Shown here piece after piece: positions 1 to 64,000 of a stretch of 64,000 nucleotides of DNA (positions are counted from its first letter, which is position 1; each line of letters starts with the position of its first letter). Where the stretch lies: assembly GCA_011526095.1 (NCBI GenBank), contig WYBA01000414.1, positions 10,622 through 74,621 of the forward strand, written 5' to 3'. The translations under genes and the position numbers were made by a program. Under the pieces are notes generated by a model. It ran no database searches and had not been told where the DNA came from. It saw only the letters and a list, made by a program, of their open reading frames with translations. The stretch is from Myxococcales bacterium. Lineage in GTDB: Bacteria; Myxococcota_A; Polyangia; Haliangiales; Haliangiaceae.

Positions 1-519
1 AGCGACGCGCCGATGCCGAACGCGGTGCAGTTGAGCGCCTCGGAGATACCCTCGGCGAGGACGGTGGCCTTGTTACCACCCTCCTCGGAGCCGACGGAGC
101 CGAACGCCTTGATCATGCCGGTGATGGTGCCGAGGAGGCCGGCCATGACGACGAAGTTCGCGAGCATCGCGAGGTACGGGGTGCGGGCGTTGACCTTCGG
201 CAGCTCGCGGAGCGCGGCCTCGTCCATCGCGGCCTGGACCTCGTCGTCGCTCTTGTTGAACTTCATCAGGCCCGCCTGGACGATGCGGGTCATCGGGGTC
301 GGGTTGCCCGAGCACACCTTGATCGCGCCCTGGACGTTGCCGCTCATCACCTGGCTCTTGAGGAGCGCGAGGAGCTTGTCCTTGTCGACGCTCGCCTTGA
401 ACAGGTAGACCGAGCGCTCGACGATGATGCCGACGGTGAACATGAGGCCGATGAGGATGGGCCACATGCCCCATCCGCCCTTGTCGAACGCAGTCGAGAT
501 TGTGGTGACGATGCCCATG
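1..519 (-). CDS. MotA/TolQ/ExbB-family proton-channel protein (partial; 3' end runs off the window)
   Basis: Own translation of the minus strand from ATG 517-519: MGIVTTISTAFDKGGWGMWPILIGLMFTVGIIVERSVYLF...LAMLANFVVMAGLLGTITGMIKAFG...EGISEALNCTAFGI. This shows the TM pattern and the GLLGT..GMI..F signature of ExbB/TolQ. GGAGGA lies 7 nt upstream. Absent from the ORF track because there is no stop inside the window. Confidence 0.8.
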
Positions 520-819
520 TCCGTTTCCTCCGAGAAGACGAGAGCCGGCGCGGGCTGATGTCCGCGCACGATGGGGGGTGGTTCTGAACGCCGCTTGTGC
601 AAGACAGGATCCACGCGCTCAACTGCTGGAGATCGTGGGTGAGCGTGGGCCCGACACCACCGCGCGACCCACGATCGTCGCGGGGCATAGCGCGACGGTC
701 CGTGGCGAAATGCCCCATGCAACATCGTGCGTAGACCCCCGAGATTCCGACGCAACTCCGACGCAACTGGCAGTGGCGCGGCGGGTCCTCCTCGGTGACA
801 CTGACGAGGCCCCGCACGC

Positions 820-1377
820 ATGCGCATCCATCGCTTCCTCAGCCTGACCGACCTCGTCGTCTTCGCGGTCGTCGCCGTCGCGCTGTTCCTGCCGCGCCGC
901 CCGCTCGAGGTCCTCGACGCCTACACGATCGAGCCCGAGGTCCGCGCGGACCTCGGCGCGGCCGAGGCGCGCGCCGTCCTCCACCCCGATGACCCGATGG
1001 TCGCGGCCGAGGCGACGCGGCAGCTGGTCCGCGGCGGCCAGCTCGACTGGGCCGTCGAGCGCTCGCGGGACGCGGCGGCGCTGGCCGCGCCGGCCCACCG
1101 CTGGCGCGCGCTGCTCGCGGTGTCCGAGGCGTACATCGATCGGGTGCAGGTGACGCAGGCGCACGAGTGGGCGCAGCAGGCGGTCGCCGCGTGCAAGGCC
1201 GACGGCGCCGTGTGCCCGGCGTGGGAGCTGCTCAAGCTCGAGCTGTACGAGCGCTATCTCGGCGCCGGCGTGCGGTCGGGCATCAACCCGCGCAACGACC
1301 CCGACGGGTTCGAGGAGGCGGCCGGCGCCGCGCTCCACACCGTCGACATCCGGGGAACGATCCCGGGTGCGCCGTAG
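820..1377 (+). CDS. hypothetical membrane-anchored protein (185 aa)
   Basis: ATG start, N-terminal hydrophobic helix LSLTDLVVFAVVAVALFL, GC3-rich codons, 11-nt overlap with the next gene. No family recognised. Confidence 0.5.
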   Translation: MRIHRFLSLTDLVVFAVVAVALFLPRRPLEVLDAYTIEPEVRADLGAAEARAVLHPDDPMVAAEATRQLVRGGQLDWAVERSRDAAALAAPAHRWRALLAVSEAYIDRVQVTQAHEWAQQAVAACKADGAVCPAWELLKLELYERYLGAGVRSGINPRNDPDGFEEAAGAALHTVDIRGTIPGAP

Positions 1378-2509
1378 CCGGCGCGCCGCCGCCGCGGCGA
1401 TCGCGCTGGTCGCCGGGTGCGTCCCGCCGACCGCCCCGGCGCCGGTCGCGGCGCCGCCCGCGCCAGCCGCGACGACGCCCGCGCCGCCGCCCCCGCCGCC
1501 CCCGCCGCGGATCCCGACGCTGGTCGGCGTGCGCGGCGCCGGGGCCACGCTCGAGGTGGTCGAGCTCGACCCGACCTCCCCGAGCTCCGACGACGCGCCG
1601 CGCGTGCTGCACACGCTCACCGGGGCGAAGGCGTCGCCGGTGGTGTTCGACGTCGCCGTCGACGCCGCGACCGGCCGCTACGCGATCGCGGCGCTGACCG
1701 AGGCGGTCGACGGCGCGCGCTCGCCGGCGCGCCGCGACGTCACGACGCTGGTGCTCGGCGACCTCGACGACGGCCCGATCGCGACGCGGTCGGGCGACGC
1801 GACGTGCGTCCAGCACCGCTGCTTCGAGACCACGCTGTGGCTGGCCGACGGCGGCGACGCGGTGGTCACCGCGACGCGGCGGGCCAAGGGCGCCGAGCTG
1901 GTGCGCTACGCGTTCGCCGCCGGCGACGCGCCGGACACGATCACCGACGACATCGACGGCTACCCGCGCGGCGGCGCCGTCGCCCCGGCGATCGCGCGCG
2001 ACCTGCGCCAGCTCGCGTACGTCCACGAGGGCCGGCTGTACGTCGCCGAGCTGGCGACGGGCCGCGCCGCCCGGCTCGACGTCGAGGTGATCGGCGACGC
2101 GCCGGCGCTCGCGCTCGCCGACGACCGGGTCATCTGGTGGACGCGCCACGCCGACGGCCCGCGCGTCGCGTGGCTGCGCCGCGGTGACGCGGCCCCGCGC
2201 GAGGTCCGGCTCGACGCCGACGGTGACCGCGCCCCGCCGCTGCTGGTCCGCGGCGGGCGCGACACGCTGATCACGCTCGACGGTAGGCGCGCCGTGGCGA
2301 TCGCGCTCGCCGACGGCGACGCCCGCGGCGTCCACGACGGGGTGAGCGAGCTCCACGACGTGTCGGCCGACGGTCGGTGGCTCGCCGTGACCGAGCGCAC
2401 CGGCGACGACGCCGCGATCGTCATCGTCGACCTCGTCGACGGCGGCGTCGCGGCGCGGCGCCCGCTCGCGCCGCGCGAGCGCCTGACCCGCCTGCGCTTC
2501 GCCCCGTGA
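1367..2509 (+). CDS. hypothetical lipoprotein (380 aa)
   Basis: GTG start, lipobox LVAGC, Pro/Ala-rich linker (PPPPPPPPR), then a beta-rich body. No family recognised. Confidence 0.6.
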   Translation: MRRSRRAAAAAIALVAGCVPPTAPAPVAAPPAPAATTPAPPPPPPPPRIPTLVGVRGAGATLEVVELDPTSPSSDDAPRVLHTLTGAKASPVVFDVAVDAATGRYAIAALTEAVDGARSPARRDVTTLVLGDLDDGPIATRSGDATCVQHRCFETTLWLADGGDAVVTATRRAKGAELVRYAFAAGDAPDTITDDIDGYPRGGAVAPAIARDLRQLAYVHEGRLYVAELATGRAARLDVEVIGDAPALALADDRVIWWTRHADGPRVAWLRRGDAAPREVRLDADGDRAPPLLVRGGRDTLITLDGRRAVAIALADGDARGVHDGVSELHDVSADGRWLAVTERTGDDAAIVIVDLVDGGVAARRPLAPRERLTRLRFAP

Positions 2510-2577
2510 GCCGAGCGAAGCGAGGCGACCTCCGTACAGGCGCCGCGAGCCCGTCTTCGGGCGAGCCAGCCGATCGA

Positions 2578-2612
2578 CAGAGCCTGTGAGGCTGAAAGCC
2601 TCACGGGCTCTG
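2578..2612 (+). terminator. 15-bp stem hairpin downstream of the lipoprotein gene (terminator-like, no U-tract)
   Basis: CAGAGCCUGUGAGGC-UGAAA-GCCUCACGGGCUCUG read directly. No T-run follows, so function is uncertain. Confidence 0.35.
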
Positions 2613-2659
2613 CGCGCGCGCGCGCCGCGGGCGGGGCGGCGACGGCGGCGGTTTCGGGC

Positions 2660-2665
2660 TATCCT
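2660..2665 (+). promoter_or_regulatory. -10-like hexamer TATCCT 6 nt upstream of GTG 2672 (leaderless candidate)
   Basis: Sequence gggcTATCCTcgccacGTG. No Shine-Dalgarno between hexamer and start. Confidence 0.3.
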
Positions 2666-2671
2666 CGCCAC

Positions 2672-3787
2672 GTGCAGTCACGACGACTCGTGCGCCTCGG
2701 CGTCGCCGCCGCGCTCGCCGTGAGCGCCCCAGGGGCCGCGGTCGCCACGCTCGGCGCGTCCGCCGGGTGCGGGCCGGGCGCGCGCCCCGCGCCGCGCACG
2801 CGCCTCACCGTCAAGCAGATCGTCGAGCGGTCCAAGCCGGCGATCGTCCGCGTCGAGGTCGGCCGCGACCGCGTCGGCACCGGGTTCGCGGTCTCGCCCG
2901 ACGGGCTGATCGCGACCAACCTGCACGTCGTCGCCGGCGCGACCGAGATCAGCGTCCGCATGCTCGACGGCGCGACCTACGCGGTCGCGCGGATCGCCGC
3001 GTACGATCCGTCGCGCGACCTCGCGCTGCTCGACATCGACCCGGGCGCGCCGATCCCGTCGCTGACGCTGGGCGACAGCGACAAGGTCGCCGCCGGCGAC
3101 CCGGTGATCGCGATCGGCAACCCGCTCGGCGTCCTCGACTACACGGTGTCGGACGGGCTGATCAGCTCGGTGCGCGTCGTCTCGACCGAGCCGCCCGAGC
3201 TGACGCTGCTGCAGATCTCCGCGCCGATCTCGCAGGGCTCGAGCGGCGGCCCGCTGTTCAACCCGTTCGGCGAGGTGATCGGCGTGTCGACGGCGATCTT
3301 CACCGGCGGCCAGAACCTCAACTTCGGCGTGCCGTCGAAGTACGTCGCGGCGCTGCTCGCGCAGCCCGCGCCGATGTCGCTCGAGGAGTTCGCCGCGGCG
3401 ACGCCGCTCGGTCCGCCGGCCCCCGACGCCGAGGTCACGATCACCCGCCAGGTGCCGATCCACGACCTGGCGGTGCTCGACGGCTGCGACGCGGCGCAGA
3501 TGGCCGAGGTCGCGCAGGGCATCTCCGAGGCGATCTCGGTCGGCGCGCCGCTGTACAACGCGGGCAACCACGAGGCGTGCTTCCGCGTGTACGAGGGCAC
3601 GTCGATGCGGCTCGAGCAGGGCGCGGCGTGCGCCGGCGTGCGCGCCGCGTTCACCTCCGGCCTGACCCGCGCCGCGACGCTGACGACGTTCAAGGAGAAG
3701 GCGTGGGCGCTGCGCGACACGTTCGACGGCCTGCTCGACGTGATCCTGCGCAAGGCCCGCGCCGACGGCCTGGCGCCGCCGGAGTGA
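2672..3787 (+). CDS. trypsin-like (S1C/HtrA-like) serine protease without PDZ, with a Cys-containing C-terminal domain
   Basis: Signal/lipobox-like N-terminus (GASAGC). Catalytic triad contexts [21 protein letters not shown]. The C-terminal ~110 aa ([17 protein letters not shown]...) is unassigned. Confidence 0.85.
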
Positions 3788-3818
3788 GGCGCGAGCGGTC
3801 GCGACGAGCGAGCGAGAG

Positions 3819-4514
3819 ATGACGACGACGTCCGTGCTGTACCTGTTCGACATCGACGGCACGCTGCTGCGCGCGCACGGCGCCGGCGCGCGCTCGCTCG
3901 ACGCGGTGTTCGCGGCGCGGTGGGGCGTCACCGGCGCGATGCGCGGGATCGACGCCGGCGGGCGCACCGACCCGTGGCTGGTCGACCAGGTGTTCGTCCA
4001 GCGCCTCGGCCGCCACGCCACCGCCGCCGAGATCGACGAGATCCTCGCCGCCTACGTCCCGGCGCTCGCGCGCGAGCTCGAGGCGTCGTCGACGCTGCGC
4101 GTGCTGCCCCACGTCCCCGACGTGCTCGACGCGCTGGCCCGGCGCGACGACGTCCACGTCGGCCTGGCGACCGGCAACATCGAGGCGGGCGCGCGGGTCA
4201 AGCTCGGCGCCGCCGGCCTGCTCGACCGGTTCGCGTTCGGCGGCTACGGCTGCGACAGCGCCGACCGCGCGGCGCTGGTCGCGCGCGCGATCGAGCGCGG
4301 CGAGGCTCGCGCCGGCGCGCCGTGCCCGCGCGAGCGGGTGGTCGTCGTCGGCGACACGGTCCACGACATCGCCGCGGCGCGCGCCTGCGGCGTCCGCGTC
4401 GTCGCGGTCGCGACCGGCTGGACCTCGCTCGAGACGCTCGAGGCGGCCGGCGCCGACGCCGTCATGCCCGACCTGTCGACGCTGCCCGACTGGCACGCCG
4501 CGACGCTGGCGTGA
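3819..4514 (+). CDS. HAD-superfamily hydrolase (phosphoglycolate-phosphatase-like)
   Basis: Motif I LFDIDGTLL and motif IV VVVGDTVHDIAAA. 231 aa. Confidence 0.8.
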   Translation: MTTTSVLYLFDIDGTLLRAHGAGARSLDAVFAARWGVTGAMRGIDAGGRTDPWLVDQVFVQRLGRHATAAEIDEILAAYVPALARELEASSTLRVLPHVPDVLDALARRDDVHVGLATGNIEAGARVKLGAAGLLDRFAFGGYGCDSADRAALVARAIERGEARAGAPCPRERVVVVGDTVHDIAAARACGVRVVAVATGWTSLETLEAAGADAVMPDLSTLPDWHAATLA

Positions 4515-4538
4515 CGCCCGCGCCGCGCCCGCCGGCGC

Positions 4539-6563
4539 TCACCACAGCACGACGGGGAGCACCGCCACGGTCGCGACCCGCTCGCGGCTGACCAGCACGA
4601 GCTGCTCGAGCGTGCGCGCGACGACGCGCGCGACCTCGGGCGAGAGCTGGCCGAGCAGCGCCGCGACGGCCGCCGGCGCCGCGAGGTCGCCGGGCGCGGT
4701 CAGGCCCGCGAGCGCCGACAGCGGGCCGAGCGCGGACACGCCGCCGAAGCTCGACACGAAGTCGCGCAAGGTCGGCGACGCCGGGTAGACCTCGAGCACG
4801 GTGGTGTCCGGAGACAGCTTGGCCAGCCCGTACGCCTCGACGAGCGCGGCGTCGAGCCCGCCGAGCTCGTCGACCAGCCCGAGCCGCTTGGCCTCGGCGC
4901 CGGTCCACACGCGCCCCTGGGCGATCTTGCGCACCTCGGCGACGTCCTTCTTGCGGCCGGCGGCGACGCGCGCCACGAACGTGTCGTAGACCTGCGTCAT
5001 CGTCGCCTGGACCGCGGCCTTCTCGTCGGCGCTCCACGGCTCCATCGACGCCATCATCGTCGCGCGGCGGCCGCGCCCCATCGGGAACGTCTTGACGCCG
5101 ACCTTGGCCAGCGCGCCGCCGGGCGCGAGCTTGCCACCGACGACGCCGATCGATCCGGTCAGCGTGTCGGGCTGGGCGTAGATCTTGGTGGCGCTCGCCG
5201 CGATGTAGTAGCCGCCGGAGGCGGCGACGTCGCTCATCGACACGATCACCGGCTTCTTCGCCGCGAGCTTCTCGACCTCGACGTGGATCAGCTCGGACGC
5301 CAGCGCGCTGCCGCCGCCCGAGTCGATGCGCAGCACGACCGCCTTGACGTCGTCGTCGGCGGCGAGCGTGCGCAGCGCGGCGACGACGGTGTGCGACGCG
5401 ATCTCCTGGCGCGCGCCGATCGTCCCGCCGCCGCCGCCGTCGACGACGTCGCCGACCGCGTACATCAGCGCGACGTGCGGGCCGCTGACCCGTCCCGCCG
5501 GCATCGCGCCGATGAACCGCATCAGCTTGAACGCCGAGGCCATCGGGTCGTCCTTGGCCTCGACCGGCTCCTCGGTCCACTCGGCGCCCGCGACGGCGGC
5601 GTCGCGGAACGCCTCGAACGGCGCGACCTCGTCGGCGAGCTTCGCCGCGACCGCGCGCTCGGCCGGGAACAGCGCCTCGTCGATCAGGTCCTTGACCTGC
5701 GCCGGCGACAGCCCGCGCGCCGTCGCGATCGTGTCGACCATCGTCGCGTACGCGCCGTCGAGGATGCCGCCGAGGGTCTCGCGCATCTCGGCCGACGGCT
5801 CGTCGCGGGTCAGCGGCTCGGCCGCGCCCTTGTACGCGCCGACGTGGAGGAAGTCGGCGGTGACGCCGACCTTGTCGAGCAGGCCCTTGAGGTGGATCGG
5901 CATCGCCGCCGGTCCGGACACGACGAGCTCGCCCAGCGGCGCGACGCCGATCCGGTCGCACGCGGTGAGCACGAGGTACGCGGCGTTGGACGCGACCTCG
6001 GCGTGGCACGCCAGCCGCTTGCCCGCGGCGCGCACGTCGGCGAGCGCCGCGCGCAGCTCCATCGCGTCGGGCAACGAGACGGCGAGCCCGTCGACGCGCA
6101 GCAGCACGCCGGTGACGTGGGCGTCGGCCGCGAGCGCGCGCAGCCGCGCGGTGAGCGGGCGCAGCTCGATCCCGGCCGGGGTATCGCCGCCGAGCAGCGT
6201 GCCGACCCCGCCGAAGTCGTAGCTCTCGACCTCGACGATCTGGCCGCCGAGCGACATCACCGCCCAGTGCGCGGCGTCGGGCTTGTAGCCGGGCGACGAC
6301 GCGGGCGCCTCGTACGGCCCGGGCTTCGACAGGTTCTCGCCGATCTTCTGGAGCATCTCCATCGGGTCGCCCATCGCGCCGAGGCCGCCCAGCCCACCCA
6401 GCCCGCCGCCGCCGGCGCCAGGATCGGCGGGCGCGGCCGCCGCGCCGGCCGAGCCCGAGCCGCTCGCGGTCCCGGCGGCCTTGCCGCCGTCATCGCCCTT
6501 GCACGCCGCGCCGAGCGCGAGCGCCAGCACCGGCATCGTGAGCCGGACGGTGAGCCTCGTCAT
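4539..6563 (-). CDS. sppA: signal peptide peptidase SppA, 67K type (S49)
   Basis: Lipobox LALGAAC. Two S49 halves. Motifs VAASGGYYIAASATKIYAQPDTLTGSIGVVGGK and LRIDSGGG. 674 aa. Confidence 0.85.
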   Translation of the reverse strand: MTRLTVRLTMPVLALALGAACKGDDGGKAAGTASGSGSAGAAAAPADPGAGGGGLGGLGGLGAMGDPMEMLQKIGENLSKPGPYEAPASSPGYKPDAAHWAVMSLGGQIVEVESYDFGGVGTLLGGDTPAGIELRPLTARLRALAADAHVTGVLLRVDGLAVSLPDAMELRAALADVRAAGKRLACHAEVASNAAYLVLTACDRIGVAPLGELVVSGPAAMPIHLKGLLDKVGVTADFLHVGAYKGAAEPLTRDEPSAEMRETLGGILDGAYATMVDTIATARGLSPAQVKDLIDEALFPAERAVAAKLADEVAPFEAFRDAAVAGAEWTEEPVEAKDDPMASAFKLMRFIGAMPAGRVSGPHVALMYAVGDVVDGGGGGTIGARQEIASHTVVAALRTLAADDDVKAVVLRIDSGGGSALASELIHVEVEKLAAKKPVIVSMSDVAASGGYYIAASATKIYAQPDTLTGSIGVVGGKLAPGGALAKVGVKTFPMGRGRRATMMASMEPWSADEKAAVQATMTQVYDTFVARVAAGRKKDVAEVRKIAQGRVWTGAEAKRLGLVDELGGLDAALVEAYGLAKLSPDTTVLEVYPASPTLRDFVSSFGGVSALGPLSALAGLTAPGDLAAPAAVAALLGQLSPEVARVVARTLEQLVLVSRERVATVAVLPVVLW

Positions 6564-6650
6564 CGCAGTCCTCCTCGACCGGCCATGCAGCGGCCGGACA
6601 GACTTCTAACCGGCGCCGCGGCGCGCGTCATCCTGGGAGGCAGCGCGACA

Positions 6651-9425
6651 TCACTCCGAGGGCGCTGGCTCCTCGCCGCCGCCCGTGTCGCCGCCGCCGC
6701 CCGTGTCACCGCCGCCCGTGTCGCCGCCGCCGCCACCCGTGTCGCCACCGCCCGTATCTCCGCCACCCGTGTCGCCGCCGCCCGTGTCGCCGCCGCCCGT
6801 GTCGCCGCCGCCCGTGTCGCCGCCGCCCGTGTCGCCGCCGCCGTCGTCGACCGAGCCGCCGAGCCTCTGGATCTGCTTGATCGCCTTCTGCGTGCCCGGG
6901 TAGACGGCGAGGTAGGCCTTGTAGGCCTCGATCGCCTTGTCCTTGAGCCCCTGCTGCTGGTACGCCTCCGCCACGCCCCACAGCGCCGGCTCGTACTTGC
7001 GGGACACGCCCAGCGCCGTGCGAAACATCGAGTGGGCGCTGGAGAACTGCTTGGCGTCGATGTGGCAGTAGCCGGCGCCGGTGAGCGCGGCGACGCCGCC
7101 CGGGTTGAGCGCGAGCGCCTTCTGGTAGTAGGGCATCGCCTGGCCGCAGTCGTGCTCCGCCAGCTTGTCGGCCTTGGCGAGCAGCTTGTCGTAGTCGTCC
7201 GCATCGCCGCCGCCGCCGCCGGTGCCACCGCCACCGCCGGTGCCGGGGCTCGTCCCGGTCCCGGGAGAGGCGCCCGCGCCCGTCGCCGTGCCCGCGCCGT
7301 CGCCATCGCCATCGCCATCCTCCGGCGGCATCGGATCGTCGACCGCGACGGCCTCGCGCAGCTTCGCGAGCATCGCGATCGCGCCGCCGTGATCCGGCGC
7401 GACCCCGAGCACGGCCTCGGCCGCGGCCTGCGCGCCCGGCGCGTCGCCCGCGTCGAGCGCGATCCGCGCGAGCAGCCAGCGCGGCCGCACGTCGCCGCTG
7501 CGCTCGAGCACGCCGTCGCCGCGCTCGAGCTCGAGCAGCGTCGCCTTCGCCTCGGCGGGGCGCTTGTCGCGGAGCTGCACCATCGCCCGCACCAGCCGCG
7601 CCTCGCGATCACCGGCGGACAGCTCGAGCGCGCGCGCCAGGTACTTCTCGATGTCCGACGCCTTCTTCTTCTGCAGGCGCAGCACGTCGGCCATCGCGAC
7701 CTGCGCCAGCGGCTCGTCGGCCTGCTTCTTGAGCGCCTGCTGCGCCAGCTTGGCCGCCTCGACCACCTTCTGCGCGGCCGCCTTGCGCGGCACCGCCGCG
7801 GCCGTGGCCGGGCCGAGCGCGGCCTCGTCCTCGAGCTGCTGCGCCGCGGCGGTGAGCAGCCGCGCGCGCAGCGCCAGCGCCGCGGCGCTCTGGTCGCCGC
7901 CGGCGAGCGCCTCGGCCGCGGCCTCGACGCGCGTCCGGGTATCGGACAGCAGCTCGGCGCGCGCCGCGGCGAGCGGGTCGTCGGTGACCGGATCTGGATC
8001 GGGATCGGGCGTCGCCGTGCCGGCGCCGGCACCGGCGTCGCCCGCCACGGCTACGGCGCCGGCGTCCGACGACGCCGCGCCGCCCTTCGGCGCCGCCGCC
8101 CCGCCCTGGTCCCGCAGCACCGTCCAGTAGATCGCGAACGCCGCGCCGGCGATCAGCACCAGCGAGCCGACCGCGATCCACTTGCCGACGCCGCCGCCCT
8201 GGCGCGCCGGGACCACCGGCTCGTCGTCATCGAGCACCAGCGGCGGCGGCTGGGACAGCGCCGGCGCGCGGCCGCCGAGCGACGACGCGAACGCGACGTC
8301 GTGCGTCGGGATCGGCCGGATCGCGCCGCCGAACCCGGGCTCGTCGGCGCCGACCGGGCGCACCGCGCCACCGAAGGAGCCGGTGCCGTCGCCGCCGGTG
8401 AGCGGCTTGATGTCGTCGGTCGCCCACGCGCCGGTCTGCTTGGCGGCCCCGGGGATCGCCGCGCTCGGGGCGCTCGGGGCGCCGTGCCCGGCGACCGGGA
8501 TGCCAGCCACCGGCCCCGACGAGCCGCTCGACGGCCGCGCCGGCACCGGCGGCGGCGCCGACGGCAGGGCGGTCGGACGCGACGGCGTCGCGGTCGCGGG
8601 GGACCGCGGCGCCGACGGCAGGATCGGGACGATCGGCCCCGGCGGTGGCGACACCGCGGGCAGCGGCGTCGTCACCGCGGCCGGCGGCGGCGCCGGCTTC
8701 GACGGGCGCGTCGCCGGACGCACCGGCGTGTCGTCATTCGCCGGCGCCGGCGCGGACGCGCCACCCAGGATCGGATCCGACGGGCCGGTGGCGCGCGCCA
8801 GCGCCTTCGGCGGCGGCGGCGGCTGGGTCGCCGGACGGCGCGGCGGCGCGGCCGGCGGCGGCGCGCCGGCGGCGAGCATCGTCTGCTTGACCTCGGGCGG
8901 CGCGACCGGCGGCAGCCTCGGCTTCGGCGCGGGCTGCCCGTGCAGGCCCTGCTGCCCTGGCGACGTCGAGCGGCGCTCGCGCGCCTCGTCGGCGACGTCG
9001 AAGAACTGCGCCAGCTCGGGGATGTCGCCGAGCTGCTTCCACGTCTTGCCGGTGCGCGAGATCATCGAGTCGCGCGTCACCGCGCCCGACAGGATCCACT
9101 GCTGCAGCGTCGCGAGCTCACGGCAGGTGCGCTGCTCGCCGCTGGCGAGGCGGACGATCCACTGCCGCTCGCCTGTGGGGCCGGAGCCCGGGCCGCCGGT
9201 CTGCGTCGACGCACGCGGCACGCCGCTCGACGCCGCGCCGCCGCCCGGCGCCGCGCCCGACGGCGCGGGCGCTGCGACCGCGGGCACGCCGAGGTTGGTC
9301 TGCGCCCGCTTGCGGATCTTGAACATGTGCCCGCAGCTGGTGCACTTGACCGTCACCCCGCCCGGCTTGAGCCTCGACTCGTCGAGCTCGTACTCGGTCT
9401 GGCACTTTTCACAGCGGACGTCCAT
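6651..9425 (-). CDS. MJ0042-type zinc-ribbon / GYF-like / Pro-rich / TM / TPR-repeat protein with C-terminal GGGDT repeats (924 aa)
   Basis: N-terminus MDVRCEKCQTEYELDESRLKPGGVTVKCTSCGHMFKI (CxxC..CxxC). GYF_2-like WIVRLASGEQ...TWKQLGDIPEL. One TM (WIAVGSLVLIAGAAFAIYW). TPR-like helices (YYQKALALNP, AYQQQGLKDKAIEAYKAYL). Confidence 0.75.
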   Translation of the reverse strand: MDVRCEKCQTEYELDESRLKPGGVTVKCTSCGHMFKIRKRAQTNLGVPAVAAPAPSGAAPGGGAASSGVPRASTQTGGPGSGPTGERQWIVRLASGEQRTCRELATLQQWILSGAVTRDSMISRTGKTWKQLGDIPELAQFFDVADEARERRSTSPGQQGLHGQPAPKPRLPPVAPPEVKQTMLAAGAPPPAAPPRRPATQPPPPPKALARATGPSDPILGGASAPAPANDDTPVRPATRPSKPAPPPAAVTTPLPAVSPPPGPIVPILPSAPRSPATATPSRPTALPSAPPPVPARPSSGSSGPVAGIPVAGHGAPSAPSAAIPGAAKQTGAWATDDIKPLTGGDGTGSFGGAVRPVGADEPGFGGAIRPIPTHDVAFASSLGGRAPALSQPPPLVLDDDEPVVPARQGGGVGKWIAVGSLVLIAGAAFAIYWTVLRDQGGAAAPKGGAASSDAGAVAVAGDAGAGAGTATPDPDPDPVTDDPLAAARAELLSDTRTRVEAAAEALAGGDQSAAALALRARLLTAAAQQLEDEAALGPATAAAVPRKAAAQKVVEAAKLAQQALKKQADEPLAQVAMADVLRLQKKKASDIEKYLARALELSAGDREARLVRAMVQLRDKRPAEAKATLLELERGDGVLERSGDVRPRWLLARIALDAGDAPGAQAAAEAVLGVAPDHGGAIAMLAKLREAVAVDDPMPPEDGDGDGDGAGTATGAGASPGTGTSPGTGGGGGTGGGGGDADDYDKLLAKADKLAEHDCGQAMPYYQKALALNPGGVAALTGAGYCHIDAKQFSSAHSMFRTALGVSRKYEPALWGVAEAYQQQGLKDKAIEAYKAYLAVYPGTQKAIKQIQRLGGSVDDGGGDTGGGDTGGGDTGGGDTGGGDTGGGDTGGGDTGGGGGDTGGGDTGGGGDTGGGEEPAPSE
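6672..6848 (-). repeat. ~10 tandem 15-bp units (plus strand CCCGTGTCGCCGCCG) encoding (GGGDT)n at the C-terminus of the 924-aa protein
   Basis: Direct reading. In-frame coding repeat with small length variants (GGGGDT, GGGGGDT). Boundaries approximate. Confidence 0.8.
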
Positions 9426-9511
9426 CGGACCCTGATGTGGGTGGTAGCACGGCGGCCAAGTCGCCGAAAGGCCCGGGTCCTCGTTCGAACAGGCGCGGCG
9501 CGCGTCCCTGG

Positions 9512-9520
9512 TGATAGGAT
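9512..9520 (+). promoter_or_regulatory. extended -10-like TGATAGGAT 6 nt upstream of GTG 9527 (leaderless candidate)
   Basis: Sequence ggTGATAGGATcttcccGTG. No SD. Confidence 0.35.
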
Positions 9521-9526
9521 CTTCCC

Positions 9527-9907
9527 GTGAGCGGCGCCGACTCTCATCCCCACAAGCGCGACGCCGAGCGCGTCAAGGTCGAGGCGTTCGTCAAGGTGTC
9601 GGGCTCGGGGGAGCAGGAGTTCGTGTTCCGCACCCGCGACATCTCGCCGAGCGGCCTGTTCCTCTACACCCGCGTCGCCCACATCTATCCGTTCAAGATC
9701 GGCTCGACGCTGCAGCTCGAGCTCTACGACTACGACGAGTTCGTGACGTGCAAGGTGGTCGTCGTCCGCGTGGTCGAGCCCGGCAGCGCCGAGTCCGACC
9801 GTTACCCGACGGGCTTCGGCGTCCGGATCATCGAGTGCGACGACGGCAGCCGCTCGCGCCTCGCGACGATGGTCGAGCGCGCAAAGGCCGGCGGCGAGCT
9901 GTACTGA
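9527..9907 (+). CDS. PilZ-domain protein (c-di-GMP receptor)
   Basis: RxxxR (KRDAER) and DxSxxG (DISPSG) motifs at canonical spacing. 126 aa. Confidence 0.8.
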   Translation: MSGADSHPHKRDAERVKVEAFVKVSGSGEQEFVFRTRDISPSGLFLYTRVAHIYPFKIGSTLQLELYDYDEFVTCKVVVVRVVEPGSAESDRYPTGFGVRIIECDDGSRSRLATMVERAKAGGELY

Positions 9908-10004
9908 CGGTCACTCTTCCGGTAGGGTCCGCACCGTCGTCGACATCGAGGTCGACATCCTCCAGGAACGACGACGCTTTCGTCCGGGGAATCCCGTAGC
10001 GCAC

Positions 10005-10026
10005 GTGTCCACATGACTGTGGATAA
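10005..10026. promoter_or_regulatory. inverted pair of DnaA-box-like 9-mers (GTGTCCACA - tgac - TGTGGATAA)
   Basis: TGTGGATAA is the reverse complement of the consensus TTATCCACA (9/9). The partner is 7/9. The pair lies between convergent genes. Confidence 0.35.
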
Positions 10027-10110
10027 CGTGTGCACTCCGCCGTGCATAACGGGGGTTCCCTGTGCAGAGCGACTCCCGCGAATTGGTTCGACCTCTGCGG
10101 GATCAGGCCC

Positions 10111-11934
10111 TCATGCCTCGTCGAGGAATCCGGACAGCTTGAGCTTGTTGCGGGCGTTCTTGGCGAGCTTCGACCGCGGCCGCTCGTCGATGATCCCCTG
10201 CAGCAGCTCGGCGCCGAGGTCCTCGTCGCGCTTCTGCTCGAGCAGCCGGAACCCGAGCGCGTAGATGTCCTCGTCGGACACGTCCTTCTCGCGGTTGAGC
10301 CGCTTGGCCACCGCGAACCCGCGCTCGTAGAGGTGGGTGAACTGCTCGAGCACCGGGTCGTCGGCGCCGGTCGCGCGCAGGATGCCCTGGCCGATCGCCT
10401 GCAGGCCGAGCACCGCCATGAAGAACCGCTGCTCGTCGTCGATCACGCCGTCGAGGTCGCGGCCACGGAGCAGCGGCTTGAGCGCGCCGAACGCCTCGAT
10501 CGGCTTGCCGGCCTTGCGCATCCGCCGCGCATGCTCGAACAGCAGCTCGGCGTGCGCGGCCGGCGCGACCTCCGCCAGCGTCTCGACCAGCACGCGCTCG
10601 AGCAGCACCGTGTCCGCGCTCGCCTTGCCGCGGGCGTGGCGGTCGAGGTGCTCGCGCGCGGCGGCGACCAGCTCGTCGATCGCGGCGGTCGAGACGTGGC
10701 CGCGGTGGCTGCGCAGCGCGCCGGCGTAGCGCCGCGCGACCTGCTCGTCGGTGGCCGCGACCAGCGCGCGCGCCAGCGGCAGCACCGCCTCGGGCGCCTT
10801 GGCCAGGCCGCGGGCCGCCGCGTCGCGCGCCGGCGGGTCATCGCCGCCGAGCGCGTCGATCAGCGCCTTGACCGCGGCGGCGCCGCCGCCCGCCGGCAGC
10901 CGCTCCATCGCCAGCTTCTGCGCGGCGGTGTTCTTCGACCGCGCCAGCGCGGCGAACGGCTTGGCCAGCTTCTCCGGGATCCGCGCGCCGCGCAGCGTGT
11001 CGACCGCCGACTGCGCGACCGCGAGGTCGTCCCCGTCGGCGAGCTCGATCAGCGCCTCGATCGCGCCCTCGGTGCCCTTGGCCTCGGTCGACGCGACGAT
11101 CCGGCGCAGCGCCGCGATCGCGGCGAGCCGGACCGAGCGCGGCCACTCGTCGCCGATCTTGGCGGTGAGCAAGGACAGCGCCGACGGGCGCGCCTGGTAG
11201 CCGATGAGGCGCAGCAGCAGCCCGAGCTCGTGGACGCTCGCGGCGACCGCGGGATCCTTCATCGGATCCGCGGCGACGGCCGCGCCGTTGCCGCCCGGCG
11301 CGCCCTTGCCGTTCTTGCCCTTCGCCGACGCCGGCTTCTTCGCCGCGTCGCCCTTCGCCGCCTCCTTCACCGCCCGCGCCCACTCCTTCTTGACCGTCTT
11401 GCCGACCTCGGCCGCGCGCGCGAGCGCCGCCTTCTCGACCACGCCGGCGACCTTCTCGTTGTGGCGGTCGAGCTCGTTGCGCAGGAGCTGCAGCGCCTGC
11501 TCCCCGAACTCGGCGTCGGCGAGCTGGTCGAGCACGGCGTCGACCGCCGGCGTCGTCCCACGTCGCAGCAGCAGCGAGGCGATCGCGCGCCGCGCCTGCA
11601 CCGTGCCCTCCCCCAGCTCCTTGCGCAGCGCCGCGTCGGCGGCGCCGCCCTGGGCGGCGAGCAGCTGGGCGGCGCGCTCGGCGAGCGCCTCGTCGCCGCC
11701 GCGCAGCAGGCCCACGAGCTGCGGCGCGATCCCGGTCGCGCCCATGTCGGCCAGCCCCTCGAGCGCGATCCGCTGGACCACGCCGTCGGGATCGGCGAGC
11801 CGGTCGGTGAGCGCCTTGACCACAGCGCCGTCGCCCTTGCCGACCGCGGCGAGCACGGTGGCCGCGGCGGCGCGCAGGTCGACCCGCTCGTGGTCCAGCA
11901 GATCGATGACGGCGGAACCGAGATTTCTGGCCAT
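10111..11934 (-). CDS. HEAT-repeat protein (607 aa)
   Basis: Repeated D..VR..A...L..LG helical-hairpin motifs (DLRAAAATVLAAVG, DGVVQRIALEGLADMG, RSVRLAAIAALRRI, PARDAAARGLAKA). ATG start. Confidence 0.65.
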   Translation of the reverse strand: MARNLGSAVIDLLDHERVDLRAAAATVLAAVGKGDGAVVKALTDRLADPDGVVQRIALEGLADMGATGIAPQLVGLLRGGDEALAERAAQLLAAQGGAADAALRKELGEGTVQARRAIASLLLRRGTTPAVDAVLDQLADAEFGEQALQLLRNELDRHNEKVAGVVEKAALARAAEVGKTVKKEWARAVKEAAKGDAAKKPASAKGKNGKGAPGGNGAAVAADPMKDPAVAASVHELGLLLRLIGYQARPSALSLLTAKIGDEWPRSVRLAAIAALRRIVASTEAKGTEGAIEALIELADGDDLAVAQSAVDTLRGARIPEKLAKPFAALARSKNTAAQKLAMERLPAGGGAAAVKALIDALGGDDPPARDAAARGLAKAPEAVLPLARALVAATDEQVARRYAGALRSHRGHVSTAAIDELVAAAREHLDRHARGKASADTVLLERVLVETLAEVAPAAHAELLFEHARRMRKAGKPIEAFGALKPLLRGRDLDGVIDDEQRFFMAVLGLQAIGQGILRATGADDPVLEQFTHLYERGFAVAKRLNREKDVSDEDIYALGFRLLEQKRDEDLGAELLQGIIDERPRSKLAKNARNKLKLSGFLDEA

Positions 11935-11991
11935 GGCGTCCCCTCGACGCGAGGCTATGGCCGATCGGGGGCCGGCGACAAGCGCCCCGCG

Positions 11992-12660
11992 CTACGCGTT
12001 GTACAGGCCGATCACCCAGGCCAGCACGCCGACCCCGATCAGCCCGCCCGCGGTCCCGGCGGCGCGCCGCACCAGCCGGTCGGCGTCGTCGAGCCCGCGG
12101 CGGGCGAAGTGGACGGCGCCACCCAGCCACAGCGCCAGCCCGGCGAGCGCGACCAGCGTCCACGCCCGCGACGGCGCGCCGTCGTCGGCGAGCTGGCGCC
12201 CGTAGAACGCCGCGCGCGCCCCGGCGGTGTCGCCAGCGCCCGGGGCCCGGCGGGCGGCGGCGCCCTCGCCGGGCGTGGTCGCCATCAGCACCGCGATCCG
12301 CGCGTCCGCCCGCGCGCGCCGGTCGGCATGGGGCTCGTGGAGCGAGCGCGTCGCCAGGGCCGCGCCGCGGACCGCCCGCCACGCGGCGAGCGCGAGGTCG
12401 AGGTCGCCGCGTCGCTCGGCGTCGGTCGCGACCCGCTCGAGCCGGTCGTAGGCGTCGGCGACGTGCGGCGCCAGCGGCGCGTACCACCGGGCCGCGCGTC
12501 CCCAGTGGTCGACCGCGCCGGCGGCGTCGCCGCGCGCGATCGCCGCGTCGCCGTCGGCGAGCGCGGCGCGCCCCTCCCACACCACGCGCGTCGCGAGCGC
12601 GCCGAGCACGAACAGCGTGACGAGCGCGCCGGTGATCAACTTGCGGCGCAACCGACGCAC
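11992..12660 (-). CDS. hypothetical membrane protein (N- and C-terminal TM helices, TPR-like middle)
   Basis: 222 aa. TM LITGALVTLFVLGALA and C-terminal WTLVALAGLALWLGGA / GGLIGVGVLAWVIGLY. 1-nt gap to the upstream permease gene. Confidence 0.5.
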   Translation of the reverse strand: MRRLRRKLITGALVTLFVLGALATRVVWEGRAALADGDAAIARGDAAGAVDHWGRAARWYAPLAPHVADAYDRLERVATDAERRGDLDLALAAWRAVRGAALATRSLHEPHADRRARADARIAVLMATTPGEGAAARRAPGAGDTAGARAAFYGRQLADDGAPSRAWTLVALAGLALWLGGAVHFARRGLDDADRLVRRAAGTAGGLIGVGVLAWVIGLYNA

Positions 12661-12661
12661 C

Positions 12662-13470
12662 TCACGCGAAGTCCCGGCGCTGGAAGATCACCATCGCCAG
12701 CGCCAGCAGCCCCGCGATCCATAGCAGGCCGTAGCCCGAGGCGGTCGCGACGTAGCCCCACGACACGAAGTCGCCGTGCACGGTGACGTGCTGGCCGTCG
12801 AGCGTGCGCCCCGAGATCGCGAACAGGTGCAGGTCGGGCACGACCTCGAGCACCACCGACAGCACGCCCTTGATCGTCGCCGACGCCTCCTCGGAGCCGA
12901 GCGCGGCCTTCATGTCGGGCGTGACCCGGCCGATCACGAACAGCCCGAGCGCGAAGATGCCGGACAGGAACGGCGTCGAGAACGACGAGAAGAACACGGC
13001 GATCGCCGCGACCGTGAGCACCTCCATCCACGCCAGCACGACCGCCTTGCCGACCGCGCCGGAGACGGTGACGCCCTGGTACAGCAGCAGCAGCACCATC
13101 GCGACGGTGAACAGCGCGACCAGCACCGTCAGCGTCGTCGCGATCCCGAGGTACTTGCCGAGGACGAACTCCCACCGCTCGATCGGCTTGGACACGATCG
13201 CGTGGACCGTGCGCTTCTGGACCTCGGCGTAGAGCAGCGCGACGCCGAGGAAGATCGCGGTGAGCGAGCCGAACAGCGAGATCCCGGCGAGCCCGACGTC
13301 GCGCGCGACCCGCGCCTGCTCGTGGATCGACATCTCGCCCAGGACGATCGCGAACGCGTTGGCGCCGAACACCAGCACGAGCACGCCGTACAGCACGCGG
13401 ATGCGCGCCGCCTCGCGGAACGTGTTGAGCGCGATCGCCCACAGCCGGCCCCAGATCCCGGCGACCCCGG

Positions 13471-13474
<4 letters not shown>
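12662..13474 (-). CDS. ABC-2 type transporter permease (NosY/GldF-like)
   Basis: Six predicted TM helices. N-terminus IWGRLWAIALNTFREAARIRVLYGVL and KPIERWEFVLGKYLG are typical of the family. ATGA overlap with the upstream ATPase. Confidence 0.75.
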
Positions 13475-14472
<998 letters not shown>

Positions 14473-14521
14473 CGATTCATCCACGGCAGGTGCACTGCAG
14501 GTCCTCGGCGGTCCTTGGGTC

Positions 14522-15316
14522 TTACGGGTACCGGCCCTGGATGCCGATCCCGAGCTCGCCTGCGGCCGACAGCCAGCGGCGGAACGCCAGCTCCTCGGCG
14601 ACGAACACGTAGACGCCGTAGCTCGGGTGCAGGTCGAGCTGCAGGCCGTTGACGTTGCGGAGGACGATCTCGGTCGGGCGGCCCCCTTCGCCCGGCTCCT
14701 CGTAGCCGGTGTGGTCGAACGCCAGCTGCACCGACGAGAACAGCTTCGAGGTGCCGGCGTCGCTGAAGTAGAACTTGACGCCGGGCGACCACCGGAACAT
14801 CCGCGGCCCGTCGTCGGTGGTGGCCTGCGTCGGGCCGAAGTCACGCTCGAGGCCGACGCGCAGCTCGAGCAGGACCTCGAGGTTGGGGCGGACGCCGTAG
14901 GCGAACACGAGCTCCACCGAGGCCGGCACCCGGCCGATGCACACCGCGGAGTTACCCGTGCCGTTCTCGTTGTTGTCGTCGGTCGCGCCGCAGTAGTCCT
15001 CGTCGTAGGGCTTGATCAGGCGCAGCCCGACCGGGACCTGGAGGTTGACCCCGAACTGGCGGTGGTGGTCCTTGTAGCGCGCGGCGTCGGGATCGCCATC
15101 GTCGGGGGGCGCCGCGTCGGCGTGGTCGTCGGCGGTGATCAGGCGCGGCTCGGCGTCTTCGGCGTCTGCGGCGTCTTCGGCGTCTGCGGCGTCTGCGGCG
15201 TCTTCGGCGTCTTCGGCGTCTTCGGCGTCTTCGTCGCCGTCCTGCGCCCAGGCCAGCCCGGGCGCGACGAGCGCGGTGGCGGCGACGAGGATGGCGGCGA
15301 CCTCCCGGAGCGACAT
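14522..15316 (-). CDS. secreted beta-rich protein with acidic D/E/A repeat (264 aa)
   Basis: Signal peptide AAILVAATALVAPGLAWA. Acidic (DAE/DAA) repeats, then alternating-hydrophobic beta-strand-like segments (possible outer-membrane barrel). Confidence 0.6.
   Translation of the reverse strand: MSLREVAAILVAATALVAPGLAWAQDGDEDAEDAEDAEDAADAADAEDAADAEDAEPRLITADDHADAAPPDDGDPDAARYKDHHRQFGVNLQVPVGLRLIKPYDEDYCGATDDNNENGTGNSAVCIGRVPASVELVFAYGVRPNLEVLLELRVGLERDFGPTQATTDDGPRMFRWSPGVKFYFSDAGTSKLFSSVQLAFDHTGYEEPGEGGRPTEIVLRNVNGLQLDLHPSYGVYVFVAEELAFRRWLSAAGELGIGIQGRYP
15143..15247 (-). repeat. 9-bp coding repeats (GCGTCTTCG/GCGTCTGCG) giving (DAE/DAA)n
   Basis: Direct reading. In frame within CDS 14522..15316. 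Boundaries approximate. Confidence 0.7.
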
Positions 15317-15324
15317 CGCGGCCT

Positions 15325-15330
15325 ACGCTA
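15325..15330 (-). promoter_or_regulatory. -10-like TAGCGT 8 nt upstream of ATG 15316 (minus strand)
   Basis: Minus strand reads TAGCGTaggccgcgATG. No SD. Confidence 0.3.
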
Positions 15331-15349
15331 ACACAGCTGCGGAACCTGC

Positions 15350-15355
15350 TACCTT
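15350..15355 (+). promoter_or_regulatory. -10-like TACCTT 6 nt upstream of GTG 15362
   Basis: Sequence ctgcTACCTTgtcggcGTG. No SD. Confidence 0.3.
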
Positions 15356-15361
15356 GTCGGC

Positions 15362-16189
15362 GTGTCGATCACCCGCCGCGACCTGATGCGCGCCGGCGCC
15401 GCCGCGGCGGTGGCCGGCGCCGCCGCGCTCGCGCTGCCCGGCGGGGCCGCGGTCCGGCGGGCGTGGGCGCTCGGGCGCGGCTCGAAGTTCCGGTTCGGTC
15501 ACCTGCAGCTCGCCGCCAGCTCCAACCCGCGGCCGACCGCGCTGCGACGCCTGGCGTGGGAGATCGAGAAGCGCACCTCGATCGACGTCGAGCTGGACTC
15601 GCCGCAGGTCACGCCCACCAGCCCGGACCTGCACGAGACCCCGGTGCTCTACCTCGCCGGCGATCGCGAGTTCCCGCTGCCGGCCCGGGCCGGGATCGAG
15701 GCGCTGCGCCGGTTCCTCACGTTCGGGGGCTTTCTGATCATCGACTCGGCCGAGGGCTCGACCGACGGCGCGTTCGACCAGTCGGTGCGCCGGCTGATCG
15801 AGGCGGTGTTCCCGCCGCCGCAACCCCAGCTCGCGCTCGTCGCCACCGACCACGTCGTCTACAAGTCGTTCTACCTGCTCGATCGCCCGCTCGGGCGCTA
15901 CGCGCTGTCGCCGGCGATGGAGGCGGTCGAGCGCGACGGCCGGCTGGTCGTCGCCTACGTCCAGAACGACATGGGCGGCGCGTGGTCCCGCGACAACTTC
16001 GGCAACTTCGAGTTCCCGTGCGAGCCCGACGGCGAGCGCCAGCGCGAGCTGGCGTTCCGCATGGGCGTCAACCTGGTGATGTACGCGCTGTGCCTGGACT
16101 ACAAGACCGACCAGGTCCACGTGCCGTTCATCATGCGCCGCCGCCGCTGGCGCCCCGACGACGGCGCCGATCCGGCGGGGACGCCGTAG
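15362..16189 (+). CDS. DUF4159-domain protein with Tat-like signal
   Basis: RRDLMRAGAAAAVAGAAA twin-arginine N-terminus. PVLYLAGDREF...LRRFLTFGGFLIIDSAEG...VNLVMYAL matches my recollection of DUF4159 (Bat/aerotolerance neighbourhood). Confidence 0.65.
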   Translation: MSITRRDLMRAGAAAAVAGAAALALPGGAAVRRAWALGRGSKFRFGHLQLAASSNPRPTALRRLAWEIEKRTSIDVELDSPQVTPTSPDLHETPVLYLAGDREFPLPARAGIEALRRFLTFGGFLIIDSAEGSTDGAFDQSVRRLIEAVFPPPQPQLALVATDHVVYKSFYLLDRPLGRYALSPAMEAVERDGRLVVAYVQNDMGGAWSRDNFGNFEFPCEPDGERQRELAFRMGVNLVMYALCLDYKTDQVHVPFIMRRRRWRPDDGADPAGTP

Positions 16190-16202
16190 GGCCCGCCGGG
16201 CG

Positions 16203-18695
<2,493 letters not shown>

Positions 18696-18710
18696 ACCTC
18701 CGGTAATCCA

Positions 18711-19943
18711 ATGCTTGCGCTCGACAGCCTGGTCACCGATCTGATCTTCGACGCGCGGGGTCAGCTCGATCCGCAGACGCTGGCGGACGCGTTCGGCGGC
18801 CCCGAGGCGCTCAAGACCAAGAAGGTCTTCAACCCCGACCAGCACGACCCGCGGCTGGAGATGGAGCTGTCGCCGAGCGTGCCGTTCCGCCGCCGCGGCG
18901 AGGCGCGCCTGATGTTCATCGACGACTCGGTCGCGCCGATGCGCGCCGACCCGCGGACCGACCCGGTCGTCCCGCTCGACCTGCGCGCCGCCAAGGAGGA
19001 GCTGATCGCGCTGTGCGAGCAGCTGCCGGTGCGCCTCGGCCGGATCTTCGCGCTCGGCTCGTGGGGCGACGCCGTGCTGGTCGCGAAGAGCGCGCGGGAT
19101 CTGCGCGCGATCGCGCTGATCGGCTGGGCGCTCGATCCGACGATCGACGCCGACGGCCGCCAGTCGGCGAGTCAGCTGTCGAAGTCGCAGTTCGAGGCCA
19201 AGATCATGGCCTACGAGAAGCGCCTGGAGGAGCTCGACGACGAGGAGATCCTCGCCGGGCTCAGCGGCGTGACGATGGAGCGGCGCGGCGAGCTGATCAT
19301 CGTCGACGTGCTCGAGCCCGACGGCACCTGGGACCAGCGCAAGTCGATGCTGCTCGAGCACCAGCTGTCGGCGATCGAGCGGTTCTCGCTGATCCCGGGC
19401 GCGCCGTCGAGCAAGAAGCTGGTCACGCCGGCCGCGCCGGGCGGCAACGGCAAGGCGGCGGCGCCGGGCAAGCCGGCCGCGCCGGCCGCGGAGCCGGCGA
19501 AGGCGCCGGAGCCCGCGCCCGCGCCGGTCCCCTCCGGTCCGCCGCTGACGTACGCCGAGCTCGGCGGCGCCGTGCTGCTGGTGTTCCCGGCGGAGCGGTT
19601 CGACCTCGACGTCGCCGCCGCGCTCGGCAAGCGCGACTGGGACAGCATCGTCCGGCGCACGGACAACATCCCCGGCCAGCTCCGCGACCGGATGCACAAG
19701 GACGGCGCCGCGTGGGTCGCCCCGCTCGAGTTCCTGTCCGAGGTGTTCGTCGAGGGCAAGCCGCTGTCGAAGCCCGCGTTCGAGCAGGGCGCGCGCGCGC
19801 TCGGCGGCGCCGGCGCCCGCGCCCTCGACGTCCACTTCCCGCGGTTCGGCCCGGCGGTCCTGCTCGAGGTCCCCGGCAAGGGCCGGTTCGTCACCTCGGC
19901 CCTCGACCACGCGGCGGAAGTGGCCGAGCTGCTGACGAAGTGA
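18711..19943 (+). CDS. hypothetical protein (410 aa) with central Pro/Ala/Lys linker
   Basis: GC3-biased ORF contiguous with the upstream operon. No family recognised. Confidence 0.5.
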   Translation: MLALDSLVTDLIFDARGQLDPQTLADAFGGPEALKTKKVFNPDQHDPRLEMELSPSVPFRRRGEARLMFIDDSVAPMRADPRTDPVVPLDLRAAKEELIALCEQLPVRLGRIFALGSWGDAVLVAKSARDLRAIALIGWALDPTIDADGRQSASQLSKSQFEAKIMAYEKRLEELDDEEILAGLSGVTMERRGELIIVDVLEPDGTWDQRKSMLLEHQLSAIERFSLIPGAPSSKKLVTPAAPGGNGKAAAPGKPAAPAAEPAKAPEPAPAPVPSGPPLTYAELGGAVLLVFPAERFDLDVAAALGKRDWDSIVRRTDNIPGQLRDRMHKDGAAWVAPLEFLSEVFVEGKPLSKPAFEQGARALGGAGARALDVHFPRFGPAVLLEVPGKGRFVTSALDHAAEVAELLTK

Positions 19944-19956
19944 CATCTTCGCGGCC

Positions 19957-21273
19957 GTGACGCCCCGACCGCGCCCCACGCACGCTGATCCGCTCGCCCC
20001 GAGCGGTTCACCGACGTCGTCGGAGATCGCCGCTGGACGAACTGGCTCCCTGGATCCGTTCGCCCCGAGCCGTGCCGAGCGCCAGCGAGGCCCGCGTCGA
20101 GGGGCCAGCCTGCCGTTCCTCGTCGCCCCCGCGATCGCGCTGATCCTCGCCGCGCCCGCCGCCGCCCGCGCCGGCAAGGACGACTTCGGCGACGCGGCCG
20201 TCGTGTTCGCGCGCGACCACGCGCTGTGGCGCACCGACCCCAAGGGCAAGGGCCCGGCCACCGAGCTGCTCACCCTGCCCGGCGGCGCGCGCGCCGCGGA
20301 CGTCCGCACGATCCGCACCGACGCCGCCGGCGCGGTGATCCTGCTCGACGTCGCCGGCGCGTGGTACTGGCTGCGCGCCGCCACGCCCGACGAGCTCACG
20401 CCCCTGCCGTGCGCCACCGACGCGCGCGTCACCGTCGACGGCAAGTCGGTCGTGTGCGCCGACGCCGACGGCCACGCGATCGTCTACTCGCTGCGCACGC
20501 GCAAGCACACCCGCCGCAAGGTGCCCGGCGCCGGCGCGCGCGTGCTGCCCGCGGCGCCGGTCGCCGACGGCGAGCCGTCGCGCGGTCGCGAGCTCGTCTA
20601 CGCCGACGCCGACGGCGTGTGGGCCGCGCCGCTCGCCGCCCCCGACGACCGCCGCGAGCTCGCGCCCGACGCCCCGCTGCGCGGGTTCTCCGCCTCGCCC
20701 GACGGCACGCGCGCGCTCGGCGTGTACCTCACGACCGCCTGGCAGAAGCGCACCGCGGTCGAGGCCGAGGGCCTGATGACGTTCGCGCTCGACGGCAAGG
20801 CCGCGCGCCGCAAGTCGATCCGCGGCGGCGTCGTGATCGACTGGTCGTGGGACGGCGCGTGGATCCTCGTCCAGGACGGCGAGAGCGCGTGCGTCGCGCG
20901 CGCCGTCGGCGGCGAGTACAAGTGCTGGAAGGGCTACGGCGCCGTGTCGCTGTCCCCCGACGGCAAGTGGGCGCTCGTCGTCGGCAAGCGCAAGGCGCCC
21001 GAGGGCGGCGACAAGGACGACAGGGACGACAAGGACGACGCCGACGCGCCCGCCGACGCGCCCGCCGGCGACGGCGGCGGCGAGGGCGGCGACGAGCCAG
21101 ACGACACCGAGGCGACCGCCGACGCGCCCGCGGCCCCGGGCATCCCCGCGGGCCCGCTCAGCCTGTACCGCGCGAAGCTCGAGGGCGCGTACACCGAGCG
21201 CCCGGCGCTGGTCGAGACGGTGATCGACGGACCCGGCGCGCTGTGGCTGCCGGGCGGCGCCGCGGCGAAGTAG
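19957..21273 (+). CDS. hypothetical secreted protein, beta-propeller-like, acidic K/D-rich tail
   Basis: The only in-frame start upstream of signal-like RRGASLPFLVAPAIALILAAPAAARA is GTG 19957. SPDG-containing repeats. The N-terminal ~45 aa overlap an intergenic-type repeat, so the true start is uncertain. Confidence 0.5.
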   Translation: MTPRPRPTHADPLAPSGSPTSSEIAAGRTGSLDPFAPSRAERQRGPRRGASLPFLVAPAIALILAAPAAARAGKDDFGDAAVVFARDHALWRTDPKGKGPATELLTLPGGARAADVRTIRTDAAGAVILLDVAGAWYWLRAATPDELTPLPCATDARVTVDGKSVVCADADGHAIVYSLRTRKHTRRKVPGAGARVLPAAPVADGEPSRGRELVYADADGVWAAPLAAPDDRRELAPDAPLRGFSASPDGTRALGVYLTTAWQKRTAVEAEGLMTFALDGKAARRKSIRGGVVIDWSWDGAWILVQDGESACVARAVGGEYKCWKGYGAVSLSPDGKWALVVGKRKAPEGGDKDDRDDKDDADAPADAPAGDGGGEGGDEPDDTEATADAPAAPGIPAGPLSLYRAKLEGAYTERPALVETVIDGPGALWLPGGAAAK

Positions 21274-21300
21274 CGCGGCCGGGCGGCGCGAGGCGCTGGG

Positions 21301-21690
21301 TCAGCCGGCGGCCGCGAGCGCCTTGAGCCGCTCGCGCACGGCCGCCCCGTTCCACGGCTTGCCGATGATCGCGTCGAGCAGCCCGGACTTCTCCGCCGCG
21401 ACGACGTCGTCGGCCTCGTCGACGCCGGTGACCAGCACGAACTTCACGCCCGGCCACCGCGCCCGGACGTCGGCCGCGAGCTCGGTGCCGTTGCGCCCGG
21501 GCATGAGCTGATCGCACAGGACCAGGGAGATCGCGCCGCCGCAAGCCTCGAGCACCTCGAGCGCCTCGGCCGCGCACGCCGCGGTCACGATCTCGAACTC
21601 GCGCTGCAGCGTGCGGCGCAAGAGGTCGAGGTTGAGCGGCTCGTCGTCGACGACCAGCACGCGCCGCTTCGCCAGCGCCGGCTCAGCCAT
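21301..21690 (-). CDS. single-domain response regulator (CheY-like receiver)
   Basis: VLVVDDEP, phospho-acceptor context [10 protein letters not shown], conserved T/K (LVTG, IGKPW). 8-nt overlap with the upstream kinase. Confidence 0.9.
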
Positions 21691-23014
21691 GCGCCGCCCC
21701 GTGCGGCTCGCCGCCGCCGTCCGCCGCGCCCGCGCTGACGCCGTGGCGCGCCGACTCGGGCGCGCGCACCGGCAGCGTCACGACGAACTCCGCGCCCGCG
21801 CCGGGCGCGTTGTGCCACAGCATCGTGCCGCCGTGCGCGCGCACGATGTTCTCGCTGATCCACAGCCCGAGCCCCGTGCCCTCGCCGACGTCCTTGGTCG
21901 TGAAGAACGGGTCGGACAGCTTGGCCATCGCCTCGTGGCGGATCCCCGGGCCCGAGTCGCGCACCGCGACCTCGACCTGGCGGCCGTCGTCGAGCGGCTG
22001 GACCGCGACCTCGATCCAGCCCTCGCCGGCGATCGCCTGCGCGGCGTTGGTCAGGATGTTCATGAACACCTGGTTGACGTGGCCGGCGTTGCACAGGATC
22101 CGCGGCACGCCGGGCGCGATCCGCCGCCGCACCTCGATCCGGTTCTTGAGCAGCGGCGCGATCAGGTTGAGCGTCGTCTCGATCCCCGCGACCAGGTCCG
22201 TCTCCTGGAGCTCGCCGCCGCCGGTGCGCGAGAACGTCTTGAGGTCCTGGACGATGCTCGCCGTGCGCTCGGCGCCGGCGCGGATCGACTTGAGCAGCTT
22301 GCGCCAGTCCTCGATCAGAAACTCGTACTCGATCTGCTGCTTGGCCCGGTCGAACGCCGCGCGCACGTCGTCGGGCAGCGTCGTCCCGTCGAGCTGCTGG
22401 ACCAGCCCGAGCAGGTCCTCCATGTACTGGCCGAGGAAGTCGACGTTGCCGTAGACGAAGTTGATCGGGTTGTTGAGCTCGTGGGCGATGCCCGCGACCA
22501 GCCGCCCCAGCGACGACATCTTCTCCTGGTGGACCAGCGTCGCCTGGGCCTGGCGCAGCTCCTGCGTCCGCTCGCGCACGACCTCCTCCAGGCTCTGCTT
22601 GGCCTGGCGCTCGCGCTCGAGCAGCACCTTGAGCCGGCGCTGGATCCGCACGTCGGCGGTGACGTCGCGGTAGGTCTCGATGATCACCGGGCTGCCGTCG
22701 CCGAGCGCGACCGGCACCGCCGCGACGATGAACGTCAGCTCCTCGCCGTCGCCGCGCATCGCCTTGATCTCGTCGACGCGCAGCGCCCGGCCCGCGTCGC
22801 GCGCCTTGCACCCCAGGCAGTCGGTCTGGCAGATCTCGAGCGGGAACACCTCGAAGCACCGCGCCCCGGCCGCGACCTTCTGGGCGAGCTGGCGCCCGCG
22901 CAGTCCGGTCGACGCCTCGTAGGCGCGGTTGTAGTAGAGGACGCGCCGGTCCGGGTCGAGCACCACCGCGGCGTCGACCGAACCTTCGAGGAGCTGCTTG
23001 ATCTGCTCGAGCAC
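21683..23014 (-). CDS. PAS-sensor histidine kinase (cytoplasmic) with 4-Cys PAS
   Basis: GTG start. PAS ([17 protein letters not shown]). H-box [10 protein letters not shown]-box [11 protein letters not shown]1 RDSGPGI, G2 GTGLGL. Cys cluster [17 protein letters not shown]. Confidence 0.9.
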
Positions 23015-23045
23015 GTGCGGGGTCTCGTCGCGCGGGGCGCGGCGA

Positions 23046-23528
<483 letters not shown>

Positions 23529-23566
23529 GTCGAACCTTCCTTCCCCGTCGTGCGCATCGGCCGCGG

Positions 23567-24490
23567 CTACTCCATCCGATCCGGCGGCTTGGTGAAGTGC
23601 TGCTCGACGTCGGTGCGGGCGGTGTCGTCGAGCGTCGGCGGCTCGACCAGCACGTCCTTGGCGTCGAACCGCACCGGCTCCGGCGCGGCGAACACGCCCT
23701 TCTTGACCGTCTTGCCCATCCGTCCGGCCAGGCCCGAGTACGCGCCCTTGTTCGCGGACGCCCAGCTCGCGATCGCGCCGCCACCGCCGTATCCGGTGAC
23801 CGCGCCCTCGACCTTCTTGGACAGGTCGCCGGCGAGCTTGCCGTTGACCTGGACGAACGCCGGGTTCGGCACCGAGCCGGTGTCGAACACCTTGGTGAGG
23901 CCCTTGGCCGAGCCGACCGGCGCGAACACCGCCTGCGCGCCCTTGTACGACACGACCTCGGCGACGGCGGCGTTGAGGTCCGGCTTGCCGACGCGGCCGC
24001 CCCAGAAGCTCGACGCGACCTCGGACTCGAGCATCGCGTTGTCGATGAACCCGTTGTCGTTGCAGCCGGTGTCGACGTGGGCGAGCTTCTTGCCCTCGAG
24101 CGCCTTCATGTCGGCGCCGAGGCTCGAGTAGAGCGCCCAGCTCCGGCTGGTGCCGCCGCCGATCGTCGCGTTGGCGAGCAGCTTCCAGCTCGAGCTGGTC
24201 GCGTAGCACTGGCCCTCGACGATCGCGAAGTCGACGTTGCCCTTCTTGAGGGCGCCGAAGCTGGCGAAGTTCTGGGCCTCGGTCTTGACGCCGGTCGCGG
24301 CCTCGATCGACTTGGCGAGGCCCTGCACGTACTGCAGGCGGGCCTGGGCGTTCGAGAACTCGACCGTCGGGGCGTAGATGCCGACCTTGAGCACCGAGGG
24401 CGCCTGCTGGCTCTGCGCCGGGCGGAACGCCAGGAACAGGCCGCCGGCGGCGACGACGGTGACGAAGGCGGAGATGGCGGCTTTGCGCAT
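23567..24490 (-). CDS. periplasmic substrate-binding protein (PhnD-like fold)
   Basis: Trimmed to ATG 24488-24490 (GGAG RBS). Signal peptide [24 protein letters not shown]...[16 protein letters not shown] is typical of phosphonate/phosphite-type SBPs. Confidence 0.55.
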
Positions 24491-24507
24491 GGTCGTCTCC
24501 GTTGTCC

Positions 24508-27036
24508 TCAGTTGAACCCGTAGATGCGCTTCTTGGCGTCGATCCACTTCGACAGGTCCTTGCCCGCGGCGCCGCGGGCCTTGGCCTTGGTCCACGCCTC
24601 GTAGGCGTCCTTGGCCTTGCCCTGCTGGTCGTAGAGGATGCCCAGGTTGACCAGCGCCTCGGGCGGCGAGCCGCCCAGGCCCTCGAACACCTTGATCTGC
24701 TTGGTGCCCATGTCGAGCACGGCGCGGTTGTGCTCGATCCGCCGCTTCATGTCCCCGTCGGCGTACTTGGCCGCGGAGCCGAGCGCCTTGGACGCCTTGC
24801 CCTCGCTGCCGTTCTTCCAGTGGTCGTAGGCGACGAACTCGTACGACGACGCGATCAGGTCCTTGATCTTCTGCGCGAACGAGCCGCTGGCGCCCGACTG
24901 CAGCTTCTCGAACTCGGTCGCCGCGGTCTGGCGCTGCGCCGGGGTGCCGGCGCGGTAGTTGGAGTACGCGGCGAAGAACTGGCTGCCGTTCTTGCTGTAC
25001 GGCGGCTTGAGGTACGCGGCCTGGTTGCCCTTGCCGGCGAGCGCCTTGAACAGCTTCGCGGCCTCGCCGGTGTCGCCCTTGTCGAGCGCGGCGAGCGCGA
25101 GGCTGAACTCGAACGCGAGCGGCTCGATGCCCTTGAGCAGCTTGGGCTCGCGCGACGCGCGCTCGAAGTCGCTGTAGGCCTCGCCGCTCTTGCCGTCCTT
25201 CATGTTGCGCCAGCCGCGCTTGAACAGCGCGACTGCGAGGTTGCGCTTGGCGGCCTCGAGGATCCGCGGCTCCTGCTGCGCGAACTGCACCGCGTCGGTC
25301 AGGTTCGACACCGCGGCGTCGAGGTTCTGGTCCCAGGTGAGCGGCGCCCACTCGGTGTAGATCTCCGCCTGCATCAGGTTGTCGTTGAGCTTCTTCACCT
25401 CGCGATCGGCGATCGCGTAGTGCTCGGCGGCCTTCTTCCGGTCCGGCTTGTCGACGCACAGCCAGGTGCGCGCGGTCAGCCGGTGGTAGCTGACGCGGTA
25501 GGTGTCGTTGTCCTTGAGCCCGGCGAGCAGCTTCTGCGCGCGCTCGCACTGGCCCTGCTTGAGATCGACGACCGCGCGGTTGAGCCGCAGCGACGCGTCG
25601 TTCTCGTCGACCTTGCCGGCCTCGGCGAGCAGCTCCTCGACCTGCTTGTACTCGCCCTTGGTGAACGACTGGTACGCCTGGAACGTGATCGTCTGGACCA
25701 GCAGCCGGCGGTTCTGGACGTCGGGCGCGAGCGCCACGGCCTTCTCGAACCGGTCGCGCGCGTCCTTGACCTTCTTGAGGTTATAGGACGCCTTGCCGGC
25801 GACCACGAGCACGGCCTTGCGGGTGGCGGCGGGCTGCTTGTCGAAGTCTTTCCGCCCGGCGAGCTGATCGGCGATCTTGAGCGCCTCCTTGTCGTCGCGC
25901 GTCGCCAGGTGCGCGTCGGCGAGCGCCGCGCCGATCTGGACGTCGCCCGTCTCCTTGTAGCCCGACGCGAGGCGCTCGATCGCCGCGGCGTAGTCGGGCT
26001 TGGGCAGGCTCTTGTACGTGAACCCGAGCTTGATCAGCAGGTCCGTCTTGAGCTGCCCCCGCAGGCTCGGCATCTTCTCGGCCTTGAGGTAGTACTCGAG
26101 CGCGCGCTCGTAGCTGCTCTCCTGGAAGTACGTGTCGCCGATCAGGATCTGGCCCTTGGCCTCCTTGGGCTTGACCTTGGTGTACTCGGTCGCCGCGGTG
26201 CGGGCCCGGGCGTACTGCTTCTTGTTGACGTACGCGCGGGCGAGGTTGAACCACGCCGACGCGTTGGCGTCGACGCGCCGCGGATCGCGCACGATCTTCT
26301 CGCACACCGTGATCGCCTGGTCGTACTTGCCCAGGCCGGTGTACGCGGCGCACAGCCCGTTCTCGGCGTTGACCAGCGCGTGGCGACGCTTGGAGTGCTT
26401 GCGCTGGAGCGTGTCGAACTGCTCCTCGGCGCCCTTGTAGTCGCCCTGGGACAGCAGCGCGAAGCCGAGGCGCGCGCGCGGCAGCACGTCGTTGGCCTCG
26501 AGCTCGGCGGGACGGTGCGCGAGGTACGCCTTGTAGGCCTTGATCGTCTTGGCCGCGTCGCGTGCCGCGTAGTACTCGCCGAGCAGCAGCTGCGCGGCGT
26601 AGGAGCTGTCCTTGGCCGCGACCGCCTTCTCGGCGACGGGGATCGCGTCGCCCTTGCGCCCGAGCTGCCACAGGATCACCGCCTCCTGCTCGAGCAGCTC
26701 GGCCGCGTCCGGGTGGGTCTTGCGCGCGACCTCGCGCAGGAACTTCAGCCCGCCCTCGAGGTCCTTGAGGTTGATGAAGATCGCCGCGCGCTTGGCGTAC
26801 GCGCCGGGCGTCACCTGCGACGGGTACTTCTTGATCGCGCGGTCGTAGGCGGCGCCGGCCTTGCGCCACTCGCCGTCCTCGAAGTGGCGATCGCCCTCGC
26901 GCAGGTCGTCCTCGACCTGCGCGGCCGCCTCGCGCGGCGCGAGCACGACCGCCGCGACGGGCGCGGCGAGCGCGACCACCGCGAGCAGCCTCGCGAGCGC
27001 GCCGATAGTCCTGTTGGCTCCAGATGTCGGTCGCAT
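24508..27036 (-). CDS. secreted TPR-repeat protein (842 aa)
   Basis: Trimmed to ATG 27034-27036. Signal peptide [23 protein letters not shown]. Numerous TPR units (W..A...Y..A....P motifs throughout). Confidence 0.75.
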
Positions 27037-27061
27037 CGAATGTCCCCCTTCGTCGATGCTG

Positions 27062-28735
27062 TCAGTGCATCTTGCCGATGACCAGCGTGATGTCGTCCTT
27101 GCGCAGGGTCTCCCCGAAGAACCCGCCCGCGTCCGCCACCACCGCGTCGCGGATCTCGCCCGGCTCGAGCGCCGCCGCGCGCCGCACGGACGCGCGGAAC
27201 CGCTTCTCGCCGTACTCCTCCCCCGTCGCGTTCTCGCACTCGACGATCCCGTCCGTGTACCAGACGAGGATGTCGCCGGGCGCGAGGTCGGTGGTCTTCT
27301 CCTCGTACTTCGACTCGCGGAGGTCACCGAGGCGGTTGCCGCGGATCATCAGCGAGCCGAACTCGCCCTTGCCGTCCTCCCCGATCCGGTAGAGGTACGG
27401 GAAGTTGTGGCCGGCGTTGGCGTACGTGATCGTGCGCTTCTTGGGGTCGATGATCGACGCGAAGCACGTCATCACGAACTTGCGCTTGGCGCTCTCGAAG
27501 ATCGCGTAGTTCATGATCTCGAGCAGCTTCGACACGGTCACGTCGTCGTTGTACTGGCTGCGCGCGACGTCGCACGCCGCCTTGGCGGCGGCGGTGATCA
27601 TCGCCGACGGCACGCCGTGGCCGGTGACGTCGCCGACGACGATCAGGATCTTGTCGCCGACCAGCTCGTGCCAGGTCCACCAGTCGCCACCGCACTGCGA
27701 CGCCGGCTGGAAGTACCCGGCGAGGTGGAAGTTGCTCTTGACGATCGGCTCGTTCGACGGGACGAGCGTCTCCTGGATCGTGCGCGCGACCTCGAGCTCC
27801 TTCTCCATGTGCGCCTTCTCGGCGGTCTGGTGGAGCAGCACGACGATCTGGTCGGCCATGAAGTTGAAGTTCTCGGCGAGGATGCCGAGCTCGTCGGTCG
27901 ACTTGACCTCGACGCGCGCCTCGAGATCACCGCGGGCGATCTGGTCGGCCTTCCACGCCAGCAGCTTGATCGGCTTGGAGATCTGCAGGCCCTGGAAGAT
28001 CGCGAGCAGCGTGCCGATCAGGACGAACAGCGCGCCGACGACGCCGGTGCGGACGGCGGCCTTGTAGGACGCGTCCTCCTTCTCCTTCTCCGCCTCCTTC
28101 GCGAACTGATCGATCGGCGAGACGTCGTACTCCATGACGACGTAGCCGCGGCGGTTGTCGCCCGGCTCGTCGGCGAGCGCGGTCTCCGCCGTCGGCTCCT
28201 CGTTGTAGAAGACCGGGTAGGCGAACGCGATCGCCTTCTTGCCATCCTCGGTCAGGTCGAACGCGGCGGTGGCGACCTTCTGCTTCTGCCACACCTCGAT
28301 CGCCTTCTTCCACGTCACCTCGTCGTCGCGCACCGGCAGGTGCTGCTCCGGCGTGCCGGGGTACGCGGAGTGATCGCAGCCCTGCGCGTTCTCGGTGCGG
28401 CAGTAGCTGATCACCTGCTTGCGGTTGTCGAGGACGTAGACGAGCCGCAGGCTCGCGTCGCGCTTGCCGATGTAGTCGAGCACCGTCTGGATCGAGCCGT
28501 CCTGGCCCGCGGTGATCAGCTCGATCAGCGACGCCGCGATCAGCTGGGTGTTCGCCTCTGCCTTCGCCGTGATGCCCTCGCGATAGAGCTCGACCTTCTT
28601 CTGGGTCGACTCGTCGTGGACCCCGCGGATGTTGATCACGTTCAAGACGCCGAAGCCGACCACCGTCAGCAACACCAGCAACGTCGACGTCAGGATCATC
28701 TTGACCGAGATGCTCGGCCCCGACCGTTTTGCCAT
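27062..28735 (-). CDS. membrane sensor - HAMP - PP2C (SpoIIE/RsbU-type) serine phosphatase
   Basis: Two TMs flank a ~220 aa extracytoplasmic domain. HAMP ISKPIKLLAWKADQIARGDLEARV. PP2C motifs GGDWW, VGDVTGHGVPSAM, YTDGIVE. The start may be ATG 28735 or GTG 28771. Confidence 0.85.
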   Translation of the reverse strand: MAKRSGPSISVKMILTSTLLVLLTVVGFGVLNVINIRGVHDESTQKKVELYREGITAKAEANTQLIAASLIELITAGQDGSIQTVLDYIGKRDASLRLVYVLDNRKQVISYCRTENAQGCDHSAYPGTPEQHLPVRDDEVTWKKAIEVWQKQKVATAAFDLTEDGKKAIAFAYPVFYNEEPTAETALADEPGDNRRGYVVMEYDVSPIDQFAKEAEKEKEDASYKAAVRTGVVGALFVLIGTLLAIFQGLQISKPIKLLAWKADQIARGDLEARVEVKSTDELGILAENFNFMADQIVVLLHQTAEKAHMEKELEVARTIQETLVPSNEPIVKSNFHLAGYFQPASQCGGDWWTWHELVGDKILIVVGDVTGHGVPSAMITAAAKAACDVARSQYNDDVTVSKLLEIMNYAIFESAKRKFVMTCFASIIDPKKRTITYANAGHNFPYLYRIGEDGKGEFGSLMIRGNRLGDLRESKYEEKTTDLAPGDILVWYTDGIVECENATGEEYGEKRFRASVRRAAALEPGEIRDAVVADAGGFFGETLRKDDITLVIGKMH

Positions 28736-28910
28736 GGCTTGTCGATAGTTTACGCCCGTACGGATCGACACGTCAACGAACCGACTGAAACCACCTCGCC
28801 CCGTCGGTCGATTCGTTGCCGGAGGCGGTCGGGGCAGGTGGGCCCAGGGGGCACACGACCGCGCGGCGGCCGCGCGCGCGGCCCGGCATTTCGTGGCCGC
28901 GCGCGCGGTC

Positions 28911-28919
28911 TGATACGAT
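28911..28919 (+). promoter_or_regulatory. extended -10-like TGATACGAT 7 nt upstream of ATG 28927
   Basis: Sequence gtcTGATACGATcgccgggATG. The same 9-mer recurs at 37443-37451 on the minus strand. Confidence 0.35.
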
Positions 28920-28926
28920 CGCCGGG

Positions 28927-29484
28927 ATGGACGTCCACCCCGCGCTCACCCAGTTCCTCGAGCAGTTCAAGCGGGTCAACAACGCGATCGTCGACAGCTA
29001 CTTCATCGTCGACACCGAGCGCCGCATCGTCGACTTCAACCGCGCGTTCTTCGCGATGCTGCCGCGCCAGGTCGCGCGCGGGCTCAAGGGCAAGAAGTGC
29101 TACGAGGTCGTCGAGCTCAACATCTGCAAGTCGGAGTGCATCGCCCAGCAGTGCTGGACCGACAACCGCCACGTCCGCCTCGACGAGATCAGCGGGATGA
29201 TCCTCGGCGACAGCGAGGCCAAGCAGATGCGGTTCATCCTGTCGGCGGTGCCGATCACCGACGACGCCGGCCACAGCGTCGGCGCGCTGGAGATCCAGCG
29301 CAACGTCACCGACGAGGCCGTCGTCCAGGTGAAGTACCAGGAGATGCTCGAGACCGAGGCGCGCGAGCGCGAGCGCCTCGCCAACCAGATCCGCGCGCGC
29401 ACGCGCGAGCTGCTCGAGACCAACCAGCTCCTGCTCAAGACGCAGAAGGAGCTGCTCGCCTACAAGAAGGGCCTGCAGGTCTGA
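28927..29484 (+). CDS. stand-alone 4-Cys PAS domain + coiled-coil protein (185 aa)
   Basis: Trimmed to ATG 28927. PAS ([19 protein letters not shown]). Cys cluster [19 protein letters not shown], paralogous to the kinase PAS. C-terminal heptad-like [37 protein letters not shown]. Confidence 0.7.
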
Positions 29485-29617
29485 GCCGCCGGCGCCGCGG
29501 ACGCCGCCGGTCCCGAGCGAGCGCGCGGCGCCAACGAGCCGCCCCCGTCCCGCTCACCCCGAGCAGCGCCGAGCGCCAGCGAGGCGCGTGTCGACGGGCG
29601 CGTCGGCGCCGGCGCGG

Positions 29618-30556
<939 letters not shown>

Positions 30557-30727
30557 GGGAGCTCCGCCATCATGTAATTCCAGTAGGCCGAATTACAACA
30601 GTAGCCGGGAACCACGTTAGAGAAAAGTCTATCCCCAATTCGCCGTGGTGATCCACTGCACCTCCCCGAATTCATGGGCGACCAGCCTCTCCCTGTCGAA
30701 GTTCCGATGTAGGTCTGCACGCGAGCT

Positions 30728-37432
<6,705 letters not shown>

Positions 37433-37442
37433 TCGACGACCC

Positions 37443-37451
37443 ATCGTATCA
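37443..37451 (-). promoter_or_regulatory. extended -10-like TGATACGAT 10 nt upstream of ATG 37432 (minus strand)
   Basis: Minus strand reads ccctGATACGATgggtcgtcgaATGgcg. Confidence 0.3.
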
Positions 37452-37631
37452 GGGCTTACGACGGTTTCGCCACTCCGCGCCCGTCGTGTTGCGCACCCCG
37501 CGCGATCGCGTCGGGCTCGGCCGGCGCCGCTCCGGGTTGCTCGCCGCGTGCGAGCCGCGCCTACCCTCGCCCACGTCGAACGATCGACGTGGGCGCGCGA
37601 CGCTTGTTTGACCCCGTTCGTCGCGGTTCGC

Positions 37632-37637
37632 TATCCT
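37632..37637 (+). promoter_or_regulatory. -10-like TATCCT 8 nt upstream of ATG 37646
   Basis: Sequence tcgcTATCCTctgtgcgaATG. Same hexamer as at 2660. Confidence 0.3.
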
Positions 37638-37645
37638 CTGTGCGA

Positions 37646-38584
37646 ATGACCGCGGCGGCCCACGCTGTTCCTCGCGCCGTATGCGTCACCGGGAGCCTGC
37701 AGCTGCGTCGCACGCTGCGCCGCACGCTCGGCGCCGTCGGCAGCCAGGTCGAGTTCCACGACTCGCCCGACGCGGTGCCCGCGGGCGACACCGCGCTCGT
37801 CGTGATCGACGGCGCGACGAGGCGCGCGCTCGCGCCCGGCCAGCTCGAGGCGCTCGCCGGCAGCGCCGGGCTGATCGTCCTGGGCGACTCGATCGAGCAC
37901 GACGACGTCGTCGCGATGCTGCGCGGCCGCGGCGTCGACCACGTGATCGCCGACGCCGACGAGCCCGACGACACCGAGATCGTCGTGACGTCGGTGAAGC
38001 TGCTGTCGGGCGATCTGTTCGGCCTGGAGAAGTACCTGGCGTGGGGCGTCCGCGTCGGCGAGCGCGTGGTGCGGACCTACGAGGCCAAGCGCGAGGCGAT
38101 GGGCGAGGTGACTGGCTACGCCAAGGAGGTCGGCGCGCGCCGCCCGGTGATCGCCAAGATCGAGAGCGTCGTCGACGAGCTGCTGATGAACGCGCTCTAC
38201 GACGCGCCCGCCGCGGCGGGCGGGACGCGGCCGCCGCCGGTGACCGGCAACGCCGAGCCGCCGCCCGAGGCGCGCGCGGTGCTGCGGTGGGCGTGCGACG
38301 GGCGCTACTTCGCGGTGTCGGTCGAGGACGCGTTCGGGGCGCTGCGCAAGGACGCGATCGTCGAGCACCTCTCGCGCGCGCGCAGCGAGCGCGGGCGGCC
38401 GCGCCCCGGCCACGAGGGCAACGGCGCGGGCCTCGGCCTGTACTTCATCCTGTCGTCGGTGACCCGGTTCGTCGCCAACATCGAGCCGGGCAAGCGCACC
38501 GAGGTGGTGTGCCTGTTCGATCTCAAGCAGGCCGGGCGCGACGCCGACGCCTGCGCGCGCTCGCTCCACGTGTTCGGCGCGTAG
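37646..38584 (+). CDS. receiver-like N-domain + GHKL (HATPase_c / RsbW-SpoIIAB-like) ATP-binding protein (312 aa)
   Basis: This is the only protein-like part of ORF 32900..38584. N-box-like VVDELLMNALYDAP and G-box GNGAGLGLYF. No H-box/DHp seen. Confidence 0.55.
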   Translation: MTAAAHAVPRAVCVTGSLQLRRTLRRTLGAVGSQVEFHDSPDAVPAGDTALVVIDGATRRALAPGQLEALAGSAGLIVLGDSIEHDDVVAMLRGRGVDHVIADADEPDDTEIVVTSVKLLSGDLFGLEKYLAWGVRVGERVVRTYEAKREAMGEVTGYAKEVGARRPVIAKIESVVDELLMNALYDAPAAAGGTRPPPVTGNAEPPPEARAVLRWACDGRYFAVSVEDAFGALRKDAIVEHLSRARSERGRPRPGHEGNGAGLGLYFILSSVTRFVANIEPGKRTEVVCLFDLKQAGRDADACARSLHVFGA

Positions 38585-38612
38585 CGCGGCGCCACGCCAC
38601 GTCGCGGCCTCG

Positions 38613-39925
38613 TCACACGTCGCGCACGATCGCGAACGCGAGCGCGAGCGACGCCGCGATCCCGCCGGCGAGGATCGCCGCGCACGCGACCGGATCCGGC
38701 GCGGTCGCGATCACCGGGCCGGCGCCCAGCGCGGGGTACAGCACGGCCCACGTCGCGACGTACGCGCGCTTGGCGGCGCGCACGTGCGCCGGCTCGATCG
38801 GCAGCGTGCGCACGAACGGCAGCTCGATCGGCCGGCTCGTCATGCGGCGCGCCATCGCGACGCCGTAGGCGATGAAGCCGGCGACGAGCACGCCGACCCA
38901 CGGCGCCGCGGCGGCGGGCCCCGACGCGGCGACGATCCACAGCGCGATCGTCGTGGCCGCGCCCGTCACCATCGCCATCGGGAACCGCCGGCGCATCAGC
39001 CGCGCGTCCTTGGCGTGGACCAGCGCGCCGCCGGGCGCGAGCCGGCCGCCGATCGCGCGCTCGAGCGCGGTCGGGCGGTGGATCTCGAGGTGGGCGAGGC
39101 GCTGGACGTCGAGCGCCGAGACCTCGCGCACCGCCTGCGGCATCACCGCCGGCGCGGCGCGCCGCGCCAGCACGACACCGACGACGCCGGCGCCGGCGAG
39201 CCCGGCGAGCCACGGCGCGGGCGGTCCGACGACCGAGGTCGCGGCGCCCGCCGCCCACCCGCCGGTGCCGAGGATCAGCAGCACGACCGCGGCGGCCGCC
39301 AGGCCGGGCAGCCCGCCGAGCCACACCGTCGGGGGTGCGCGCAGCTCGCCGCCGCCCATCGCGGCGACGAGCGCCTCGGCCTTGTCGCTCGCGACGATCG
39401 CGCCGCCGGCGAGCGCGACCGCCGGCAGCAGCAGCGCGGTCGCCGTCGCGACCGCGCCCCACAGCGCGAGGTGACGCGCCGCCACCTCGGGCGCCTCGAG
39501 CGCGAGCGCGGCGGCGCACGGGACCGCGACGACCGCGGCGCGCGCGGTCGCGCGCAGCGTCCGGACCAGCGCGACGTCGAACAGCGCGCCGCCGGGGATC
39601 GGCAGCCGCGCCCACAGCGGCGCGTCCGGGCGCCAGTACATGCGGAACGACGTCCCGAGCATGACCCACAGGTGGGAGACGCCGAGCGCGAGCAGCGCCA
39701 GCCGGCTCGCCGCCGCGACGTCGGCGCGCGCCTGCGCGGCGACGGCGGCGGCGCCCCCGAGCCCGGCGAGCGCGATCAGCGCCGACGGCAGCCAACTCGC
39801 GCGCGCCGCGGCGCGGCGGCGCCGCGCGTCGAGGTCGCCCCACGCCAGCAGCTGGCGCGCGGTGATCGGCGCCGGGGCGGTCGTCGAGCCTCGGTCCCGG
39901 CTCGACGCGGTCGACGCGGCCGGGC

Positions 39926-39929
<4 letters not shown>
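38613..39929 (-). CDS. polytopic membrane protein, putative permease partner of the upstream ABC ATPase (438 aa)
   Basis: Trimmed to GTG 39927-39929, which forms a GTGA overlap with the ATPase stop. At least 8 hydrophobic helices. No family recognised. Confidence 0.55.
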
Positions 39930-40681
<752 letters not shown>

Positions 40682-40709
40682 AGGCGCGTGCGTAGCACCC
40701 CGGCGGGGA

Positions 40710-42215
40710 TCACCAGTAGTAGATGATGCGGTAGATGACGCGGGCCTGCCCGCCCGCCGGGACCGTGGTCCGCATCGCGACCTTCTGCGGCCCCTCCTTC
40801 GTGATCGCCGCGCCGACGTTGTGGTAGGGCAGCGTCCAGTTCAGGCCGCGGTAGAGGTGCTCGCGCACCGTGACCTCGACCGGGTGGTCCGCGGTCGAGG
40901 TCAGCGTGATCTCGAACTCCTCGATCAGCCGCTTGCCGTCCTCGTCGAGCGTGTACTCGCGGCGCGTCCGCTTGCCCTCGACGTGGCCGGCGCGCCCGAC
41001 GGCGATCGACGTGGTCGGCGAGACCTCCTCGCTGCCGGAGCTGGCGCGCTCGAAGATCCGCGCCTCGCCCAGCGGCGTCAGCGCGCCGCTGCGCGTGCGC
41101 TCGACCAGGCGGACCCGCCCGGCCGGCAGGCCCTCGGGGATCCGCGCGGCCTTGAGATCGACGTCGAAGCTCTGGGACACCGCGGTCGAGCGGCGGTCCA
41201 GCCCGTAGTCACGGGTGCGGATCGGCTCCTTGCCGGTGAGGTTGCTCTCGTCGCCGACCGGGTCGTAGACGAGGGTCGCGCGGGCCGGCAGCTCGTGCGC
41301 GGCGCCGAGCAGCGCGACCGCCTGCGCGCCGAGCGCGACGTCGACCGGGAACGGCAGCGCGGTGCGCGGCGTCGCCGGCGCGGCGACCGGCGCCGGCTGC
41401 TCGGCGCGCGGCTTGGTCGGGTCCGCCACCTTCTTCGGCGCGCGCCCACCGTTGCTGCTGGCGCCACCGGCGCCGCCGCCACCGCCGTCGAGATCGACCA
41501 GCTTCACCGGGCGCTCGCCGTCGATCAGCGTGATCGCCGCGTCGTCCCACGCCAGCCCGGTGGCGTTGTCGATGCCGAGGTTGCCGTGGAGCTGGGCGCG
41601 CCCGCGCCGGCTGTCCATCACCAGCGTGTAGTCGGCGCGCCACTTCAGGGCGCGCGTGACGTAGACGACCTCGAGCTCGACCTCGCCGGCCTCGCCCGGC
41701 GTCGCCTCGAGCTCGATCGCCGCGGCGTGACGCGCCGGCGCGCCGCCCGCGAGCCGGACGACGTGGTGGGGATCGAGCAGCGCGTGCAGCCCGCCGCGCT
41801 CGTCGACCAGGACGATCTGGTCGGGCGCGACCTCGGCGAGCGTGCCGCGCACGACGCGGTCGCCGTCGCGGACCTCGATCAGCTCGCCGCGGGTCAGCGC
41901 GGGCGCGCGTACGGTGGCCGACACCACCGCCGCGGCGCCGCGCACGACGCGGATCTCCAGGCCGCCGGCGTCGACGTCGACCGGCAGCGGGACGACGACC
42001 GTGCGCCGGCCGGTCCCCGCCGGCGCGACGTGGCGCTCGCGCACCAGCGCGCCGTCGCGGTACAGGGTCAGCGCGGCCTCGCCGGTCGACACGTCGCCAC
42101 CGGCGCGCGCGGCGCCCGGGCCACGGGGCCGGGCCGCGCCGCCGCCGCCGCACGCCGCGACCGCCACCGCGGCGGCGAGCGCCGCGCCGCCGCTCCGTGC
42201 TGCCGCGCGCGTCAC
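40710..42215 (-). CDS. DUF4139-like lipoprotein (about 501 aa)
   Basis: Trimmed to GTG 42213-42215 (GTGA overlap with the upstream stop). Lipobox AVAACGG. Paralogous to the upstream gene (LKWRADYT vs LRWDADYT; C-terminal YRIIYYW vs YTVQYSW). The DUF4139 call is from memory of the family. Confidence 0.65.
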   Translation of the reverse strand: MTRAAARSGGAALAAAVAVAACGGGGAARPRGPGAARAGGDVSTGEAALTLYRDGALVRERHVAPAGTGRRTVVVPLPVDVDAGGLEIRVVRGAAAVVSATVRAPALTRGELIEVRDGDRVVRGTLAEVAPDQIVLVDERGGLHALLDPHHVVRLAGGAPARHAAAIELEATPGEAGEVELEVVYVTRALKWRADYTLVMDSRRGRAQLHGNLGIDNATGLAWDDAAITLIDGERPVKLVDLDGGGGGAGGASSNGGRAPKKVADPTKPRAEQPAPVAAPATPRTALPFPVDVALGAQAVALLGAAHELPARATLVYDPVGDESNLTGKEPIRTRDYGLDRRSTAVSQSFDVDLKAARIPEGLPAGRVRLVERTRSGALTPLGEARIFERASSGSEEVSPTTSIAVGRAGHVEGKRTRREYTLDEDGKRLIEEFEITLTSTADHPVEVTVREHLYRGLNWTLPYHNVGAAITKEGPQKVAMRTTVPAGGQARVIYRIIYYW

Positions 42216-43708
42216 CACGAGTACTGGACGGTGTACGTGAACGTCTTCTTGCTGTTCGCGCCGAGCTTGACCCGGTACTCCTGGGTCTGCGTCGCGGCCT
42301 TGGTCCCGGTGACGTCCTCGGCCTCGATCCGCCAGTTGACCCAGCGGAACATGTACTCCTTGAGGATCACCTCGACGGGCTCCTTGCCCTTGTTCTCGAC
42401 CTTGACCTCGACCTTCTCGCGCAGCGTCCGCGCGCGGTCGTCGTACTTGCACTCGACCTGACGACGCTCGCCGAACACCGCCTCGTCGGTGCCGAGCCGC
42501 AGCCGCGCGGCGCCGGTCGAGGCGTTGACCTTGAGGTTGTCCTCGCCGAGCAGCTCGACGCCGTCGCCCTTCTTCTTGAACACGCGGATCTTGCCCTCGG
42601 GCAGCACCGAGCCCTTGGTCGGGGTGTCGACCTCGAGCGCCAGCTCGCCGCGCGCCGTGTTGGGCTGGACGTACGTGTAGCAGTCCTGGTTGGGCTGGTA
42701 CTGCCACTGCGGCGACTGGTCGAGCGTGGTCTCGTAGACGACGACGCGGCGCGACGCCATGCCGGTGCGCGCCGGCATCAGCTCGACCTGCACCGTCCCG
42801 CTCGCGGCGACCGTGACCTCGCGCGGCACCGTGAACGACACCGGCGGCGCCGACGGCGCGCGCTGGACGTAGCCGTAGCCGTACTGCGGCGGCGGCTGGG
42901 CCTGCGCCTGATCGAGGATGCCGGTGGTCAGCACCAGCTCCGCGTGCTTGAACTCGACGCCGGTGTCGTTGTGGATCGTCGCCCACGCCGACAGGTCGAT
43001 CGCGCTCTTGGTCTCGTCGAGCGTCGCGGTGTAGTCCGCGTCCCACCGCAGGCCGGCGGTCCGGTACGACACCTCGACCTCCTGCTTGCCCGGCTTCTTG
43101 CTGACCACCTTCCAGATCAGCGTCGGCTCGGTCGCGAGCTGCTGGTCGCCGGCGGCGAGCTTGATGTCGAGCAGGCTCGGGCCGCGGCGGACGATCTCGA
43201 CCGCGCGCGCGTTGCCCGAGCCGGTCTCGATCACCAGCGCCTCGCTGTCGACGGCGCGCAGCGTGCCCGTGATGTCGCCGCGCGACGTCGTCACCGTGAT
43301 CTGCTTGTTGATGTAGCGCTTGAGCAGCTTCTCGGGCGAGCCGAGATCGTAGGCGTAGCGCTGCTCGACGACGGTGGTCCCCTTCGGATCGGTGACGCTG
43401 CGGAACTGGACGGTCGACGGATCGATCTGGCTCGACACGCCGGGGAACCGCAGCTCGCCCTCGGCCGCGACCTCGACGTCCCGGCGCTGCGCGACGAACG
43501 CGCCGTCGGTGGCGGCGCCGCCGTAGCCGTAGCCGCCATAGGGGTAGCCGTAGCCGTACGGGTTCGGCGGCGCCGCGGGCGCGCGCCAGATCGTGACGGT
43601 GGTGTGACGGTCCTTCGCGCTCGCCGCGCCGTCGGCGGCGGCGCCGCCGTGCGAGGCCATCGCGAGCACGGCCGCGCCCCCCAGGCAGACCAAGGAAGAG
43701 GTTCGCAT
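42212..43708 (-). CDS. DUF4139-like secreted protein with Tyr/Gly-rich N-terminal tract (498 aa)
   Basis: Trimmed from ORF 42212..47401 to ATG 43706-43708. Signal peptide SSLVCLGGAAVLAMA. PNPYGYGYPYGGYGYGG tract. Beta-rich body. Confidence 0.65.
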   Translation of the reverse strand: MRTSSLVCLGGAAVLAMASHGGAAADGAASAKDRHTTVTIWRAPAAPPNPYGYGYPYGGYGYGGAATDGAFVAQRRDVEVAAEGELRFPGVSSQIDPSTVQFRSVTDPKGTTVVEQRYAYDLGSPEKLLKRYINKQITVTTSRGDITGTLRAVDSEALVIETGSGNARAVEIVRRGPSLLDIKLAAGDQQLATEPTLIWKVVSKKPGKQEVEVSYRTAGLRWDADYTATLDETKSAIDLSAWATIHNDTGVEFKHAELVLTTGILDQAQAQPPPQYGYGYVQRAPSAPPVSFTVPREVTVAASGTVQVELMPARTGMASRRVVVYETTLDQSPQWQYQPNQDCYTYVQPNTARGELALEVDTPTKGSVLPEGKIRVFKKKGDGVELLGEDNLKVNASTGAARLRLGTDEAVFGERRQVECKYDDRARTLREKVEVKVENKGKEPVEVILKEYMFRWVNWRIEAEDVTGTKAATQTQEYRVKLGANSKKTFTYTVQYSW

Positions 43709-43716
43709 CGCGGCGG

Positions 43717-43722
43717 AGCATA
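43717..43722 (-). promoter_or_regulatory. -10-like TATGCT 8 nt upstream of ATG 43708 (minus strand)
   Basis: Minus strand reads gcgTTATGCTccgccgcgATG. Confidence 0.3.
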
Positions 43723-43788
43723 ACGCGCACGCCGGTGCGGCGCCTGCCAGATGTGGCCCGAGGTGGCCAACTGTCGCGAGGGGGGCGT

Positions 43789-43794
43789 TATAGT
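43789..43794 (+). promoter_or_regulatory. -10-like TATAGT 7 nt upstream of ATG 43802
   Basis: Sequence ggcgtTATAGTgccgggcATG. No SD. Confidence 0.35.
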
Positions 43795-43801
43795 GCCGGG
43801 C

Positions 43802-46800
43802 ATGGCGCACCTCCGCGGCCTCGCCCCGTACGCCGACGCCGAGCGCGACCAGCTGATCGGTCGCGACCGCGATCGCGACGAGATCGTGAAGCTGATCACG
43901 GCGGACGGGGCCCGCGCGGGCCTGGTGTTCGGCGAGCCGGGCGTGGGCAAGACGTCGCTGCTCCACGCCGGCGTGCTGCCGGCGCTGCGCGAGCGCGGCG
44001 CGATCGTCCTGGTCTGCCACGACCCATCGTCGCCGGACCGCGCGTTCGCCGAGGCGCTGGCGCAGCTCGTCGGGACCGCGCCCAACCCGGGCGAGCACCC
44101 GCTCGGGTTCGTCGGCCGGATCGTCCAGGCCGCGCCCGCCAACCGCCAGTTCATCTTCGTGCTCGACGACGCCGACCTGGCGCTCGCCGCCGGCGGCGAG
44201 CAGGTCGCGGCCGAGCTCGCCGACCTGTTCTCGCGCGTCGTGATCCGCTCGGGCAGCCGCGCCCGCGTGCTGCTGGTCGCGGCGTCGAGCCGCGTCCACG
44301 CGCTCGGCCAGCTCGAGAAGCGCACCGGCTCGCTGTTCCCGCCGTCGTCGCGCCACGAGGTCGGCCGGCTCGGCCCGGCCGACGCGGCGATCGTCCTCGA
44401 GCGCGCGCTCGGCCTCGGCGGCGGGCTCGCCGACCGCGAGCTGATCGACACGGTCGTCGGCGGCCTCGGCCGCGGCGACGCGGTGCTGCCGGCGGACCTG
44501 CAGCTCGCCGCGGTCGCGATGAGCGAGCTGCGGATCACCTCGACCGCCGCGCTGGTCAAGGCCGGCGGCCCGACGGAGCTGGCGGGCGCGTGGCTCGCGG
44601 CCGCGGCGCGCGCCACCGGCCACGAGCGCAACGCGCTGCGCGTCGTCGGCGAGCTCGCCGCGGCCGACGGCGGGCTGCGCACCGCGTCCCAGCTGGCGCA
44701 GCGCCTCGGGCTCGAGGCCGCGGTCGTGACCCAGGCGCTGGTCGTGCTCGACCAGCGCGGCGTCGTCGTCCAGCGCAGCGACGGCTCGGGCTGGGAGCTG
44801 CGCCACGAGCTGCTCGCGGCGCGCCTGCGCGAGCTGACCGCGCCGGTGCGCGCGGCGGCGCGGCGCAGCTACGAGCTGCTCGGGTCGAAGGCGGCGTCGC
44901 GCCAGCGCCTGAGCCTGCGCGAGCTGCGCGCGCTGCGCGCCGAGGGCGTCGGCCCGGTCAACGACGCCGAGCGCGCGGTGATCGCGCGCAGCCAGCGGTT
45001 CTACCTCGCGATCGCCGGCGCGATCGCCGCGGTGCCGATCGTCATCCTGATCGCGCTGTGGAGCGCCAACCGCGGCCGCTACTACTACGACCTCGAGCGC
45101 GGCCCCGGCGGCGACCGGATCGTCGTGCGCGCCGGCCGCGCCGGGCTGTCGAGCTTCCACTGGCTGCCGTCGAGCCCGGGGTTCGGTGACGTCGTCGCCG
45201 ACACCGGCCTCACCCGCGCGATGGTGGATCCGGCGGCGTGGCGGCGGATCGCCGCGCACGACGCCGGCGGCGACCTCGGCGGCTGGGCCGCGGCGCTCGA
45301 CCGCGTGCTCGAGCCGCGGCTCGCGGCGCTGTGGTCGTACGCCGCGTCCGGCGACGAGGCCGCGCTCGCGGCGCTCGAGAAGCTGTCGCGCGACCCCGAG
45401 GATCTCGCCGAGCTGCTGTCCTCGCTGCGACCGATCGCGCGCGGCGCGGCCAAGGAGGTCGAGCTGGTCGGCCAGGCGCTCGCCGTGCCGTCGCCCGCGG
45501 TGCAGCAGGCGGCGGTCGCGGTCGCGGGCGACGCCGCGCGCCGCGGCGCCGCCGCCTACGGCGACATCCTGGTGTCGGCGCTGATCTCCGCCGATCCCGA
45601 GCTGCGCCGGATCGCGCTCACCGCGGTGCGCGGCCTCGGCGACGCGCGGATGCGCGAGCTGATCGGCGCCGCGCTCGCCAAGGATCCGGGCCCTGGCCCG
45701 CGGCGCGAGCTGCTGCTGGCGATCTCGTCGGCGGCGAGCGACGACACGCCGTCGGCCGACACCGCGGTGTCGGTGCTCAAGGACGCGTCGGCGACGCCGG
45801 TGCTGCGGACGCGCGCGCGCGAGCAGCTGCGCCGCGCGTTCGCGCTCGACCGCGCCGCGGCGCTCGCCGCGACGATCCCGCTGCTCGCCGACGAGGCCTC
45901 GCCGGGCGAGGCGCGCGTGCTCGCGGCCGAGCTGCTGCGCGAGGCGGTCGAGGTCAAGCGCGACGATCTCGGCGGCGTCGCCGACGCCGCGCGCGCCGCG
46001 TTCGGCGCCAAGACCGACGCGGTGCGCGCCGCGGCCCTGCCGCTGTACACCGCGACCGACCCGTCGCGCGCCGCCGACGATCTCGCCGCGCTGATGGCGG
46101 GCAAGCCCGGCCGCGCGATGCGGATCTCGATCGCGACCGCGTGGGGCGAGCTGGCGCGGACCAAGCCCGAGGCCGCCGCCGCGCTCGACAAGCTGATCAA
46201 GGACAGCGACGCCGACGTCCGCGCCGCCGCCGCCGCCGCCTACGGGTACCTCGGCCGCCCCGCGCAGGACGTCCTGCACAAGATGGTCAAGAACGAGCGG
46301 TTCGACGTCGCGGTCGGCGCCGCCTACGGGCTGGCCGCCTCGGTCGAGGCCGGCGCCTCGGTCGGCGTCGCGATGGACGGCATCTTCCAGCTGTGGAAGC
46401 AGAAGGGCAAGCCGCGGCGCGAGGCCACGCGCGTGTTCGCGAAGATGGCGCGCTACAAGGCCGGCGCGGTGATCGACTACCTCACCTCGGCGTCGCGGAT
46501 GCAGGACGATCCGGGGCTGCACCCGATCGGCGTCGAGGGCCTGTGCAACGCGGCGAACGCGGGCAGCGCCGAGGCGCGGCGCAACCTCGCGCGCGTCACC
46601 GACAACCCGTCGACCGACGTCCGGCGCATGGTGATCCGGTGCGTCGCCGACGGCCCGGACCCGGCCAAGAACGGCACCGCGATCGCGACCAAGCTGGTGC
46701 GCGACAGCGACCCGGGGATCCGCGCCGACGCGGCGCGCGTGCTCGCGCTCGCCACGCGCGCGGGCAAGGTGTCGGGCAGCCTCGCCGACGCGCTGGTCGC

Positions 46801-47698
46801 GATGCTCGACGACCCCGATCGCGACGTCCGGCTGATCGCGATCCACGCGGTCGCCGGCCTCGGCGCCGCGGCGCCGAAGGCGACCGCCGCGGCGCTCACC
46901 CGCGCGTTCGAGCGCGGCGACGAGGGCGAGCGGCTCGCGCTGCTGCGCGCGTCGCGCGACATCGGCACCGGCGACCTCGTCCAGGTCGCGATCACCGACG
47001 GCGCCCCGGCGGTGCGGGTCGAGGCGGTCGACGTCGCGATCGCCACCGCGACCCGCGTCGGCGCGACGATCGCGACCGCGCTGGCCGACGCGGATCCGCA
47101 GGTGCGGCGGGCCGCGCTCGGCCGGATCGCGACGGACCGCGACAAGCTCGACGCCGCCGCGGTCGAGCGCGCGCTGGCGCTGGCGATCCGCGACCCGGAT
47201 CCGGAGCTGGCGCTGCTCGCGCTGACGACGCTCGCGCGCGTCGCCGAGAAGGACGCCGTCGTCGTTCGCCTGGGGCGGTCGCTGGCGTCGCGGATCGAGG
47301 CCGAGCGCAGCAAGGCCGCGGCCGCGGCGATCGGCCTGGTCGAGCGCGACGCGCCCGAGGCGGCCAAGCTGCTCGCGCCGCTGCTCGCGGACCCGTCGCA
47401 CGACGTGCGCGTCGCGATGCTGCCGTCGCTCGGCGCGGCGTGGGCCGCGACCAACTCGCCGGAGCAGCTCACCGCGCTGCTGCGCGGCAGCGAGGGCGAC
47501 GCGATGAAGCGGCTGGTCGCGACGACCGCGTTCGTCGTGCTGGCGCGGACCGAGAAGGGCCGCGACGCGGCGATCACCGCGCTCGAGTCGGTGACCAAGA
47601 AGGGGCCGCCGATGGCCAGGCGCGCGGCGACGCTCGGGCTCGGGCTGATCAACGCCAGCGCCGACGGGATCGGGTTCCTGCAGACGATCGTGCCGTGA
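43802..47698 (+). CDS. nSTAND-type P-loop NTPase + TM segment + long HEAT/PBS-lyase-like repeat array (1298 aa)
   Basis: LAPYADAERDQLIGRDRDRDEI followed by Walker A GEPGVGKTSLLHAGVLPAL and Walker B FIFVLDDAD. TM FYLAIAGAIAAVPIVILIALWSA. About 15 D.D..VR..A...LG repeats. Confidence 0.75.
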   Translation: MAHLRGLAPYADAERDQLIGRDRDRDEIVKLITADGARAGLVFGEPGVGKTSLLHAGVLPALRERGAIVLVCHDPSSPDRAFAEALAQLVGTAPNPGEHPLGFVGRIVQAAPANRQFIFVLDDADLALAAGGEQVAAELADLFSRVVIRSGSRARVLLVAASSRVHALGQLEKRTGSLFPPSSRHEVGRLGPADAAIVLERALGLGGGLADRELIDTVVGGLGRGDAVLPADLQLAAVAMSELRITSTAALVKAGGPTELAGAWLAAAARATGHERNALRVVGELAAADGGLRTASQLAQRLGLEAAVVTQALVVLDQRGVVVQRSDGSGWELRHELLAARLRELTAPVRAAARRSYELLGSKAASRQRLSLRELRALRAEGVGPVNDAERAVIARSQRFYLAIAGAIAAVPIVILIALWSANRGRYYYDLERGPGGDRIVVRAGRAGLSSFHWLPSSPGFGDVVADTGLTRAMVDPAAWRRIAAHDAGGDLGGWAAALDRVLEPRLAALWSYAASGDEAALAALEKLSRDPEDLAELLSSLRPIARGAAKEVELVGQALAVPSPAVQQAAVAVAGDAARRGAAAYGDILVSALISADPELRRIALTAVRGLGDARMRELIGAALAKDPGPGPRRELLLAISSAASDDTPSADTAVSVLKDASATPVLRTRAREQLRRAFALDRAAALAATIPLLADEASPGEARVLAAELLREAVEVKRDDLGGVADAARAAFGAKTDAVRAAALPLYTATDPSRAADDLAALMAGKPGRAMRISIATAWGELARTKPEAAAALDKLIKDSDADVRAAAAAAYGYLGRPAQDVLHKMVKNERFDVAVGAAYGLAASVEAGASVGVAMDGIFQLWKQKGKPRREATRVFAKMARYKAGAVIDYLTSASRMQDDPGLHPIGVEGLCNAANAGSAEARRNLARVTDNPSTDVRRMVIRCVADGPDPAKNGTAIATKLVRDSDPGIRADAARVLALATRAGKVSGSLADALVAMLDDPDRDVRLIAIHAVAGLGAAAPKATAAALTRAFERGDEGERLALLRASRDIGTGDLVQVAITDGAPAVRVEAVDVAIATATRVGATIATALADADPQVRRAALGRIATDRDKLDAAAVERALALAIRDPDPELALLALTTLARVAEKDAVVVRLGRSLASRIEAERSKAAAAAIGLVERDAPEAAKLLAPLLADPSHDVRVAMLPSLGAAWAATNSPEQLTALLRGSEGDAMKRLVATTAFVVLARTEKGRDAAITALESVTKKGPPMARRAATLGLGLINASADGIGFLQTIVP

Positions 47699-47713
47699 CG
47701 CGCGAAGGCGCGA

Positions 47714-48070
47714 TCACGGCTTGGTCTGGGTCACGACGACGCTCGTCGTGATCCCGCCGCGCACCCAGAACTTGCCGGTGACGGTGATCCGGCGGGGCGC
47801 GATCGCGGCGACCAGATCGTCGCAGATCTGGTTGGTCACGGCCTCGTGGAACGCGCCCTCGTCGCGGTAGCTCCACAGGTAGAGCTTGAGCGACTTGAGC
47901 TCGACGCACAGCGCGTCCGGCACGTACTCGATCAGGATCGTGGCGAAGTCCGGCTGCCCGGTGATCGGGCACAGGCACGTGAACTCCGGGCAATCGAAGT
48001 GGATCGCGTAGTCACGCCCCGGACGCGGGTTGGGGAACGTGTCGAGCTGCTTGCCAGGGCGCGTGGTCAT
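47714..48070 (-). CDS. queF: NADPH-dependent 7-cyano-7-deazaguanine (preQ0) reductase, unimodular type
   Basis: 118 aa. [23 protein letters not shown] (catalytic Cys) and the QueF motif [12 protein letters not shown]. Confidence 0.95.
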
Positions 48071-48093
48071 TGCACGGCGTGCTTACCAAACAC

Positions 48094-48122
48094 TTGGCCG
48101 AGCCGCTGCCATGCACTAGTAT
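48094..48122 (+). promoter_or_regulatory. sigma70-like promoter TTGGCC-17 nt-TAGTAT, divergent from queF
   Basis: Read directly. Spacing is exactly 17 nt. The predicted TSS is about 48129-48131. Confidence 0.4.
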
Positions 48123-48128
48123 GGAGTT

Positions 48129-48401
48129 GCGACGTTCGTCGCCGAGAACGCCACGCGATGGTCATTCCGAACACCGCGTCACTGGCGGGCTTCGAGTCGG
48201 GCCGCAGCGCCCATCACGAAGGCCCGGCCCCGGGATCCGCTGCGCTTGCTGGCGGGCCGTCGCCGGGCTCTGGCATAGCCAGGGGAGGAATGAACGACAT
48301 GAAACGTCCGAGTCAGAGCCATGAGGAGGGGCAGGTCTAAGTACCTCCTCGTAACCGTGAAACGGTAGCGGCCACCGGTGGAACCGGTGGCCGCTTTTTT
48401 T
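48129..48401 (+). ncRNA. candidate orphan small RNA (~270 nt), or carrier of a 13-16 aa micro-ORF
   Basis: Promoter-to-terminator unit with no credible protein ORF and GC lower than its flanks. Hairpins GCGAC-GUUC-GUCGC, CUGGC-AUA-GCCAG, GAGGAGG-14 nt-CCUCCUC, ACCG-UGAA-ACGGU, then the terminator. Family not recognised. Confidence 0.4.
48368..48401 (+). terminator. Rho-independent terminator
   Basis: GCGGCCACCGG-UGGAA-CCGGUGGCCGC followed by TTTTTTT. Confidence 0.85.
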
Positions 48402-48513
48402 CTGAGTCGGTTCTGAGTCGTGGCCGGGGCGTGGGCCGGCCGCGTCGGCGCCGGGAGGCGAAGGATCCAGCGGCGCCGCTCGCGTCGGCCAGCGATCGTC
48501 GGAGCCGACGCGA

Positions 48514-48954
48514 TCAGAACGTGAAGATCTGATCGGCGGTGGGCTGCGCCGGCGCGGGCGCGGCCTGCTCCTGCTTGGGCTTGATGATCGGCGGCGGCGG
48601 CTCGACGGCGAACCGGGCGGCGGCCGACGTCATCGGCGTCGGCGCGGCGGTCTTCACCGGGGCCGGCGCGGACGCGGGCGCGGGCGCGCGCGGCGCCGCC
48701 GGCGCGGCGGGGCGCGGCGCACTGGTGGTGGCGGCGGCGACCGGGGCCGGGCGCGGCGCGACGGGGCGCGGCGCGGGCGCGATGACGGGCGCGTCGCCCT
48801 CGGTCTCGCCCTCGCCCTCGCCGCCGAGGCTCTCCCCCACCCGCGCCTCGACGAACTGGCTCATCGAGATCCCGTTCGTCTCGCAGAAGGCCTTGAGGCG
48901 CTCGTACGTCGTCCGGCTGACGCTGATGCTGCGACGAGTCTGCTTCTTCGCCAT
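48514..48954 (-). CDS. ribbon-helix-helix (CopG/Arc-like) domain protein with long Pro/Ala-rich tail
   Basis: The start is taken at MAKKQTRRSISVSRTTYERLKAFCETNGISMSQFVEARV (AAGGA lies 6 nt upstream). The beta-strand/helix-helix pattern fits RHH. The tail is low complexity. Confidence 0.6.
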   Translation of the reverse strand: MAKKQTRRSISVSRTTYERLKAFCETNGISMSQFVEARVGESLGGEGEGETEGDAPVIAPAPRPVAPRPAPVAAATTSAPRPAAPAAPRAPAPASAPAPVKTAAPTPMTSAAARFAVEPPPPIIKPKQEQAAPAPAQPTADQIFTF

Positions 48955-49302
48955 GATCATTCCTTACGCTACGGGTAGGGTACCGTCAAGGCACGCCTAC
49001 TAGGGCTAGGGCTTCTCGAGGGTTCCCACAGCCAAGACGTCGAGGCGTCTCGCTGGTTTGCCTCCCGCCGTCTTCGACCTGGTGCCAGGCGTATCAGCCC
49101 CCTCTGACAGCGAGTGATCCCCAGGGGCCACCGCCCGGCGGATGACCGCTGGACGTCGCTCACCGTCGTCGTCGACGGCGACGAGGGTCACGCGCCCGGC
49201 GCGCCGACTCGTCATCGTTCCGATCGCGCGCGATCCAGTCTGCTACCATCGCCAGACGTCGCGACCCGCGACGCGTCGACGAAGGGGGACTGCCGACCGC
49301 TC

Positions 49303-50742
49303 ATGTGGGCCGCGATCCGACTACTGCGCGCGTCGCGCGTCTTCGGCACGATCTTCCTCAGCTACTTCTGGGCGCTGACGTGGTCGCGGCTGTGGCCGTC
49401 GCGCTGCGACACCAAGGAGCGGTGGTCGAAGCTGCACAAGCGCAACGCGCGCCGCATGTACAAGGGCTTCGTCCGGCTGCGCGGCGTCTACATCAAGCTC
49501 GGCCAGATCCTCAGCGTGATGGGCACGTTCCTGCCGCGCGCCTACGTCGAGGCGATGGAGGGCTTGCAGGACGACGTGCCGGGCCAGAGCTACGACAAGG
49601 TCGAGGCGTCGTTCAAGAAGGCGTTCGGCAAGCTGCCGACCGAGGCGTTCGCGACGTTCAGCCGCGAGCCGATCGCCGCCGCCTCGCTCGGCCAGGTCCA
49701 CGAGGCGACCGACGCCGACGGCACCAAGCTCGCGGTCAAGATCCTCTACGCCAACGTCGCGACGATCATCAAGGTCGACCTCCGCGTCCTCGGCTGGGCG
49801 CTCAAGCTCTACAAGTCGTTCGCGCCGATCCAGCAGATCGAGCGCGTCCACGAGCAGCTCGCCGACATGCTGTCGCGCGAGACCGACCTCGCCAACGAGG
49901 CGAAGTGCTGCGAGCGGATGGCGAAGAACTTCGCCGGCGACCCCGACGTGCTGTTCCCCAAGGTCCGCCACGAGTGGACGGCGCGCACCGTGCTGACGAT
50001 GTCGTTCATGGACGGCGTCAAGATCAGCAAGAAGGACGCGCTCGCCGAGCTCGGCCTCGACCCCTACGCCGTCGCCACCAAGCTGACGCAGATCTTCTAC
50101 AAGCAGCTGTTCGCCGACAAGTTCTTCCACGCCGACCCGCACCCGGGGAACTGGTTCGTCCAGCGCGGCCCCGACGGCCAGGTGCGGATCGTCGTGCTCG
50201 ACCTCGGCGCGGCGAGCGAGGTCACCGACAACCTCGCCGACGGCATGCTCGACATCCTGCAGGGCCTGATGACCCGCAACGACGACCTCGTCGTGCGCGG
50301 GATCGAGACGATGGGGTTCGTCGCGGAGAACGGTGACCGCGAGCTGCTCGAGCGCACCGTGCGCAAGTACTTCGAGAAGCTGCTCAACCTCAACATCACC
50401 GACTTCGGCAAGATCGACCCGAAGATGGCGCAGCAGCTCGCCGACGTGGAGGTGCGGCGCGACGAGCTGCGCGAGCTGATGAGCGCGATCGCGTACCCCG
50501 AGGGCTGGTTCTACGTCGAGCGCGCGGTGGTGATCATGTTCGGGCTGTCGGCGCAGCTCGCGCCCAAGCTCAACACGATCCACGTCGGGTTCCCGTACAT
50601 CATGAAGTTCCTGCAGGAGCGGATGGCGCAGCGCGCGGCGCGGGCCTCGTCCCCGCCGAGCACGGCCCCCGCCCCGCCCGCGCGCACGACCACCGCGCCG
50701 CCCGAGCCGGCGCCCGCCGCGGACGCCGCGTCGGGGACCTGA
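49303..50742 (+). CDS. ABC1/UbiB-family atypical kinase (479 aa)
   Basis: Trimmed to ATG 49303. IKLGQILS, AAASLGQVHEA, LAVKILYANV, HADPHPGNWFV, VVLDLGA. Confidence 0.85.
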   Translation: MWAAIRLLRASRVFGTIFLSYFWALTWSRLWPSRCDTKERWSKLHKRNARRMYKGFVRLRGVYIKLGQILSVMGTFLPRAYVEAMEGLQDDVPGQSYDKVEASFKKAFGKLPTEAFATFSREPIAAASLGQVHEATDADGTKLAVKILYANVATIIKVDLRVLGWALKLYKSFAPIQQIERVHEQLADMLSRETDLANEAKCCERMAKNFAGDPDVLFPKVRHEWTARTVLTMSFMDGVKISKKDALAELGLDPYAVATKLTQIFYKQLFADKFFHADPHPGNWFVQRGPDGQVRIVVLDLGAASEVTDNLADGMLDILQGLMTRNDDLVVRGIETMGFVAENGDRELLERTVRKYFEKLLNLNITDFGKIDPKMAQQLADVEVRRDELRELMSAIAYPEGWFYVERAVVIMFGLSAQLAPKLNTIHVGFPYIMKFLQERMAQRAARASSPPSTAPAPPARTTTAPPEPAPAADAASGT

Positions 50743-50751
50743 CGGACGCCG

Positions 50752-51240
50752 TCACACCGCGATCGCCGACGGGATCGGGTCGAGCGGCCGCGCCATGCGG
50801 ATCGCGCGCTGGCCGTTGGCGTACAGGCCGTGGTCGCCCTCGACCGGGCGGAACCCGCTCTTGTGGTACCAGCGCTGGCCGACGAGGTTGGTGTGCGCGA
50901 CCGTGAGCCGCAGGTCGGTGATGCCGTGCGCCGGCCCGACCGCCGAGACGACGGCGACGACGTGGCCGAGCAGCGCCGAGCCGATGCCGGCGCGCTGGTG
51001 GGCCGGCACGACGCCGATCGCGAGCAGGTCCGCGACGGTCCGGTGCAGCCCGTGATCGACGTAGAACGCGAGGACGGCGAAGCCGCGGCGCAAGCCGGCG
51101 TCGTCGTCGAGCCAGGCGAGCACGCCGGGCTGGACGAGCCACTGGGGCATGACCTGGCCGTAGTCCCCGAGGTCGCGATAGACCTCGGTCGCGAGCTGCG
51201 CGATCCACGGATGATCGGCCTCGGTGCCGCGACGGATCAC
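50752..51240 (-). CDS. GNAT-family N-acetyltransferase
   Basis: 162 aa. Motif A VVPAHQRAGIGSALL. C-terminal NLVGQRWYHKSGF. Confidence 0.85.
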   Translation of the reverse strand: MIRRGTEADHPWIAQLATEVYRDLGDYGQVMPQWLVQPGVLAWLDDDAGLRRGFAVLAFYVDHGLHRTVADLLAIGVVPAHQRAGIGSALLGHVVAVVSAVGPAHGITDLRLTVAHTNLVGQRWYHKSGFRPVEGDHGLYANGQRAIRMARPLDPIPSAIAV

Positions 51241-51343
51241 GCGGGCAGCATAGCGCGAAGCCGGGCTGGTCAGCCCGCTCCCCCACCCTCCCTCGTTGGT
51301 CGATCGCCGCCGATCGCCGCCAGGCGGCGCGAGCCTGCGGCCG

Positions 51344-51739
51344 CTACCCGGAGTGCCGCGACGCCTCGGCCGCGGCCGAGCCGGCGTCCTTGCGGGCGCT
51401 CGTGACCGGCGACACGGGCAGCGGCGCGGCGCGCTCCTGGCGCATCGCCTGCGACAGCACGGGCGTGGCGACCTCGACGCCCAGCGATGGCGGCGGCGGG
51501 GTCACCGTGGTGCCACCGCTGGCGAGCTCGCGCAGCGTGTAGCGACCGGGCGACGTGCGGATGAACTGCGACGCGTCGCCGCGCCGCTTGATGTCCATCG
51601 ACAGGTCGCGTGCGACGACCGTGTCCGGCGTCTTCGACTTGCTCGGCAGGCGACTACCCGCACGCTCCACGATCTCCTTCACAGACATCGGGACGCTGGT
51701 CTCGCGCAGGATCTCCTCGACCACGGCAAGCGTACTCAT
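51344..51739 (-). CDS. HARE-HTH (RNAP-delta-N-like winged helix) domain protein
   Basis: MSVKEIVERA...KTPDTVVARDLSMDIKRRGDASQFIRTSPGRYTLRE pattern. Strong GGGGGAGGAA RBS. Disordered tail. Confidence 0.6.
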   Translation of the reverse strand: MSTLAVVEEILRETSVPMSVKEIVERAGSRLPSKSKTPDTVVARDLSMDIKRRGDASQFIRTSPGRYTLRELASGGTTVTPPPPSLGVEVATPVLSQAMRQERAAPLPVSPVTSARKDAGSAAAEASRHSG

Positions 51740-52020
51740 CTTCGTCGTTCCTCCCCCGAGAAGGACGGGACCTTTTCCGAGCCAACGCTGGCGCGGCGTT
51801 GCGGCCCTTCCCCCGATTGGACCACGTGCTGGATGCTGACTACCGAAACCAGACTGCCGAAGCTACCGAACGAATCGGTGGCCATCCTAGCGCCGTCCCG
51901 ACCTGGAACCAGTCTTGACATCGACTTTTTTCTCGACGGCACGAGGCCACCGAACCGCGGTACATCTCCGGTTGAATTTTTCCGTGGACGTGGTTCGTCC
52001 GAGGCCGGTAAGGAGGCGCA

Positions 52021-53268
52021 ATGGGGATCCTCGAAGTCATCACGCTGCTGCTGACGCTCTCGGGCGCAGGCGTCGACAAGAACACGAAGGCGCCGAAGGG
52101 CGACGCGGTGCTGACCTACGCGGTCGCCGACGCGGACGCGGTGGTGCACCTCGACGCCGCGGCGATCCTGCCCCGCAACGTCAAGGTGCTGCTCGCGATG
52201 GCCGACGACCCCGCGGTCAAGGCCAGCCCGGACCTGGTCAAGATCGCCAAGGAGATCAAGGCCAACGTCGACGGGGTGCGCAGCATGGCCAAGGCGCTCG
52301 CCGGGATGGACCCGGTCGAGGACATCTCGAGCGTCACCGCGTTCGTCACGCTCGACGCCGGCAGCGGCGAACCGGTGCCGCTGATCGTCGTGCGCGGGGC
52401 GTTCCCCAAGGACCTGCTCGGCAAGCTCGCGGACCTCACGGGCAGCAAGACCGGGTCGATCGACGGCCGCGACACGATGACGTTCGAGGGCATGCTCGTC
52501 GGCACCGCCAAGGACGGCGCGCTGATCGCCGGCCCGGCCGCGCTGGCCGAGCCCCGCCTCGACGACGACTGGAAGCCCGCCAAGCCGAAGAAGGGCTCGG
52601 CGTGGGCGACGATCGGCAAGGAGCTCGACCAGGCGCCGTTCTTCCTCGTCGCGAGCAAGCTGTCCGCCGACAAGCGCAAGCTCGCCGCCGGCGCGATCGG
52701 CGACAACTTCCTGGGGAGCCTGATCGCCGGGCACGAGCTGGCGGTCCTGTCGCTCCGTGACGACGGCCTGGCGCTGCACTGGAAGGCGACGAGCAAGGCG
52801 AGCCTCGAGCAGGTCACGCTCGCCACCGAGGGGCTGATCGAGGTGATGCGCGCGATGCACGTCGCGCCGCGCGGCGCGGCCAAGATCGTCGTGGCCGCGC
52901 TGGGCAGCTACGCCGGCAAGGACAAGGGGCTGGACGCGGTGATCGCGCGCAAGGACGACCTGCTCGCGCTCGTCGCCGACTTCACCGGCGATGGCAAGTT
53001 CGACGTCGACAGCAAGGTCAACAAGAAGGGCCTGACGCTCGACGTCCGCGCCACCGGCAAGAAGCTGTCCGACGTCGTGCCGGTCAGCGTCGTGGTGCCG
53101 ATGTTCGCCGGCGCGTTCCTGCTCGCCGGCGCCGACGCGCCGGCTGCGGCCGCGTCCCAGCCGGCCAAGGCGCCGCCGGCGAAGACGCGCCAGCCGGCGC
53201 CGCCGCGCAAGGGCGGCGGGCTCGACAAGGTGCCGACCGGCGGCACGAAGAAGAAGACCGGCAAGTAG
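52021..53268 (+). CDS. hypothetical protein (415 aa) with C-terminal TM and Lys/Pro-rich tail
   Basis: Strong [15 protein letters not shown]3 bias. TM VSVVVPMFAGAFLLAGA near the C-terminus. No family recognised. Confidence 0.55.
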   Translation: MGILEVITLLLTLSGAGVDKNTKAPKGDAVLTYAVADADAVVHLDAAAILPRNVKVLLAMADDPAVKASPDLVKIAKEIKANVDGVRSMAKALAGMDPVEDISSVTAFVTLDAGSGEPVPLIVVRGAFPKDLLGKLADLTGSKTGSIDGRDTMTFEGMLVGTAKDGALIAGPAALAEPRLDDDWKPAKPKKGSAWATIGKELDQAPFFLVASKLSADKRKLAAGAIGDNFLGSLIAGHELAVLSLRDDGLALHWKATSKASLEQVTLATEGLIEVMRAMHVAPRGAAKIVVAALGSYAGKDKGLDAVIARKDDLLALVADFTGDGKFDVDSKVNKKGLTLDVRATGKKLSDVVPVSVVVPMFAGAFLLAGADAPAAAASQPAKAPPAKTRQPAPPRKGGGLDKVPTGGTKKKTGK

Positions 53269-53289
53269 CGCGCCCGCGCCCGGGGCGGG

Positions 53290-53766
53290 TCAGGGCGCCG
53301 GGAACAGCTCGCGGATCCGCGTCATGTCGTCGAAGTCGACGTCGGCGCCGCGGTCGGCCTCGACGACGATCTCGATGATCATGTCGTCGTCGATCGACGC
53401 GACGTCGTCGCCGCGCACCGCGCGGCGCTGACCGACGCGGCGCTCGTACTGGAACACGCGCGTGTCGGCCTTGCCGATCCGGCGCTCGCGCGCGCGGCGC
53501 TCGCGGTCCATCGCCTCCTTGAGCGCGGCGACGGTCTGCGGCAGCGGGTCGATCGCGAGCGCCTGGCCCGCGCAGTTGAAGCACATCGGCTGCCACCCGC
53601 CCCACAGCTCGACCAGGCGCAGCATCCGGCGGCGGCGCTCGCCGCAGGTGAGGCAGCGCGCGCCGTAGCCGACCGGGCGGGCGTCGACCCAGCGGTTGTA
53701 ACAACCCCAGCAGCGGCCGCGCCGGGTCTCGTGGACCTTCGCCTTGCAGACGTCGCATTCGTGCAC
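53290..53766 (-). CDS. Cys-rich double zinc-ribbon protein (158 aa)
   Basis: GTG start with GGAGG 7 nt upstream. CDVC-x11-CWGC and CLTC-x23-CFNC. Basic middle, acidic tail. Confidence 0.55.
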   Translation of the reverse strand: MHECDVCKAKVHETRRGRCWGCYNRWVDARPVGYGARCLTCGERRRRMLRLVELWGGWQPMCFNCAGQALAIDPLPQTVAALKEAMDRERRARERRIGKADTRVFQYERRVGQRRAVRGDDVASIDDDMIIEIVVEADRGADVDFDDMTRIRELFPAP

Positions 53767-53858
53767 GAGCAGACCTCCTGGGCCGCGATCGCCGATCGCG
53801 GGTCTGTCTGGTCGTACGTGCGCCTCGCGAGGCGGGCAAGTTTTCGTCGGACGCGTGG

Positions 53859-53864
53859 TACGCT
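53859..53864 (+). promoter_or_regulatory. -10-like TACGCT 9 nt upstream of GTG 53874
   Basis: Sequence gtggTACGCTggccgcgctGTG. No SD. Confidence 0.25.
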
Positions 53865-53873
53865 GGCCGCGCT

Positions 53874-54677
53874 GTGCCGTCGACGCGCGCGCTGATCCGG
53901 GCCCCGTGGTCGGCCTCGAAGGTCGCGATGGCGCTGCGCTGCCCGCGGCTGTTCCACTTCCGCTACGTCGAGAAGGTGCCGGAGCCGGAGGTGATGCCGG
54001 AGGCGCGGATCGGCAAGGCGGTCCACGCCGCGCTCGAGGACGTGTTGCTCGGCACGCCGCTCGCCGACGCGACGACCAAGGCCCGCGCCGCGCTGACCGA
54101 CGAGCTGGAGCAGGCGCGGTTCGATCAGCTCGGCACGGGGATCGAGCCGTTCGTCCAGCGGATCGGCCAGTTCCGCCGGCGCCGCCGCGTCCAGCGCCAG
54201 CTCGTCGAGTACGGACTGGCGGTGCGCGAGGACATGACCGCGACCCAGTTCTACGCCGGCGACGCGTTCTTCCGCGGCATCCTCGACGCGGGCTACCTGT
54301 TCGACGACACGCTCGCGCTGGTCGACCACAAGACCGGCGTGCGGTGGGTCGGCTCGGGCATGACCGACCAGCTCGAGGGCTACGCCGTGCTGGCGGCCGC
54401 GACGTGGCGCAGCGTCCGGACGTTCTGGCTCGGCGTCCACTGGGTGGCAGAGCGCTCGGTCGAGTGGATGAAGCCGCTCGAGGCGCACGACGTGCATGAG
54501 CGGCTGATCCCGGCCCTGCTCGACAACGTCGAGGCCGCGGCGCTCGCGGTCGACGACGGCCCGCGCACCAACCCCGGGCCGTGGTGCGACCGCTGCGCCT
54601 ACCGCACGGTGTGCCCGTCGAGCCGCGAGCAGCGGTTCGAGCCGGTGCTGTACGAGGAGGAGGAGGACGACCTGTGA
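53874..54677 (+). CDS. PD-(D/E)XK nuclease, Cas4/AddB-like with 4-Cys cluster
   Basis: N-terminal Cys (LRCPRLFHFRYV). DAGYL...LVDHKTG (D...D-x-K). QLEGYAVL. C-terminal CDRCAYRTVC. Confidence 0.75.
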   Translation: MPSTRALIRAPWSASKVAMALRCPRLFHFRYVEKVPEPEVMPEARIGKAVHAALEDVLLGTPLADATTKARAALTDELEQARFDQLGTGIEPFVQRIGQFRRRRRVQRQLVEYGLAVREDMTATQFYAGDAFFRGILDAGYLFDDTLALVDHKTGVRWVGSGMTDQLEGYAVLAAATWRSVRTFWLGVHWVAERSVEWMKPLEAHDVHERLIPALLDNVEAAALAVDDGPRTNPGPWCDRCAYRTVCPSSREQRFEPVLYEEEEDDL

Positions 54678-54730
54678 TCGACGGCGCTCGACCGGCGATC
54701 GACCCGTGAGCGTCGCTGATCAGGCGCGGA

Positions 54731-55063
54731 TCAGGCGCCGCCGCCGCGCCCCGGGCCCTTCCAGCGCAAGAGGCTCGGCGGCCACGGCGGCAGGCCGTCC
54801 TCGGCCCGCTTGACCGCGCCGCGCGCGGTGAGCCGGGCGATCATCGTCAGCGCCGCCTCGAGCGGCGCCGGCGCGGCGGCGCCGACCGCGCGCACGCCGG
54901 GCTCGGCGCCGGGCTCGAGCTCGAGCGCGTAGGCGTGCTCGGCGTCGGGCGTGAGCACCGCCGCGTCGTACCGCGCGCGGGCGCCGTCGACGCCGGCCAG
55001 CACCAGGCGGAACCGGGCGCCGGCGGTCGGCCGGGTGTGGGCAGGATCGGTCACGCCGGTCAC
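54731..55063 (-). CDS. hypothetical protein (110 aa)
   Basis: GC3-biased ORF 13 nt downstream of the sulfatase-like gene. No motifs. Confidence 0.35.
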   Translation of the reverse strand: MTGVTDPAHTRPTAGARFRLVLAGVDGARARYDAAVLTPDAEHAYALELEPGAEPGVRAVGAAAPAPLEAALTMIARLTARGAVKRAEDGLPPWPPSLLRWKGPGRGGGA

Positions 55064-55076
55064 GCGGGGGCTGGTG

Positions 55077-57332
55077 CTACTCGCCGAGGTCCGCGGCGAA
55101 CCGCGCGGTGACGTTCGACGCGTTGCCCCACTGCGCCTTCTTCCAGTCCTCGTTGAACGCGCGGAACAGCCACAGCGGGTCGAGCACGGCGCGGCCGCCG
55201 ATCGTGGCGCCCTCGCCGGTCGCCGGCTTCATCTCCTCGGGGTCGGCGTCGAGGTCGTGGACGACGAGCGAGCTGCCGCCCTTGATCTTGGCCTTCCAGT
55301 GGAGGATGCGGCCGGCGTGGGCGTCCTCGTACATCGAGTTGAAGCTCATCCGCGGGTAGCCCGGCGCCGCGCCGGTCGCGAGCGGGACGAGCGACTCGCC
55401 CTGCCACTGCGGATCGTGCGGGACGCCGAGCACGTCGGCGATCGTCGGGACGACGTCGACCACGTCGGTGCCCTCGACGAACTTGCCGGCCGGGATCATC
55501 GGCGGGTAGTGGATCAGCAGCGGGACGTGGACCAGCATGTCGCGGGTCGAGGCGCCGTGGCCGACGCGACCGTCCTCCCACTGCTCGTCGCCGTGGTCGG
55601 CGGTGATGATCAGCATCGTCTGGTCCCAGATGCCGTCGGCCTGCAGCTTCTCGACCAGCTGGCGCAGGACGTCGTCCTGGTAGCTGACGTTGGAGTCGTA
55701 GAGCGCGCGGACGTGCTCGACCTCCTTGGGGCTCAGCTTCATCTTGCCGGTCGCCGAGTCCGCGGCGTCCTGGCCGGAGAACGTCTTCTCGAACCGGCCG
55801 GTGTAGCCGGGGCTGTACTTCTCGATCCACGGCGACTTGGCGCGCCACGACACGTGGGTGTCGACGAAGCCGAGGTAGAGGAACCACGGCTCCTTCTTGT
55901 CGCCGATGAACTTCAGGCCCTTCTCGAGGATGTCCTCCGCCTTGAGCCCGAGCTCCTCGTGGATGTGGTTCGAGTACTTGTCCCACTTCTCGCCGAAGCC
56001 CCAGCGCTTGGGCTCGACGTAGCCGTTCGACGTCGCGCCGGCGGTGAACATCCCGGCGCTCTTGGCGACCTCGTCGACCGTCGTCCACTCGAGCGCGAGC
56101 TTCTCCTTGCTGCCGATCATGCGGTGCTTGATCGGGTACAGCGACGACCACAACGAGGCGTGGCTGACGCGCGACTCGTTGCCCTGGACGTAGTTCTGCA
56201 GGAACACCGCCGAGGTCTCGGCGAGCTTCTCCCACGTCGGGACCTCGGGGCGGGCGTCGGGGTTGAACACCTTGACGCGGTCCGCGCGCAGCGAGTCCAT
56301 GACGAGCATGACGACGTACTTGGGCGGCGCGCCGCGCGTCACCTTGGGCGCCTCGCCCGGGGTGACGATCGCCGCGTTCGTCAGCTGGGCCGACGGGCAG
56401 CCCGACGCGCGCAGCTCGACCCGGATGGCCTTGCCCGACAGCTCGGCGAGGTCGACCGCGGCGCCGAGGCCGGACAGCGTGCCGTTGACGGCGTTGCCGT
56501 CCTCGCCCTTGGCCTCGACCGCGATCTCGCACGCGCCGTCGGCGAGGTCCGCGGTGACGCGCGCCTTGTCCGGGGCGAACGCGTACCAGACCATCGCGCC
56601 GCCGTCGGGGATGACCAGCGCCTTGGCGTTGCCGTCGTAGAACGTCGCCGCCGCCTCGCCGGGGGCGGCGCCGCCGACCTGGAGCCACTCGACGCTCAGC
56701 CCGGCCGAGCGGACGAAGAACTGGAGCTGGTTCTCGCCCTCGCGCAGCTGCCCGGCAGGGACCGGCAGCTCGATCGTGTTCCAGCCCGGCTGGAGCTGGC
56801 CGTTGATGTCGGCGTTCTCGTTGACGCGGACGCTGATCGCGCCGCCCTTGGCGTGGTGCGCGCGCACCCGCACGACCGCGTTGCCCGCGAGGTGGTCCGC
56901 CTCGAGCACGACGTCGACGCGGCCGCTGGTGCCGGTGAGCTTGGCGACCTTGACGTCGCCCTCGCTCTGGCGCAGCTCCCACGTCTTCTTGCTGCTGCGG
57001 GCCATGTTGCCGAAGCGCACGTACTTGGCGAACCCGGCCGAGCCGGCGGGGACGAACAGGCCGCCGCCGCGCTCGAGGTGCGCCGACAGCCGGTTGTCGA
57101 TGAACGAGTACTCGACGCGCTCGGGGCCGCGCGACGGCGCCTGCGCCGGCTTCTTCGCGCCGGCGGCGCCGCCCTTGGCGGTGCCGTCGGCCGCGCCCTT
57201 GGCCGCGGGGTCGCCTGCCTTCGCCGCCGACTTCGACGAGTCGCCGTCACCCTTGCCGCATCCGGTCGCGGCGATCGACGCGGCGGCCACGGTGATCGCG
57301 GCGATCGTGAGCTTCTTGACCATCTGCTGCAT
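55077..57332 (-). CDS. alkaline-phosphatase-superfamily (sulfatase-like) lipoprotein with ~330 aa N-terminal beta-rich extension
   Basis: Lipobox IAATGCG. VVMLVMDSLRADR, ITADHGDEQWEDGRVGHG. No C/S-x-P-x-R formylglycine motif (the aligned site reads GNESR). Confidence 0.75.
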   Translation of the reverse strand: MQQMVKKLTIAAITVAAASIAATGCGKGDGDSSKSAAKAGDPAAKGAADGTAKGGAAGAKKPAQAPSRGPERVEYSFIDNRLSAHLERGGGLFVPAGSAGFAKYVRFGNMARSSKKTWELRQSEGDVKVAKLTGTSGRVDVVLEADHLAGNAVVRVRAHHAKGGAISVRVNENADINGQLQPGWNTIELPVPAGQLREGENQLQFFVRSAGLSVEWLQVGGAAPGEAAATFYDGNAKALVIPDGGAMVWYAFAPDKARVTADLADGACEIAVEAKGEDGNAVNGTLSGLGAAVDLAELSGKAIRVELRASGCPSAQLTNAAIVTPGEAPKVTRGAPPKYVVMLVMDSLRADRVKVFNPDARPEVPTWEKLAETSAVFLQNYVQGNESRVSHASLWSSLYPIKHRMIGSKEKLALEWTTVDEVAKSAGMFTAGATSNGYVEPKRWGFGEKWDKYSNHIHEELGLKAEDILEKGLKFIGDKKEPWFLYLGFVDTHVSWRAKSPWIEKYSPGYTGRFEKTFSGQDAADSATGKMKLSPKEVEHVRALYDSNVSYQDDVLRQLVEKLQADGIWDQTMLIITADHGDEQWEDGRVGHGASTRDMLVHVPLLIHYPPMIPAGKFVEGTDVVDVVPTIADVLGVPHDPQWQGESLVPLATGAAPGYPRMSFNSMYEDAHAGRILHWKAKIKGGSSLVVHDLDADPEEMKPATGEGATIGGRAVLDPLWLFRAFNEDWKKAQWGNASNVTARFAADLGE

Positions 57333-57476
57333 CGTTGGAACCCTATGCACCGCGCTCGGCGGGGAGCAAGAAAACCTCCGCGCAACGCGCGGATGGTTGG
57401 CTGTATTGCACGGAGGTCGATCCGTCAAGCGTCGTCATCGACGCGGGCGAGGAACGCCGGGTGACGCGGGACGCGA

Positions 57477-58244
57477 TCAGCCGATCCGCCAGCCGTGGCT
57501 GTAGACGTTGCACCGCCCGTCGCGGACGAACCCGCACGCGGTGACCCCGAATCGTTCGCAGACGTCGATCGCCAGCGTCGTCGGCGCGGACACCGCGACG
57601 ATCACGGGGACGCCGGCGCGCACCGCCTTCTGCGCCAGCTCGTAGCCGAGCCGGCCTGACAGCACCAGGACGACGTCGTCGAGCGCGACGCCGGCGGCGA
57701 CCGCCCACCCGACCAGCTTGTCGACCGCGTTGTGGCGACCGACGTCCTCGCGGATCGCGCGCGCCGCGCCGTCGCGGCCGAACAGCCCGGCGGCGTGGAG
57801 CCCGCCGGTGGCGTCGAACACGCGCTGGCCGGCGCGCAGCGCCGCGGGGAGCGCGGCGACCGCGGCGGCGGCGAGCTGCCAGGTGGCGGTGACCTCCCGG
57901 GCGCGCTGCTCGAGATCCGCGATCGCGGCGCGCCCGCACACGCCGCACGCGGCGGTGGAGGTCAGCGCGCGCCGCGCCAGCGCCGTGACGTCGACGTCGA
58001 TGTCGACGACGTCGGGCGCCCGCTGGGTCAGCGCGACCGTGGGCGCGCCGGGCAGCCCCTCGGCGTGGAGCAGGCCGCGGACCAGCTCGAGGTCGTGGCC
58101 GGGCGTGCGCATCACGACGAGCGCCTCGGCGCCGCGGGCGGTGACGACCAGCGGCGCCTCGTCGACGACCGCGTCGTGGTCGACGTCCCGGCGGTCGGCG
58201 CCGGGGTCGAGCCGCTCGATCCGGCGGCGTGCGAACGGCTCCAT
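57477..58244 (-). CDS. fdhD: formate dehydrogenase accessory sulfurtransferase FdhD
   Basis: [45 protein letters not shown]. The start may be ATG 58244 or ATG 58307. Confidence 0.85.
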
Positions 58245-58381
58245 CGAGGGCACCTTGCCGGGCCCGTCGGGCCGGCGCAAGGGCCGAGATTCCCAGGCCT
58301 TCGCCATGGGGCCGGTCGGAAGGCGCCGGTCGGCGCCATCGGAAATTGACTGGCCCGGCGGCGCGGACGACATTCGCCCCG

Positions 58382-59692
<1,311 letters not shown>

Positions 59693-59726
59693 CGGATCGC
59701 CCCGTCCGCGTCTCGGCCCCCGCCCC

Positions 59727-59779
59727 AGAAAAACAAGAAGGGCCTGGATGGTTCCCCATCCAGGCCCTCTTGTTTGTCG
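59727..59779. terminator. bidirectional intrinsic terminator (18-19 bp stem)
   Basis: AGAAAAA-ACAAGAAGGGCCUGGAUGG-UUCC-CCAUCCAGGCCCUCUUGU-UUGU, with an A-run on one side and a T-rich run on the other. Confidence 0.8.
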
Positions 59780-60718
59780 ACAGCCACAACGGACCGCTCG
59801 ACCCGACGTTTCCCCTTCGAAGGTTCGAGGCTACCTGCATCCAGCCGCGGGCTCGTCACCGAGTCACGGCGCCCTCTCGTGGAGTTCACTGCTCTTCAGA
59901 GTCTTGTATGTACCGACGTACCGGGCCTGTTGGGTTGGCCCGATCCCAGATCCTTGCCTCGTCGTTTCCGACGGACCGCGATGGTCTTCCGGCGGTACCG
60001 GTCCCCCTCTACTTGCGCAGAGGGGTTCATCCTCTCGTGAGCTTCGCTCTCCTTCAGAGTCCCTTCGTGCAGTCACCTGTCCGTGCGCTCGCGCGCCCGG
60101 ACGCCTTCCGTGGGGTTTCCTCCCTCTTCACGACGTCAGCTGCAGAGTCCACATGCCGACGGACATCCCAGGTCCGTCTTCGTTCCGCCCTCGACGTTTC
60201 GCACGTCCTCGACGGGTTCCTCCTCTGCTGGCCTCGCGAGTCTGTTTCGCCTCGCTGCCGTGTCCAGGGTTCTCGCTCCAGGGGATTGTTCTCCCGACCA
60301 GTTCGTACCGGCTCGTCGCCGGCCGTTCCCCTCTCGCCGTTGGCGCCGCCGCCTGCCGGTTTCCCGGCGCCAGCAAACGTCGCGTCGACCTCAGGGGGTT
60401 GCTCCTGATCGTGATCCGACGTGTCCGCGGGGCGGTTTAGACCCGCGCGTCACCCGTATCCCCTCCTGCGTTTTCAGCTCCCTCGGGTCTGTCTCCAGAG
60501 ACCTGGCAGGTGCCATCACACCCGCTCCGCTCACGACCTTCTCCGTTCGGCGCTACGTGTGCCCCGCGCGGTCGGTCCCCAGCGTGTCGATCAGTCTCCA
60601 GCCTGTCGCTCTGTCCCCAGAGCGTCTCCCCGTTCGAGCTTCCTCGCCTGCGCTCGGGATCGCTCCCTCCCGCGAGGCTCGTCGTTGGTGCGAGCGGTCC
60701 GGTGTGGCCGCCGACGGA
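59776..60718 (-). ncRNA. candidate large (~0.94 kb) structured non-coding RNA, family unknown
   Basis: No protein-like ORF in six frames. Minus strand is purine-rich. A 25-bp 5'/3' closing helix pairs 60691-60715 with 59776-59800. Stem-GNRA hairpins at 59960-59973, 60355-60368 and 60656-60667. There are three GACUCUG modules, a sigma54-type element upstream and a terminator immediately downstream. Confidence 0.45.
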
Positions 60719-60728
60719 GCGGACATAG

Positions 60729-60744
60729 AGCATCCGGCGTGCCA
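60729..60744 (-). promoter_or_regulatory. sigma54-type -24/-12 element TGGCACgccggATGCT
   Basis: 10 of 11 matches to TGGCAC-N5-TTGCW on the minus strand. The predicted TSS is about 60717-60720, i.e. 2-5 nt before the 5' arm of the closing helix. Confidence 0.4.
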
Positions 60745-61017
60745 GCCACAGACGGCCCACAACCCCACGAGATCCAAGTTCCGGATTGCATTGAACAATG
60801 TAGGCGGTGACGACAGGGGTGTGGACAACCTGAGCAGTGACTGTGCCGCGCTCACACCCGAGCGACGGACCATCAACGAGTTGCTCGTGCGGTGTCGCCG
60901 CGAGCGACACGTGTGCCGGGAGCGTGCAGACGCGCGAGTCATCTTCGCCGGTGGTATCGTGCGCGCGCCCGCGGCGCACGTCGCGCGCGGGCGAGCGATC
61001 GAGGAGGCTGCATCGCC

Positions 61018-61746
61018 ATGCGCGCAACGACCACGACCCTGCTGTTCACCTCGCTGATCGCGCTCGCCGCCGGCTGCGCGAACGACAAGGCCGCCGACGA
61101 GCAGGCGCGCCGCGCCGCCGAGGAAGAGGAGAAGGCCAAGCCGGCGGTGAAGGCCGCGCCCAAGATCCTGCCGCCGGTGCCCGGCAGCGCGCGCATCCCG
61201 TGCACGCAGCTCGTCGATCCGGCTGCGTTCACCACCGCGCTCGGCGAGAAGGACCCGATGGAGCTGCGCGACATCACCCAGTCCGACGCGGACGCGGCGT
61301 CCGTCTGCTCGATCCTGCGCGGCGGCAAGCGGCTCACGGCCAAGGAGCAGCAGAAGCTCGCCAAGAAGACCAACCACAAGCTCGGCGTGCTGCCCGGCGA
61401 GGAGTTCTGCCGGATCACCGCCTACTGCTGGACGATCGAGACGCTCGAGGGGTTCCAGCAGCGGTGCAAGGAGCGCAACCACAAGGACTCGACCGAGCTC
61501 GGCACGTACTCCTGCGTTCAGGGGATCCAGCAGGGCGCAGTGGACCTGAACGTTCATCAGTTCTTCGACGAGGACACCAAGTGCCTCATCAAGGTGGGCG
61601 GCGGGCCGAGCAACGAGGACAACGACAAGATCGCGACCTGCGCACGGACCGCCCGCGACATGATCGGCCCGGCGCAGATCGCCGTCGGCGGCGTCGCGCC
61701 GGCCGCGCCGGCCACCGATGCGGGCGCCCCCGCGGCGACGCCGTGA
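61018..61746 (+). CDS. hypothetical Cys-containing lipoprotein (242 aa)
   Basis: Trimmed to ATG 61018 (GAGGAGG RBS). Lipobox LAAGCAN. Lys/Glu-rich linker and 8 Cys in the mature part. Confidence 0.65.
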   Translation: MRATTTTLLFTSLIALAAGCANDKAADEQARRAAEEEEKAKPAVKAAPKILPPVPGSARIPCTQLVDPAAFTTALGEKDPMELRDITQSDADAASVCSILRGGKRLTAKEQQKLAKKTNHKLGVLPGEEFCRITAYCWTIETLEGFQQRCKERNHKDSTELGTYSCVQGIQQGAVDLNVHQFFDEDTKCLIKVGGGPSNEDNDKIATCARTARDMIGPAQIAVGGVAPAAPATDAGAPAATP

Positions 61747-62004
61747 CCTCGCGGTGAGGACCGCGCAAAACCCTCACGTGCGCGGGCGAGATCCCGCGGT
61801 CGACGTTACAAACTGCGACAATTCTCCGGCTCCAAGCCGTGGCAATCGCTCGGTTTGTGCCGCTAATTTCGGCCCCGCCGCACGTTTCCGTTCGCCGATC
61901 GGCGCCACGGTGTAAGGCGCGGCAGTGACAAGCGTTGAGCACCGGGTCTCCAGGGCACGCGGCCAGGGAGCCCCAAGACCAATTGGTAAGCCAAGGAGCG
62001 ACTG

Positions 62005-62232
62005 ATGCGGATCCTGCGTAACGTGATGCTGGCGTTCGGCCTGGTGGCCCTCGCTGCCGCCTGTGGCGGCAAGTCGAAGGGTGACAGCACGATGGACAAC
62101 ACCGGCGGTGGCGACACCGGCGGCGGCGACATGGGCGGCGACATGTACGGCGGCGACATGTACGGCGGCGACATGGGCGACCCGTGCGGCGGTGGCGACA
62201 TGGGCGCGGACCCGTGCGAGGGCGCGGAGTGA
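62005..62232 (+). CDS. small Gly/Asp/Met-rich lipoprotein (75 aa)
   Basis: AAGGAG RBS 7 nt upstream. Lipobox LAAACGG. GGGDTGGGDMGGDMYGGDMYGGDMGDPCGGGDMGADPCEG. A terminator follows. Confidence 0.6.
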   Translation: MRILRNVMLAFGLVALAAACGGKSKGDSTMDNTGGGDTGGGDMGGDMYGGDMYGGDMGDPCGGGDMGADPCEGAE

Positions 62233-62289
62233 TTCCGCCGCTCCGCTGAGCGATCCGCGGAGCTCTGTCGAGTCCGCTCGACGGAAGAG

Positions 62290-62318
62290 GAAGGGCCAGC
62301 ACGACGTGCTGGCCCTTC
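62290..62318. terminator. 13-bp stem hairpin between convergent genes (bidirectional terminator candidate)
   Basis: GAAGGGCCAGCAC-GAC-GUGCUGGCCCUUC followed by TTCGTTCC. Confidence 0.6.
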
Positions 62319-62382
62319 TTCGTTCCGGACGCCGTCTTCGGCGCGGGCGCCGTGACGCTCCGGCGCGGGCGCCGGGGCCGGG

Positions 62383-63792
<1,410 letters not shown>

Positions 63793-63809
63793 GGCGGAGG
63801 TTCCTTCGA

Positions 63810-64000
63810 TCAGGTCCGGGTCCAGGCGAACGTCGGGCGCTCGGGGCGCCCGTAGAGGGTGAGCGCGCCGTGCTCGCCGGTCGAGTTGGGGCGCGTGAAG
63901 ATCCAGTTCTGCCAGGCGGAGAGGCGGCCGAAGATCTTGGTCTCGAGCGTCTCGGGGCCGACCCAGCGCAGCGAGGCCTCCATCCCGGTCAGCGCGTCGG
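63810..64000 (-). CDS. boxC: 3' end of a gene upstream of boxB, probably boxC (benzoyl-CoA-dihydrodiol lyase)
   Basis: Own translation: ...DALTGMEASLRWVGPETLETKIFGRLSAWQNWIFTRPNSTGEHGALTLYGRPERPTFAWTRT*. The assignment rests mostly on adjacency to boxB. Partial. Confidence 0.45.
   Translation of the reverse strand, partial: DALTGMEASLRWVGPETLETKIFGRLSAWQNWIFTRPNSTGEHGALTLYGRPERPTFAWTRT

Follow-up and report, generated by a model that had tools for sequence, protein, structure and literature searches.

A single-copy gene for a ~0.95-kb highly structured noncoding RNA with a sigma54-type promoter, and its large relatives in environmental sequence

The window analyzed here is the whole 64-kb stretch of contig WYBA01000414.1 from a Myxococcales bacterium. 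The gap between the HD gene (stop at 59692) and the lipoprotein gene is filled by a single-copy, stand-alone, highly structured noncoding RNA (ncRNA) gene of ~0.95 kb, located at ~60718-59730 on the minus strand, which appears to be expressed. The predicted transcript is ~990 nt long with its terminator hairpin and ~943 nt long if taken to stop where the closing helix ends. An earlier note on this DNA had described a region poorer in G+C than its surroundings and asymmetric between strands, and both traits were recovered, with G+C of 0.63-0.69 vs 0.71-0.79 in the flanks and an AT skew down to -0.46. The minus strand has a predicted folding energy of -487.6 kcal/mol (z = -6.8), and the plus strand has a z of -5.0. 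The features, in the direction of transcription, are the following:

60892..60908, minus strand: inverted repeat TGTCGCTCGCGGCGACA (TGT-N11-ACA) with a conserved GCGCTCCCGGCAC ahead of it, ~150-165 nt upstream of the -24 element; candidate activator site
60820..60828, minus strand: TTGTCCACA motif (TTnTCCACA, DnaA-box-like), ~85 nt upstream of the -24 element; candidate regulator site
60729..60744, minus strand: sigma54-type promoter TGGCAC-N5-ATGCT (TGGCACGCCGGATGCT), with GG at 60743/60742 and GC at 60731/60730
59730..60718, minus strand: predicted primary transcript, bounded by promoter and terminator
60690..60715, minus strand: 5' arm of the closing helix P1, from the repeat finder and covariation
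60477..60678, minus strand: domain I (helices 3-12)
60280..60464, minus strand: domain II (helices 13-21), holding the GCCGG-GAAA-CCGGC hairpin at 60355-60368
60122..60269, minus strand: domain III (helices 22-28), the universally conserved core, described by covariance model R1
60185..60215, minus strand: invariant hairpin of domain III, CCGUC-GAG-GRYGU-GNGAA-ACRYC-GAG-GGCGG, with a symmetric GAG/GAG internal loop and a GNGAA loop
60167..60169, minus strand: GGG of the helix 28 loop, a candidate for kissing the CCC of helix 42
59812..60115, minus strand: domain IV (helices 29-44), closed by CCCC..GAAGG (60115-60104) pairing with CCUUC..GGGG (59823-59812)
59932..59934, minus strand: CCC in the AACCCAAC loop of helix 42, candidate partner of the helix 28 loop
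59776..59801, minus strand: 3' arm of P1, from the repeat finder and covariation
59727..59773, minus strand: intrinsic terminator, a 14-bp stem (59769-59738) followed by the U-run CTTGTTTTTC / CUUGUUUUUC

The sigma54-type element named in the earlier note is the sole TGGCAC-N6-TGCW site in the 64-kb window (0.10 expected), and it was counted as a site under the pattern TGGCAC-N5-TTGCW with GG and GC exactly 10 nt apart. It places the predicted transcription start near 60718. GG-N10-GC is kept, 12-16 nt ahead of the 5' arm, in all 14 aligned homologues that reach 5' of P1 and likewise in the distant 1.7-kb member L197, and nearly all matches among the fetched loci have the element at the same spacing. 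The intrinsic terminator of that note was also found; it is bidirectional and common to the ncRNA gene and the convergent HD gene. Its hairpin covaries among the window, L009, L010, and L123, and other subgroups have different 3' ends. For the cluster-1 RNAs, P1 plus its U-run was considered as a terminator and rejected, because the U-run pairs with 5' GGAAAG and belongs to P1.

Two conserved motifs lie upstream of the promoter. The TGT-N11-ACA repeat, a candidate site for an enhancer-binding protein, is kept in the Kofleriaceae-clade copies (the window, L009, L010, L011, L016, L017, L018, L086, and L123), and the TTnTCCACA motif, a second candidate regulator site, recurs in much the same place in nearly every DNA copy, even in the distant L159, L160, L183, and L197. 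No enhancer-binding-protein gene was found within the 64-kb window.

The 5' and 3' ends of the RNA are brought together by P1 (25 bp). The arms 60715-60691 and 59800-59776, which correspond to repeat-finder entry I1, form 22 Watson-Crick pairs, 2 G-U pairs, and 1 mismatch, exactly as noted earlier, and the 25-nt sequence has only these two copies in the window (0.00 expected). In the structural model, P1 comprises helices 1-2 with 23 pairs, of which 10 have changed on both sides, and 85-92% of its cells are paired. The structure alignment includes 22 sequences of 51-88% identity, with 233 pairs in 44 helices; RNAalifold gave 179 pairs, 115 of them compensatory, and P1 was added from 12 full-length sequences. 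Over the 233 pairs, 91.8% of cells are paired, vs 77.2% in shuffled alignments (0 of 500 as high) and 38-45% in slid ones. Pairs changed on both sides number 148 (99 shuffled, 63-79 slid), and the covariation score is 0.427, vs 0.18 shuffled and <0.10 slid. Because G-U cells outnumber A-C cells in the modeled pairs, 527 to 87, the RNA strand is the minus strand. The discrete minus-strand RNA of ~940 nt that the earlier note had deduced is thus borne out by covariation, the G-U strand bias, and the gene signals, and the environmental contigs described below point to its expression.

Inside P1, four domains with ~40 helices are kept by compensatory substitutions. Domain I is dispensable, as L011 is without it. 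Domain III is the best preserved: in 107 distinct sequences, 94.8% of its cells are paired, 35 of 40 pairs show compensatory change, and covariation is 0.494 vs 0.142 in shuffles. In its invariant hairpin, the unpaired residues and the outer stem are unchanged in 22/22 sequences, and the inner stem covaries (e.g., GC:13 / AU:9); the hairpin is proposed as the functional center of the ncRNA. Domain IV holds two stacked CUCU-GAA-GRRS / SYYC-ACG-AGAG helices. A search for pseudoknots as extra covarying stacks gave one short helix, which is nested, and one loop-loop candidate, which is invariant. The latter would be a kissing contact between the helix 28 GGG and the helix 42 CCC, for which pairing is possible in 20-21 of 21-22 sequences, and its lack of covariation follows from both loops being nearly invariant. 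The unpaired residues of the RNA are 73% purine (A 36%, G 37%) and 7% U.

The internal hairpins singled out in the earlier note fared unevenly. The closing helix and the conserved GNRA hairpins covary strongly, and covariation supports the hairpins at 59960-59973, 60355-60368, 60158-60178, and 60004-60025, but GGGA-GCGA-UCCC (60656-60667) falls within a variable part of the RNA and lacks conservation. The three GACUCUG...AGAGG modules proposed there are not parallel hairpins, since two of them, at 60055 and 59897, supply the opposite strands of long-range helices (60059-60049 with 59884-59874, and 60042-60032 with 59901-59891), and the third, at 60143, has 60233-60223 as its partner.

Related Kofleriaceae genomes share the locus, with an ncRNA that is 84%, 76%, and 72% identical in nucleotides where the HD proteins are 90%, 78%, and 75% identical. 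The ncRNA adjoins HD in 5 of the 80 Kofleriaceae/Haliangiales HD loci examined, one of these five duplicating L009. Beyond the Kofleriaceae clade no conserved gene neighborhood was found, and no partner protein is indicated: the L197 copy adjoins sdhAB, the L160 copy a sortilin/BNR protein gene, and the L144 copy peptidase M15 and Ser/Thr kinase genes. A link to the lipoprotein gene was rejected as clade-specific synteny, as L087 keeps the lipoprotein gene without the RNA and has another gene at the ncRNA site. The SdhA of L197 has matches of ~75% identity spread over Myxococcota, Gemmatimonadota, and Chloroflexota and is too conserved to place this contig taxonomically.

The 25-nt terminal inverted repeats, the patchy presence among related genomes, the other gene at the L087 site, and tandem copies in some contigs would fit a non-autonomous mobile element (MITE-like, IS-derived, or an ORF-less intron) bounded by the repeats. 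However, there is one copy in the 64-kb window and one per long contig, neither the 72,556 plasmids nor the 50,697 phage records searched gave a match, and the "inverted repeat" shows the covariation of an RNA helix, its G-U pairs being strand-specific. Dispersed copies between such arms would have spoken against the earlier reading, and none turned up in the window or in the plasmid and phage records. In addition, the conserved promoter lies outside the repeats, the element keeps its place with respect to the HD and lipoprotein genes at 75-90% protein identity and diverges in step with them, and there is no group II intron signature. A mobile element is therefore largely refuted and we give it hardly any weight.

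The ncRNA is a member of a family of very large (~0.75 to 2.1 kb) and widespread bacterial RNAs. A search signature of 30 nt from the invariant domain III hairpin retrieved at least 120 metagenome contigs, most of them 1-2 kb long with ends coinciding with the paired termini of the RNA itself. Stand-alone homologous contigs measure 821-1269 nt, matching the length of the RNA. Covariance model R1 gave full-length matches (50-170 bits) in almost all environmental members, and domain III has been kept in at least 100 environmental relatives, which measure 0.75 to ~2.1 kb and likewise have paired termini. The size of the RNA varies threefold within the family while the core stays invariant. The DNA contigs L197, L160, and L207, like the window, run through the gene and have one copy each. 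Tandem ncRNA copies were seen in some contigs.

Because they start and end at the paired termini, most of the signature contigs look like assembled transcripts. One family member is joined to a dicistrovirus-like RNA genome and, as the partner sequence is an RNA-virus genome, this contig would come from an RNA library. We infer that the short contigs are of RNA origin and that the ncRNA is expressed, and the family appears to be abundant or highly expressed in environmental data. Full-length contigs recur across independent assemblies, and this speaks for accumulation of the entire molecule.

A protein-coding origin was assessed from the same alignments. The earlier note had found only short ORFs here, which does not hold, since the plus strand has stop-free runs of 230 and 324 aa and gene callers placed ORFs of 230-315 aa at the locus. 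These runs, together with a P1 long enough for an RNase III substrate, could suggest a decayed pseudogene, an unannotated protein gene, or a precursor cut into small RNAs. The column entropy per codon position is 0.64/0.60/0.66 at the ncRNA locus vs 0.30/0.27/0.54 in the HD gene, with no 3-nt codon periodicity at the ncRNA locus, and 346 of 409 gap runs there have lengths that three does not divide. Just 21 weak look-alikes exist for the long antisense ORF, all without a Pfam domain and on RNA-sized contigs, and the A-poor composition of the antisense strand makes for long stop-free runs in each of its three frames. Given the missing periodicity and the nature of the look-alikes, the runs are composition artefacts; the homologous loci have no intact ORF and no coding signal, as the earlier reading required. 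The recurrence of full-length contigs in independent assemblies, indicating that the whole molecule accumulates, stands against a precursor. Any of these three origins is highly improbable.

Rfam 15 was scanned with the window and 54 relatives in total. At gathering scores there were no matches in the whole window or in 20 relatives, a further 20 relatives matched only in an adjacent SRP RNA, and 14 diverse members had no match at E<=0.5. A permissive scan of the region gave chance matches to the terminator hairpin only. The unmatched classes include OLE, GOLLD, ROOL, raiA, HEARO, RNase P, 6S, tmRNA, group I/II introns, and ribozymes, several of which the earlier note had also failed to recognize in the sequence. 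No description was found in the literature on large Myxococcota ncRNAs, GOLLD/ROOL/OLE, sigma54 ncRNAs, or soil metatranscriptome ncRNAs. By these scans and searches, the ncRNA would be a new RNA class without a detectable relative, still within the loose category of large ornate bacterial ncRNAs.

OLE RNA (RF01071) is ~600 nt long, abundant, and found in Bacillota extremophiles and anaerobes beside the partner gene oapA. Like OLE, which acts folded in an RNP, the ncRNA is large, multi-domain, highly conserved, and stand-alone; however, it has no sequence or structure match to OLE, is 1.5-3 times larger, and occurs in Myxococcota with a sigma54-type promoter and no conserved partner gene. GOLLD (RF01998) and ROOL (RF03087), typically of prophages and near tRNAs, are also very large and ornate, were first recognized in environmental sequence, and have a variable periphery round a conserved core, but their models give no match and the RNA described here is chromosomal, without a plasmid or phage match. 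The processing stems of rRNA also enclose a large structured RNA by a duplex of at least 20 bp between 5' and 3' flanks; here the enclosed RNA is not rRNA, with no SSU or LSU match. ORF-less group II introns have a similar size (0.6-1 kb or more) and are multi-domain, purine-rich structured RNAs, whereas the ncRNA has its own promoter and terminator, no flanking exons or reverse-transcriptase ORF, and no domain V/VI or D1-D4 model match even at E<=10.

Here it is proposed, as a best guess by analogy with other large ornate RNAs, few of which have an assigned function, that the gene encodes a signal-induced RNA scaffold or RNA machine. The full proposal, a single-copy gene for a structured ncRNA of ~0.95 kb that is sigma54- and signal-induced and acts in trans as a scaffold or RNA machine, seems to us reasonably probable. 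Since the sigma54 RNA polymerase requires an ATP-dependent enhancer-binding activator, the ncRNA would be made only on a specific signal, probably via the upstream TTnTCCACA and TGT-N11-ACA sites. The transcript would fold into a compact body whose paired ends may protect it and allow it to accumulate. The folded RNA would then act in trans, either holding protein partners together or working as an RNA machine, with the GAG/GAG-GNGAA hairpin of domain III as the putative binding or active center and the GNRA loops and purine-rich junctions possibly supplying tertiary contacts. Such an RNA would act neither as an antisense regulator nor as a leader or coding sequence.

The sigma54-dependent regulatory RNAs CrcZ/CrcY, GlmY, Qrr, and NrsZ are 90-400 nt long, with simple hairpins and repeated binding motifs. 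They share with the ncRNA the layout of activator site (a candidate here), -24/-12 promoter, ncRNA, and terminator, as well as purine- or A-rich unpaired tracts. It is unlikely, on balance, that the ncRNA is a protein sponge of the CrcZ/CsrB type, in which the sigma54 promoter would respond to a two-component or enhancer-binding-protein signal and the many exposed, purine-rich (GGA / ARN-like) tracts of the RNA would titrate a global RNA-binding protein. A stand-alone RNA gene with a sigma54 promoter and a terminator, as in CrcZ, GlmY, and Qrr, the composition of its unpaired residues, its recurrent GAAGGAG / GAGGAGGAA / GAAGAGGGAGGAAAC tracts, and its apparent abundance would suit a sponge. 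A sponge needs only short loop motifs, whereas the RNA of ~950 nt has ~44 covarying helices (~230 bp) with long-range domain closures and invariant internal loops kept at 51% identity, and we know of no sponge RNA with a comparable architecture. Its purine tracts are mostly junction strands in fixed positions instead of repeated hairpin-loop motifs, and no candidate partner protein was identified.

Compared with the proposed scaffold or RNA machine, a ribozyme or a self-assembling RNA-only particle (ROOL/GOLLD-cage-like) differs in that the core would be catalytic or oligomerizing and not protein-binding. Size and ornateness at or above the level of OLE, ROOL, and GOLLD, a concentration of invariant unpaired nucleotides in domain III, and several GNRA loops with a candidate loop-loop contact are consistent with it. 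Large ornate bacterial RNAs can form homo-oligomers (PMC12286853). In L111, two units follow each other head-to-tail and meet exactly at the place expected for P1, neither a promoter nor a terminator separating them, and such P1-less copies might reflect circular or permuted forms. This junction may, however, be an artefact of assembly or reverse transcription, given that L140, L143, L177, and L214 of the same collection are plainly chimeric. As the A2 alignment and the consensus helices contain no conserved palindromic hairpin loop and no known ribozyme motif was detected in the Rfam scans, we regard this alternative as rather improbable.

Large, intricately folded bacterial RNAs are rare and, to our knowledge, nearly every such class has opened new biology (rRNA, RNase P, group I/II introns, OLE, GOLLD/ROOL, IsrB omega RNA). 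The family described here is larger than any "ornate" class, has very strong covariation support, and is widespread and apparently highly expressed in environmental data, yet absent from Rfam 15. Because the Kofleriaceae copy is a defined gene that has its own sigma54 promoter and terminator, paired termini, and candidate sites for an activator, its inducing signal, binding partners, catalysis or oligomerization, and the invariance of its core are directly testable. More tentatively, and with some doubt on our side, this copy could be the first to anchor in a genome, from promoter to terminator, an undescribed superfamily of ornate RNAs of 0.75-2.1 kb, the largest class of bacterial structured ncRNAs after the rRNAs, so abundant that its members assemble whole from many sets of environmental RNA data, switched by sigma54, and working as a ribozyme or self-assembling RNA/RNP machine, with some members possibly head-to-tail or circularized instead of having a terminal helix.

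Among the sequences retrieved, L198 was rejected as a family member, its signature being a chance match inside a 962-aa ORF, and the sole viral_contigs match was a chimera.

The interval between the HD-domain gene and the lipoprotein gene almost certainly carries a gene for a structured RNA of about 0.95 kb. This is a discrete gene: its promoter is of the sigma54 type, its two RNA ends pair, and it has four covarying domains, one of them a universal core. Its layout is as follows.

58382-59692, plus strand: HD-domain gene
From 61018, plus strand: lipoprotein gene
60715-60690 with 59801-59776, minus strand: P1, the closing helix of the two RNA ends
60678-60477, minus strand: domain I, absent from the relative locus L011
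60464-60280, minus strand: domain II
60269-60122, minus strand: domain III, the universal core
60215-60185, minus strand: invariant hairpin CCGUC-GAG-stem-GNGAA-stem-GAG-GGCGG, within domain III
60115-59812, minus strand: domain IV

The end-to-end helix described in the earlier note was recovered, its arms (60715-60691 and 59800-59776) forming 22 Watson-Crick pairs and two G-U pairs with one mismatch; the repeat finder also listed them (I1), with two occurrences in the 64 kb and no others, against 0.00 expected. The proposed sigma54-type element lies at 60744-60729 (TGGCACGCCGGATGCT), and the window has no other TGGCAC-N6-TGCW site (0.10 expected); the intrinsic terminator, whose hairpin has 14 pairs and is followed by a U-run, stands 3' of the 3' arm and also faces the convergent HD gene. 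The lower G+C of the element (0.63-0.69) and its strongly purine-rich minus strand were likewise found, and the minus strand folds at -487.6 kcal/mol (z = -6.8; plus strand, z = -5.0). Two claims of the same note did not stand: the ORFs are not all short, long stop-free runs on the plus strand being annotated by gene callers, although these runs are artefacts, and the three repeated modules are for the most part the paired strands of long-range helices. In the near-identical strain variant L001 (9572-9748), the HD stop codon is separated from the shared terminator by about 143 bp more, including a perfect 14-bp palindrome (GATCCGGCCGACGG…CCGTCGGCCGGATC); this extra stretch lies outside the RNA and resembles a small insertion of REP or MITE type.

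The fold was derived with RNAalifold from A2, an alignment of 22 distinct window-type sequences with 51-88% identity, giving 179 pairs with compensatory change in 115; with the closing helix, contributed by the 12 sequences that are full-length, the total is 233 pairs. Domain III was assessed on 107 distinct sequences from all clusters of the family.

Table. Pairing and covariation in A2 and domain III, with shuffled and slid alignments as controls.
Measure; observed; shuffled; slid
Cells paired, A2; 91.8%; 77.2% (0/500 as high); 38-45%
Cells paired, domain III; 94.8%; 71%; 40-53%
Pairs changed on both sides, A2; 148; 99; 63-79
Pairs changed on both sides, domain III; 35/40; 28.1; 15-22
Covariation score, A2; 0.427; 0.181; <0.10
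Covariation score, domain III; 0.494; 0.142; not given

G-U cells exceed A-C cells (527 vs 87), and the RNA strand is therefore the minus strand of the window. The unpaired residues are 36% A, 37% G, 20% C and 7% U. Pairing between the loops at 60169-60167 and 59934-59932 is conserved, and because both sides are invariant in sequence, this contact stays a candidate. A coding or precursor locus is highly improbable: the columns have no three-base periodicity (entropy 0.64/0.60/0.66; HD control, 0.30/0.27/0.54), and most gap runs (346 of 409) have a length that three does not divide.

The HD protein places the source organism among Kofleriaceae-like Myxococcota, and the order of HD gene, gap of about 1.3 kb and lipoprotein gene is kept in three relatives, with gap nucleotide and HD protein identities of 84% and 90% (L009), 76% and 78% (L010) and 72% and 75% (L011), a coding-like level of conservation for a non-coding stretch. 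In a species-representative genome collection, the element adjoins HD in five of 80 HD loci (L014, a duplicate of L009, and L016, L017, L018 and L086), a count that covers the HD locus only, and most of the others lose synteny past HD; the element is thus clade-restricted at this site. In L087 (5360-5960; Kofleriaceae), an inorganic-pyrophosphatase-like gene, its translation judged by eye, stands between HD and the lipoprotein gene where the RNA would be. That the element is mobile, its arms serving as repeats, has hardly any probability, since it occurs as a single copy per long contig, has a conserved promoter outside the "repeats" and has arms that covary in an RNA-specific manner; blastn against plasmid and phage collections gave no match to it. 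Further along the window, the gene at 62383-63792 (minus strand) and those downstream look like part of what is presumably an aerobic benzoyl-CoA (box) cluster, with a 469-aa PaaA/PaaC-like protein, an enoyl-CoA hydratase-family protein and an HTH_3 plus shikimate-kinase-like regulator (Pfam labels), and they have no evident link to the RNA.

In every homologue that reaches 5' of P1, GG-N10-GC is invariant and lies 12-16 nt before the 5' arm. The distant member L197 (1.7 kb, within a genomic contig of 12 kb) carries TTGGCACGGAAGCTGCA at the equivalent position and a canonical terminator past its 3' arm. From the standard -24/-12 geometry, transcription is predicted to start near 60718, 12 nt past the GC at 60731/60730. 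Upstream of the promoter are TTnTCCACA (60828-60820, minus strand), which recurs in nearly all DNA copies, and the inverted repeat TGT-N11-ACA (60908-60892), which recurs in the Kofleriaceae clade; both are candidate sites at distances typical for enhancer-binding proteins, and the window itself encodes no enhancer-binding-protein gene. TTnTCCACA agrees with the DnaA-box consensus and has the same position in L016, L183, L018, L159, L160 and L197, with a perfect TTATCCACA in L016 and L183; judged by the motif, its binder may be DnaA, an enhancer-binding protein or another factor. Several relatives without the RNA have a minus-strand TGGCAC-N6-TGCW just upstream of the HD start, facing a divergent FdhD-like gene (L025:3911-3926, L034:3884-3899, L047:3861-3876 and L051:3855-3870).

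At least 120 metagenome contigs match the invariant hairpin when scanned as CGTCGAG-N3-GTG-N-GAAAC-N5-GGGCGG. Among the signature matches listed, 104 contigs match the family HMM, almost all have full-length matches to the domain III covariance model (50-170 bits), and the contigs form several sequence clusters: the window type, two large distant clusters and many distant singletons. Most of those listed are 1.0-2.1 kb, purine-rich throughout and without a promoter; members of any one cluster begin no more than about 15 nt apart and share an end point, and the first and last nucleotides of the contigs pair with each other. Because of these shared, paired ends, and because the DNA contigs (the window, L160, L197 and L207) continue straight through the single-copy gene, the best reading of the short contigs is that whole RNA molecules were assembled. 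Sequences that resemble the spurious antisense ORF are on contigs of 821-1269 nt. The sole match in the viral collection, L214:1-5118 (IMG/VR UViG_3300035585_001331), is a chimera that joins a family RNA (about 300-1310) to a dicistrovirus-like ORF, whose domains are RdRP_1, Dicistro_VP4 and Rhv capsid; this contig must therefore derive from an RNA library. L140, L143 and L177 are also visibly chimeric, so contig junctions need care. L203 is possibly another, with a bacterial small SRP RNA (966-1065, 74.5 bits) about 55 nt 3' of the family RNA; either the two are true neighbours or two abundant RNAs were joined in a chimera.

In agreement with the earlier note, neither the window nor any of 54 relatives matches a family of Rfam 15, even at E<=0.5 for 14 diverse members, and no description of the RNA was found in literature that excluded most subscription-journal papers. 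The family resembles OLE, GOLLD and ROOL as a large, ornate, abundant RNA, and CrcZ and GlmY in gene layout; matches to the models that define these five were looked for and not found, so it lies outside them. It is a new RNA class, and its members exceed the size of every described ornate bacterial ncRNA. Here it is proposed that transcription would be signal-dependent, through an activator of the sigma54 polymerase, that the compact fold and sealed 5'/3' helix would let the RNA accumulate, and that it would act in trans as an RNP scaffold or RNA machine, with the invariant domain III hairpin as the putative functional centre; as a whole, this scheme is probable. A protein sponge, as the CrcZ-like layout might suggest, is unlikely, and there is similarly little chance that the large, ornate fold is a ribozyme or self-assembling particle.

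Some contigs carry the RNA in duplicate. L111:1-1799 has two head-to-tail units, each about 900 nt long and 92.7% identical to the other, joined at 900/901 (…CCTTCGAAGGA / GCGAGGCAGACC…), exactly at the expected P1 position; the junction lacks a promoter, a terminator and an arm, and it may reflect a tandem array, a molecule that is circular or permuted, or an artefact of assembly. L115:114-3258 has two tandem units of cluster-1, one sequence cluster of the family, with a period of 1576 nt and 92% identity, both keeping their terminal arms, and a short spacer with a hairpin between them. Weak second matches to the domain III model (22-37 bits) in L118:19-182, L122:800-940, L109:106-245 and L214:1085-1224 hint that the RNA may have grown by internal duplication of a domain.
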